Source of the DNA: Oculina patagonica
Taxonomy: Eukaryota
NCBI RefSeq assembly: GCF_052425735.1
Contig: NC_135760.1
Span: 1,612,001 to 1,676,000, forward strand
Direction of reading: 5' to 3'
DNA length: 64,000 nucleotides
A program made the position numbers and the translations under genes. The notes beneath the pieces are model-generated. The model was not told where the DNA came from. It was given only the letters and a program-made list of their open reading frames with translations, and ran no database searches. This document shows, one piece after another, positions 1 to 64,000 of this stretch; positions within the stretch are counted from its first letter, which is position 1, and every line of letters starts with the position of its first letter.

Positions 1-1217
1 TGTTTGAGGTAAGCTCACAATGTCTTGAAAGTATTCTTTTTTCACTGCACTGGTTTGAACTTGGGCGTCAGGTTGTGGTGAATTTTTATCAATTTCCTGT
101 AACACAGACTGTACCATAGTAAAATCTAAAAGAGGCAGTTCCAAGGTGAAACTATCCAATATGCTCACAACAATTCCATCAGCCAGTTCAGAGCTGAACA
201 TGTTCCAGTTGAGGTCATCAGTCACTGGGTCCACAGTCTGCATGTTAGAGTCGAGAAGAAAGTTTATTATTTATTTAATGCTTATTTATAGTGGGTTCGT
301 ACAGGTCCTGGAAAACCTGGAAAGTTGTAGAAGTTTATTGTGGCACTCTCCAGGACTGGAGAGTCCTGGAAAAAACTACCGGTCTTGGAAAGTTCTGGGA
401 ATCTGTTTAACTCAAGTAACAACTGAGTTCTCAGAAGTAATATTATAAGAAATGCACACACAGTTGAGGTCTTGGAAGTGAAAGAGTTAAATTAAATGTG
501 AATTTTGGAGTCCTGGAAAATCAATCTAAATCCTTGAACAGTCCTGGAAAATTTGTTTGTGAAAAAAGGGTATGAACCCTGTTATTGTTTACAATGGCCC
601 ATAAGCCTAATTGGTCACAAACAAGAACTTGAAAGAATTTTTTCAAATGTAGTGCTAAGTAAAGATAATTATTGGTGGATGAAAACATGTCGTGAAAATT
701 GTCTTAATTAAAAACTAAATTCTCCCAGAAAGAATTTAAGCAATGTGTAAAACATGGTAAAGAGAATTTGGACACTGACCTTGGGGCTTGAAGAGTTAAA
801 ACCCTGTTTTTGTTTGGATGTTTTCCTTGTATTTCTTTGCCAAATGTCTCCCTCTTCGAGTACCTCCACAAGAACATCCTTTTCAAGGCAGGATTTCAAC
901 CTCTGATCATTAGTGTCCTGGCTAGTTTTCACCTTATTCCCATTTAAGAGACCCTTCCGCTGTGATTGGTCAAGACCAGCATGCATGGACGCAGAATAGA
1001 AAGGTGGTACACCATGTGGGTATCCATGGTAACACATTCCTGGATGGTACCACGTGTATGGCGTGGTCGGAGCTGGACACTGGTGTCCCCAGTACTTTTC
1101 CCAAAGTCGCTGTTGCACTTCCTGACCAATGAGAGTTGTGTTTGCCAGACTGTAATGAGCCATGTGCACCCCAGGGGGGAAGTGAGGGGCATTGATGTTG
1201 TGCTGATAATGGCTCAT
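1..1217 (-). CDS. Unknown protein, spliced, runs off the left edge of the window
   Basis: Coding exon 1217-780 has ATG at 1217, acceptor cttacctttcag ending at 1229 and donor AAG|GTCAGT (438 nt, phase 0). It joins exon 237-<1 (acceptor ctaacatgcag), which stays open to the edge (TVDPVTDDLNWNMFSSELADGIVVSILDSFTLEL...). A likely 5'UTR exon has donor CAG|GTAGGT at ~1808. No family recognised. Confidence 0.6.
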
Positions 1218-2743
1218 CTACAATGCTGCTGAAAGGTAAGTTGTTAAACATTTTGTGAGTGATCAACATCTCACCTTCTCTGATATTATCAATACACTGT
1301 TTAGCAGACAAGTTATAAAAGTTTAAAAAAATATCAAGAAGAATTTTCAATTTTTCCAAACTTACAGTTATTGTAGAGGAAATGAAGAGAATCAATAGAG
1401 GAGAATTAAGCTTTTCATCAGTATATTTGTAAACACTAACCGGTAAAAGAACTCAAAATAATATAAACCATCGGTAGTCTGTTTAGATTCTGATAATCGA
1501 CTGAGGCCCACAAGATAAAAAAGTCGATTTTCTTTTTCATTCAGTTTCTGTTTTGCTTATAAGCTTTTTAATTAAGCCTAATCTTCTATCAATTCAGGAT
1601 TATTTAATTCTCGTCAAATTAATCAGAATTAATATTAAACATGCAACGTAATAAAAAATGTTCACCACCATATGCTCAAACCTAACTACCAAAACGGAGA
1701 AAGAACAGAATTAAGACAAGAATCAACGGGAATCGAGCATCTCTGTACTGATCGATGATTTCTTTCAGTCTGAAAACATCCACAAAGGAAGAATTCGTAA
1801 AACCTACCTGGATGTGGAAATTCTCGAACTATTTTGTACGTTTGATCTTTTGTACAAAACTGAGCAAACTTTGAAGATTCGTTCCTTTCTATTCTTTTCG
1901 CTCGCGAATGTTTACAGTTTGTTGATCGAAGGCTATGGGAACCATGAGCTCAGATGCAAGCTCGCGCCAACTGCATTTTCGTCAAGCGCGAGCTCTTCGT
2001 AGTTCGTAAATTTGCAATACGGTCGACTTTTCTCTCTGTACGATCAGCTAAGTAATAGGCTTAACTTTGTTCGGGCCCCGGGAGCCATGAGCTGATTAAT
2101 CAAATCGCGATGGTAATCTTTATTCAATTGAACTAATTGTGAAGTAAACAAACGCAAGATTGCAGTTAATTTTCGTGTGCAACCCAAAATATTGCTTTTA
2201 AGAACAGTGTCTTTATATTTATACCATAGTTTATACAACCAAAGAAAATATACTTACAGAGATCATAGCAACATTGAAGGCGAATCCTTGTCCGCCCTGG
2301 TTGTCCGCCATTTTTCAGATTTTTGACGTCCAACCTTGAACCCAGGGCCTTCCGTGATAGAGTGACCGTTATCGTCCTGTAAACTCGTACCCAGGGTCTT
2401 CATGGTGCTTGATCAACCGGTTGGTGGTTGATAGACCAAAACTCGACTATGGTGAATATTGGTATTAGTATGGATTAGAGGGACAGCTGTCCCTCCAATC
2501 CATACTAAGCTTTCTTATTTTATCATTTTTTAAAAGAGTACCATGCCTTTGCGTTTAAACCAATAACTCTCAAATTTGGTTATTAATTTTTGGATGCTCT
2601 TTCAGATGACAGGCCCAATTTTTCAATTCAATCGAAATTGAATATTTGTACCCAGTCCCCCGCTCGTTTCGAACATTTTCTGAATGTATGAAGAATGTCG
2701 CGATTTTCCGAACGCTTTCGACTTTTTCCGAGGAAGATCCTAA

Positions 2744-3023
2744 TAGAGCAGTTTTCAATTGAGTGTAGTAAAACAAAAACCAAAGTAATTACTCTGGCCA
2801 ATCACAAAGGACATAGACAATCCAGTGAACCAATCAAAACACGAAGAAAATACATGTAGTTGGTACGAAGCGCGAGAAAACGTGCGCGAGCGAGTCGCGA
2901 TTGGTTTTTAGTTCTGATTGGCTGAGAAAGGGGCGCGAGATTTTTAAACCAATCACCGATCGTAGTAATGCAAAACCAAAGCAAACGCAATTAACTTTCG
3001 AAACTCAAGTGAAAACCGCTCTA
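2744..3023. mobile_element. MITE, PIF/Harbinger-like
   Basis: TIRs TAGAGCAGTTTTCAATTGAGT / ACTCAAGTGAAAACCGCTCTA, with TAA on both flanks. A partial copy of the left end lies at ~10290-10340. Confidence 0.75.
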
Positions 3024-3559
3024 TAATGATGGTCAGAAAACATTGTCAGTGCTTCGAAACCTTTATGTCGATCAGCTAGCCTTGACTTTGTTCTCCAGTG
3101 CATCTCTCCACCCAGACTGCTACGGAAACTGGGATAGACTCGAGCCTAATGGGCCTCTAGGCCCACACGGAGACTTAACTTTGTTTCACTGTACTTGATT
3201 CAGAGCATAGACTATTTTTTCACTAAGCTTACTCAATGTAGTAAGTATAATGCATTGTCCTTCACGATACATGCACGATTATGAAGGATTTTTCAATAAT
3301 CATTGAGGGTTTTAAGAAAGTTTTTTAAAAGTCAAACCATTTACACCTGTTACATCAATCGATAGACTCGAAAAAGACTTTGCTCTTCCATAAATAAACG
3401 GGAACTTAAAATGTGCCCTGTCCTTCTTAAAACCATAACGGACCCGCCGATGCTTTCTTTCCGCGTTCACTTTGATTTTCACAGCGCTGTTAAATTTTCA
3501 GTTACTCAGTCGCGCCATATATAAATGCTTAAAAAAAGCACAATCTTATTTCTTTTTTT

Positions 3560-3762
3560 CCTTTTTAATCAGTGAGCGAACAAAATCTCAGACATCTATC
3601 ACTTTACTGTACAAACATGTGCGGAATATCTGTCTTGACGTCGACCTTTTTAATCAGTCAGCGAACAACATCTCAGACAACATCTCAGTTTTATTTTGTG
3701 CGGAATATCTGTCTTGACGTCGACCTTTTTAATCAGTGAGCGAACAACATCTCAGACATCTC
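3560..3762 (+). repeat. Complex tandem duplication containing pieces of the downstream GPCR CDS
   Basis: Three copies of CCTTTTTAATCAGT(G/C)AGCGAACAA(A/C)ATCTCAGACA alternate with two copies (3618-3646, 3687-3725) of sequence matching 4259-4297. Confidence 0.85.
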
Positions 3763-3931
3763 ACACAATGACGTTATAATTTCAAGAAGACTAATGGACA
3801 AATGGCGACATTTAAAAGTCTAACTACGTCGATAACACAACTTTTCCAATAACAGTTGCAAGCATATTGCCTTTTGTCACTGAAACACAAGCCCACTTTA
3901 CAGCTGGTTATTTTGTAACATACCAAGAATA

Positions 3932-4852
3932 ATGGCAAACTCTACAGGAGAAGGAAACTTCTCAATCAAACTAAACCAGGCATTCAGCGCTTCACCAACA
4001 GGCATAGCTGAATTTGTATCAGCTTTGAACATTTTTCTTTCTATCACCGCATCTCTGGGCAATGCTCTTATCCTAATTGCTCTTCATAAAGTCTCGTCTA
4101 TTCATCCTCCGACGAAACTTTTCTTTCGAAGCCTGGCGTTCACTGATCTTTGCGTTGGACTTTTTGTACAGCCTCTCTATGCGATCTACAAGTTGTCTCT
4201 TTTGAAAAAGGCGGGCATGAATGTTTTGTATTACGCTTACGAAGTATTTTGGGCTTCGAGTTTTATTTTGTGCGGAATATCTGCCTTGACGTCGACCGCA
4301 ATTAGTGTGGACAGACTTCTCGCCCTGTTGCTGGGACTAAGATACAAACATGTCGTAACATCAAGGCGAGTTCGTGTAGTTATAACTTTGTTCTGGTTAA
4401 TTGGTGCATCGACTGGAGGGATCTGGGTGTGGAGAGAAGATATTGCCAGGAGTGAAATCGTTGTTGTCATAACGCTTTCTCTAGTTACTTCGTTTTTCTG
4501 TTACACGAGGATCCACTTCAATCTACGACATCATCAAGCTCAAGTACAAAACAATGTTCCCCAAGGACAACCGAACGGAGGAGGGATTCCATTGAACATA
4601 GCAAGATACAAAAAGACAGTTTCTAGCATAATGTGGATGCAGTTGGCATTAGTTGCCTGCTATGTTCCGATTAGCATCGTGGCTGTGCTAAACAGAGTAA
4701 ATATGAAACAAATAGAATATGATGCGGCTTATACAGCCGCAGGTACTTTAGTCTTCTTGAAATCTTCTCTTAACCCGATCTTGTACTGCTACAAGATCAA
4801 AGACGTGAGACAAGCAGTAAAGACCACAATCAAACAGCTTTGCTGTTTTTAA
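3932..4852 (+). CDS. Intronless class A GPCR (cnidarian melanocortin/adenosine receptor-like family), 306 aa
   Basis: Seven hydrophobic segments. Motifs: GN (TM1), LAxxD (TM2), SVDRL in place of DRY, CYVP (TM6), NPILY (TM7). Confidence 0.93.
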   Translation: MANSTGEGNFSIKLNQAFSASPTGIAEFVSALNIFLSITASLGNALILIALHKVSSIHPPTKLFFRSLAFTDLCVGLFVQPLYAIYKLSLLKKAGMNVLYYAYEVFWASSFILCGISALTSTAISVDRLLALLLGLRYKHVVTSRRVRVVITLFWLIGASTGGIWVWREDIARSEIVVVITLSLVTSFFCYTRIHFNLRHHQAQVQNNVPQGQPNGGGIPLNIARYKKTVSSIMWMQLALVACYVPISIVAVLNRVNMKQIEYDAAYTAAGTLVFLKSSLNPILYCYKIKDVRQAVKTTIKQLCCF

Positions 4853-6045
4853 AAAATGAACTGTAGATCGAAAAAATGCCTTACCAAGTAAAATTAAACA
4901 AAGTACGAAAAAAATTAAATGAAAAGAAGCAGATTGAAGTACTTTAATTATATTAGTGGCTTTTTAATCGATCAGCGATTGATGTAAGATTTTAGGTTTC
5001 AATTTTCCGAGCTTTTTATTTTGGGTAAGTAGTATCATAAGTACTGGCCTCTACGTTTCGATTTAAGTCTTTTTAAATATGTTGTTTTTCATCCAATTAA
5101 CTGGAACTTTCTAGTACTGCGTGCATCTTCTTGGGGTACGGTCCAGACAAGTAGGCTGAAAAGCCGCCAATGCATCGCACAAGTAACTTGTTCTTTCAAG
5201 CCTTTAAATGGTCCAAACGAAAACTATTTCCGGAGAATCTTGAAATATCTTTCTTTCTGGCATCCGAAATGATTTCCCGACTTTTTTTGGCTGTCTGATG
5301 TATGTTAAAATAAAAATATCCCTCGCATACAGTATGGCCGAAATAACAATTGTAAGAATACACGAAAGTGATTCGAAAAATTATGTTCTCCGATTGGCAA
5401 GATAATGCAAAGGAGTTTTTTCAGAGCTTTTTTCAGAGCCGTTTTTTCAGAGCTTTTCGTCGCTCCGATTTCTGCCGGTTAACTTTGTTTCACCCCGAAT
5501 AACTGCACCTCGGTCTCCGAGGATGTCAGTTTCATATCAAGTGAAATATTAATTTTCGTCAAAAGGGTGAAATTGCAAATGCGTGTCATAACCGAGTTGG
5601 TATGTGCAATATACTGAAAATAAAACTTTCATTTTACCAAGTTTCTACCTTCTCTGCAGGTGCTTTGATCAGACCCAAGCGGCTGTCATTTCCTCAATCG
5701 AGAATGTGCCACTGTTAAAATTAGCACAATAAATATTTGATGTGTCGAGTTTCATTAATTAAATTGAAAAATGAAAACCCTGTCATCTGAAAGAGCCATT
5801 AGTTTATTTACAAAATGTGATTGTTATTGGTTTAAACACATAGGTATGGTTCACTTTTAGAAATCGCTAAAATAAGAGAGCTTAGTATGGATTGGAGGGA
5901 AATACCTTTGCGTTTAAACTAATAACTCTTAAATTTGGTTAAGTTACTAATTTTTGGATGCTCTTTCAGATAACAGGTCCAATTTTTCAGTTAAATCGAT
6001 ATTGAATATTCGTACCCAGTCCCCCACTCGTTTCGAACATGGCTT

Positions 6046-6215
6046 ATTGTGGCTGTCCTAATTGTGAATGGGATGGGAAATCACGTGGCGTTAAAAGCAA
6101 CAGTGACTCTCGTCTTTTTTAGCTCATCTCTAAACCCGATCTTGTACTGTTGGAAAATCCGAGAAGTGAAATGAGCAGCGGAGGACGCAATCGGACAGCT
6201 TTATTGCTTTACTGC
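6046..6215 (+). pseudogene. GPCR paralog remnant (TM6-TM7-helix 8 only)
   Basis: Translates IVAVLIVNGMGNHVALKATVTLVFFSSSLNPILYCWKIREVK*AAEDAIGQLYCF with an in-frame TGA at 6172-6174. No upstream TM1-5 is present. Confidence 0.85.
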
Positions 6216-6256
6216 TTAGCCACTGAGCCTGGTCATGAGTCGAAATCCGAGAGGCA

Positions 6257-6549
6257 GACTCCCATATGACATGAAAGGGGCGGGGATGCTCGTCGTCTCG
6301 CTTAGGGGTGTAAATGTCTGATTTTTTGGTCTCACTTAGGGAGTTCCGGGCAAACAGCCAATAATTGTAGCCGTCAAGGTCTCGTTTAGGCTTGTACACG
6401 AAAAAATATAAAATATAAATTCTATTTTTTTCGTATTTTGGTATCTTGTTGGATTCAGAAAACGCTCGAGCCACGCCCAAATTGATCTCCTTTAGGGCTT
6501 TTATTCAAACTTTTCGATGAGCATCCCCACCCCTTGTATATGGGAGGAC
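6257..6549. mobile_element. MITE
   Basis: Inverted ends CTCCCATAT...AAGGGGCGGGGATGCTCGTCG / CGATGAGCATCCCCACCCCTT...ATATGGGAG. Confidence 0.65.
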
Positions 6550-8539
6550 ACCCAGAAGTCGAACCAAGAATTACAATCAAGTCATGGCTGAGACAATTTT
6601 ATGATTGGAGATCGCAGAATGTATAAAAACATACCCTTTAATTAATTCAAGTAAAAAAATTTAAGAAACTGCAGCACAACCGATTTTTGATTTCCGGTTC
6701 TTTGAGTTCTGTCGCAGAGCTAATGAAAAATCTCTCTTTTTAGACTGTATAATGACTGAGTCTGTTTTAAAAGAAGTTGAACTGAATTGCGCCTATTCTA
6801 TTTGAATTCGCAATTTGTAAAAGGTTCTGTTAACACTCGCCAAAGGGCATGAAAAGGGTGCCGTTTAAACTGTTCTTATCTGAATTGTTCGCACAGATTC
6901 CGAGCAAATGTTACTATCTAGTGATCTAGGATGATTATAGTTTAATAAATTGGCATTTCAACAAATATATTAAAATATAGAAAAGTACAACTGTACGACC
7001 CTTTTATCGTTTGCTTATTTTGGTCTCATTTATAAATGCCGAAAAATCTAAGCCTCGCTGCCGGCTAAAATTCGTTTTATTACTGGACTCGTGTTTGATG
7101 CGTCAAACTGCATATTCTGGTCCAATATGATTTGTCCAATCAGGAACGAACTTTGTTTCTTTTGTTTCTATCTTGTGTTGTGATTGGTTCAAAAATCTTT
7201 AATAGAAGTCCCCAGGGAGTTTAAACTTGACCTTGCAGAATTTTCTGGATGAAATGTTTTGTATGTGTGTTTGAAAGTTAAAATGAAGCTTTTATGTTAC
7301 TAAATAAATTAATTTCCCTGTAAGCGTTTTTGTTAAAAAAAAATTGGCAGATGGCAAACAAATGTCACCATCTATCTAAGCTGTTTAATTAGTTTGGTGA
7401 TCAGTACATATGTCATGCAAGGGATATGTCAATATTGAGAGTTAATAACCGCAACACACAAACTTTTCTATCTCAGATCGTTTTTCAATATTCAACAAAT
7501 GCATGAAAAGAGACGAAAAGGGACAACTCAAATATTCTTTCAACGCTTTTCTTATCTCACGGCGGGAAATGGGAAAGCGCGGGCTTTAATACTAGTTTTA
7601 AAGAATAAATCTTTGTTCGCTGCGTGGCACTTCTAACTGTCAATATTGCGAAAAAAAGTGTATTGTAAGTGCCAAAAAGTTCATTATAAACCGTTTCGGG
7701 CAGCCCTTTATCAGTGGTGAATTGGTCGTAAATCAAAGCATGGACTTCACCTTATTACATGAAATTTTAGTGACACTTTAATTAAGCGATTTTTCATAAA
7801 TTTTGGAACATAAATCACTTAATTTTCCAAAATTTCATGAATATATTTATTCGCTAAATTATAAAGTGTCGCCACAATTTCATGTAATAAGGTATGTCGG
7901 AATCATTAGTTAGATAGTGCAATTAAAAATAAAAAAGTAAAACGTTTTCTGTCGTAGCTACATGTCAAAGTAAATCAATACACCTGCGCATGATCTGTGT
8001 GTATATAGGACAAACTGACAGCCGTTTTAAGACTCGGCGAATGGACCAAAAATTCCCAAAAATTAGCAAAGTTCTTCAAAATTATCATTCAAAATTTGTC
8101 TTCGTCTTTATCAGTTGGAACAATTCTTGGTTTATTTTCGCCTTTTTAATACTCCTTTGTTGTTTTTTATGTAAGAAAACTATTGTTTTGAGGTTTCCTT
8201 TAATTTGAAAGGAATCCCAAAAATGACTTAGTATACCGAAACGTTGCTCCTTTATTAAAAAAGAAACTGTCATATCTATCACTTTTCAGCACAAACATGA
8301 CTTCATAATTTTAAGATAACGGACAATTGGGGAAATTTAAAATTCTAATAATACAATAATTACACCGAGTCCCAAAGTATATTAAAAATTAATGTAACGT
8401 CCCGTTAAACAGTTATTAAACACATTGGAAAGTAGAAAAAAAAGAAGCTTAAGTTCCCACGAAAATAAGTAACGATAAGGGAGATTTTCTCAACCAAAAG
8501 CTCTTTTCACTGGAAGCTTAATGTTTTCCACGACGAAAA

Positions 8540-9445
8540 ATGGCCAACATTACTGAAGATGGAAACTGCACAAGCAATATGAGTGACATAGGCAGCGCAC
8601 AACCAGCTGGTATACTTCAATTTTTCTCCGCTTTGAACATTTTTCTTTCCATCACCGCATCTCTGGGCAATGCTCTGATACTTGTTGCCCTTCATAAAGT
8701 ATCTTCTATTCATCCTCCGACAAAACTTTTCTTTCAATGTCTGGCAGTCACTGATCTTTGCGTTGGACTTATTGTACAGCCACTCTATGCAACCGACATT
8801 ATATCTCGTATAACAAAGATGAACGTGAATATTTTGCACTATCTTACCATGGTTTTGGATGTTTCAGGGTGGATTTTGTGTGCAGTATCTGGCTTGACGT
8901 CGACTGCAGTTAGTGTGGACAGACTTCTTGCTTTGTTGTTGGGACTGAGATACAGACATGTCGTAACAATAAGGCGAGTAAGTGTGATCATAATTTGTTT
9001 TTGGTTTATTGGTGCTTCAGTTGGAGCGCTAAGGATGTGGAGAAGAGACATTGCCTTAAAGCAAGTCGCTTGTCTCATAATAACTTGCCTGGTAACTTCA
9101 ATTTTCTGTTTCACAAGCATTCACTTCAAACTACGACATCAACAAGCTCAAGTACATGTTCCCCAAGGACAACCAAACGGAGGAGGGATTCCACTGAACA
9201 TAGCAAGATACAAAAAGTCAGTTTCCAGCATAATATGGGTGCAGTTAGCATTAGTTGCTTGCTATGTTCCGTTTGGCATTGTTGCAGTGCTTAATGGCAG
9301 AGGAATTGAGAATTTCCTGGCTTTGTTAGCTACAGAGACTTTAGTCTATCTAAACTCTTCTCTAAACCCGATCTCGTACTGTTGGAAGATCCGAGCAGTG
9401 AAAGAGGCAGTGAAAGACACAATCAAACAGCTTGACTGTTTTTAA
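8540..9445 (+). CDS. Intronless class A GPCR paralog 2, 301 aa
   Basis: Same motifs as 3932-4852 (SVDRL, CYVP, NPISY) and high similarity along the whole length. Confidence 0.93.
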   Translation: MANITEDGNCTSNMSDIGSAQPAGILQFFSALNIFLSITASLGNALILVALHKVSSIHPPTKLFFQCLAVTDLCVGLIVQPLYATDIISRITKMNVNILHYLTMVLDVSGWILCAVSGLTSTAVSVDRLLALLLGLRYRHVVTIRRVSVIIICFWFIGASVGALRMWRRDIALKQVACLIITCLVTSIFCFTSIHFKLRHQQAQVHVPQGQPNGGGIPLNIARYKKSVSSIIWVQLALVACYVPFGIVAVLNGRGIENFLALLATETLVYLNSSLNPISYCWKIRAVKEAVKDTIKQLDCF

Positions 9446-9591
9446 TTAAAAACGTTACCTGTGTTTATCGTGTTGTATATAGATCGACATGATGTTGTAA
9501 AGTAAAAGTATAGTGACAAAAAGTATACAAATAGTGCAGTTACTTAAAATACTAAGCCGCCGATGAGTATGATTATTAATTTTGTGTTCTT

Positions 9592-9748
9592 TGGCCTGTG
9601 AACAGGTTCTCCGATCGAGGATGGGGCGAAATGAAGTAGGAAGAGAAAGGAGGCTGTTTTTTTCTCCCCGTGGCCCTTCTCGGCTCGCTTCCCTCGCCGA
9701 ACGTTTTCGCTCTGTCCCACTTGGGAGCGGAAGCCTGCTCGCAGGCTA
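9592..9748. mobile_element. Short MITE with TAGCCTG-type ends
   Basis: GCCTGTGAACAGGTT...AGCCTGCTCGCAGGCTA inverted termini. Confidence 0.55.
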
Positions 9749-10477
9749 TGTGTTTTTGAAATCAAGCGTTTTTTTTACTTAATCATGCAATAGTTCTTCA
9801 GCTCACTCAACATCCTCATCAATTGAGAATTTTTTCATTAAGGGAGCAATGTCACGGGAATTTCACAGATTTTCGGTCCAATCTGTTCTGAAATTAGTGG
9901 AAGGCAACCTAACTCATAAAAACATCTTTAAAAATCTTTAAGATTAAGTGGGATTATCTGTAACCATTCCCTGTGTGTTCCCAAATGTCTGCTTGAATGT
10001 CTGCTTTCGTAGTTCGTGAATTTTCAATACGGTCGACTATACTCTCTGTACGATCAGCTAAGTAGTAAGCTTATAAAAAATTGAAATCGCGATGGAAAAG
10101 CCTTATTTAATAAATTAACTAATTGTGAAGTAACCAAACGCGCGATTGCATTAAATGCTCGTGTGCAGCCAAAACAAATGCTTTTAAGGACTGTGTATTC
10201 TAGGGAGGACGAACTAACGTGTGAATTCTTATTTTCAGTGTCATTTATCATTACGATTCCAAAGATTGAAGAAAACTACAGCTCCAATGATAGAGCAGTT
10301 TTCAATTGAGTGTGTAAAACTAAAACCAAAGTAATTCTCTGGCCAATAAAAAAAGACACAGAAAATTGTGAAAAAATCAAAAAAAAAAAATGGGGGGGAA
10401 AAGGGGGGGGGGGTTTTAAAGGGGGGAATAAAAAAAAAAAAAAAAACTATCAGAATCCTAAAGCAAACTATCTACTA

Positions 10478-10778
10478 TTAGTATATACTCAAACAGTGAA
10501 TAGCGTTTTTGGTGCGCGCTGATTGGCTACTCAAACTCCAAATATCCTTAATTCACCTCCGAGCAACGCGCGTGAGAAAATTGTATTCGTTGCAGGAAAA
10601 AACTATTTAAAAATCATGCTTTAGGGTTATAGTACCTCACTGCTTTAGTATATACTAAAACAACTATTCACCTTAGTGTCGGTGGTTAGTGTTGGAAAGA
10701 GGAAAAGTTGGTGGCTAGTGGTGGATATAGCCACGGGTGACCGATACTGAGGTGAATAGTTGTTTTAGTATATACTCA
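10478..10778. repeat. Dispersed repeat with internal hairpin
   Basis: TATATACTAAAACAACTATTCACCTTAGTGTCGGT ... ACCGATACTGAGGTGAATAGTTGTTTTAGTATATA (10649-10775). A related copy lies at ~17915-18170. Confidence 0.65.
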
Positions 10779-12438
10779 GAGAGTGAGATAATATAGCCCG
10801 AAAGGATGATTTTTGAGAGAATGAGCTGGGACGTAAGGTGAACCCAGGGGGAATCCGTGGGGAAGGCGCCTTGCAACGAAACATTTGAAAAACAGAAGAC
10901 TGGACGCACGCAAAATAGGGGCATGCACGGGGAAGCTCCTGACGTTACGTGCGGAAACGCAAGGGGTTACACAAGAAATACATGAAGGGAAAGCGTAGTA
11001 GAACGGACGAGAAAACACGGTGGGGAATACAAAGCCAACGCGCGCGGAAAATAGGAGGGAACTGATGAGGAAAGTTAGGCCTTGTCACGGTTTTCTACGC
11101 CATCTTGACGAGTAGGCAAAGCGGGTAGAAATTACAGCGTTTGTATGGGAATCCGACGGCAAATATCTTCTACAAAAACTGAATTCTGGATAACTTATGA
11201 ATATTAGGCAAATGTTTTTATTCGCCGAGTTTAAAGGATGTAGCTGGGCTAGAATGCGTTCAGTTACGTTTTTAATTTCCCATACATTTGACTATATATT
11301 TTTCCGCAAATTGACGCGGTTCGCGGGAAAAATTATAGACAAATGTATGGGAAATTAAAAACGTAACTGAACGCTTTTTTAGCTTTTTGCTTACTTTCTC
11401 AAGATAGAAAAAATTCTCCCTGGAATTGTGCACCTTTAACGGTTAAGTACATTTAATACGCTCTCCAATTGACACTCCTCTTGACGTGTTATTGCTTTTA
11501 ATTACTAAGTATGTCGAAAAGTAAATGGCGATATAACAAATTAACAATTTTAATGCTTGAGGAGTGCTCTACGAGGGTCTGCCCGGGTTGGGGCGGGGAG
11601 GGGGGAAAGGATTTTGTGACGTTTTATGGGATTTTTTTCGCTGGTTACAAGAAATACATGATGGTTTTAAAAACTCGCAAAAAAATTTTTAAAATATCAT
11701 ACGTTATAAAAACAAAAACCACTGAATCCTTTATTCAATCTTTACAATTCATTTCTTGTAATTTAAACAATATATATTTTCCCAAAATAATAACAGGGAC
11801 GGGAGTGGCTAAAAACTTCAAAAGAAATGCTTCGTTGAATTGTACCAAGAAGAATAATTGAGTATGTATTGTGATGCATATGCAAAAATGCAGCACAAGA
11901 ATGTACAAGCATGCAGAAGCGTTGTCGCTATGCGTCTTGTTTGCTAACCATTGGTCAAATCTTATTTTCCATATTCATGACCACGCAGATCCGAGGTGAT
12001 TGTTTATCAGTCAGAGAAGTTCGCGGACGGGATAAGATGTGAAGCGCTCCCTTCTTTACGAGGAGAAATATTGGAGAAGAAGTGCTGACGCCGCTTGGAG
12101 GAACATAGTACCACACTGTTCAAATTCATGGTAAGCTGCTATTTCTTGGAAATTTACTTCAATTTAGAGCGCAGTATAAATTTTACGCCGGTAAATGTTG
12201 CTTCAAGTCTAAACACGTGCGCTTACTGACTAGGTTTACGTTTCTTGTCGAAGCTCTTTTAAAGCTTTTGCAAAGACTACAACTTGCAATAAGACTAAAG
12301 CTTTCAATTTTTAGCCTTTATCTCAACGAGCTAGAGTTTACCTTCTTTCATGAAAATATTTTTTTTCATCAAAGTTTGTCCAGGTCACGCACATGTAACA
12401 TTTTTTAGATTTTTTTTTTTTTTTTTTTCTCTTATTAA

Positions 12439-12675
12439 GGCCTCGTCCACACCGACCCGGGTAAATTTGAAAACGGAGAAATTAGGAAACGCCGCGTAAA
12501 ATGTTTTCCGTCCACATTTACCCGGGTAAATTTGAAAACGACACGCTTCATTGGTGAGTGTTTTTGAAAAGTCCCGTTTTCGGTTACCGAAAACGCCGTT
12601 TCAGTGTGGACGGTTGGCCTAACCGGAGGAAACAGATGCGTTTTCATATTTACCCGGGTCAGTGTGGACAATGCC
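12439..12675. mobile_element. PIF/Harbinger-like MITE
   Basis: TIRs GGCCTCGTCCACACCGACCCGGGTAAAT / ATTTACCCGGGTCAGTGTGGACAATGCC, with a TAA target duplication. Confidence 0.8.
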
Positions 12676-13425
12676 TAAGACCTGGTTTCATTCCTTAAGG
12701 ATATTCTCTCGATAGTTATCACACTTGGGTTTGTTTCTAACATCTTCCTAATTTCTTTTACCTTTAGATCCGCGAAATCGTGAGGAAGGCAATATCATGA
12801 AAACGGAGGAGTGAAGAATTCAAGCAGGAAAAACAGGACGCTGAAGTGAATACCATAAAGTTAAGAATATTATTTGAGAATTTAGTAACACTGGAACCTT
12901 TCCGATAAAAAAATGGCAGCAGTTTCTCGTGATAGAATTCTCGTGATAGAATTGGGCTTGAGAAATCTAAAATTGTAGGCAAATTGGAAATATGTTTTTT
13001 CGTCTGAATTATTACTTACATTTGAGAAAAATTCAAACGCGGACAAAGACAGTAGTTAATTCAAATTTTGCCATATTTATCGCAAAGGTTTTAGGATATT
13101 TTGTCTGCACATGTTTTCAGAGCCTTTTAGTTTTTGAGCGATCGGTATAGCAGTCTCACAAAACCCGTAGAAGAAAAATTATCTGTCCGAATTTGTCTTA
13201 CAATTTGTAATAGTCTAATTGTCTAGTATCTATTTCACGGGTAAAAAACAGTTAACTTTCTTGATGGAATTAAAAAATTTAACGGAACTTCTTTACCATA
13301 CGGTCAAATTTTAATCATTTTTGTTTGTTTTCTTTTTTTAACTGAGATTTGCAATATTCCTAAGCTCTGAAGTTGTCTGAAAACATGTGACAAGACAGTA
13401 GCAAATATTGAGCAGAGTATTTTAA

Positions 13426-14030
13426 GGTGGCACTGCATGCTGAAAACAAAACGTCGTATCTCATTGTAACTATTGGTTACGTGATCGTGTCAATTAAAAC
13501 AATTCGTTTGGATATAATTGACTTGGAGTTTAAAATAAAAGCACGTCAGTTCTGAACATTTTATTTTGTTCCCAAAAAGCCAAAAAACAGCATATTTTTG
13601 ATTACAGAGAAATGGGGAATTTCCTTGCTCAAAAATAATTAAAAAACGGTCGTGTGGATTTTGTTGCAACCATCAAACGAATGTTGTTGAAAAATTATTA
13701 CAGTAAATTATTAGTATAGCAAATCTTTTTCACTTTTCTTCAACTCAAATCTTGAAACATTACAGACAAAGAAACAAAGATGGTTTGTATTAAACGAAAA
13801 ATACCAAAATTACAGTCAGGAGAATATGGATTGTATTATTAATTTCCAAATCATTTTGTTCGCTGAAATTCTTTCAAGGTAATTTCTCATTCAAACTTAC
13901 TTCGGTAAACCTTTTATATTTGGTACAACAGTTGATATTGATTGCAATATAAAATTTCCTTTTTGATTTTTGTTCGCTGCATCTAAAGTGCGGGGGTGGC
14001 GTACACTTACACTCGACATGCAGAGCCACC
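13426..14030. mobile_element. Non-autonomous Kolobok-like element
   Basis: TTAA|GGTGGCACTGCATG ... CATGCAGAGCCACC|TTAA, i.e. TTAA TSD with RR..YY termini. Further same-family ends occur at 20597-20610 and 36198-36212. Confidence 0.7.
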
Positions 14031-14172
14031 TTAAAATAACGTTGAGAGATATTGGGTTTCTGAACAGATTTTCGTATACTAAAAAACTGTACCAGCAGAA
14101 TATTTCATTTACATATTTTTCGCTACGGAAAAGTTTTCAAGTGACAGTTGTTGTTTGGGAGGGAAATAAATA

Positions 14173-14314
14173 CAGTTGAATCCCGATAACTCGAACCTTC
14201 AAGGGAAGCCGAAAAAGGTTCGAGTTATTGGGGGTAAAATAGTAAGAAATGACTTGAAGGGGAATTGAGAATGGTTCGAGTTAGCGGGAGGTTCGAGTTC
14301 TCGGGATTCAACTG
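14173..14314. mobile_element. Tc1/mariner-pogo-type MITE
   Basis: TA|CAGTTGAATCCCGA.AACTCGAACC ... GGTTCGAGTT.TCGGGATTCAACTG|TA. Confidence 0.8.
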
Positions 14315-17300
14315 TATGAATTATCGATCAGAAACCCAATATGTTCTCTTGTGAGCTTTAGTAAGGTTTTAAAGAACTGTCTGGTTTCATTTGTTTTTAT
14401 CGAACTACAAATAATCCCTAGGTCTATTTGTTTCATAATTCGAAGCGCACTTTAAAATGGGACATCGCAGGGAACAGTAAGCCAGAGCTGAAATTGATCA
14501 TTTTAATAAAATTTGTCATTTTTCTTTGATAAATATTATACATCAACGAAATTATCAAACGTTTTTTCATAATTTTATGAACAATTTCGGTTTGAAAAAT
14601 CTGCAACTAGTACAACAAGATGGAATTTTGACACAATATTTCCATATTTAACTGTAGTTCACTGTTCATTGGCCAAAACTCTAATTCACTCAAATTTCGG
14701 CTCAATTGAAGTACATATTTTTCACAATTATCTTTTCTAAAAGTTTCAATTTACACCTTGTCGAGGACAAGAACTTTGGTAAGAACTTTGAGATATTTTA
14801 AGGTTTTATGTTGACGGAAGATTTGAAATATGTAAAGGAACAAATTTTTTTTTTGCAAAACTCGCCTCCACGTGCAAAACGTAAATGCAAATTAGATAGT
14901 GTTGAAAGGTGGGAAGGGGTCCAGTCTCTTTCTATCGTGCGCCTTCGTGTTAAAAACGGAAATATTTCTGTATTCAACTAAAATGTTCGCCTTCGTTTGT
15001 AATTGACAATCATTTTTATCCAAAATATTTACGGACGGTATTGAATAGGGATACATTTTGAAGTGTTTCTTGATAACCAGACATTAATCTTTAAAGCCTC
15101 ACTGACTTTATCTGAGCTTTCGTCAAAACTAGTTTCGAAATGCTACACAGAACAAATATTGAACTTAGGAAGCGCGAAAGCTTTTGAACGAGATTTTTAA
15201 TTCTGTTTTAATAACTCGAAAACATTTTTTTTTAATTGTGAAATTGCTTGCACTAAATTAAAGTCGCGCCTAAAATTTCTTTAGATTTTGGGATGATTTT
15301 TTTTTTTGCTCTGTCTTGATTCGTGATCTGTGTAGCAAACCGAAACAAATGTCTTGATATGGCTCGATTTTATTTCTTGAAGGTAACTTGGCAAGCCATA
15401 AACACAATCGAAATTGGCTAAAAATCATTCGGAAATGTTTTATTTTTTATCGGCCGAAAGCGGACGGAAGTTACGGAATTTGCTCGTGTGTTAGAAATAA
15501 TATTTTTAAAATTTACGCGGACTTTTTCCTTTCACAATACTGATGGCTTGCCACTGCTATTTTCTTTAAATATATTGCATGATGATATCACGTTAAATAG
15601 TAATTCCTTGAACGACCGGCAGCTAGAAATATATTTTCAGAAATGAGACGAGCAGGTTAAAATGACTACGAATATAAAGTTTTTGCACGCTTATTTGAAC
15701 ATTGAGAAGGTGGGGACATTTCTGAATCGCTATAGTTAAGAGAGTTCAAAAAGTGGGGTTCAAATTACCCGGCGATATAAACTTTCGTTAATATTTCGAT
15801 TTAAAAGTGTTTTCACCCTCTCAATGTTGTGTAGAAACGTTGCAGTTGTACAAATTTTAACATGCTCTTCTCATTTCTGTGAATAGATTTCTAGCTGCTC
15901 GTAGTTTTAGGGTTAACTATTCAACAAGATATCATCATAAAATACACCATCTTGTACACAAACAAGGGATTGGATTCAAAAATCGTTTCGTTTGCAAAAA
16001 CTTGTATATTTGGCATCAAATTTTTTCAATCAGTTTGTTTACAAGATTGGGTATGTTGTGATTTTTTGGCGGGGAAAAAAAGGGGGACCCCTTAAATTTT
16101 TTGTCTGAAAAGTTGTCAGGGGAAACGCTGTGCAAATTTTTCCAATTTTTCCCGCCAAAAGTCTTAGTATATATAGGAGGAATTTTTTCTTCACACCTAT
16201 GTAATTTACTTTAATCGAATTTCAATAAACTAATTAAAGTTTATTTGTGAACATAGCTTTTATATTATTAATTAGATATTGTTGAGATCAATAAAAGAGA
16301 CAAAAGAAGACTAACACGACTTTGTTTGAGTATTGTTTATTTTATTGTGTGCATTAAATAATACTTTAAATTATTAAAGTTATTATTCCTAGCACTTAGA
16401 TATTACTTTACATGAAAAAAAGAAAACTAAAAAACGGCGCATGCGTATTTTGAGCGCCCGTATTTTTCTAAGTTTTTTGGCGGGAAAATAAAAATTTGAC
16501 ATAGGTTACCTTGAAAGCACATTTTAAAATTCAAGACAACGTTTGCAGTAAATCATTTATTTTTGTTCAACTTATATCAACAAACTCGAAGAAGAAAAAG
16601 CTATAAGAATTTTCACTACAAAATGTACGTATCGTGTAAACAATTTTGAGCATTTCAAGACAATTTTTACTGGCTTCTTGGAAAAATCATCGAAAAATAA
16701 GTCATAAGTCAGAAACACTAGCAAATTTTTCATGAAAATATTTGCTGGTAAAATAACAACGAACACAAATTTGAGCATTACAAGACAAGGTTGAGTCTTC
16801 TTAGTAAAAAAAGCTCGCAAATACTTGATAGTGAAACTTTCGTAAATCGTGGCTAGCTAGTAAACGACTTAAGTTTTATGCTTATTTCCTCGTACAGGAC
16901 TCTGTGGGCTCAAATATCTATTTTATCGACTATGGAGTAATTTGTTTTTGAAAATAAACTTTGCTGGCGATATGTTTTGTCGATAGACACTAGGTCAAAA
17001 TGTTTGCTAAAAAATTGACCATGAAAACAAATTTGTGCATTTCAAGACTTTGTTTACCCTTGTGGTAAAAAAAATAGAGAAAAATGCTAAAAAATTATGA
17101 CAAACAGACAATCTGATCAATCATTCTAGGAAATTTAAACCCACAGTGTCTCTCGACAGAGAAGAAACAAACTTATGGCCTACGCTAAACGTAAACAAAA
17201 AGGCTCACTACAATAATTTTGCCAGGTAAAATCAGGGCTCAATTTGAAAGTAAACAAGACAATTAGGATAACTGAATAGCCCAGCAGAAAATAGTCAAGT

Positions 17301-17514
17301 TACACGGCGAAAAATGTTGTTTACAGCGACTTAAACGGCGAATTACAAAACTTGAATGTAAAATTGCATAGTGTGTCTTCGTGTTTACAGTTGTATCCAA
17401 AAGAGAAATAACTTAACCGACTCAAACAGATACCAAATAACGAACAAATGAGTGTGTTTTCAAAATTTCCATATTTCTGTCGCTGGAATTTATATATCTA
17501 ACAATCTGTCTTAC

Positions 17515-19900
17515 TTTGCTCCATTGTATAGTATAGCCACCTCCAATGTATTGCCTCCAAAGTTTTGCCATTAATGCCTTGCCTCTAGACCTTTTCTTCA
17601 CTGAGCTGTTTCCAGTTTGTAATGTCGTTGTTCCTTTCTCGTGTTGTCAATTTCAGAAATCCTAAAAATAAATAACAAAAATTTGATTTATTGAACATGT
17701 TTTGCGACAGACAAACATTTGGTAGCTATTAAGTTCCGTTGCTGATTCAATAAATATGTAAAAACACGTATGAAGGTGTTAACTTCGAAAATAAGAAATA
17801 CCTACTCTTGACAAATTTTGCGAAAGAGATTTATTGTCGGCTGCATATGGCAGAATAACAAATTTTTGACCATTTAAATTATTCATAATAACCGCCATGA
17901 TGGTTTTCACAATATAATTAACAATTATTCACCGAAGTGGAGGTAAATATCCATCACATTCACCGACACTGAGGTGAATAATTGTTTTAGTATATACCAC
18001 TCTAGTTGAATAACTAGCGGACCAAAACATCACTTTCGGTAAACAAAGCGACGCGCGAAGACAGTTTGTTTCTCTTAACCTGCTCGGAAGTGAATAGCAC
18101 TAGCTTGGCTAATCACCTCCGAGTTAACCAATCAGCGCGCGCGAAAAGCACCATTCATTTGTGTGGTATTAGCCTGCGTTGCAGACGAACTAAAACCTGG
18201 TATAGTCAGGACTTCGTGTCGTCCAAACAAACGGCTTTGTTTATTGCCGAGTCACTAGCCAAAACAATACAAATCTATGTGAAGCGGTGTCCGGTGCAAT
18301 TACACCAAAGACAGTATGGTTAAAAGCAACATCTATATGAAAGCAAGAAATTTCCAGCTCGTACCAATATCCTGTAAACGTGCCACTTACTCCTACCCCT
18401 CATCCTTCAACACCAAGTTTGGCGGAAGGAGGGTAAGGGTGCTGTTTGTCGCTGAACAACATGTTGCGATTGGATTTGGTTTAAAGGGACTATTTATTTT
18501 ACCAGATTTTCGAACTCAGAAAATTTATATTTGTGCCGCAAGAAACCTAAAAATAATAGTCCAATTTTATTTGCCTGTGGGTGACTCGGATGGAAACGGA
18601 GTTGCAATTTGAACAAGTTAGGCAAACGTTTTCAAGTTGTTTCCACGCGTCTTCGAAATATCGATATTTATAGCCGTAGCTTAATTTCTACTCGTAAATT
18701 AAGGTTACACCTTCCTCTAGATGTTCAAAGTTAATATTTATTTAGGGTTAAGTTGTCCACCACTAATTTCAGAACAGTTTAGATCAAACATCTGCACAAT
18801 CCCCGTGACATAGTCCCTTTAAAGTCAGTCATTCTCGAACTGTTCTTTTTGTAACGTTAACGCTGTTTAAAATTTAATTTCACTATGCGAGCAGCCATGT
18901 CCAGCAGACAGGTTACGATAATAAAAAAAATAATCAACTAATGAATATTATCTTGATGTACCACTGAATTCTCACAACTAACATTAAAGTAATGTATGGG
19001 AATTACTTAGGAGAATTGATATTTCGATCCTGGGTAAAAATTTAGTTACCTGAGTAATCGCATGATAGCTGGCCTCGTTGGTTTCTCAGTTTAATCCTAA
19101 TGTTCGTTGCTTTCCTGAAAAAATAAAAAAGATCAGAAGAAAAATTAACAACAATTTAATTCATTAACGACATTGTTTTAGCCAATACCTGAGCAGGAAT
19201 TTCTAAACCCCTCTCTTTTGCAAGATCTTAAATAATAATAAATCTTTGAATAGTTAAAAATCGGAGCAGAGTTTAACGTAGACTGAAAAACCCAATGTAA
19301 AATGCTCTAGACTACCATTAGAAAAAATATATCATCTTGTTACTAAATGGTTAAGCAGGATATTTTTGGAGCATAGATGGGGCTAATGATTCGCTTTGAA
19401 GAGAATGTCAGAAGGCACTACGAGATCTACTTCGTGAACGTACAGCAAGCTAATTAAATGACCAAAAATTAAGCAGCTTTTATAGAGGTCACCAGCTCTC
19501 ACATGGTTAGTTCAACAAACTCTCATGACATAAAAAAAATTGTCGAAAACAATTGGGAAATAACTTAGGGGAGAGGGAAAGGGACGTCTGTCCAAAAACG
19601 CCGAAGAGTTTGATAGAATTCGCAGTAAATATGACGATCACTTTTTGTGATTTTCTTCCACAAAATAAAAAAATTGAATTCCGCAATGATCAGAGGTTGT
19701 TTATGTCTCCCGGCCACAAATACTTAGGTGAACAAAAATTTGAAACCTGACTATTTCTGGCAATTGTACAAAGTTTACCTTAAAATAAAAGCTAAAATAC
19801 GTCTTCAATATGTAACATTACTTTTGTGTGTAGTTCTCACCTTGAGAAAGACTCGAAACCCATTTGGCGAAAGTTACGCTGAATAAGTCTCCATTTTGCT
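17515..19900 (-). other. Putative spliced lncRNA or small-ORF transcript (3 predicted exons)
   Basis: Consensus splice sites give exons ~19900-19841 (AAG|GTGAGA), 19114-19050 (ttttcag / CAG|GTAACT) and 17661-17515 (tattttag / AAA|GTAAGA). The spliced frame from ATG 19863 to TAG 17585 is open for 54 aa. Confidence 0.4.
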
Positions 19901-20774
19901 TGAAGCACGTGCTTTCAAAGTTTGCTTGAAGTCAAGTTCTCGTTGCAGACATTTATGTTTCGTAACATTTCCAAACGTATGGACAATTCCAAACTGAAGC
20001 TTGAGGCATTTTGGTAGCACCAGGGGAAGCCAAAGCAAGAGTTATACAAGTTTAAATTTAAACATGGATGCTAAACCTTCGACCAGAAGAATGCAAAGTG
20101 ATATTTGCATAATTTGCAATTTAAATTCTCAAACGTCTGGGACCACGCACGGTACGGTTGTTTGCAATTATCTGATTGGCTAGTCTTTTTATTGGATAAT
20201 TTAACGGCGGAATGTTTAAAATTTTCTCTTCCTTTCTTGCTAGCCAGAAAACTTTTCTCGTGGAAAGTGAATTTTCGAAATAACAAAATTTATCATTCAA
20301 TTTCTTACATCATTTGCAAAACAGAGTGTTTTTCTCTGTGTGGCAGCGGTTGCATGTATATCGATTTTACCACGAAACGAAATTAAATCTCTGTGAAATC
20401 AACTGAAATTAATTGTCATGAAAAAATACTTTTAAAAAGAGATCAATTATACCCTTTTATGTCCGTTTGAGTCTAAATATTTTGAAGATAATCGGTTACA
20501 TTTTTTACCAGTGTATTAATTATTGTCCGATTAAAGTTATCAACAAAATAGTCATTCTTAGTTTGTAACAAACTGCATCGCATCTGAGTGGTGGATCAGA
20601 GCCACCTTAAATTTATGAAAAAATCAAATCGTGGTGAATACCACCTTTAGCTTTTTGTTGTGTTTAGATTATTTTGGGTGAGTAGCGTAAAATGCAAAAT
20701 CTAGATCATTGTTAGTGTTTCTACTACAGCTATTCGCTGTTTTGTGCGGCGAATACCGGCAATAGATGGGAAAC

Positions 20775-20918
20775 TAGACTTGCTTACAAGTCGAGCTTAC
20801 AGAGCGCGAAGTGCGAGAGCGAATGCGAAGCGCGAGAGCTCGAGGGCAGAGCGCGAGCGCTCCGGGGTCTACTACCACCAAACCGAAAACGAAAAGCGAA
20901 CGACTTTTAGAAAGTCTA
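20775..20918. mobile_element. Short MITE with TAG..CTA ends and ~9-bp TSD (Academ-like)
   Basis: atgggaaac|TAGACTT...AAGTCG ... CGACTTTTAGAAAGTCTA|atggggaaac. Confidence 0.65.
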
Positions 20919-21032
20919 ATGGGGAAACAGCAGCTTGCAGTTACAAACAATTCTCTGCTTTCATGTTTCCATAGAAAAATAAAAAAAAATTGAAAGATAT
21001 ATATTATCTTCCGCAACAGGATGTTCGTTCAT

Positions 21033-21345
21033 GAAAAGGTTAATTTAAACTAAACCGTGAAACACATTTTACATGTAATTTGCACCTTTTTGGCTGAGAA
21101 AAATTAAATATTTTAAAAAATTACGAATTCATACAGAACCAGGCGCCATTCAGTCTAAGTAAAGTCGAATAAGAGGCTCTCAATGGGGTTATTAGCAGTC
21201 AGCCGTAAAATAGTCAAAATTTTACCGTTAGGCGTAAAATTTGAAGACCTCTGAAGAATTCTAACCGTCAGCCTTAAAAATGTTAAAAGTAAAAAATTCC
21301 AGCCACTAAGATGAAGGTCTGAAGATCTCGTCAAGACTTATTTCG
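21033..21345 (+). repeat. Direct repeat copy 1 (copy 2 at ~24703-25010)
   Basis: Shared AAAAGGTTAATTTAAACTAA..GTGAAACACATTTTACATGTAAT...AAAAAATTCCAGCCACTAA...GTCAAGAC. Confidence 0.75.
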
Positions 21346-22351
21346 TCATACCTTTTACAGTGTTTAATAGCTAGAGAGCCAAACGGAAACCGGAAGCGTT
21401 AATTGTGAAAGAAGGTTTTAATGGGGAGGTGGCTTTTACGGTTAACGGTTAAAATTTTGTTTGTTTGTGTTTTTTTAACAGCTAACGGTTAATTTCTTTT
21501 CATTGCGGTTAACAGAAGTTAAAAATTAATTTCTATTGTTTTAAAAAGTGGAAAGTTAATTTCCATCATAAAAAAACGTATTTTGATTAGGTCTTAGGTC
21601 TCTTAGGGACGATGAGTGATCGACTCTGTTTTAGTTAAATTACTGAAAATTATTTTACGTTTGGCTCGCCCTCTCTATCTAACCTATGGCGAAATTTTCC
21701 GTTTAGCGAATTTTTACGAACAGTTAAAGGTCAGATCAAGTGACCTCGGGGAACTATGCCACCGGCAATTGCTGAAAAATGGTAGTCTTATGGTACAATG
21801 GTTATGCACAGTCAAATAGAATAGCTTTTTTAATGGTTTTTAGCACTTATATACTAAAACACTGCAATTCCCCCAAAACACTGCAAAAATTAGCTTGTTA
21901 CATTGGGGCACATTTCCCTCAAATCTACTTTTTGCACTACCAAACCCGCGAGTAATAACCTAATTTTTTCCAGGTTAGCCTAAACAGGCTCTTACATAAA
22001 TGGTAGTTAACACAAATTCAGGCTATTTATAGGCCCTTATTTTTGAAAAAAATGTGCATTGTTGCTAATAGAACTTTTAGCAATATTCAGCCAATTATTT
22101 GTATAAAATTTGCATACCAAACAAGTGTTTGTGTACATTGTATACATGAACAGCAAAGCCATGTCCAAACTTATTTTCCCCAAAGTAAACATTTTAAATC
22201 AATTTTTGAAAATAAAAACCTGTTTTCAAATTTTAGGATAAATAGGTTCTTATAAAAAATAGGGGCCTAATTTGCAAATTTTAGCCTAACAGGTTCTTAA
22301 ATGTTAGGTTCTTATTCGCTGGATTTTGTATGAGTTTCTGTCATTTTACTT

Positions 22352-23320
22352 TTAATTCGCGGTGGTAATTATAACCTTATGTCGATCTATTCGATCTACA
22401 CTATGTACCCAAGTAACGTTTTCAACACAGCAAAGCTGTCTGATTGTGTCTTTTACCGCTTCTCTCACTTCTCGGATTTTCCAACAGTATAAGAGCGGGT
22501 TTAGAGATGAGTTTAAGTAGACAAGAGTCTCTGTAGTTAGCCTAGCCACGTCACTTTTTATCCCTTTGACATCCAACACAGCCGCTACAGCAAACGGAAC
22601 ATAGCAGGCAACTAATGCCAACTGCACCCACAAAATGCTAGAAACTGTCTTTTTATATTTTTCTATGTTCAGTGAAATCTCTCCTCCTTGGGGAACATTG
22701 TTTTGTACTTGGGCTTGATGATGTCGTAGTTTCAGGTGGATTTTCGTGTAAGAGAAAATCGATGTTACCAGAAAAAATATCAACAAAACAGCGGCTCCCT
22801 TCAAAGCAATATCTCTTCTCCACATCCGGATACATCCACCTGAGGCACCAATTAATAAGAAACAAATTATAACCACACGAGCTCGCCTCAGTGTTACGAC
22901 ATGTCTGTATCTCAGTCCCAACGACAGGGCGAGAAGTCTGTCCACACTTATTGTTATCGACGTCAAGCCAGATACTCCACACAAAAGCCACCCTAAAGCA
23001 CGAGTAACTTTGAAAATATCGCACAAGACATTTTCGTCCATCTTTATTAAACGAGATACAATGCTGGTTGCGTAAAGTGGCTGTACAACGAGACCAACAC
23101 AAAGATCAGTGACCGCCAGACATCGAAAGAAAAGTTTCGTCGGAGGATGAATAGAAGAGATTTTATGAAGGGCAATAAAGATCAAAGCGTTTCCCAGAGA
23201 AGCGGTGATGGAAAGGAAAATGTTCAAAGCGGAAAAAAATTCAAGTATACCTGCTCTCGGTTCGGTGTTTATTTGGTTAAGTTTGTCTGCGCAGTTTCCA
23301 TCTTCAGTAATGTTGGCCAT
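22352..23320 (-). CDS. Intronless class A GPCR paralog 3, 322 aa
   Basis: Same family motifs (SVDRL, CYVP, NPLLY). Inverted relative to paralogs 1 and 2, with a longer C-tail. Confidence 0.93.
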   Translation of the reverse strand: MANITEDGNCADKLNQINTEPRAGILEFFSALNIFLSITASLGNALIFIALHKISSIHPPTKLFFRCLAVTDLCVGLVVQPLYATSIVSRLIKMDENVLCDIFKVTRALGWLLCGVSGLTSITISVDRLLALSLGLRYRHVVTLRRARVVIICFLLIGASGGCIRMWRRDIALKGAAVLLIFFLVTSIFSYTKIHLKLRHHQAQVQNNVPQGGEISLNIEKYKKTVSSILWVQLALVACYVPFAVAAVLDVKGIKSDVARLTTETLVYLNSSLNPLLYCWKIREVREAVKDTIRQLCCVENVTWVHSVDRIDRHKVIITTAN

Positions 23321-24142
23321 TTTTTCCTTATGGTAAGAAATAAAAGCTTGCTGCGAAGAATGATTTTAGTTGAGAAAAACCGTCAGCTTACAGCTCAATA
23401 GCGCGAGCGAGGATGATTTTATATGTCGTTAATAATAATACGTCCACTTGTGTGTTTATATATAACTGTTTTCCGGGACTGTATATTTTATTGTCCCATT
23501 TGTCCATTTTCTTTTAATTATAAAGAGTCACGTTTGTGCTGAAAAGTGAGTGGTGTGTTAGTTAGGGAGAATTGCGATTGTGTTATTTTACCTAGCTGTT
23601 AGAATATGAGATAGTTGAAAACAAATTGGAAGCAAAAAACTGAAAAAATGGCATTGCTTGAGTTTTCAACCAAAAACAAAGCATTATAATAGTTTGTATT
23701 TATTTACAAGTAGATGTTGTGGCTAAACATTCGGCAATAACTGATCACAGAAATTTGCATATTCCTCCGAGACCCAATATACAAATATTCGTTTTATTTA
23801 ACACTATACCTGCCAAAATAGACAAAATACTGGCGGTTTCTCATCGGATAAATGACAGCCGTCTAATATCAAAACTGCATAAGGGGGAAGTAAAAACTTG
23901 GTAAAATTTTCAGCATATTTTACGTATAATTGGACGAAGCTGTAATACGTATGCGATTATGAAACGCATTTTCATTCCGCCCTTTTGACCAAAACAAAAT
24001 TGAGTTTCGTGTAACGGAATATAACTTATTATGGTTACATTTGTTGCGGAGGCGAGCGGTGGTCAAGTTGTTTATTAGCGCTCAGTCAGGCGGAGCCTAT
24101 GTCTCCATGTTTATTGGTTTACGTTGCATTGTATTGGGAATA

Positions 24143-24573
24143 CAGTAAAAACTCGCGAGTAAGAACCTAACACTGTAAGAAGCTGTCAGGCTGAAATTTG
24201 CGAATTAGAACCCATTCTTATAAGAACCTATTTAGCCTCAAATTTGGAAACAGGTTCTTATTTTCTAGAATTGATTAAAAATGTTTACTTTTGGGAAATG
24301 AGTTTGGACAAAGCATAACTGTGCATGTATATAATGTGTTATTCTAAATGATTATTGCTTCATTTTTACATGAGCACTTATGTGGTATGCAAATTTTATA
24401 CAAGAAATAGGCTGATACTACTAAAAGTTCTATCAGCATCAATGTAAACTTTCTTCAGAAAATAAGAACCTATTAAGACCCTGAATAGCCAAAATTTGTG
24501 TCAACTACCAGTTTGTAAGAACCTATTTAGGCTAACCTGGAAAAATTCGGTTTTTACTCGCGGGTTTTTACTG
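24143..24573. mobile_element. Tc1/pogo-type MITE
   Basis: TA|CAGTAAAAACTCGCGAGTAA ... TTACTCGCGGGTTTTTACTG|TA. A decayed reverse-orientation copy lies at ~21938-22331. Confidence 0.8.
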
Positions 24574-26304
24574 TATCGCTTTGATCTTAGAGTGGCTCTT
24601 TCTTTCCTTGTGTACAAAATTGATATATGTTGATTGTGTATTAAAAATTGAAGACATATTTTATCTTTTGCAACATGAGTACGTTCATTAGAAATACTTT
24701 CACAAAAGGTTAATTTAAACTAAGCTGGTGAAACACATTTTACATGTAATTCGCACCTTTCTGGCTTCGATTAATAAAGCGTTTTTAGGAATTACGAATT
24801 TACATAGAACTGGGCGCCATTCAGTCCAAGCAAAGTCGAATAAAAGGCCCTCAATGGGGTTACTATTATTAGCCGTTAGCCGTAAAACAAACAAAAAATT
24901 AACCGTTAGGCGTAAAAATTGAAGAATTTTAACCATTAGCCGTAGAAATGTTAACAGTTAAAAAATTCCAGCCACTAAAATGAAGGACTCAAGATCTCCT
25001 GTCAAGACGCGTCGAGCTCAATCTCGTCCCCAGAGGCCGCGATCATTTTGGTCTGCGGCAGGGATCGGGACCCTGGCATTGAAACTCGCCACAAAGGCGT
25101 CTAAATCTTATTGGCGCAAAACTGGTTCGTTTCACCACACTCCGGCGCACGCGCAGAATCTGGAACCAGGATTTCCTGCCTTCCTGGTTCCGGTTTGGAT
25201 CGCCAGAGCCGCGAGTTCCGACCGTGGAGGGGACGCAGGCTGGGAGGATTGCGTGAGCATGCTTTTTGCGTGAGCTATGCTTTTGGAAGCTGGTCAAGGG
25301 GAACGGAGAGGTTGAATAATTGAGCTGGGGTTTCACAGGAGAACACTGAGAACGCTAAGTTCGTTGTCCATTCCATCAAATGCTAGCTCGTTGATTTAAG
25401 ATTTAACAAGCTTAGCACCCATTGCACTAAGGAGTTTGACAAGTGTGATGGCTAAACAGCAAACACGGGTACCTTGTACCTCGACATAACAGAATTGTTT
25501 TATTTCCAGCTGACAGCCATTCCGCCTGCCAGTCCCTAGGCGTTCTCCCCCCCGGGCGAGCGCGAGGTCCACGTAAGGGCCTGGGAACGGGTTAGCGTGC
25601 CGGCCGGAGAACCGCCAGTGTCATCGGGACGTCACGAAATTCGCGCCAAACGAAAGCGGGAAGGGACGCCGACCGCGCCACCGCAAAAAAACCCCAGGAA
25701 GGCATGTTGGTACGGACCGCCCGGGAGCCCCACACCTACCACCCCTGTTCCAAAATCCTTCTGATGTATAAGGTCAACTGCATTCTTGCACTAATGGCTC
25801 TTTGTGTTTTTTGGTTATTCTTAGAAATAAACCGAGACGTCAAAAAAGTCTAACAAAGCTAACTCATGATTCGGCAATGTTTTACTATGATAAATACGAC
25901 GTCTGAAATTTTTTTTAAAAATTAATTTTCTAATTTCTATCTTATTGTTACTCATGAATTGGAAGAGAAAACACTAATCAAAACCAAACAGAAGCGCCAC
26001 CAACGGGCGGCCCCTCCCCAGGGGTGGCACGCCCACACGGGACAGCGGATGGCGACGCGGGACGATGATGACTCCTACCCGCGCCTGCCCATGTCGACCA
26101 GAATGCATGTGAAGAGATCAAGAAGGGGGAAAGAAGTGGGAGACGAGGGAGAAGAGAAAAAAAAGATGAGACAGAAAGGGGCAAGTACGCTAATGATCAA
26201 GATAAGAATGGGAGTACAAAGAAGTCAGACGCACCTACGTGATTGGTGCAAGAGAAAAACAAATCACAAGGCCAGGAGGGATTCAAATCCAAACCCTCTG
26301 TGTC

Positions 26305-27560
26305 ATGGAAACGGACACCAGGAGCCGGTGTGATGACCCGACTGATCGAAACAGCCCATGACACAGCGCCACTGGAGGCACGAAGAGTGGGCCGGACAAC
26401 GCCAGTGAGAGAGAGATTGGAGTCCCGGGGGAACCATGACGCCGACCAACGAATCAAAGGTGGAGGGGCAAAAGAGGCGACAACTGGTGTGAAATGTGGA
26501 AATTGCGACAAGAAAAGCGCACAGAGTTTGTACTGTTTCCAGTGTTCTTCTTTCTGGTGTGATTTTTGCATCACTGGGCACAACATAATCCGGACTAATG
26601 CCGGGCACAGGGTGTTAGCGCTGAAAGACTTTGAAGATCAAGACATCGAGGACGTATTGAAGCGACCAGCATTTTGCCAGCAGAAGCACCACGAAAAAGA
26701 AGAGTTAAAGTTCTTCTGCAAGGACTGCGAAGTTGCTATTTGCCATTTTTGTGTTGCAACTATTCACGAAGGTCACGCCAAGATACTCCTCGAAGAAGCG
26801 GCATGTGAACGAAAGTTGCATGTTCAATCTTTTATTGAGTCTTTGAAGCAAATAGCAGAGGAAAAAGTTGAAAAAGTCAGGAAACTCGACGGAATGATCA
26901 CCAAAGTTCAAAAGAACGTTGGTAACGTAAAAAGAGAAGTAGAAATGTATGCAGCCAGAATGGTTGCAGTTATGGAAGCGAAGAAAGCGGAAATTTTCCA
27001 TTTACTTGACAATAAAGCGGGCGAATCACTTAATTAAGCATCTCGCACAGAAAAGAAATGAGACTGGAGATCAGGTGGATATGGTTTACACAGAAATCGA
27101 AAAAAGTGAATCACTTTTGAAACGTAGCACCAGCGCTGAAATCGTACGATTCGATGGTTTATTGGACACAATCCGCTTTCAGGAAGACCCTGTCCCTCCA
27201 CGCATCCCCTGTTTTCGTTTCGTTGGATGTGAAAATAACTTTTGGAACTTAAAGACTAATGGAATAGGTTCTGTGCAGGTTAGAATTCCTGGTGGGTGCA
27301 TCCTGTACGTTAAATACTTGGACAATGCCATTGATGATGCACGCCTTTGTAAGGAGTTCAGTGCTTACGGAACAGTCATAAGTGCTAAGGTCATGATGGA
27401 CGACAAAAATAACTCCAAAGGGTTTGGTTTTGTTGCTTTCTCGTCCAAAGAAGAAGCCACTGAAGCTTTAAATGAGATGAATGGGAGAATTTTGTTATCC
27501 AGGGCACTATATGTCGCCGTAGATCGTGGTTCTTCCACGGGTCTTCTCCTTAAAGGTTAG
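26305..27560 (+). pseudogene. TRIM (RING?-Bbox1-Bbox2-coiled coil) fused to a PABP-RRM4-like domain; disrupted in this assembly
   Basis: B-box1 is CGNC..CFQC..WCDFCITGH..H and B-box2 is CQQKHH..FFCKDC..ICHFC..IHEGH, followed by a coiled coil. After a +4 nt TTAA duplication (27030-27037) the frame continues into an RRM with RNP2 LYVKYL and RNP1 KGFGFVAF. The RING region 26305-26480 is garbled. Confidence 0.85.
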
Positions 27561-30233
27561 GATTGTATATAATGCCCATCGCTACAACTATTGATCCAGG
27601 GTCCCTTGCATCAATGGACTGAACAAAACAATGTAAGCCACAGGGAACGTGTTTAGAGGTTTGCCTGATTGAAGTTAATAAGCTACTGGTAAAACCTGAT
27701 GCACACTCTGACTCAGGAAAGTTCGACATTACGTAGACCCAAACCACAGACTTTCGAATTCTCTAAGTATTTAATTTCTCTTCTTTTGCTTCAAACTTTG
27801 TAAACTCACGCGCCATTTTCTTAGATTTGCCACAGAAATCAGAGTAACTTGTAGGCTGAAATGTTTTAAAACTCGTCACATAAATATTTATTTAATATAA
27901 TAGCATTCGATTTTTCTTAACATGAATGTAGGAGCCTGGGCGATTGCAGCCGGACTTTTCACCAAAATATTTAACAATTATTCCAGGGTTTAGTTCTTCT
28001 GCAACGCAGGTGAATGTAGGCTGAGGGGATTGTTTTTATTTTTCACCAAAATAACTTACAATTTTGTGATATATAAAATACTTCTAACTTTCTTCGTCAT
28101 TTTAGTGTTGGATTGCTGAGAGTGTATGTGATCTAGGGCCGTTTACAAGCAGGCGGGTAACCCTAGACAGGGTCCCAGACCGGGACCCACGCTCCCACTT
28201 CTCTCATCGACGTGACGGCGCAGGGAGTAGTGCAGGCCCAGCGCAGGCCCGCCGCGCCGGCGCACCCGGGAAACGCCCAAGAATAACGACACGAACAAGG
28301 CCGTGCCTGGGAGGAACGCACAGGGAGGCGGGGAGGGCCCACCCGAGGCCGGCACCCCCCGGGGACCCAGCACCAGGACCCACCGCACGCCAGGCCCAGA
28401 AAAGGGAAGGAGGGAAGGACACGGAGAGAAGCCAGACACGAGATGTGACAACGACAACGGAGACAGGAAAATGGCAAGAGACAAACAAGTCGACAAGCTG
28501 GCGGGCAGGACCAAAAGTGACAACGAAAGCCGGAGACGACTCATCACAAAAATGTGGCAAAAGCGTCAGCAAATGGTCCCCAATCCCCAATGGGCACTGT
28601 GCACGCGATCTCTGCCGTCCAAGGTCAATTGTTGTGTCACACACGACAAAAATGTCACATAAAAAGCCCGTGAAACCCGGCATAGTCACGGACCCTCAGT
28701 TGCGGGCTGTATCCCGAATGGGACACCAGGTGCCGGGACTAGTGCAGTTCTTTCATGTACGAAATATGACAGGTGGGAATCGCGATTCCTGTCTCTCGTT
28801 CCAGTTCTCCTAAATGTCCCTTTCTTACCAGTTCACTTCAGTTAGTTGAGCAAGCCGTACTTTATTACTTTAGAGACTTGTTTTATCATCAAGTTCTCTG
28901 ATCTGGGAAAAACTATTTAGGGTAATGAGTAAGAAGATTAACATTACGCTGATGCAACCAGTTTTAATTTCAAAATAAACTATTATTTACAAAATCCAAA
29001 CTTTACATTTCTTACAAAGTTACTTTACAAAATCTTTCCATATAAAGAGGGCTCTTATACTTTATAATAAACATTAACCCAACTATTCATTTGATTTTTG
29101 CACCATATATAAATCTTATGTATTTTTTCCCCACAAGCCAGTACAAGTTACCCATATCAATATCCAAGTACAGTAAAATGAATTTTGAAGTGTGAAATAA
29201 CGATTTTCCTCAATTGTTGTTGTATATAAAGTATTTTGTGTTAAGAAAAACTAACTGTAACGAGTAGATTAAACAAGTACAAACGCGAACATGACACTCA
29301 ATGTGAACTGTTTACATTTTACCAAGTCCAACGGACTTAAAATCACCCCCGATATCTACGGTATTAATAATATAAAATGCTTTTCTAGCACCATTTCTTT
29401 AGATAAATCACTGAAGTAAAATTTCTCAATTAAGGAATGAGTGTCAGTAATCAAAATGCAGAAACAACTGCCACACAATAATAGTTAATTTCAAAGATGA
29501 AATTAAAACTTGCATTCCTTTCTGGAAAATGTCGACGCCTTTTGAAAAATTTATAGAACCTTAATTTAAAGGTTTTTTCCAACACTCCTGAAATTAAAAA
29601 ACTCTCATCACTGAGTGAACTACCTTGCTAATCTAATTACCGTAGCCCATTGCTGTACTGATTGAAAAAACGAACACAAAAAAGTTGTCTCTTGTTGAGT
29701 AAGAAGGAATCCAAACCTGTAGGTAAAATTGTAACTTAGCTTTCCCAAATTAAAACTTGCCTGTTATTTTTACAACCCAGTTACAAGGCAAATCCCCAAT
29801 CTACATCACCACACCCAACAGGAGTGTCAAAAACAAACAAAAGAATAACTCCCAACCAGAGATCTGGGCACCCCGAGACAATACAAGGTGGGACACCAAC
29901 GAAAGGTGTCCCGGAACGCAGCTGAACCACCAGAAAAGGAAGCACGACGGCACTGTGCCCGAGAGCTGGCCCGGCCCAACGACACCCGAACACGGCACGC
30001 CAGCGAACGGAGCCACGAAACGGTCGGGGTGCCCTGAGGGACTGCTGACAATCTGCGAGTAGAACTGACCGATGAATTTAACAACACTCTTTCTCAATGA
30101 TTTACATATTACTATTTTCTTTAAGCAGAACTTTAAATATAAGTTTTTCCAAATAATTTCATTGTCTGAAATAATTTACATCAATATCAATATTCAGTGA
30201 TCACTGTAAGAGGTTATTTTTCTGTGAGTGTGG

Positions 30234-33200
30234 TTATTCTGTTTCCATGCGCTTGACATGTGGCAATACCTCCCACTGTGGGACATGCAGATCAAACTCC
30301 AGAGCCACTACAGCTTGGAATTCAAACTTGAGGAGTTCTTTCACTGATATTCGAAGCCTGTCCTCAATAGCCTGTAATAAGAATAATAGGGTAAACGTTA
30401 AGTCAATTCAATCCTTGGGATTCGAGGAGCTAGAACGCTAATCGGTGCTGGTTGCACCTGCTTATAAAAATCCAGTTTCAGAGAACAAATGAGATTTTGT
30501 AAAATCATATTTGAATTATTTTAATCAATTCTTTGATTCCTGAAGTTAATCCTACAGTGTGCTACCATGCAAATAAGGGAATACTAGTAGGCCCTGTCTG
30601 CGCACAGGCTATACATCATGAACTTTCCAAAGATACAGTTTGCAACTGGAAGAAATTATAATACCTCAATAAGCTCCTTGACTTTGTCTCTTTTCATGTC
30701 ATCATTAAATTTTGCTGCTAGCAACAAACAGGACCCTAAATACAACAACAAAGATAAGCAAGGTCTGGTCAAATTTATGAAATTATCAATGAATACTGGT
30801 TTATGAGCTGAAGCAGGAGAAAAATGGAACTGCTTCTATCTGTACAAGTGTTGCTATGAGAATACTTATGGAAACTGTATCAATGGGGCCGGGGGGGGGG
30901 GGAGGAGGGAGAGGATGGGCCCAGAGCACCGAGCGCCGGGAGAGCGGGGGGGAGCGGCAAGAACGGAGCGCACGGATGGGGAAGGAGCCGCAGGCAAACC
31001 ACAGGACACGGGGTCAGTGTACTGTAACACGATCGAAGTCACTACATTTAACCTCTTACACTAATTACTGTTTGTCATTAGTGTAGGTACAAATTGTAAC
31101 ATGCCATCTTATAAACCCTTTTGTACATTTGAAAATTGAAATGCTGACTCGCTGCACATCAACAGTATGTTTACGGTCATTTTATCATTTTTACCCCATT
31201 TTAAAAATTCCAGAGGTTGACTGTTTGATGAAATCTACAGGACACCACACCTGAGTTTTAACTTCACATCTCCACCACTTAAGTTTTTAGATGTCCTCGC
31301 TCATACAAACTTTGTTTAAAAACTACACTTCAGGCATTAGACAGAAGCTTACCTGCCAGCAACTTTCTATTTCCTTTACTTATTTTTTCCTGTAAAAGAA
31401 TGATACCAGAACATTGTCAAAGACCCAGAAAAAGAACATGTTTAACCTTAACTTGAATTACAGACACCGGTATACAGAACATTTTGGTGTGCAACAAATG
31501 CAGACTTAACACACCGGCGACTTGCAAATTTCTTTTTAAGTATGTATCATTTAATATTATTGAGAGCCACATGTAAACAGGGTAACGGGAACATTATTCA
31601 GGCTAACCAGGACCTTTTTTCAGGCAAACCAAGGTGCTATTCAAGCTAACTGGAGTGCAAGTCTGCCAGTTTACAGTTGTCAACCACTAATAACATTTAG
31701 TTCAATCAAAATAAAATAAAAATAACAGCTAGGACAATGCTTTTAGTAATACACATGATTTACTGACTGACATGATTTTCTCAGTAAAAATTAGCCTTGA
31801 ACTAGCTAGTGTGAATGAAAAGAAGTAATTATTAATGATAAAAGCATTGCACAACCATCATAATTTTACGACCTCCCTATATTGTGTACTAGTACTAAAA
31901 CATGTAACTTAGAACTATATGTACATGTTCTGGCTTGCAAACGCAGGCTATTTTTGAAGATTATGAAAAAACAGTTGAGTTGCATCACCACTGACACCAA
32001 GGTCTTAAAATACACAATTTTACCACATAATGTTTTGACAGAAAACTTTAAATAACTGAAACAACTACAAGTATGTTTACCTTTAAAATTAGTTTTTCAA
32101 AATAGACAAAGGCATAAGCCACTGTTGTCAGATCCAGCTGACATTCCTGAAAAGAAGAGATTGGAGAATAAATTATTTGTTTTTAACAGCCAGAAGACAT
32201 ACGATTTATGACGCTTTAATATTACATTATTGGTATTACAAAACTGGTAGAGAGTGGAAGTGTTAATAATTAAACAGGTTCTGCAGTATAACAAACACAA
32301 CAATTGACAAGACTATGTTTAAGTTAATTAATATTAAAAAACTTACCTGTGAAACAGCTATTTTGACAATATCTTTCTTTAGGCTGAAAAGTGAGAAACA
32401 AAAAAAAATTGCATTTAACTGAACAGCTTCAGTACAAGTTAAGTGTGCCAAAGACATGGTGGGTTGCTAATCCATTGCAGGTAGCATTTCTGTAATACCT
32501 ATCTGCTTACGGTGCCTCATATGGAAGGAGGCTCTGTAAGAGTTATTAGTGCCTTGGCCAAGATCCAGCACTATCAATCTGGTTAGCCCTCAAACCTGGA
32601 ACACTTGATCCAGAGTTCCATTAGGACACCCAAGCTCTCACTGTAAGCTTTTCATTGGTGCTATGCACATTAAAGTAAGCAGACCTGTACCTTCGCAGTT
32701 TAGTGAGTGTAATGTTGAGGTTTGGGAACTTTTCCCTGAACTGTTCATTCAAGTCTTTTTTCAGCTCAGATGGCTTTGCATATGTTATCATGGATACCTA
32801 TAAAGGAAGTCAAAATAAATTACCGCAAAATCTCAGTTAAACCAAACAATCATCGTTTCACTTTGATTGGTTTGTGCACAATACAATTTTTGTCATGTTA
32901 TTAAAGAGCTCAGCAAACATAAACCAATCAAAAACAATTAGCATAATTATACACATAACTAAGTTATGCTGGGTCATGAATATTGGTTTCCAGGTTAAAT
33001 CTGTTTTGACCTGAAGATTGGATCATAACGGGCGTAGGATCTTTGATGAATTTTGGGATGTTTGGCAATGTGACGAAACCAGGGGATGAAACACTGTCTT
33101 GAGTGTTTGTTATTAATTTCTCAAACTAATAAACAATTCGTCAAGTTAAAACAAAGAAAATCATAACTATAAAGGGGTGTTCATACCCATTCTTAATTAG

Positions 33201-36200
33201 CATAGATATATATTTTTTCCTTTTTTGTTTACTCTGAAGCTTTTGTTTCCAATGAGAAGGTATATCAAACACTCGAGACACTGTGTTTCATCGGCTATCC
33301 AACACCTCAAATTTTGTCAAAAATGCTTCACTGAATGTCATATTTTCAATTCTTTTCTTGGTATTGAAATATCCCAATGAAACACTGTCTCAAGTGTTTG
33401 ATGTATTACATCTTCTTAATCGAAACGAAAACTAGGAGAAAAGGGAGAAATAAGATCACAAAAGTCTACGCTAATTACATGTAAGATCATAATTATTATA
33501 TCTACATGTAAACCACTGTCATCATCAAGTTAGGACTTCCTTTGTTTTACATTGACAAAGTTCATTTAGAAGTTTGTAAAATTGTATTCATACCATGTAA
33601 GATGCAAGGTTAAGAACCTTCCTGTGACGTCCTGAAGTCAATTCAGGATCATCAAGAAGGTGAGGATGGTACCCACTGGGTGAAGTAAAAGCACTGTCGA
33701 CAGACTCTACAAGATAGAAAGAAAACAAGTGAAAAATGCCTTTGAATCAACTACTTGTAAAAGCCTGATCTTTTGATTTGTAAAATTGAACACATTAAAA
33801 AGCACACAAGCAAGGGAAATCTGTAAATGCATATTAATTACCATCTTTACCAAGTGGGGCTCCTCCAGGATCCACGGGTGAAGATGTCAGTCTGCTTGCA
33901 GCAGCCTCATTCCAACCATATGGGTATGTTGATATAAGGAATGATCTGTATGATACAGGCTGACGACAAAAGTATCAAACACAGTCAAATAAATATAATC
34001 CTACTCTGAAGGGTACCTATGGCATGAATCACTGAGCAGAGGTCAAACTTTTGGCAATGTTGCACTGTGTAGTCACTACATGTACAAGGGACTAACATTT
34101 GAAATCATGCCACACAATTAATATGAGAGGAACTGACCAATGACCATGCATTCATGATTTATGATTTATGTGTCTATTGGTTTAGTGTAAATTGTAAATT
34201 AATAATTTTACGTTTTACTGGAGTAAGCACCATGTTGTCTTAATGGTGACAAGTGCGCCTTTCCTTAACACGTAAACTCTGACTACTCAAATTATTAATG
34301 GTTACATTTTTCACTGTGATAGCTATAAAGAAACAAAATGAATAAAATTCACCAAAGACGACCCATTGAAGTGAAATTCTCTTTGTCCAGACAATCTTAG
34401 CAGACATCTTAGAAAACAGAAGCTCACTTTAACGGGTTTAAAAGTAGCCTGAATTTCAGATGTCCCTCTCTGGTCGCCCCAGGGGGGTACTCCGGCTTGT
34501 AAATGACGGGGATGATCGAATGGAGGCAAAACTCAGGACCCAAAAAAAGCCCTAAGTTTTCCGACATTACCCAAAAAAATCCCTGGACCAAAAATAACCC
34601 CCAAAAAAATCCCTTGTCAAATTACCCCTAAATTGCCAGGAGGGGCAATAACATAACACAAAGGACGCTCGTTTTGTTTATTAAATCATACCAAAAATAC
34701 GCCAAGGCCGCGCCAAGGCACTTAAGTTCGTTTAATACCCAAAAAAATCCCCTATTTAAATCAAGTCACCCAAAAAAATACTTGCCAAATTAGTACCCCC
34801 CTGGGCTGGTCGCCTGCTTCCAAGAATGGACGTCTGAAAAAATCCAACCCGTACGCCGTTTGTCAGTGTCCACAGTTAAGGTGAGGTTTTTTTTTTTTTT
34901 TGTTTTTTTACATTGTACATGTAGGATATTCTTTTACTGAATTCTGTTTATTGATGCCTCTGATCATGATCTCATCCATTTGTCTCAAGTTTCCAACACT
35001 TTACTATTAAAACAATTTTATATCCTGTAATCCTTTATTAAAGTTATTTTTCTTTCACAAAGTCATGGCCTCAACAGAAACTTTTCTGCATGAATTAAAC
35101 CAAAGTGTAGTGACATCACTGGACTGCATTAGGGCCGGATTTTTCTAGATCTTCCTTCTTAGAAGCAGGTGACCAGAGAGGGACGGCTGAAATTCAGGCT
35201 TATTAAAAGGTCATGTCTGTACGTGTAGGTAGTGATTGGAGAATTTTATATTTTTTCAGGGTTAATTATTTTGCTGTTGCTTATTGCAGTAATTATGACT
35301 GACAGCAGCAAAAACACAATCTTTACAATGTGGTAATGTCTGTTATCGAAAGACACTAGCTGCAAGCATTTTTCCTTTGTAGCTGAAACAGATACCTTAT
35401 CAAATGTTCCTAGTTCAACTCCCTCAATTCCAACAAACTGGCTTGGCCCGGTTGTTACTGATATCTTTTTAACACTGTAGAAAGAGAGGATACCATTCTG
35501 TATTTTTATCTACTATATTTGTCAGAAACCCATAAGGTATGAAACGTGTAACTCCCTATGATTCGCATTGTACAATGCATTTGCACATTCATTTCTTCTA
35601 AGTACCATATTTGGAAAATCAGGAGAAAAACTTAGCCAATCAAAATTGAAATATTTGGATTAAATCCACAGTGTGCGCAGCTCGCGCTCGATGGCTTAGT
35701 CTTGTTTTTGACAAAGCTTGGTTGAATAGAGTTGAATTTCATTAAGCTTTCCTGTTTTTTCGTCATTAAGTACACTGGAGAACTTCGCTTGGATACACTT
35801 AATGAATTTCTTTAGTTTCTGTAAGAAATTTACGGCATTTAGGTCGGAATTCATGTATTTCACCGTAAAAATCGGAAATGTTGTTGCGTGTGTCATTACG
35901 TGTGGAAAGCATTCGCGTACAAACTCTTCGTGTTTCCAAATATGGTACTTGTCAAAACTGAATATTCAAACGCTGTGAACACGTGTTACACATTTCAACT
36001 CTTTGAGTTTCTGCTATTGTACATACATGTAGAAGAACTTCAAGTTATTGAAACTTTAAATAGCTCTCAAGCTGACCCCACAAGAAAAAATTGAATTAAA
36101 GTTATCCATATTTTAATTAAAACAGACGTTTAGTACCAGTTCAAAACAAAATAAAGAGGTCAAAGAAACCCTATTTTTGACCTTTTCTTTCATAAACTTA

Positions 36201-39200
36201 AGGTGGCTCTGAACTTAACAAACAGATTTTTTAAAAAAATTGTGATGTTTGTTTTATCAAAAACAAACACTTTCATTGAGCAGTTTTTGTCTTGTGTTAC
36301 GTGGCGGTCATGAAGTAAACGATGTGACCGTCATGTAACACAAGAATATCGTACGGGAAGCCTTTGTGTAAAACCTCACCTTATATGTGGTTTTCCTTCG
36401 AGTGGAATTACTCGGGCACATATATTGTACATGCTTGGAATAATTTTATATGAAAGGATGGACTATTTTTTTAGGGGGTTGGGGAGGGGGGTAGGTTGGG
36501 CAATTTTTCTAGGTAATATTTTTCATAGAGAAGGTTATAGGAGATCTTTTTTAAGATTTTTCTTATTTTTTTCCTTATGGCTCCCCTAGCCTGCTTTGCA
36601 GACGTACAAAACCCCGGTATAGTGCATCTGCGAATTACTGCACAAAAGCTTGTTTCGGCCCCCGCGTGTTACCAGGGATTTCTATAATACCCTCTGATTG
36701 GCTTTTGAAGAGGGCCGTTCTTTCGTGCGCCGTAATTGGTTGAGTGGATCTCGTGAAACCATAGTTACGCGTTCGATGAATACCAGATACCAGATACAGT
36801 AAAACGTTCTTGTCATATAATTTGTAAATTTGCCGTTCTGTATTGGAATTGGTCATCCAATCTATTTCGCTTTTCACTTGTTTAGAAAGGGCACGATATG
36901 CTGTCAGTTGTATTATTTGGAGGCGTTTAAAGTTGAGTAGAGCCATAAGACATTGGTCTGCACGGCTTTCCGTTTGTATATTTTGCCCGGATATTTTGAC
37001 ACCTCTGTTTTACATTTTGTCATATGTAATTACTATTGCGGTTAGTCTTGGAACATTCATATTTGCAAGATATTTTTTGAGCTTTTGAAATATTCCCTCT
37101 GGTCCTAAATTTTCCGTGAAGATGTCGACTACTTGCATTCTGCATTTGTCATGCCGGGTCCGGCTGTTTATTGTGTTGCAAGGTGTGTTGCTTCTCATCA
37201 CGGATGACGGATGTTCGTTGTGTGACATTCTTTCACCACAAGACAAATGTAGATTATTCAACATAATTTATACCATGACCTTTTTGCTTGTCAGTTGTGT
37301 TTGCTTCGTGTCATTATCGTTGTTTTCTTTTTTTATCAGATAGTTCGAACCGGCTGCTCTTTGCCGCTTCAAACGCTAATTCTCACCGATCTGGTCCGAT
37401 CTGCCGTGATCGCCGCCAAGTTTGTTTTGTATCTGGTCTTCGTCGAAAGCGTAACTATGGTTTCTCATGATGCACTCGACCAATTACGATGCACGAAAGA
37501 ACGGCCCTATTCAAAAGCCAATCAGAGGTTATTATAGAAATCCCTGGTAACACGCGGGGGGCCGGAACAAGCTTTTGTGCAGTAATTCGCAGACGCACTA
37601 TACCGGGGTTTTGTTCGTCTGCAATGCAGGCTATGGCTCCCCTTGGACTATTTTTTTTCAATCCTTCTTCTCAATTTTGGTCCCCAGGCTGGTGACTTTG
37701 GTTCCAATTTAGACTGCAGCTCCAAAATTTTGGTCGCCATGGCAACTAAAATGGTCTTTACTAGGACGGTTGATATAAAATTCATGCTCCAGCTAAAATT
37801 GAGTCCAGTTATCACGCAAACAAATGAAAGATGAAAGTAAACCTCTGTTAACATTATCTAAAGATTACCGGGTAATAATGTCTGTGACATTACCGGGTAA
37901 TGCCCAAACCATTGATTCAAATAGTATTCAAAATGTTACTGTGCTAGGATTAGATTTTAAATAATTAATTTTTGTACTTATTATTCGAACTTTGAGTAGA
38001 ATTTGCCTTAATTACTGGTATTAATTTTATAAAAATACACCACTTCAGGCTCACCTCATTCCTTCCTGGCCTGCTTCTTGGTTCTCCTTGTGATACTTCA
38101 GTACTGAGTATGTAACCACTGGAGCCTTATGCGATGAACACAGCACTATCCTGTGAAACAGAACAAATAGAAATACAATCAAACTGGGTCAGCTTGGTTG
38201 ATAGGACACCAGCATATATAGCTCAACTGACAAGGTCCTGCATTTCAGTCTAGGGGGCTTTAGGAAGGTGCCCTACATGAACATAATCAGTCGGCTTTGA
38301 AACAAAGATTGCCATTATAAGGTACATTGTACATGTAGGCTGTCATCTGCCATTCTGACATCATATACTGTACATGAAAGAGGCTGGACTTATGCTATGC
38401 TTATACATGTCCATATAAAATTATGAACTTCTTTTTCAGTTCTGGTATACTATTGTACACTACATGGTAAGTGGTTAACAAAACACCAAAAAAGTAAGAG
38501 TTGTAGTGAGTATATGAAATGACATATATGAACTGTGGATAAATGATAAAATGAATGAAATGGTCCTTGCTTTTTTTAGCCTGAAAAAAATTCAAGGCCT
38601 CAACAGGATTTGAACCCATGACCCTCGGGATACCGATGCGATGCTCTACCAACTGAGCTATGAAGCCTTGAAACATTGGGAGCTCATCAATTTTGGGTTC
38701 CTATGTCCCACATGTGGAAAAGATGACGTAGTGAATATTATTTAAAATGTATATGAACTGCGGAGTGACTGTGGCCCTAGGGGAAGAGTGCTGGCCTGTT
38801 TTAACGAATAGCTGCTGGTAAACCAGCCTGCATTGAATGGCCCTTAAACAAAGGTGTTTCTTGCCAAATTTTACATGTTCAGCATCTCAATTTCTTTTTC
38901 AGTGCTAAAAAAACCTTGGGCTTGCAGAAAGGATATTAGTCTTAATGTCTTGTAAAGTCTGCAAATTTATTTACCATTAACAACCTTCATCCCCTAAGCC
39001 TGCAAATGCAGACATAATTATTTCTGGCTGGCGGAGACAAGCAAGGGCCAGAAATATGTCTGCTTTTGAAGGCTATTATCCCTATACATTGGCTATAAAA
39101 GACATTTCAGCTGGCTACAAAAGGCAAGCTGCATAAAAATAGTCTTTATTTTCATGTCACAACAGGCAGCTGTAGCATTTAAGCCACATTGAGGACAATA

Positions 39201-42200
39201 TTAACGGGTTTCTCTGCTGTTTTCTGCACACATGATTTTAAACAACAAATTCTATCCCATAATACTTGTCACAGACAGTCACAGGCTGCCCAACAGACAC
39301 TGCAGCTGCTACGTCTGGTTTGACAACTGGCAGAAATCTGACTGTTACCATGCTATTCTTAGAACCCCGTTTTACAAGAGTTTTGGTCTCTCCAGACAAC
39401 AAACTGTCTATATAATGGTCTATTTTAATTCCAGCAGTAAGACTATTTGTATTTTCGCTATTAAATGTCCCCAGCATTTATTTGATTCCTGCATTCAATT
39501 CTGGTATTTAATAAGCAAGAGTTTTATCATTTATATTATTTTTTGACAGACGTGTATCTTGCCATCTCAAGTAAACCATGCAAATGCTCGAGGGATTATT
39601 TACAAATGGGCGATTCCAGAAAATATCCGTACCATACCACGGACGGCTTTTGGAAATCCGAGGGCAAGGGGGGAAATGGAACGAAATGGGGGAAATGGAA
39701 ATTCCAAAGGATGGGGGAGTTCAGTCTTGATCAGAGGAGAAAACAAAGTTGTCCTTGAAAATGCTTATTTTGTGGACTACCAAGTCGGGGTGACCCTATT
39801 CGGGGAAGGAGGAGGGGGGGCGGAGAGACCTAAGAAGACGGAACCAAAGAGGCTAAAACGCGGAATGACGGAATATCCTAAAACGCGGAATGACGGATAT
39901 TCTAAAACGCGGAGACGGATTCTAAAACGCGGATGTGAAACATTAAAAAAAGAAGCAACAACAGCAACAAAAACAAACAAAGAAAGGAAAATTTAATTGC
40001 TAACTTTCTCAGACGGCGATAACTGCGGAGGCTAAGAATGTCGTAAAGAATGATTCAGGTACTTTAATTTGGATATTCGTTGCCGTCACAGAAAAGCCAA
40101 CTTTTTACAGCGGCTGCTAGCAGTAGAAAACCAGTAAAAGTAAATATACCCCATAAACGAAGGGTGGTTTTTTATACATCTTCTTAATCCTTCGAAGGAT
40201 ACTCGAGTGATCGACTGGAGTATTTCGTACAGAGTCTCGTCCCGCCGAGAAATAAAAAAAGCCAAACGAATGGCTCCTGATAAGTCGACTTCGAAGCCGT
40301 AGAAAGAGAAGGGCGCAGAGAGATAAAAAAAGGAAACCCAAAACAATGGGTTCCAGATGGTCACCCATCCAAGTACTAACCCTGCCCAACAGGGCCTTTG
40401 CGACAGACCATAACCGTTCTTTCCATGTGGTAAGAAAGAGCGCGTAAATCAGCTTATAACAGTGTTAATCCAGTTAAATCACGTTCAAAAGATCCATTAT
40501 AACCAGGTGTTTCTTTCTTTTTTCACGACTTTTAGATTCATGCTGGGACTGATACCACATGGAAAGCACGTTCTCTCTGATCGCCAAAGTTAGCCCTTTG
40601 GGGGTTTACTGGATGGTACATCTCCCTTTTTTGTTTCCTTTTTATTTCTCAGTACGAACTATTTTTAAGGCCTTCTTTTCTAACAGCTCTTCGACTATCA
40701 GGAGCATATGCCCTGACTTCATCCGCGAAATCCTCCCAGTCGATCACTCGAGTATCCTTCGAAGGATGCTATGAGCTGAGCGCTTTGACGTCACGCATAC
40801 ATTACCAGCTCCAAGATGGCGGCATAGTTGTCGAGTTTTGGGAAAGATTTCGTAGGGTTATAGCGCAGTTAGGCTGAAATTTTGTGAATAACATATTTGT
40901 ATAAACTTTTTATAGGCGTAAAGAAAATAAATGGCCATTCTGGAGTGAACTTCTCCTTTAAGAAGATGTATAAAAACACCCTTCGTTTATGGGGTATATT
41001 TACTTTTACTGTTTTCTACTGCTAGCAGCCGCTGTAAACAAGTTGCTTTTCTGTGACGGCAACGAATATCCACAAGTTAAGTACCTGATCATTCTTCGAC
41101 ATTCCTGGCCTCCGCAGTTATCGCCGTCTGAGAAAGTTAGCAATTATTTTCCTTTTTTTTTTTTTTTTTGCTTCTTTTTTTAATGTTTCACAATTTTGCG
41201 TTTTAGAATATTCCATCATTCCGCGTTTTAGGATATTCCGTCATTCCGTGTTTTAGGATATTCCGCCATTCCTTTTAGGATATTCCGTCATTCCGCTATA
41301 TTCCGTCATTCCGTTTTTAGGATATTCCGTCATTCCGCCATTCCGCCGTGCCGCTCCGCCACCGCGAGGTCCCCACCAAGTCGAAATAAAGCGGAGACCG
41401 AAGAGGAACAAGAAAGTCGACGATCAGGATTTTTCGTTCATAGAAAGAAAATCGCTAAAATTGGGTTCTACATCAATCTTCAGATGCCTTAACATTATAA
41501 CTTCTTCATTCGCTCTTTTTTTCTTGTCAAAGCGGACCACAAATATTAAGTCCATTCAGTGGAGTGGAAACTCTTTGCTACGCTTCGAGACGCCATTTGA
41601 AATGTGGGTTGGAGCAACTGCTGACCGTGAAGGCTCAAATCAAGATGGCGAGTCAGTGAACGACTTTATCTTCCGCGTTTTCACACGTGCACACACGATT
41701 TTTATTTTAATGTTCTGCACCAGTTTAGGGCAATTAAAATTAATGTAGTTTATCTGTTGAAAAGGGTAAGGAGAAAAGTCTATTTTTTTACATTTTCATC
41801 CCAGAATTTTATCATAACTGGTCATAATGACTTCTATAAGATCATAGAAATATATTAAATACGCCACATTGGGCGTATTTGCGAACCCTGACGGGAATCT
41901 AAAGAGCTTGACTAAAAAATGAAAAATCTGAACGGGAGGGGGGTTAATGATTATGGAATCCGAGGGCATGGGGGGATAACGCATTTTGGAATTTCCGAAG
42001 GCAAGGGGGCTAAAATATGGAAGCCGTCCGTGGTATGGTACGGATATTTTCTGGAATCGCCCAATCCACCTTGTAGAACTGCTTTATTTGAGACCTGGCC
42101 CTGGTTGTTCAAGGATGGATAACACTATCCACCATGTTCGAAAGACAGATGACGCTATCCGGTGGATAAATCGCTATCCAGTGAATGTTAACAAAACCTT

Positions 42201-43194
42201 CTGAGCTATCCAATGGATAGTGATTTATCCAGCGGATAGTGTTAAATCGCTATCCAGTGGGTAACATAGTATGCTTTGTCAACACTTATCCACCATCTCC
42301 AGATAGTGATTTATCCCATGGATAGAGTTTTCCACCCTTTGAACAACTGGGCCCTGGTGTTTAATCAAGAAAATATGGTATTAGCCTTTGAGGTATGGAG
42401 CTAGTTATTATTTAAGTTCTATACAGGATTCAAACACAACATAACAGCATGAAAGCTCAATGACTACCCTGAATAATAAACTGTGATTTAATAACAGTTG
42501 CATTAGAATCAGTGTTTCAAAAATGGAACTTTTAAATTATCACCTCCCTGTGTAGTTAGCCGTAGCACTGATTTGCTACAAGAAACTTAATTAATTATTC
42601 ATGATTAAAATATTTCCTCATTAAATCTTAATTTTTATGACACCAAAGTTTCATTTAAGGGGGCAGAGACAATTAATTTTAGTAAATACTTCGTTACGAG
42701 CCTACATTATAGAATATGAAGACCGTTTACCTTTTGTCGTTTGCTCTTCTCTTGTGATGAAACGAAGTTCCCATTAAACATGAAATTCTATGCTTACTTC
42801 GATGCACACTTCCACTCGTTGAAGAGGCCGAATCAGTCGACTCAGACATTGAAACGCTCCTTCGCACAACCACGGCGCTTTCTTGCCTTTTTCCTTCACT
42901 GATAGCTTCTGTAACACTTCGTTGTCTGTTTAAAACCCGTTTCGCGCTTCCCTCCTCGCATTCCGAGGTCGAAGGTTCAGATATTGAATGTAGCAGGGTT
43001 CGCCTTGGCGACGGAAAGTCAGAGTTTCTAAGCACGTTTTCGTGGCTTCTTTTCATCGCAGTCTTATCCGTTTTACGCTCAACTGCTTCCTTTGTAATGT
43101 TCCCGTCGAGTGAAATATTCGAGAGGAAAGCACATGCCGAAGCTATTCGTCTTGACCTTCTCCTATTCGGACGGCCAGCTGTCACAGCCGCCAT
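30234..43194 (-). CDS. CABLES1: CDK5 and ABL1 enzyme substrate (CABLES1/2 homolog), 441 aa
   Basis: Eleven GT-AG exons with consistent phases total 1326 nt: 43194-42731, 38150-38055, 35474-35396, 33959-33842, 33706-33594, 32797-32691, 32383-32347, 32146-32081, 31389-31353, 30735-30665, 30371-30234. Motifs [55 protein letters not shown] and [11 protein letters not shown] match the CABLES N-terminal motif and cyclin-like box. Confidence 0.95.
34445..35201. mobile_element. TAG-ended MITE hosting a nested MITE at 34478-34805
   Basis: Outer TIR TAGCCTGAATTTCAG / CTGAAATTCAGGCT. Inner element CCCAGGGGGGTAC..GTACCCCCCTGGG has a perfect 8-bp TSD CTGGTCGC. Confidence 0.8.
35600..35951. mobile_element. 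MITE
   Basis: TIR AAGTACCATATTTGGAAA / TTTCCAAATATGGTACTT. Confidence 0.65.
36587..37633. mobile_element. Non-autonomous Academ(H)-like transposon
   Basis: About 185-bp TIRs starting TAGCCTGC and ending GCAGGCTA, with a perfect 9-bp TSD TGGCTCCCC. A related left end lies at ~18169-18215. Confidence 0.85.
38505..38768 (-). mobile_element. tRNA-derived SINE-like repeat
   Basis: Minus strand reads GGCTTCATAGCTCAGTTGGTAGAGC (A box) ... GGTTCAAATCC (B box) at ~38596-38667, with an irregular anticodon arm. Flanked by a direct repeat ATATGAACTG(T/C)GGA. Confidence 0.7.
39788..41374. mobile_element. Mutator/foldback-like element
   Basis: 9-bp TSD ACCAAGTCG and G..C termini. About 400-bp inverted arms (39788-40187 / 40958-41374) carry tandem GGAATGACGGAATATCCTAAAAC units. 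Confidence 0.8.
40350..40397 (-). repeat. 5S rRNA-derived fragment (SINE3-like head), not a full 5S gene
   Basis: Minus strand GCCCTGTTGGGCAGGGTTAGTACTTGGATGGGTGACCATCTGGAA matches the 5S internal control region (intermediate element and C box). Confidence 0.7.
42093..42358. mobile_element. MITE with internal GGATA/TATCC repeats
   Basis: ACCTGGCCCTGGTTGTTCAA / TTGAACAACTGGGCCCTGGT termini. Confidence 0.7.
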
Positions 43195-43683
43195 TTTGGC
43201 GGTTGTTGACAAAATGTGCCTGAGTAGTACTGTGCTGGAATCATACTCAACCCTCCCCAGACGGTATATCCCATAAGCCTCTCTTACAAGGTGGGGGGTG
43301 ATCTGGGTTCTAGTTTCCAAGATTGGAGGGCACGTACAGGGGCAACACAGATGTTTCAAAGAATTAAAATGTTTTTTTTTTTTAAATTTGTAAATAAAAG
43401 TATTGTGCAAGCCTTGCAAAGACACAGAGGGCTGTAGGAAAATTAATAGAACCCACAGCCCCTTGCCTGATGGTTCAATTTCCGGGTGGAGAGGCCAGGG
43501 GGTAAACCTTACCTAGGGCTTTCCACAAGTTGCTCGGCAACTTTTTGGCAACTTTTCATGTTTCGAGCAACTTTTCCCCCTTCGAGCAACTTTTTTCCTC
43601 TCGAGCAACTTGTTGCATTTTGAGCAATTTCCAGACCGAAGATCTCCGAAGATTAAATTAACGCTGGAAAGTTCAATGTAAAA

Positions 43684-43721
43684 TACTAAACGTTTCGGCA
43701 GTGCTGCCTTCATCAGTAGTA
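43684..43721 (-). ncRNA. Minimal type I hammerhead ribozyme motif (mirror copy)
   Basis: Exact reverse complement of 44936-44973. Confidence 0.8.
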
Positions 43722-44935
43722 GTAGTAAAAATATGTCGTAGCTCACGCTCACGTATGCGAAAATAAACGATGGAAATTCAAACTAAAATAATTTGGGAGC
43801 TCGCGCGTGTGATGGAAGCGCGCGCGGGCAAAGCTCGCATACGAGTTACTTAAGCAAAGCTAAAGTCTTGGTTTAGCCCGCTTGGTGCCAGCGTCTTGAA
43901 ATTGAAGATGACTCGCATTTCCTCACGTCTTCTCTTTGCTTGATCAGCCAGGTTTGCTCTTATCACTGCGACCATCATGTCGTTTAGGTTGTGGCCTGGT
44001 TTCGTAAAATGATCAGGTACCGGCAGCTCAACTCTCTTCCGTATGACGTCTAAACGGTGCTCTCTGAAGCGATCTCCGAGCCGACGGCCTGTCTCTCCAA
44101 TGTAGACCATCCCGGGGCATTTACGGCATGAAATGCAATAAACAAGTTGACTTGTGATGCACGTATAATGGCCCGAGATCCTGATATGTCCATTGTGAGT
44201 TCTTATTCTGTCACTGGAGTTTACAAAAGGACAGGTTCGGCATTCGCGTCGGTTGCATTTGTAAGTACCCACTTGAATCTGGGGATCTGACCGTCAGATC
44301 CCCAGATTCAAGTGGGTACTTAAGTGGGCATTTGTAAGTACCCACTTGAATCTGGGGATCTGACCGTCAGATCCCCAGATTCAAGTGGGTACTTACAAAT
44401 GCAACCGACGCGAATGCCGAACCTGTCCTTTTGTAAACTCCAGTGACAGAATAAGAACTCACAATGGACATATCAGGATCTCGGGCCATTATACGTGCAT
44501 CACAAGTCAACTTGTTTATTGCATTTCATGCCGTAAATGCCCCGGGATGGTCTACATTGGAGAGACAGGCCGTCGGCTCGGAGATCGCTTCAGAGAGCAC
44601 CGTTTAGACGTCATACGGAAGAGAGTTGAGCTGCCGGTACCTGATCATTTTACGAAACCAGGCCACAACCTAAACGACATGATGGTCGCAGTGATAAGAG
44701 CAAACCTGGCTGATCAAGCAAAGAGAAGACGTGAGGAAATGCGAGTCATCTTCAATTTCAAGACGCTGGCACCAAGCGGGCTAAACCAAGACTTTAGCTT
44801 TGCTTAAGTAACTCGTATGCGAGCTTTGCCCGCGCGCGCTTCCATCACACGCGCGAGCTCCCAAATTATTTTAGTTTGAATTTCCATCGTTTATTTTCGC
44901 ATACGTGAGCGTGAGCTACGACATATTTTTACTAC

Positions 44936-44973
44936 TACTACTGATGAAGGCAGCACTGCCGAAACGTTTAGTA
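44936..44973 (+). ncRNA. Minimal type I hammerhead ribozyme motif
   Basis: TACTA-CTGATGA-A-GGCAG(CA)CTGCC-GAA-ACGT-T-TAGTA. Conserved core, 5-bp stem II, palindromic ACGT stem III and stem I TACTA/TAGTA. Confidence 0.8.
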
Positions 44974-45534
44974 TCTCCGAAGATTATCCGAGTGTTGTTC
45001 AAAGGCCATACGCACGTTTCCGAAGATTTACGAAGTTTGCCGAACATTTTCGAGGAACATCTAAAGACGTTTCAACTTTCGGCTCATTCTGCATTATAAC
45101 ATTACAAAACTCACCAGCAAACATGACGTCATCGATATCTTCACGATTTTTCTCAGTTAACGAAATTCTTGTTAGTTAACAAATTTTCCCCTTAAGATGT
45201 TATTTAGATACTTCTTTTGCTGTTAAATTGCATAAAACGGCTTAGAAATCTTATCCTCAAAAGGAAATAAGCATATATTTAAAGAAATTCTCTTGATTAG
45301 AAGCAGCATTTTGGAGTTTTTGGAGCAACTTTTATTATCAGAAGCAACTTTTTTGGATATTTGGAGCAACTTTTGAGCAACTTTTTGAGAAATTACGGGC
45401 AACTTTTTGGGAAATCTCGAGCAACTTGTGGAAAGCCCTATTAAACCTTACCTAGGGTATGGGGTGTTTTTAGCCATCAAGGTATCTTTCAGGATTGATT
45501 GAAAAAAAAAAAAAAAGAAAATTCATGGAATCCA

Positions 45535-45958
45535 CCCGGGGGGGGGGGGGGGGCACTTCCTATAAATGGGCTAATGGGGATGTGCCTCTGGATGGGGTCG
45601 CATTTTCACAACTGGACTGACTATAATGGGGTCGCCATTTCAAGCATTTTTTATAGGGTGACTAGAATGGGGTCACACTTTTCCGGGATTTTGAGAGTAC
45701 GAAAATCTGGCAAGTTGTGATTTATGAACGGAATATTCGCCGAAAAAAATGTTACCGTATTTATTGCTGTTGTTCAATAATTGACAAACAGCTCCCAGAA
45801 AGTGACTAAGTTGGGGTCGTAAAATTAAATTTACCCAAAAGTGACTAAGATGGGGTCTATAATTGGCCATAGAATAAGACTATAATGGGGTAGGGGTTCT
45901 GAGAGGCCAGCGGCACATACCCAACAAAAATTTACCCAAGTACCCCCCCCCCCCCGGG
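45535..45958. mobile_element. MITE with CCCGGG/poly-G termini
   Basis: CCCGGGGG...CCCCCGGG ends with an 8-bp TSD GGAATCCA. Confidence 0.8.
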
Positions 45959-46777
45959 GGAATCCACACTCCACAGCCCCTTGCCAGATGGTTCACTTTC
46001 CAGGGGCAGAGGGAAGAGGGGGAAAAGAATACTCCCTCATAAATATGTCAGGGTGTTTTTAGCCATCAAGGTATCTTTTGGGATTCAATGCAAAACAAAA
46101 AGAAAAAGAAGAAAAAAGAAAAATGCTGTCAAAACTTTGAAGATGGTTTACCCTGATCAAACATAAAATCTTTAAATTAATTTCTTCACAGGTGAAAGCC
46201 CATTTAGGGGTTTAATTGGAGTTCCTCTTATCCCCTTTTCCCAGAAGGGCAAATTTGTTTACAGTACATCTACAGTAGTGTGTGACAGGTATTCCTTCCT
46301 TCAATTCACCCTCTCTCAACATAATGGATTTTTGAGATGGCTTGGGTGCAGTCCTAGACTAGAGATTTCAAGGAAATGAATGTTGGGTAGCTGATCTGAT
46401 GAAATACAACTGCATTACAAGATGAAATATAATGCTTTCTTTGCCACTTTTGTCCAAATTAAGTTCAATGATTGGCCGAAGTCTGTGACCCACATCAGGT
46501 CTCAGACATTAGGTGACCCTACACTTACTTAACCTAAAATATACCAAAATTTGACAAACTCATACAGCAAAACATGAGCCTCTCTATGGGTATTTCCGAA
46601 GAAATCAAAGACGCGAAATTCACCGCAGAAAAAACAAAGATTTCAAGATTGAAGGGAAGATCTAAAATTGACCAAAACTCGCGTGATCAAATTGAACACT
46701 CGGAGATAAAACTGTCAAAACTCAAACACTACTGAAAATATCTGGAATTTCTGTATTTTGACATTTGACCACATTTA

Positions 46778-46995
46778 AGGCCCCATTAGGGGGGTATGAG
46801 TATCCCGTATCCCATTAATTTTTGGCCTAAATATCCTGTATCCCATTAATTCTCATTAATTCCCATTAGTTCGATATCCCATGTAATCTCTTTTCTTAAT
46901 ACCCCGTATCCCTATAATTTTTCCCTGAAATATCCCGTATCCCTATAATTTTCTCCCCAAATGTCCCGTATCCCTAAAACCCCTAATGGGGCCTC
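46778..46995. mobile_element. MITE with ATATCCCGTATCCC repeats
   Basis: TIR AGGCCCCATTAGGGG / CCCCTAATGGGGCCT. Confidence 0.7.
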
Positions 46996-47214
46996 GCATT
47001 TCACGAAAACAAAAAACGAAGATAAAATGAGGATCTGCTTAAAAAACCAAAGATTTTCAAAAAAATTGCAAAGAAAACAAAGACCGTGGGTACCCATAGA
47101 GAAGCTCAAATATCTTTTGCAAATCCCATTGACAGACTCAGAGTTAATCCCCTCTCCACTAAAGAGAACCAAGTACATGCTGCTGACATTAAATGATGCC
47201 CAACGTACATTAAA

Positions 47215-47745
47215 AAGTCTGCTTCAAGCCAACTGGCCCATAATGCCAGAACTTATCCTGGTTTCCATAGTATTAAAGTGACTAGGAGTATTCTGCTCCC
47301 CAGTGGATGGGATGTATTTTATCACAGGGCTACCTCACCCTCCCAGCATTATTTCACTGTAGGTAAAGTCTGCATCATTCCCCCCTAAAGTAGATGGGAT
47401 GCTATTTCATCATAGGGTTACCCCCTAGCATTATTCGCTGGGACCCATTCATACACCTGGGTGGAGAGACACTATGGGGGTTAAGTGTCTAGCTCAAGAA
47501 CATATGACACAATGACCCTCAGCCAGGGCTTGAATCCGGACCACTTGATCCGGGGTCCCGCGCCTTTCACGTTTCCCATACATGTGCTCGAAACTACGGC
47601 ACCTGCTTTGCAGACTAGGGTCCAGCATGCTAACCATTAGGCCACTATGCCTCCCATACCATTATTTCACTGGTATCCATTCATACACCGGGGTGGAAAG
47701 AGGCACAATGAGAGTTAAGTGTCTTGACCAAGAACAAAACACAGT
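47215..47745 (-). mobile_element. Fragments of Nin/Deu-domain-like SINEs
   Basis: Reverse complement of the CAAGACACTT..CTC..AGTG.CTCT.TCCACCC.GGTGTA..AATGG core, present in at least two nested pieces. Same family as 63483-63752. Confidence 0.6.
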
Positions 47746-48003
47746 GTTTCACAGTTTTGATTACCAGAGCTTGCCTTTATTCAAATACGTCAGAGAGACA
47801 TTTAATGCACTCAACCAAACAAAAAAAGAAGAGTATAAATACAGCAACTCACAAGATTATTCATTGACAGTTAACAAGTTTAGAATGGAAATTACATGTG
47901 TATCATTTCTTTGATTAACCTAACCTAACTAATCCAAATGTATAAATTGAATTCTAAGAGAAAGCTGCGGCAAAAAATGTGTCTTTTTGAAAACTGCTCA
48001 TCA

Positions 48004-49007
48004 TCATTCCAGACCCAGCAGTTCCACATCAAATATCAAGATGGCATTAGGAGGAATAGTGAGCAAGGTTAAGGAAAAGAATCAAACTACTAATAATAGC
48101 AACTGTGTTGCTCCAGAAAATACCTGGCAATACTCTCCCCCCCCCACCCCACATTATACTGCAGAGGGACCCCACTTCCCCTCTGGAAATTCCAGTTTAG
48201 GTTCAAACATTAAATTAAAAATTGTGGTATTTAAATCTCTCTTCCAGGGAGGGGGCGGGGGGGGGGGGTACTCCCAGTAGTGGCCTATACAAGGGGGCTC
48301 TGTTTGAAAGGGCTATCATTATCACTCAGGTGTAGGAAAATAAAAAGTCAAAGGATTGGGATTTCACGAGCTGAAGTATACAAAAAACTAGGCAAACTGT
48401 TATTTAGTTATTTTAAAAAGGTACCGGTATTTCAAAATATCTGAAACAGACCCAAAGAACGGTAGTCTATTTTGCAGCCGTTTTTAGTGTCGTCACGCAA
48501 GACTCCTTGTGGGGAGGAGCATTGCGTGGCGACACTAAAAACGGCTACGAGGGAGACTAGATGAATGGTTGATTTATTTAGTATTTTAAAAGTGACTGCC
48601 ATCTTCAGGTTGAAAACGTGGCTAGTAGGTTGAAAACAAGTTTAACCTGAAACCCAATTTTACCTACAACATATTATTATATGCCTAGCTGGATAGGGAA
48701 GGAGAAAGTACAATAACCTAACCAGGGCTTGAGCCCAGCTACATTAATGTAGCCTTAACACAATGCCAGAAAAATAAATGAATGTAAAAGGATATACACC
48801 AGAGACACCCCTCGCTCCATACCCATAGTCAGGAGAACAAGTCAGCTTTGCTCGTTGACCTACTGTCATCTGAAACAAAAGAAAAGAACACACATCATTA
48901 ATTTTGGTAACCAGGGTTAACATATAAGAGGGTTTTCAATTAACTAACACTGTAAAACCAAAACCAGAGTTATAACTACATCTGACCACCCATGACAGCA
49001 CATGTTT

Positions 49008-49042
<35 letters not shown>

Positions 49043-52000
49043 CACTTTTTTATAGAGGGTAAACACAAACAGTAAAAAACTGACAAACCAGTGCCCCAAT
49101 AAAAACAAAAGAAAAACTCTAACAACAAACAAAGAAAACATAAATAAAAAAAAACTAGTAATACCTAAAAAAAAAAAAAAATAAAATGATCAAATTTTAC
49201 CGCCCCTATAGGCTCCTTATGCTGGGTATCCAGAGGCGCACCTTCCGCCGACCCCCGGACAGGTCACCGTATGCCAGGAGACCCGCCCCACACAGCCCCG
49301 CCCCCGGGCCAGCAGAGGCGCAGGAGCCCCCGAGCCAAAGGCAGGGCCGCGGAGAGCGCAGGAAAGAGACGAGCCCCGCCGGGCCCCGGATCCCTATATG
49401 TTTACAAACTGGCGTTTAAAAGGGGCTTTCTCAAGGATTTTCCCAGATTTTTGAAATTTACATATGTCGTACAGAACCTAAAAATAATGGTCCATTTTTA
49501 TTAAAAATTGCTATATTAGAGCATTGAAACTATTAACAAGCATCTTTCACTGCAGATGGCTCAGATGGAAATGGATTGCAACTTTTCAAGTTGTTTCCAC
49601 ATGTCCTCAAAAAATTGATATTTTTAGCTGTAGCCTAAAATATGTATATATGTTGCAGTTAATTTTTGATCTCAGTTAATTTTTTATTTTAACTAGTTAG
49701 TTTTTTTCTAACTAGTTGATTTTTTTAACTAGTTAAATAATGGGGTTAGGGTAAGGGTATTATATATTTAAAAAAAAAAATAGTAGTTCATCCAAAGTTT
49801 CCTTCGTGGCAAAGTGGATAAGGGGTTGGACAGCAAATCCAGAGGTTGAGAGTTCAAATCCAGTGCAGGTTAGTAAAAAGGAAAAATAAATAAATGATAG
49901 TACTTAGGGGAGCGGGATAACAGCAGATAGTAGGGGAGGGTTAGTAAGGATGGGGGGGGGGGGTATGAGATATCAAGGGAGGGGAGGTGTTCTACTTTTT
50001 CTACTTATTACCGGTAACCTAGAATAAAAAAAAAACTAGTTAGAAAAAAAAACTAACTAGTTAAAATAAAAAAATTAACTGAGATCGAAAATTAACTGCA
50101 ACATATATCTATAACTTAAAAAATATGAATGTTAATACCTGGGCTACTCCTTCATCCCAACCTGAAACAAAATTTTAAAAAATGCTCATTAACAAGAAAC
50201 AACTGCTGGTACAGTTGAGTTCAAGAGACAACTGTTTTATTCCGTATGTACATGTTGTACATACATCAATATCTAAAGGTAGTTTGCATTTTTTAATTTA
50301 CGAAAAAATACCATTCGCTTTAATTAGAGGTTTAAGGGTCAAACCTCTAACTCTGTGCAAATATAGTGGAATCTGACAGCAATAATATTATTACTTACCA
50401 CAACTACTTCGCTTTCACTGCCTCCACTTTGGTTGTAACTTTTATTCAGCATTTTATCACCAGTGTTTGCAATGTAGCTTATCATATTTGGCTTATCTCA
50501 GTGCTTATATTGTAACTTTTATTTTGCATATAAATACCACTGAAACTATTGTAATAATTAGCTTGATTGCTGGTGGCTTCCACCATAAACTGTTGTGTTA
50601 TTTGCATCATTCTATACTTACAATAGAGATGTTGGAGTGATTTGAGAATACCGAGCCACTTAATTACATATCTCTGAACGCTTTTTAGAACAAAGCATAT
50701 AGGAACCATCCAAATTCAATGAGATGCAAATATAAAGTGGCCCAGTATTCAGACAGCTTAGCCAAAATGTTTCTACTTGCAGGGCTGTCACTAAGGGCCG
50801 GGGGCCGGGGATTTTCCCTGGCTACAACGACTTTGAGCCCAGGCTACTTTGATACAAAACCAAAACATTGGAAAGTGAAAAATACATCAAATGACAAAAT
50901 TGTGAATTAAAAAACAAACCAATAGTTTATTAGCACAAATTATTATTCACCTTTTAAAGAGAGCAATTTACCATTCATGCGAGACTGTGATTGAAAATGC
51001 GTAAATGTTAAACAATGCAATCTTCCTTTGAAAGCGCATGATTTTACGAGGTGTTAGTTTCATCGGATTCTCTTGTTGTCGGAGTTTCTGGTTCCACGTA
51101 AAAATGTCATCAAAAAAACGGAATGCAAAAGTGATTTAAATAAACGAAGAAAACTGGATTCCTTCTTATCTTCTGGCTCTGCTTCAAGGTAAGATTATGT
51201 TTAACTGAAGAAAAAACTGTTTGGGCTTCAGCATTTCTCTTTCAAATTGACCATGGGGTTGATGTGTGAACGAATATGCACATGACGTGGACTTGCCATA
51301 GTTGAACTATGAACAGTTTCCACACAAAAAAAGTCGGCGATCAGTTAACTGCAAACTTGCAACATTATGCATGTGTTTCCTCCTCTTGCCCGTTTTAATG
51401 CTGTTTTAATTAGCTATGCCTACACATCAATAAACACAGATCAGTCGTACAGGGCTTGTATATGCGTTCCAGAATCGATTTGATTCTGGCTTGTCCACGT
51501 ATTCTACAAACCATTTTGATGTTCCCAACACGTTCCTGACGCCATGTTTTTTTGCTCTTGGTCACAAGTTACTTTTACTCATTCCTAGTCTTCCTCAACT
51601 TCTCTCTTCTGTCACGCCGTTAGTCACAAGTCAGGCCGTTTCAAATCCCAAACTAAACGATTACTTTCAAAAACTTGTCAGAGTCTTGTCGAATGCCGTA
51701 GAGAAAGAGAAAGTAGCAGGTTACAGTGGTGTAAAAATTGCATAAAAACCAATTCATATTGGGAACAATTTTGTTCTTTTCTAAACTCTATCCCGCCCCT
51801 GCCCCCCATCAACAGCCAACACTTAAATTACCCCATTACCCCACCTACTTGAGACATAGGCACGCTAAGCGTGCAGGAGTTATTTTTTTTAATTTATGGG
51901 GTGGCTTGGGGTGAAACTGGGTGATTGTTCTGTTGGGATGGTTTATGCCATGGGTTGAACTATTTGTGTATGGCGGCCCACGGAGTCACTTTTTGCACAA

Positions 52001-54842
52001 AATTTGCTTGCAAACAAAATAATTTTCACGTGCATTTTGATACATCAGAACTGTTTTATTCAATACGTAAATTTTCATCATTTAATTGAAAAAACAAAAA
52101 CTAATTCAATTATCAAAATGTCACAAAATGGCACGTTCTTATTCTGTTTAAAGCGGTTATTTTGTTGCTAGCTTTCTAGTAACCATAACGTGTTACTTTT
52201 GTTTGTTACGGAATACTTTTGGCTTTTTGCCAAACACTGTAACACGATATTGTTGTTTTTCTCACTTTTGTAACATGACACCTTTGTTTTTTTAAAACGA
52301 ACGTAACACGATACCCTTGTTTTTCTCGAAAAAGCCACGTCTCCATATAGACATTGAACGAAAAGTACTATAATAAACGAAGTAATAAACGAATCAAATC
52401 AAAAACCACTTTCTTCGGGAAAGTTCTTTAAAGCGCACTACACCTGGAGTAATTGTTTCCTGTCAGAACTGTTCAACAAAGATTTTCGTTCATTCACAAC
52501 GTAAATTCTATTCAACAAACAAGAACTAATTGAGTTATCAAATTGTCACGGAATGGCACGCTCTTATTCTGTTTTTGCTATCGATCGTAGTTGCTTTTAA
52601 CAGCAAAGTTAATACTTGTACCGGTTCATTAAATGTTTGAACGAGATGTTTTACAGTTGATTTTTATAGTTACTTTTGCGAAGTTTGTTTGGAAATTGGA
52701 AACTTTGTTATGAAGTTGTCAATTACGTTGCGAGTTTGCAAATCAAATTGCGAACTTCGATACAAAGTTCCTAACTTTGGCCCGACTGAACTTTTCAAGT
52801 TTGGTAGTTGAGGAGAAACAAGACATGTTGCTCGAAAGTCATGGCGATTACTGAACTAGATGATTTTAGAACTGGTCAAGGAAGGTTGAAGTAGCTTGAA
52901 GTGCAAGACAACGTTTCGCATCAGCGATCACGCAAGTCATTTGCCGATAAATAAATTTTATGCATGTAGTAGAAATTTTAACTTTTTTGTATGAAAACAC
53001 ATATTTAACGATTTCTGTGAGGCATAATCTTCACTGTCTTTAATTTCAAGTCTTCTGCGTTTGTAAACCGGATGAAACTGGATGGTTTACCCATATGTAA
53101 AATTGATTTTAATCGAAGCCGATGCGACGCGACAGGGAAGACTAATTTGTTTGAGACAACATGTTAACGGCTCGCCCAACATAAAAGTTTTTCATTTTTA
53201 TGACATTTGTTTCCAACAGTTTTGCGTAGCAAAGCCCTTTTTGATAACATAATTACATAAGGTTTTAACAAATTCGGGCCAAAGTTGGGAACTTTGCATT
53301 GAAGCTCACAATTTGATTCGCAAACTCGCAACCTATTTGGCAACTTCGTAACAAACTTAATTTCCCAACGAACTTCGCAAAGCGGACGGCAAAAGTAATG
53401 ACAACATTATTCTTCAAATCTACATTGTGCAAATGTTATATGTAATTTTTAATACGGTCAGGAAAGCTAGCCTCTCCAAACGTACGCTCGAATAAGAAGA
53501 ATAACAAGTTAGTGTTGGGCCTTTTGCTCACGGCGTGTGCGTTGTAAGTAGGTGAGCGTTACGAAAAACGTTTTTAATCCAGGGTTAATTCACAACTCAC
53601 CAATTCCGCCTCCTACAAATCTAAAATCTTCGAACAAAATCGCTCACTACAACTGTGTCAGATTGCTTCCCCCTTATAAACTACAATTTGATTGGTTCTG
53701 ATAGTACCTGAAATCTGATTGGTGTGACAAACACACATACTTCACTGACCCACTGACTGATTACAGGTCCATCGCGCCGACTAAGAGCTATTTTTGAAAA
53801 AATAACTCAAAAATTAGTGACAGCCCTGTATTTGGCTAAGTGAAGCGAAGAGAAATCTAAGAGAGGTTCAAAGTTGGTCAAAACCCTATACAGTTACTGC
53901 AATTTTAGCTGTGTATACCCCCTACCCCCACTGGCCAAGATGGCGCTGAATAACAAAGATTGATTGACAGATAAATAAATTTATCATTGACTGAGTGAGT
54001 GATTGATTGACCCCATTATGAAAATTCGGATTTATTTCCATATTTGACATATTTGCATAACAGCAAAGTTTCGGGTAAAAAAGCGATCAAAGCCTCCGAT
54101 CCTGAACTACAGAATACAAGGCCACTTATGTGCAATATCATTGAATAAGAATAGCATCTACCTGTGTTATGCCTCGTTCTATAAAGCTTTCCGACACATG
54201 TAAATGAAGTGGACCAAAGTGGCCCTGAGTTCTGTGGTTGACAGCTTGTGTCGATCGTATCAGAGGCCAGCCAATTTAAGAATTTTAAGTAAGCCCAGGG
54301 TGGTATGTAGAAATGTATGGAAATATGTAATATATTTGTTTGGTGTTGTATGTTGAAATGGTAATGATAATAATAGAACTCACAGAAAAAAATTTTTTTT
54401 TTTTTTGTTTGAAAAAAAGTAAAATTTAGTTTTTTTTTATTTTTTTTTTTTAGTAAGCTTATCATGCTGCAAAATTTTACACATTACCAAAGGGTTCTAA
54501 CTTTACCTTTTATAACCTGGCCGGTTCCAATCTTGAATTTGAAAGGCCTGCCTTTATCCCTTGAAGAATCGAATTTTTTGCCATTTTCTAGCGTTCCTGT
54601 CAAAGAAAAAAGTTATAATACAAACGAAGTGACATTTTAATCTTTAGTTCAAATATGCATGTGCATAGTGTACTAAATTTTAATAAACTCACCCGTGTAA
54701 TGCACTACCACGGTCTGACCCTTCTGGGGTTTAGCTTCAAGAAAGAAAAACAAAGTTAATTCCTAAAATGTTGTAAGTGTACATTAAAGGAAGGTAGAAT
54801 ACCTCCGTCTCCCGGGTTTATCGTTTCTATCTCCACTCCCAT
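48004..54842 (-). CDS. FKBP1A: FK506-binding protein 12 (peptidyl-prolyl isomerase), 107 aa
   Basis: Exons 54842-54803, 54734-54693, 54596-54507, 50161-50139, 48869-48796 and 48058-48004 total 324 nt. Protein: [107 protein letters not shown]. Confidence 0.95.
48059..48795 (-). other. U12-type (minor spliceosome) AT-AC intron
   Basis: 5' splice site ATATCCTTTT at 48795-48786, branch site TTCCTTAAC at 48076-48068, terminal AC at 48060-48059. Splicing restores ..GV|IPPNA.. in frame. Confidence 0.93.
49009..49042. repeat. (AAT)n microsatellite
   Basis: About 11 tandem TAA units. Confidence 0.9.
49651..50103. mobile_element. TIR element inserted in (TA)n, carrying a decayed tRNA-like sequence
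   Basis: At least 60-bp TIR TGTTGCAGTTAATTTT.GATCTCAGTTAATTTTTTATTTTAACTAGTTAG; tRNA-like segment at 49799-49872. Confidence 0.75.
50780..53828. mobile_element. Non-autonomous hAT-like element (~3 kb) in FKBP intron 3
   Basis: 15-bp perfect TIR CAGGGCTGTCACTAA / TTAGTGACAGCCCTG; TSD not clean. Internal inverted repeat 52675-52785 / 53274-53381 and direct repeat ~52025-52150 / ~52463-52575. No transposase ORF. Confidence 0.65.
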
Positions 54843-56542
54843 GATGTTCAAAGTTCTCAACAGCCGACTCACTGAATTCTTCCCCGCCTGATCGAAGGAG
54901 CACCGCTGAGACACCACGTGACTCTTGTTCGACACCATAGTACTGACAAGGGCTATAAGAGTAGAACTTTTGTATGTATGCCTGCCTCCCCGGTGGATTT
55001 TCGTACTTTCAGTACAAAAACCAATCTGGGTAAAATTGTTGAAATAATTTTTTTTTTTATTCTCTTTATGTTAATCTTGTGATATAAGTCATTAAAAATT
55101 ACGTAGAACCGAGAAAAACCGATGAAAAGTAGAGTAGCATTTTTACTTACCCTACACTAGACAGTATAATATTTTGCTGATTTGTTTTGTTTGGGTCCAA
55201 GGTCCCTGCCAGCCGAAGTTTTCTTTCATGTACACACTTGAACGAAAGCAAGCAAAAATTGTTCTCAGACTGTGTCAGCTGCGTTGTACTCTTTCAGGGG
55301 ATACTTATTTAGTAACCAGAGCAATTCTCAAGTATAAGAAGGCTACGATTCACGAAAGTATAGACGCTGTATAATATAACGAATGGTTAAATCCTTGCAA
55401 GCCATCAAAACAGCTTCTTGCAGTCGCCATGAACAATGATGATTTTCATTTTCATCATGGAACATAGACTCAAATAATTTGCGGGATAACAAAGGTATGT
55501 TGGCTTACTTATTGCATGGGGCATTTCTCAGAATTGTACTTTTTGTCAACTCTATTTGTTACATTACAATTTTGCGTATATATCAGATTTGCCAAAAAAA
55601 GTTCAAAGAGAAATCTACCAGAATGTACATTTCCTTCGTCGACGTACATGTAAATATAGTGATGGGTCAATGTATATTGTCTTAAAAACTTGCTCGATCG
55701 CACACATGTGTCGATAATTGCCTTTTCCCTTGCTTATAACTTTATTTTCTAGCCTTGTAATTTTGGTTTTTGGCTTTTTGCCCAAAATATATATTTAAGC
55801 CAATACGTCAAACAAATAATCCCACAATGTCGACACATGCAACAAGACCACATGTTATGATCATGATGGTCTGTTCCAGTCAAATTAGTAATTAATTTGA
55901 AGATAAAATCTTCTTATTTTTTGGCCTTGTTGATGTCATTGAGGTCCCTGGACAGCTGTCCTGTGATTCATACAAAACCTCAAGTTGACAAACTATAAGT
56001 ATTTTAAATTCTGCCTCATCAATTCGTTTCCGTGACGCCATCACCCAGAATCGAGACCCCTGAGATCCCACTGCGCGTCGGGGCCGGACGCCCAGAAGAG
56101 CTGAATGGAGCGCACAGACAAGATGGGCGAAGGCGCACGCCTGCCGCGCGACGGAGGGGGGGCGAAGACGGGGCGCGTGCAGATCGGGCCGGGCCCCTGC
56201 CCGGCCCGGCCGCGGCGAGCGGGCGGACGAGATGGCGGGCCCCGCGTGACTCAAGTGGATGCGGCGTGACAGTGGCGTGACAGTGAAAACCACCTATTTG
56301 AGAAGACGGTCGATGTCACAATTTAATAATTTTCGTGCTTGTTCTCACATTTCTCAGTATACATTTATCTGCCTGATTTAATACCCTGCCATCAGTAGCA
56401 TGCATTAAGGAGCCCCAGTTTGATTTTTGACTCGAAAATACAATTATTGATCATGTAATTTGTAGGAAATGCTGACCAGTATGTTTTGCTCTGACCGCCA
56501 ACTCCCCCCACCCCCTTCCCGCCTCCTACCCCACCCACACCT

Positions 56543-56792
56543 GTGGGGGGGACAGGGGGGTCAGAACTTCCCGCCTCGCGTACCTTTTACTCCCACTTCC
56601 CATACCTTTAACTCCCGCCTCCTGCCCCTTTCGTAGCTATTATCTCCTGTTTGTTCCATGTCATTGCTCCCTGTCATTGTTCCATGTCATTTTCTCCCAG
56701 TTCCCGTCACCTTGAGAATCCCGCTTCCCGCCCTCTCTCCTCCCACTTCCCACCCCTTTTCTTCCGGGCTCCCGCCCCCTGTCCCCCTCCAC
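56543..56792. mobile_element. MITE with CTCCCGCC subterminal repeats
   Basis: GTGGGGGGGACAGGGGG / CCCCCTGTCCCCCTCCAC termini. Confidence 0.6.
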
Positions 56793-57154
56793 AACCTCGG
56801 GCAAGTCCAGTTTTTTCCATTTACTTTCTTTAAAAATCTTTGGATTTTGAACCACTTCACCCTTCCCCCTCCCTCCATCAAAATTTCCAACAACCTTACC
56901 TGGGATGAGTGTGCCTGAATCCTGAAACTGCAAATTTTATAGCAGGTCCATGTATAGCCAGTTCCAGTTAATAATATAATAAAGGCTGGCATATTAATGG
57001 ATGAATTAATGCCTTTTTTGCAGAAAGTTTTCCTCCAGTTTCGTGAGTGATCGTAGACAAAAACTGTTCACAATATTGGTTGAGGAATTGAACAGTTGCA
57101 ATACAGGACCAATTTTGGAACACATTGATTTCATAAACCACGTGCTCAGCATAA

Positions 57155-60046
<2,892 letters not shown>

Positions 60047-60668
60047 AATAGAATTAACATCTTCATGCTGTAATTTTTGAAATTTCTTGTGCATGTCTAA
60101 TACCGTACCTTTACCATACATTACCCTACCTTTACCATAGTACGGTACAGGTACCGTAATTTGATTTAGTAATTGGATGTTGAGAGATTCTTAGAAGCGG
60201 TATATCTGGGTGGCAGTATTGGAATTCAGGGGAACTTGAGATGTTGGAATATACTGATTAGGGGAATGTATTAGAATTAGTGGCATTTGTTATAAAAAAG
60301 TCTCTGATAATTAGGGATTGTTTTTTTCATATGGGTGCTTGATGGAAAGAGGGTGTTTAAATCAAATCATTACAGTAAAATTCGAACCAAGCTCTCGATA
60401 AGGAATTAAAGATTACAACAATTTATGATTTTTACGATCATGATCACAAATCTTATATACATGCATGTACATAATTAATGTTATTAACAAAGTAAGAGAA
60501 TTTCTGAACATAATTAGGACTACTTTTTGATACAAATTGGGCTAAACTTAGGCTAAACAGAAAGTACCCTCATGGTGACAAACAGTATTTCATTTACCCA
60601 ATACATTTAAAGGGGCTCTGTCACAGACAATTTGCAGTTCCAGAAAATATCCATACCCACCCCAAGAA

Positions 60669-60699
<31 letters not shown>

Positions 60700-62407
60700 T
60701 CATTGGAAATTCCTAGGGTTTGGGGGTCTTAAGAGTCAAAATTTTCAAAGGAAAGTATGGGGCTTAACTGGAATTTCCAGAGGGGTGGGGGGATGCAAAT
60801 CAAAAAACCTTCCATGGGAGGGGTATGGATATTTTTGGAACAATGCAATGTATGGTTAAAAATCCACCAATTGTAAACTAAGTTGGTTTTTGACAATCTT
60901 AAACTTCCTTGTGTGTAACCATACTTGTATATCTTCAGTTTATTGCAACTCTAGCCCGCAATGCAGGCATATTATGTTTAGAAACCCAGCACATCGTGTC
61001 ACCCAGCGGATCGGGATTGGGTGAACACTATTTTACATCAAAAGCAGGAGAGGCTTGGGGAGCGAAACTGTCCTAGGGAGTTATATTAGAGTGAGATTGA
61101 ATGAAGATTGGGGGGAGGGGAAGGAAAAATCCTTTTCCTCCCAATTCCCCCTCCCCCACTCCTCCTCCCCTGGCCTCGTCCTTTTGTCTCTGCCCTTTAC
61201 ATTTTTGCATCTCAGCCAAATACCTGAACAAAATTGTCCAACACTTGCACACTCACTTAATTACTTGGTGATTTCAACCTTATATAGAAAGTTGTAATTT
61301 TGAGGTTTCCTTTAGTTTGAGAGTACTTTTGTACTTAATTAGTGTGGTATAGCTCATTCAAAGCCTCACTGTAACAACAGTAACCTATTAACATTTATGA
61401 AATACAGTTACAGACTACCATGTAAATATAATTATTTGCAAGTAGGGTAATTAAGTAAACAACATTGATAGCAGGAGACAATGTTTATTTAATATATAGC
61501 TGAATGGTTTATGCAAAAATGAGTGTAAAATGATTTTGCCAGAACTTTTATGGGCAAAAGTTATTTTAATTTCATATTCACCACACCTTGACTTTATAAC
61601 TTGATGAAGCATGCATTATTTCTTTGTTTGATCACGCTCAGACAAAAGAAAACACCCAAGCTCATCTCTTTATTTGCCCTGGTGCAGGCTTATTATTTAA
61701 CCATCAGTAAGTAGCCCTGTCAAGTCCTGGCATTTTTTTGTTTAACATACTATCGGATATTTATTTAGGGATGGTAAAATTAACCTTTTTCTGTCATTAA
61801 AAGAAGTGTCACAACAGGGACCACAGAGCCAGGGTGACTTGGGCAGGAAGTGGGGCTTACCCCCCCCCCCCAAAAAAAAAAAAAATAAAATAATAATAAT
61901 ATTTCCAAAAAAATAAAGACTTTCTAAGAGGAAAGTCTCTAAAGCCCCCCACTTCAAGTCACTGGTCAGCACCCCGAATGGGAAAAATGTTCCGTGGTCC
62001 CTGGACAATAAGCTATTTTAACTTTGACTGTACAAGGTTCTGGGGAAATTAAAACAAAGGAAATCACAACTTAATATTTACTCAAAGTCTGCAACTATGT
62101 GATTTCTTTTGTTTCATTCTTTGGTCTAGCCTTGAGAAAGTTTTAATTAAGAATTGGCTTGCTGTATATGATTGTTAGTAAAAATACATCATGCTTATGT
62201 AAATATCTGAATGCACATACAGCAAAATTATAAGTAATAATTTATTATTGGCTGCTCAACTAAAGCATGGTTATTTGTTTTGTAGATATTTTTTTCTTTG
62301 GGTTATACTAATTTATAAGTGCAGCAATAAAAGGTTTTACCAGGAGCTTATGTTGTACACGTCCTTTTTTTAAAGACATCGGCAGTAACATGGGTACTTG
62401 GTAGTCA

Positions 62408-62682
62408 TAGTAAATGAAGAAGCGTACTCGGAAAAAAGATTTTCCGAGTTCCCCCAACAAAGGTCGAACCCATGACCTTCCAGGTCATAGAACCTAGTAT
62501 ATGACCTTGCTCACCACGAGTCTCCCATAGCTCAGTGGTTAGAGCGTCCAACCGGTATTCTGGAAGGTCATGGGTTCGACTCCTGTTGGGGGAGCTCGGA
62601 AAATCATTTTTCCGAGTATTCAACTTGAGAACGCTTCTTCATTTACTCTCACTTTATCCAAGTTGCCATTTCACTTTACATT
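62408..62682 (+). mobile_element. tRNA-derived element with inverted partial copy and 27-bp target duplication
   Basis: A box TAGCTCAGTGG and B box GGTTCGACTCC at 62521-62593. 62409-62484 is the reverse complement of 62560-62647. GG(C/T)AGTAACATGGGTACTTGGTAGTCA occurs at 62381-62407 and 62683-62709. Confidence 0.8.
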
Positions 62683-63482
62683 GGTAGTAACATGGGTACT
62701 TGGTAGTCAAAGCCTAAATGTAAACTTCTCTCAGGGAGTATCAATACCCCTTCTACTGGCCTTGTGCTATGGAACTAGAACCCTACCAAATCCAACAAAT
62801 TTATACAAAGTTGTGATGCCATTGTGTTATTTCATGAATTGATACCCTCCCATTGGGTTTTAGTTTGGACGGCCTCCCTCCTTACCAACCTCAATTCCAG
62901 TTTAGTTTCATACTTTCCTTTTTATACTGTAAAATGCATGATAAGCCATGGACTTACCCTACTTCAAGGTAGGTTGCATGGGTGGCTTATAACTGAACAT
63001 ATCCAGAGGGGCTTACAAGCAGCATAAAAATGTTTGAAAATGAGCTGACAGAAAAACAAGGATGCTTTCCATTTTCAAAAAGACCATCAAGTCTGACAAA
63101 CTGTGTAAAATAGAACAATATTTTCTGATTAAATTGGGCCAACCAAGCAGCACAGTCTTTCCATTTCGCATTCCTTTCCCCAGTGCCCCACAACCATGAG
63201 AATCTACTGAACTGAAATAGAAGACAATCAGTACTGGTTTGTTAAAATGGAATGGCAATTTTTGGTCCAACAGATCAAAGTGGACCTCCTCACATGGTAC
63301 CAAAAATTCTGGTCGGACCAAACCAAAACGGACCTTTTCATTTGACTTCAGAACAAAATTTCTGGTAACTATGTACCAATCACATTGAAGAATCCAAACA
63401 GTCATTCTACAAAAAAAAAAATTAATCCTACATAGTTAAAAAATTTGATTATATGCATTTGTGCAACCTTCATATGGGACTC

Positions 63483-63752
63483 AGGTGTGGTGGCCCAATG
63501 GTTCGCACCCCAGACTCCAGTTTGAGCAGTCCGGGTTTGAGCCCTTGTGTTTTTAGGCAAGACACTCTAATCTCACAGTGCCTTTCTCTACCCAAGTGTA
63601 TAAATGGGTACCGGCTAAATAATGCTGGGGGAGGGGGGGGGGGTACCTTGCGATGGACTAGCATCCCATCCAGGGAGGAGTAGAAATATTCCTAGCAGCT
63701 TAATGCAATTGAAATCGGGATAACCTCAGGCAGTATGTGCCACTTAGCTCAA
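63483..63752 (+). mobile_element. tRNA-headed SINE with Nin/Deu-like central domain
   Basis: Decayed tRNA head (TGGCCCAATGG..GGTTTGAGCCC), then GGCAAGACACT..TCTCACAGTGCC..ACCCAAGTGTATAAATGGGTACCGG and GCGATGGACTAGCATCCCATCCAGGG. Confidence 0.7.
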
Positions 63753-64000
63753 GGCTTCCCTTTTATTTATGCAACCTTGATCAAATATTGAATGTCTATT
63801 GAAGAAAAGTGGAATATAGGTTGCATGACAACATATATAATAATAGTAATCAAGTAAAACAATGGCTGCCATGAAGAAAGAGGAAATTAATCACATTTCC
63901 TGTTTTGTCTGGAAAATGCTGCACATTTCAGATAAGGTTGCATGTTCTTTCCATCAGCAAATTATTAAAGTTGATGGTGTCGGGTACCATTTACATGGAT

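Follow-up and report, generated by a model that had tools for sequence, protein, structure and literature searches.

Did a TRIM gene of stony corals acquire, in place of its own C-terminal module, the fourth RRM of the poly(A)-binding protein (PABP), and has the resulting chimera worked as a gene? The question is raised by a plus-strand locus in a 64,000-nucleotide stretch of the genome of Oculina patagonica (the window), in which two B-boxes are followed by a coiled coil and then by an RRM. TRIM proteins diversify through swaps of their C-terminal recognition modules, the fusion known as TRIMCyp being the textbook retrocopy case, and the TRIM-NHL ligases (class VII, which includes TRIM2, TRIM3, TRIM71/LIN-41 and Mei-P26) bind RNA through their C-terminal module. 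On balance, we favour the reading that a TRIM gene captured PABP RRM4 cDNA in frame, giving rise to a chimeric gene that was once under constraint and has recently begun to decay.

Pfam searches place the domains collinearly on the plus strand between positions 26495 and 27518 (Table 1), with zf-B_box matching two stretches of the open reading frame at 26243-27037 (1.5e-14) and RRM_1 matching within the frame at 26949-27560 (5.6e-18). This is the domain order that a sequence-only reading of the window had described, and the '..NGIGS..' linker and the RRM peptide that it quoted match the sequence as well. Its further description, 'all without introns', implied one open frame, which is not what is found: the first open reading frame comprises the two B-boxes and the start of the coiled coil, whereas the remaining coiled coil, the linker and the RRM are encoded in a different plus-strand frame. 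The coiled coil consequently does not follow the B-boxes in a single frame, being cut by a frameshift and a TAA that closes the B-box frame. The B-box zinc ligands and the RNP motifs are intact in the window. Relative to the homologous contig of a second coral (L001), the window contains four extra nucleotides, hence the double TTAA. In the DNA run X1, two variants of equal depth extend over 26917-27183, one aligning with 0 gaps and the other with 4 gap letters somewhere within the span; this pair fits a real, possibly polymorphic, 4-nt insertion, and the variant with four fewer letters could be in frame. An origin of the coiled coil-RRM junction as an assembly chimera was considered and rejected. 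The same junction is present in independent assemblies, namely L001 (Logan), the locus L010 (ENA) and contigs of the runs X1, X2 and X3, and is therefore not an assembly chimera.

Table 1. Features of the chimeric locus, with positions given in window coordinates
Feature	Position	Strand	Basis
Trace of 5' UTR and RING-coding region, T-poor, with many deletions	26262..26479	+	Alignment to L002 RING DNA
B-box 1	26495..26614	+	Pfam zf-B_box; 60-68% identity to coral RING-BB-BB-CC proteins
B-box 2	26669..26779	+	Best Pfam zf-B_box stretch, residues 143-179 of the ORF from 26243
TRIM coiled coil, divided over two frames	26780..27170	+	Homology to the family coiled coil
TTAA TTAA, 4-nt duplication, with frameshift and TAA stop at 27035-27037	27030..27037	+	4-nt gap in DNA alignment with L001
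Linker, TRIM-derived, up to the filamin start point of the parent family	27171..27290	+	'GIGS' corresponds to 'GIGA' of L002 directly before filamin
RRM from PABP RRM4 cDNA	27291..27518	+	RRM_1 5.6e-18, identity, tree, intron absence
Stop codon of the RRM frame	27558..27560	+	ORF reading
3' flank alignable with the second coral's copy	27561..27795	+	Aligned to ~27704; extension to ~27795 by eye

The B-box and coiled-coil piece has at least 313 relatives at E-values up to 0.001 among the candidates scored. Nearly all of the relatives among the matches listed come from coral assemblies and coral metagenomes, the best of them being 60-68% identical; most start with a RING, and two, from Stylophora, are named TRIM56-like. 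A parent-like contig, L002, encodes, uninterrupted by introns, a RING, B-box 1, B-box 2, a coiled coil, filamin and NHL repeats, and the TRIM homology of the window ends at the 'GIGS' motif, immediately before the point at which filamin starts in L002. Comparison with L002 revealed no filamin or NHL similarity past 27290, where the C-terminal module of class VII would be expected, and for the sequence that follows the RRM, blastn and tblastx comparison with L002 showed no homology to the TRIM parent, nor was any to PABP seen by eye. The proposed TRIM2/3/71-like scaffold is borne out by this large coral family, whose intact-looking members continue into filamin and NHL repeats. L002 is itself interrupted, by an in-frame stop past its coiled coil (~1062) and by a change of frame ahead of its NHL repeats (~1650), and many of the family's members may be pseudogenic or affected by errors of assembly.

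The provenance of the RRM was traced along several lines. It is 78% identical to RRM4 of coral PABP over 73 residues without gaps, and in an exhaustive profile search the best-matching stretch in most four-RRM PABPs lies at approximately residues 290-375, which corresponds to RRM4. In a tree that included RRM1-4 of seven PABPs and a TIA-1-like outgroup, the RRMs of the window and L001 form a clade (97/92) that is sister to coral PABP RRM4 (94/76) and nested within the RRM4 clade (97/98). The RNP1 octamer is intact, and RNP2 retains its aromatic residue, with the conserved Asn replaced by Tyr. Coral PABP genes possess a phase-1 intron inside RRM4: in L003, which comes from a coral other than O. 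patagonica, the exon closes at 6263, just past 'NNSKG', and an intron of 221 nt (6264-6484) separates it from the next, which starts at 6485; seven exon fragments recovered by protein search (P0002-P0008) read into differing intron sequence at the same point. The RRM of the window is uninterrupted at this site (~27420) and therefore derives from a spliced mRNA. On all these counts, identity and profile match, phylogeny, and the intron present in PABP of another coral and missing here, the earlier assignment to PABP RRM4 is upheld. The accompanying notion of retro-capture survives in part, since the donor was a spliced mRNA that had lost its intron, whereas what was captured amounts to only ~228 nt from the interior of the cDNA, neither end of which falls at a PABP exon boundary, and no poly(A) was found near it in either the window or L001. 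Judged by these features, the capture is not a classical LINE-type retrocopy.

Searches for fused proteins elsewhere returned few candidates. In a collection of 5.8 billion sequences, queried with the RRM piece (word-indexed search) and with residues 1-160 of P0130, the deposited gene model for this locus (length-relaxed search), no other protein that joins a B-box or coiled coil to an RRM appeared among those listed, the candidate lengths being 99-315 and 243-773 aa. An exhaustive profile search of 1.84 billion representatives yielded no B-box-RRM protein among its best 150 matches, a set rich in multi-RRM PABPs, which could conceal a remote fused relative with a score under ~176 bits. The only fused matches among those listed in the protein searches were the L001 fragment and the window's own gene model, so that the architecture check proposed at the outset produced no intact fused protein among the listed matches. 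A search of JGI metagenome DNA for an intronless RRM4 gave six matches, all of them ordinary PABPs. An RRM class is not mentioned in one TRIM classification paper (PMC3503706).

The second copy was recovered twice, as a Logan contig (P0001, L001) and within an ENA contig of 595 kb (P0375, locus L010), and the two versions are 99.8% identical. It shares ~80% nucleotide identity with the window and has the same coiled-coil tail, linker and RRM. In L010 the chimera is preceded by two 7TM-receptor genes, and in the window three related intronless receptor genes of the 7tm_1 type lie upstream (3932-4846 and 8540-9439 on the plus strand, 22358-23320 on the minus strand), with 65-74% protein identity to the two receptors of L010. 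Since receptor genes lie upstream in both loci, the window and L010 are syntenic and the fusion is older than the split of the two corals. The L010 copy has lost the first half of the RING, keeping only the last Cys pair; a 27-nt deletion has removed the zinc-ligand histidines of B-box 2, and an in-frame TAA follows B-box 2. Both known copies of the chimera are broken, and by different lesions.

Several features of the surroundings were observed in addition. Inverted repeats at 22040-22327 and 24140-24576 (up to 84 nt at 89%) flank a 7TM-receptor gene of the window, around 22329-23923; the same receptor gene is oppositely oriented in L010 (7405-8970), a difference that looks like an inversion between the repeat arms. 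The chimera itself is flanked by repeated elements (25400-25590 and 27883-28073) whose contig depth is very high in all runs, up to ~1900, and weak collinear matches to L010 lie inside the first repeat (25428-25525) and at the edge of the second (27826-27933). Downstream of the L010 chimera, open reading frames at 16623-17856 and 18891-20114 encode a Harbinger-type transposase (DDE_Tnp_4) and a YqaJ/viral alkaline exonuclease, which are mobile-element genes.

Comparison of the window with the second copy gives dN/dS values of 0.12 for the B-boxes, 0.34 for the main coiled coil, 0.93 for the coiled-coil tail with the linker and 0.31 for the RRM (dS 0.54), each estimated from a small segment of 73-173 codons; the intact neighbouring GPCR genes give 0.32-0.44 (dS 0.37-0.44). 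Between the RRM and the PABP of L003, likewise from a coral other than O. patagonica, dS is 1.46 and dN 0.12. These substitution patterns indicate a long functional period, the domain parts having evolved through much of their history in the manner of working genes. The dS of the B-boxes is very high (1.1), which hints at gene conversion with paralogues, a process that would mimic constraint. At 0.31, within reach of the neighbouring genes, the RRM shows no sign of positive selection, and the suggestion that its RNP1 and RNP2 aromatic residues were retained through a period of selection is in agreement with these values.

No readable RING could be found in the window. Upstream of the B-boxes there is a trace in which 218 window letters align to 340 of the 5' UTR and RING DNA of L002 with almost no insertions, and in which 66 of the 97 T's (68%) are deleted, as compared to 18-28% of A, C and G; depth in four public runs is zero up to ~26354. 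This trace falls in one of six T-poor patches of the plus strand (25593-25756, 25950-26225, 26304-26490, 28194-28584, 29783-30066 and 30864-31043), which contain 6-11% T and are nearly devoid of TT dinucleotides. Two DNA runs and two RNA runs give the patches a depth of zero or one far lower than in the flanks, and most of the patches are spanned by joints in contigs of those runs, for example 30883>31025, a clean skip of 141 nt. Comparison of T-stripped sequences on both strands identified no source for the patches within the window. The patches probably arose as artefacts of assembly, for instance where gaps were filled from poor reads, and the RING, its lesion falling within such a patch, may therefore be intact in the real genome. 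As assembled, the window copy is unable to make an RBCC-RRM protein, its frame being shifted and its RING garbled. The RNA-binding ligase that the sequence-only reading gave as one possible product is accordingly not encoded by this copy as assembled, and the only other known copy is broken as well.

The probable artefactual nature of the patches is one reason to weigh the possibility that the gene is alive, the RING lesion being an artefact of assembly, the TTAA duplication an error or confined to one haplotype, and a full RING-BB-BB-CC-RRM ligase being made. We regard this as rather unlikely. It would be in line with the zero depth of the T-poor patches in four runs and the bridging of them by contigs of other runs, and with a RING patch that reads as a copy with T-biased deletions and not as diverged sequence. 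The X1 variant with 4 gap letters, the similarity of dN/dS to that of intact neighbours, and the preserved B-box zinc ligands and RNP motifs point in the same direction. However, X1 also contains the 0-gap variant, so that the insertion is probably real in the population, and the second coral's copy has three independent lesions. Moreover, there is no intact B-box-RRM protein among the listed matches, the deposited annotation covers only the RRM part, and the RNA cover of the locus is best accounted for by an antisense neighbour, as follows.

Contigs of the RNA run X3 cover 27100-30370 continuously, including the RRM, and carry no strand. Their joint 30370>30664 has CT..AC ends, as expected for a minus-strand intron, and exons of a spliced minus-strand gene lie at 30043-30370 and 30664-30737; searches of single exons against Pfam and a protein atlas gave no identity for this neighbour. 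The RNA cover over the RRM is best explained by the minus-strand gene, whose long 3' UTR would lie antisense to the chimera and reach down to ~27100. The deposited model for the locus (P0130, hypothetical protein ACROYT_G008538, Oculina patagonica) begins inside the coiled coil and splices the RRM open reading frame (27082-27557) to two T-poor patches (~28141-28710 and ~29783-30062), which are open only because stop codons need T; beyond the RRM the model is probably spurious.

Gene callers predict a product at this position in both corals (P0001, P0130), and it could be proposed that only this short C-terminal product matters, consisting of the coiled-coil tail and the RRM without RING or B-boxes. 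Its length would be 159 aa in the window, where the ATG lies at 27082, and 198 aa in the second coral. The frame is open in both species and the RRM has a dN/dS of 0.31. Against this, the coiled-coil tail and linker that would make up the rest of the protein are neutral (0.93), the length of P0130 is due to the stop-free T-poor patches, and both its promoter and its sense-strand transcript are putative; we consider such a product improbable as the explanation of the locus. Equally hard to credit is a mosaic dead on arrival, its fragments joined by repair or by a mobile element and never functional, with gene conversion and small samples feigning constraint: the captured piece is internal and has no poly(A), repeats flank the locus and the B-box dS is inflated, but the fragments are joined in frame, both sides of the join coincide with domain boundaries, the RRM retains 78% protein identity to PABP despite a dS of 1.46, conversion by an intron-bearing PABP gene would not leave the copy intronless, and the locus persists in two species.

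Returning to the capture of PABP RRM4 cDNA by a TRIM gene, we infer its mechanism and the past functions of the chimera as follows. An ancestor of O. patagonica and at least one other stony coral would have carried an intronless TRIM2/3-like gene encoding RING, B-box 1, B-box 2, coiled coil, filamin and NHL repeats. This gene would have lost its filamin-NHL tail, which would have been replaced by an in-frame piece of ~228 nt from a spliced PABP mRNA, encoding exactly RRM4. The product would presumably have been an RBCC E3 ligase that forms dimers, in which an RRM with the RNP1 and RNP2 aromatic residues had taken the place of the RNA-binding NHL module, and such an RRM may have made the ligase RNA-directed or directed it to the partners of PABP. 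On this reading the chimera kept its place beside the 7TM-receptor cluster and was subject to purifying selection during much of the period that followed the separation of the two corals. In its assembled form the window copy is disabled by the TTAA duplication in the coiled coil and the unreadable RING, and the copy of the other coral by its different lesions.

With respect to known systems, the scaffold has its homologues in a coral family of the TRIM-NHL type, represented by the single-exon RING-BB1-BB2-CC-filamin-NHL gene of L002, and the chimera would by analogy have kept the logic of an RNA-binding E3 ligase. Unlike TRIM-NHL proteins, it lacks filamin and NHL, the RRM beginning exactly at the filamin point, and in the window copy the RING and the reading frame are damaged. 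In TRIMCyp, the fusion of TRIM5 with cyclophilin A found in owl monkey and macaques, the CypA retrocopy is complete, has poly(A) and target-site duplications, and is joined by splicing. As in that case, the C-terminal recognition module of the coral chimera was replaced from the processed mRNA of a housekeeping gene, and the donor intron is missing; in contrast to it, the coral segment is an internal fragment of ~228 nt, in frame within one exon and with no poly(A) found. The comparison with TRIMCyp made in the sequence-only reading is therefore apt for the swap of a module from spliced mRNA and inapt for the manner of capture, which did not involve a complete retrocopy. The decoy for viral proteins that target PABP, which that reading named as one possible function, is a putative role only. 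The likeness to RRM4 of cytoplasmic PABP extends to the gapless alignment, the intact RNP1 and the nesting within the RRM4 clade, whereas RRM1-3, the linker and the MLLE domain of PABP have no equivalent in the chimera, in which the RRM stands alone.

The architecture and its PABP cDNA origin are real, old and once constrained, and the gene is apparently decaying. The value of the case is limited by the damage to both known copies, and a sense-strand fused transcript is putative. That an intact RING-BB-BB-CC-RRM ligase is expressed in some stony corals, or from a haplotype free of the extra TTAA, seems doubtful; if it were, it would constitute a new TRIM class, which may ubiquitinate factors on poly(A)/AU-rich RNA or trap proteins that target PABP. 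The expanded coral TRIM family that hosts the chimera is probably immune-related. The locus extends the principle of module swapping to a cnidarian; the donor differs, being PABP RRM4, and so does the mode of capture, by which a short internal cDNA fragment would have entered in frame at a domain boundary. Conserved between two corals and with gene-like dN/dS, the chimera is thus a candidate for the exchange of one RNA-binding module for another, NHL for RRM.
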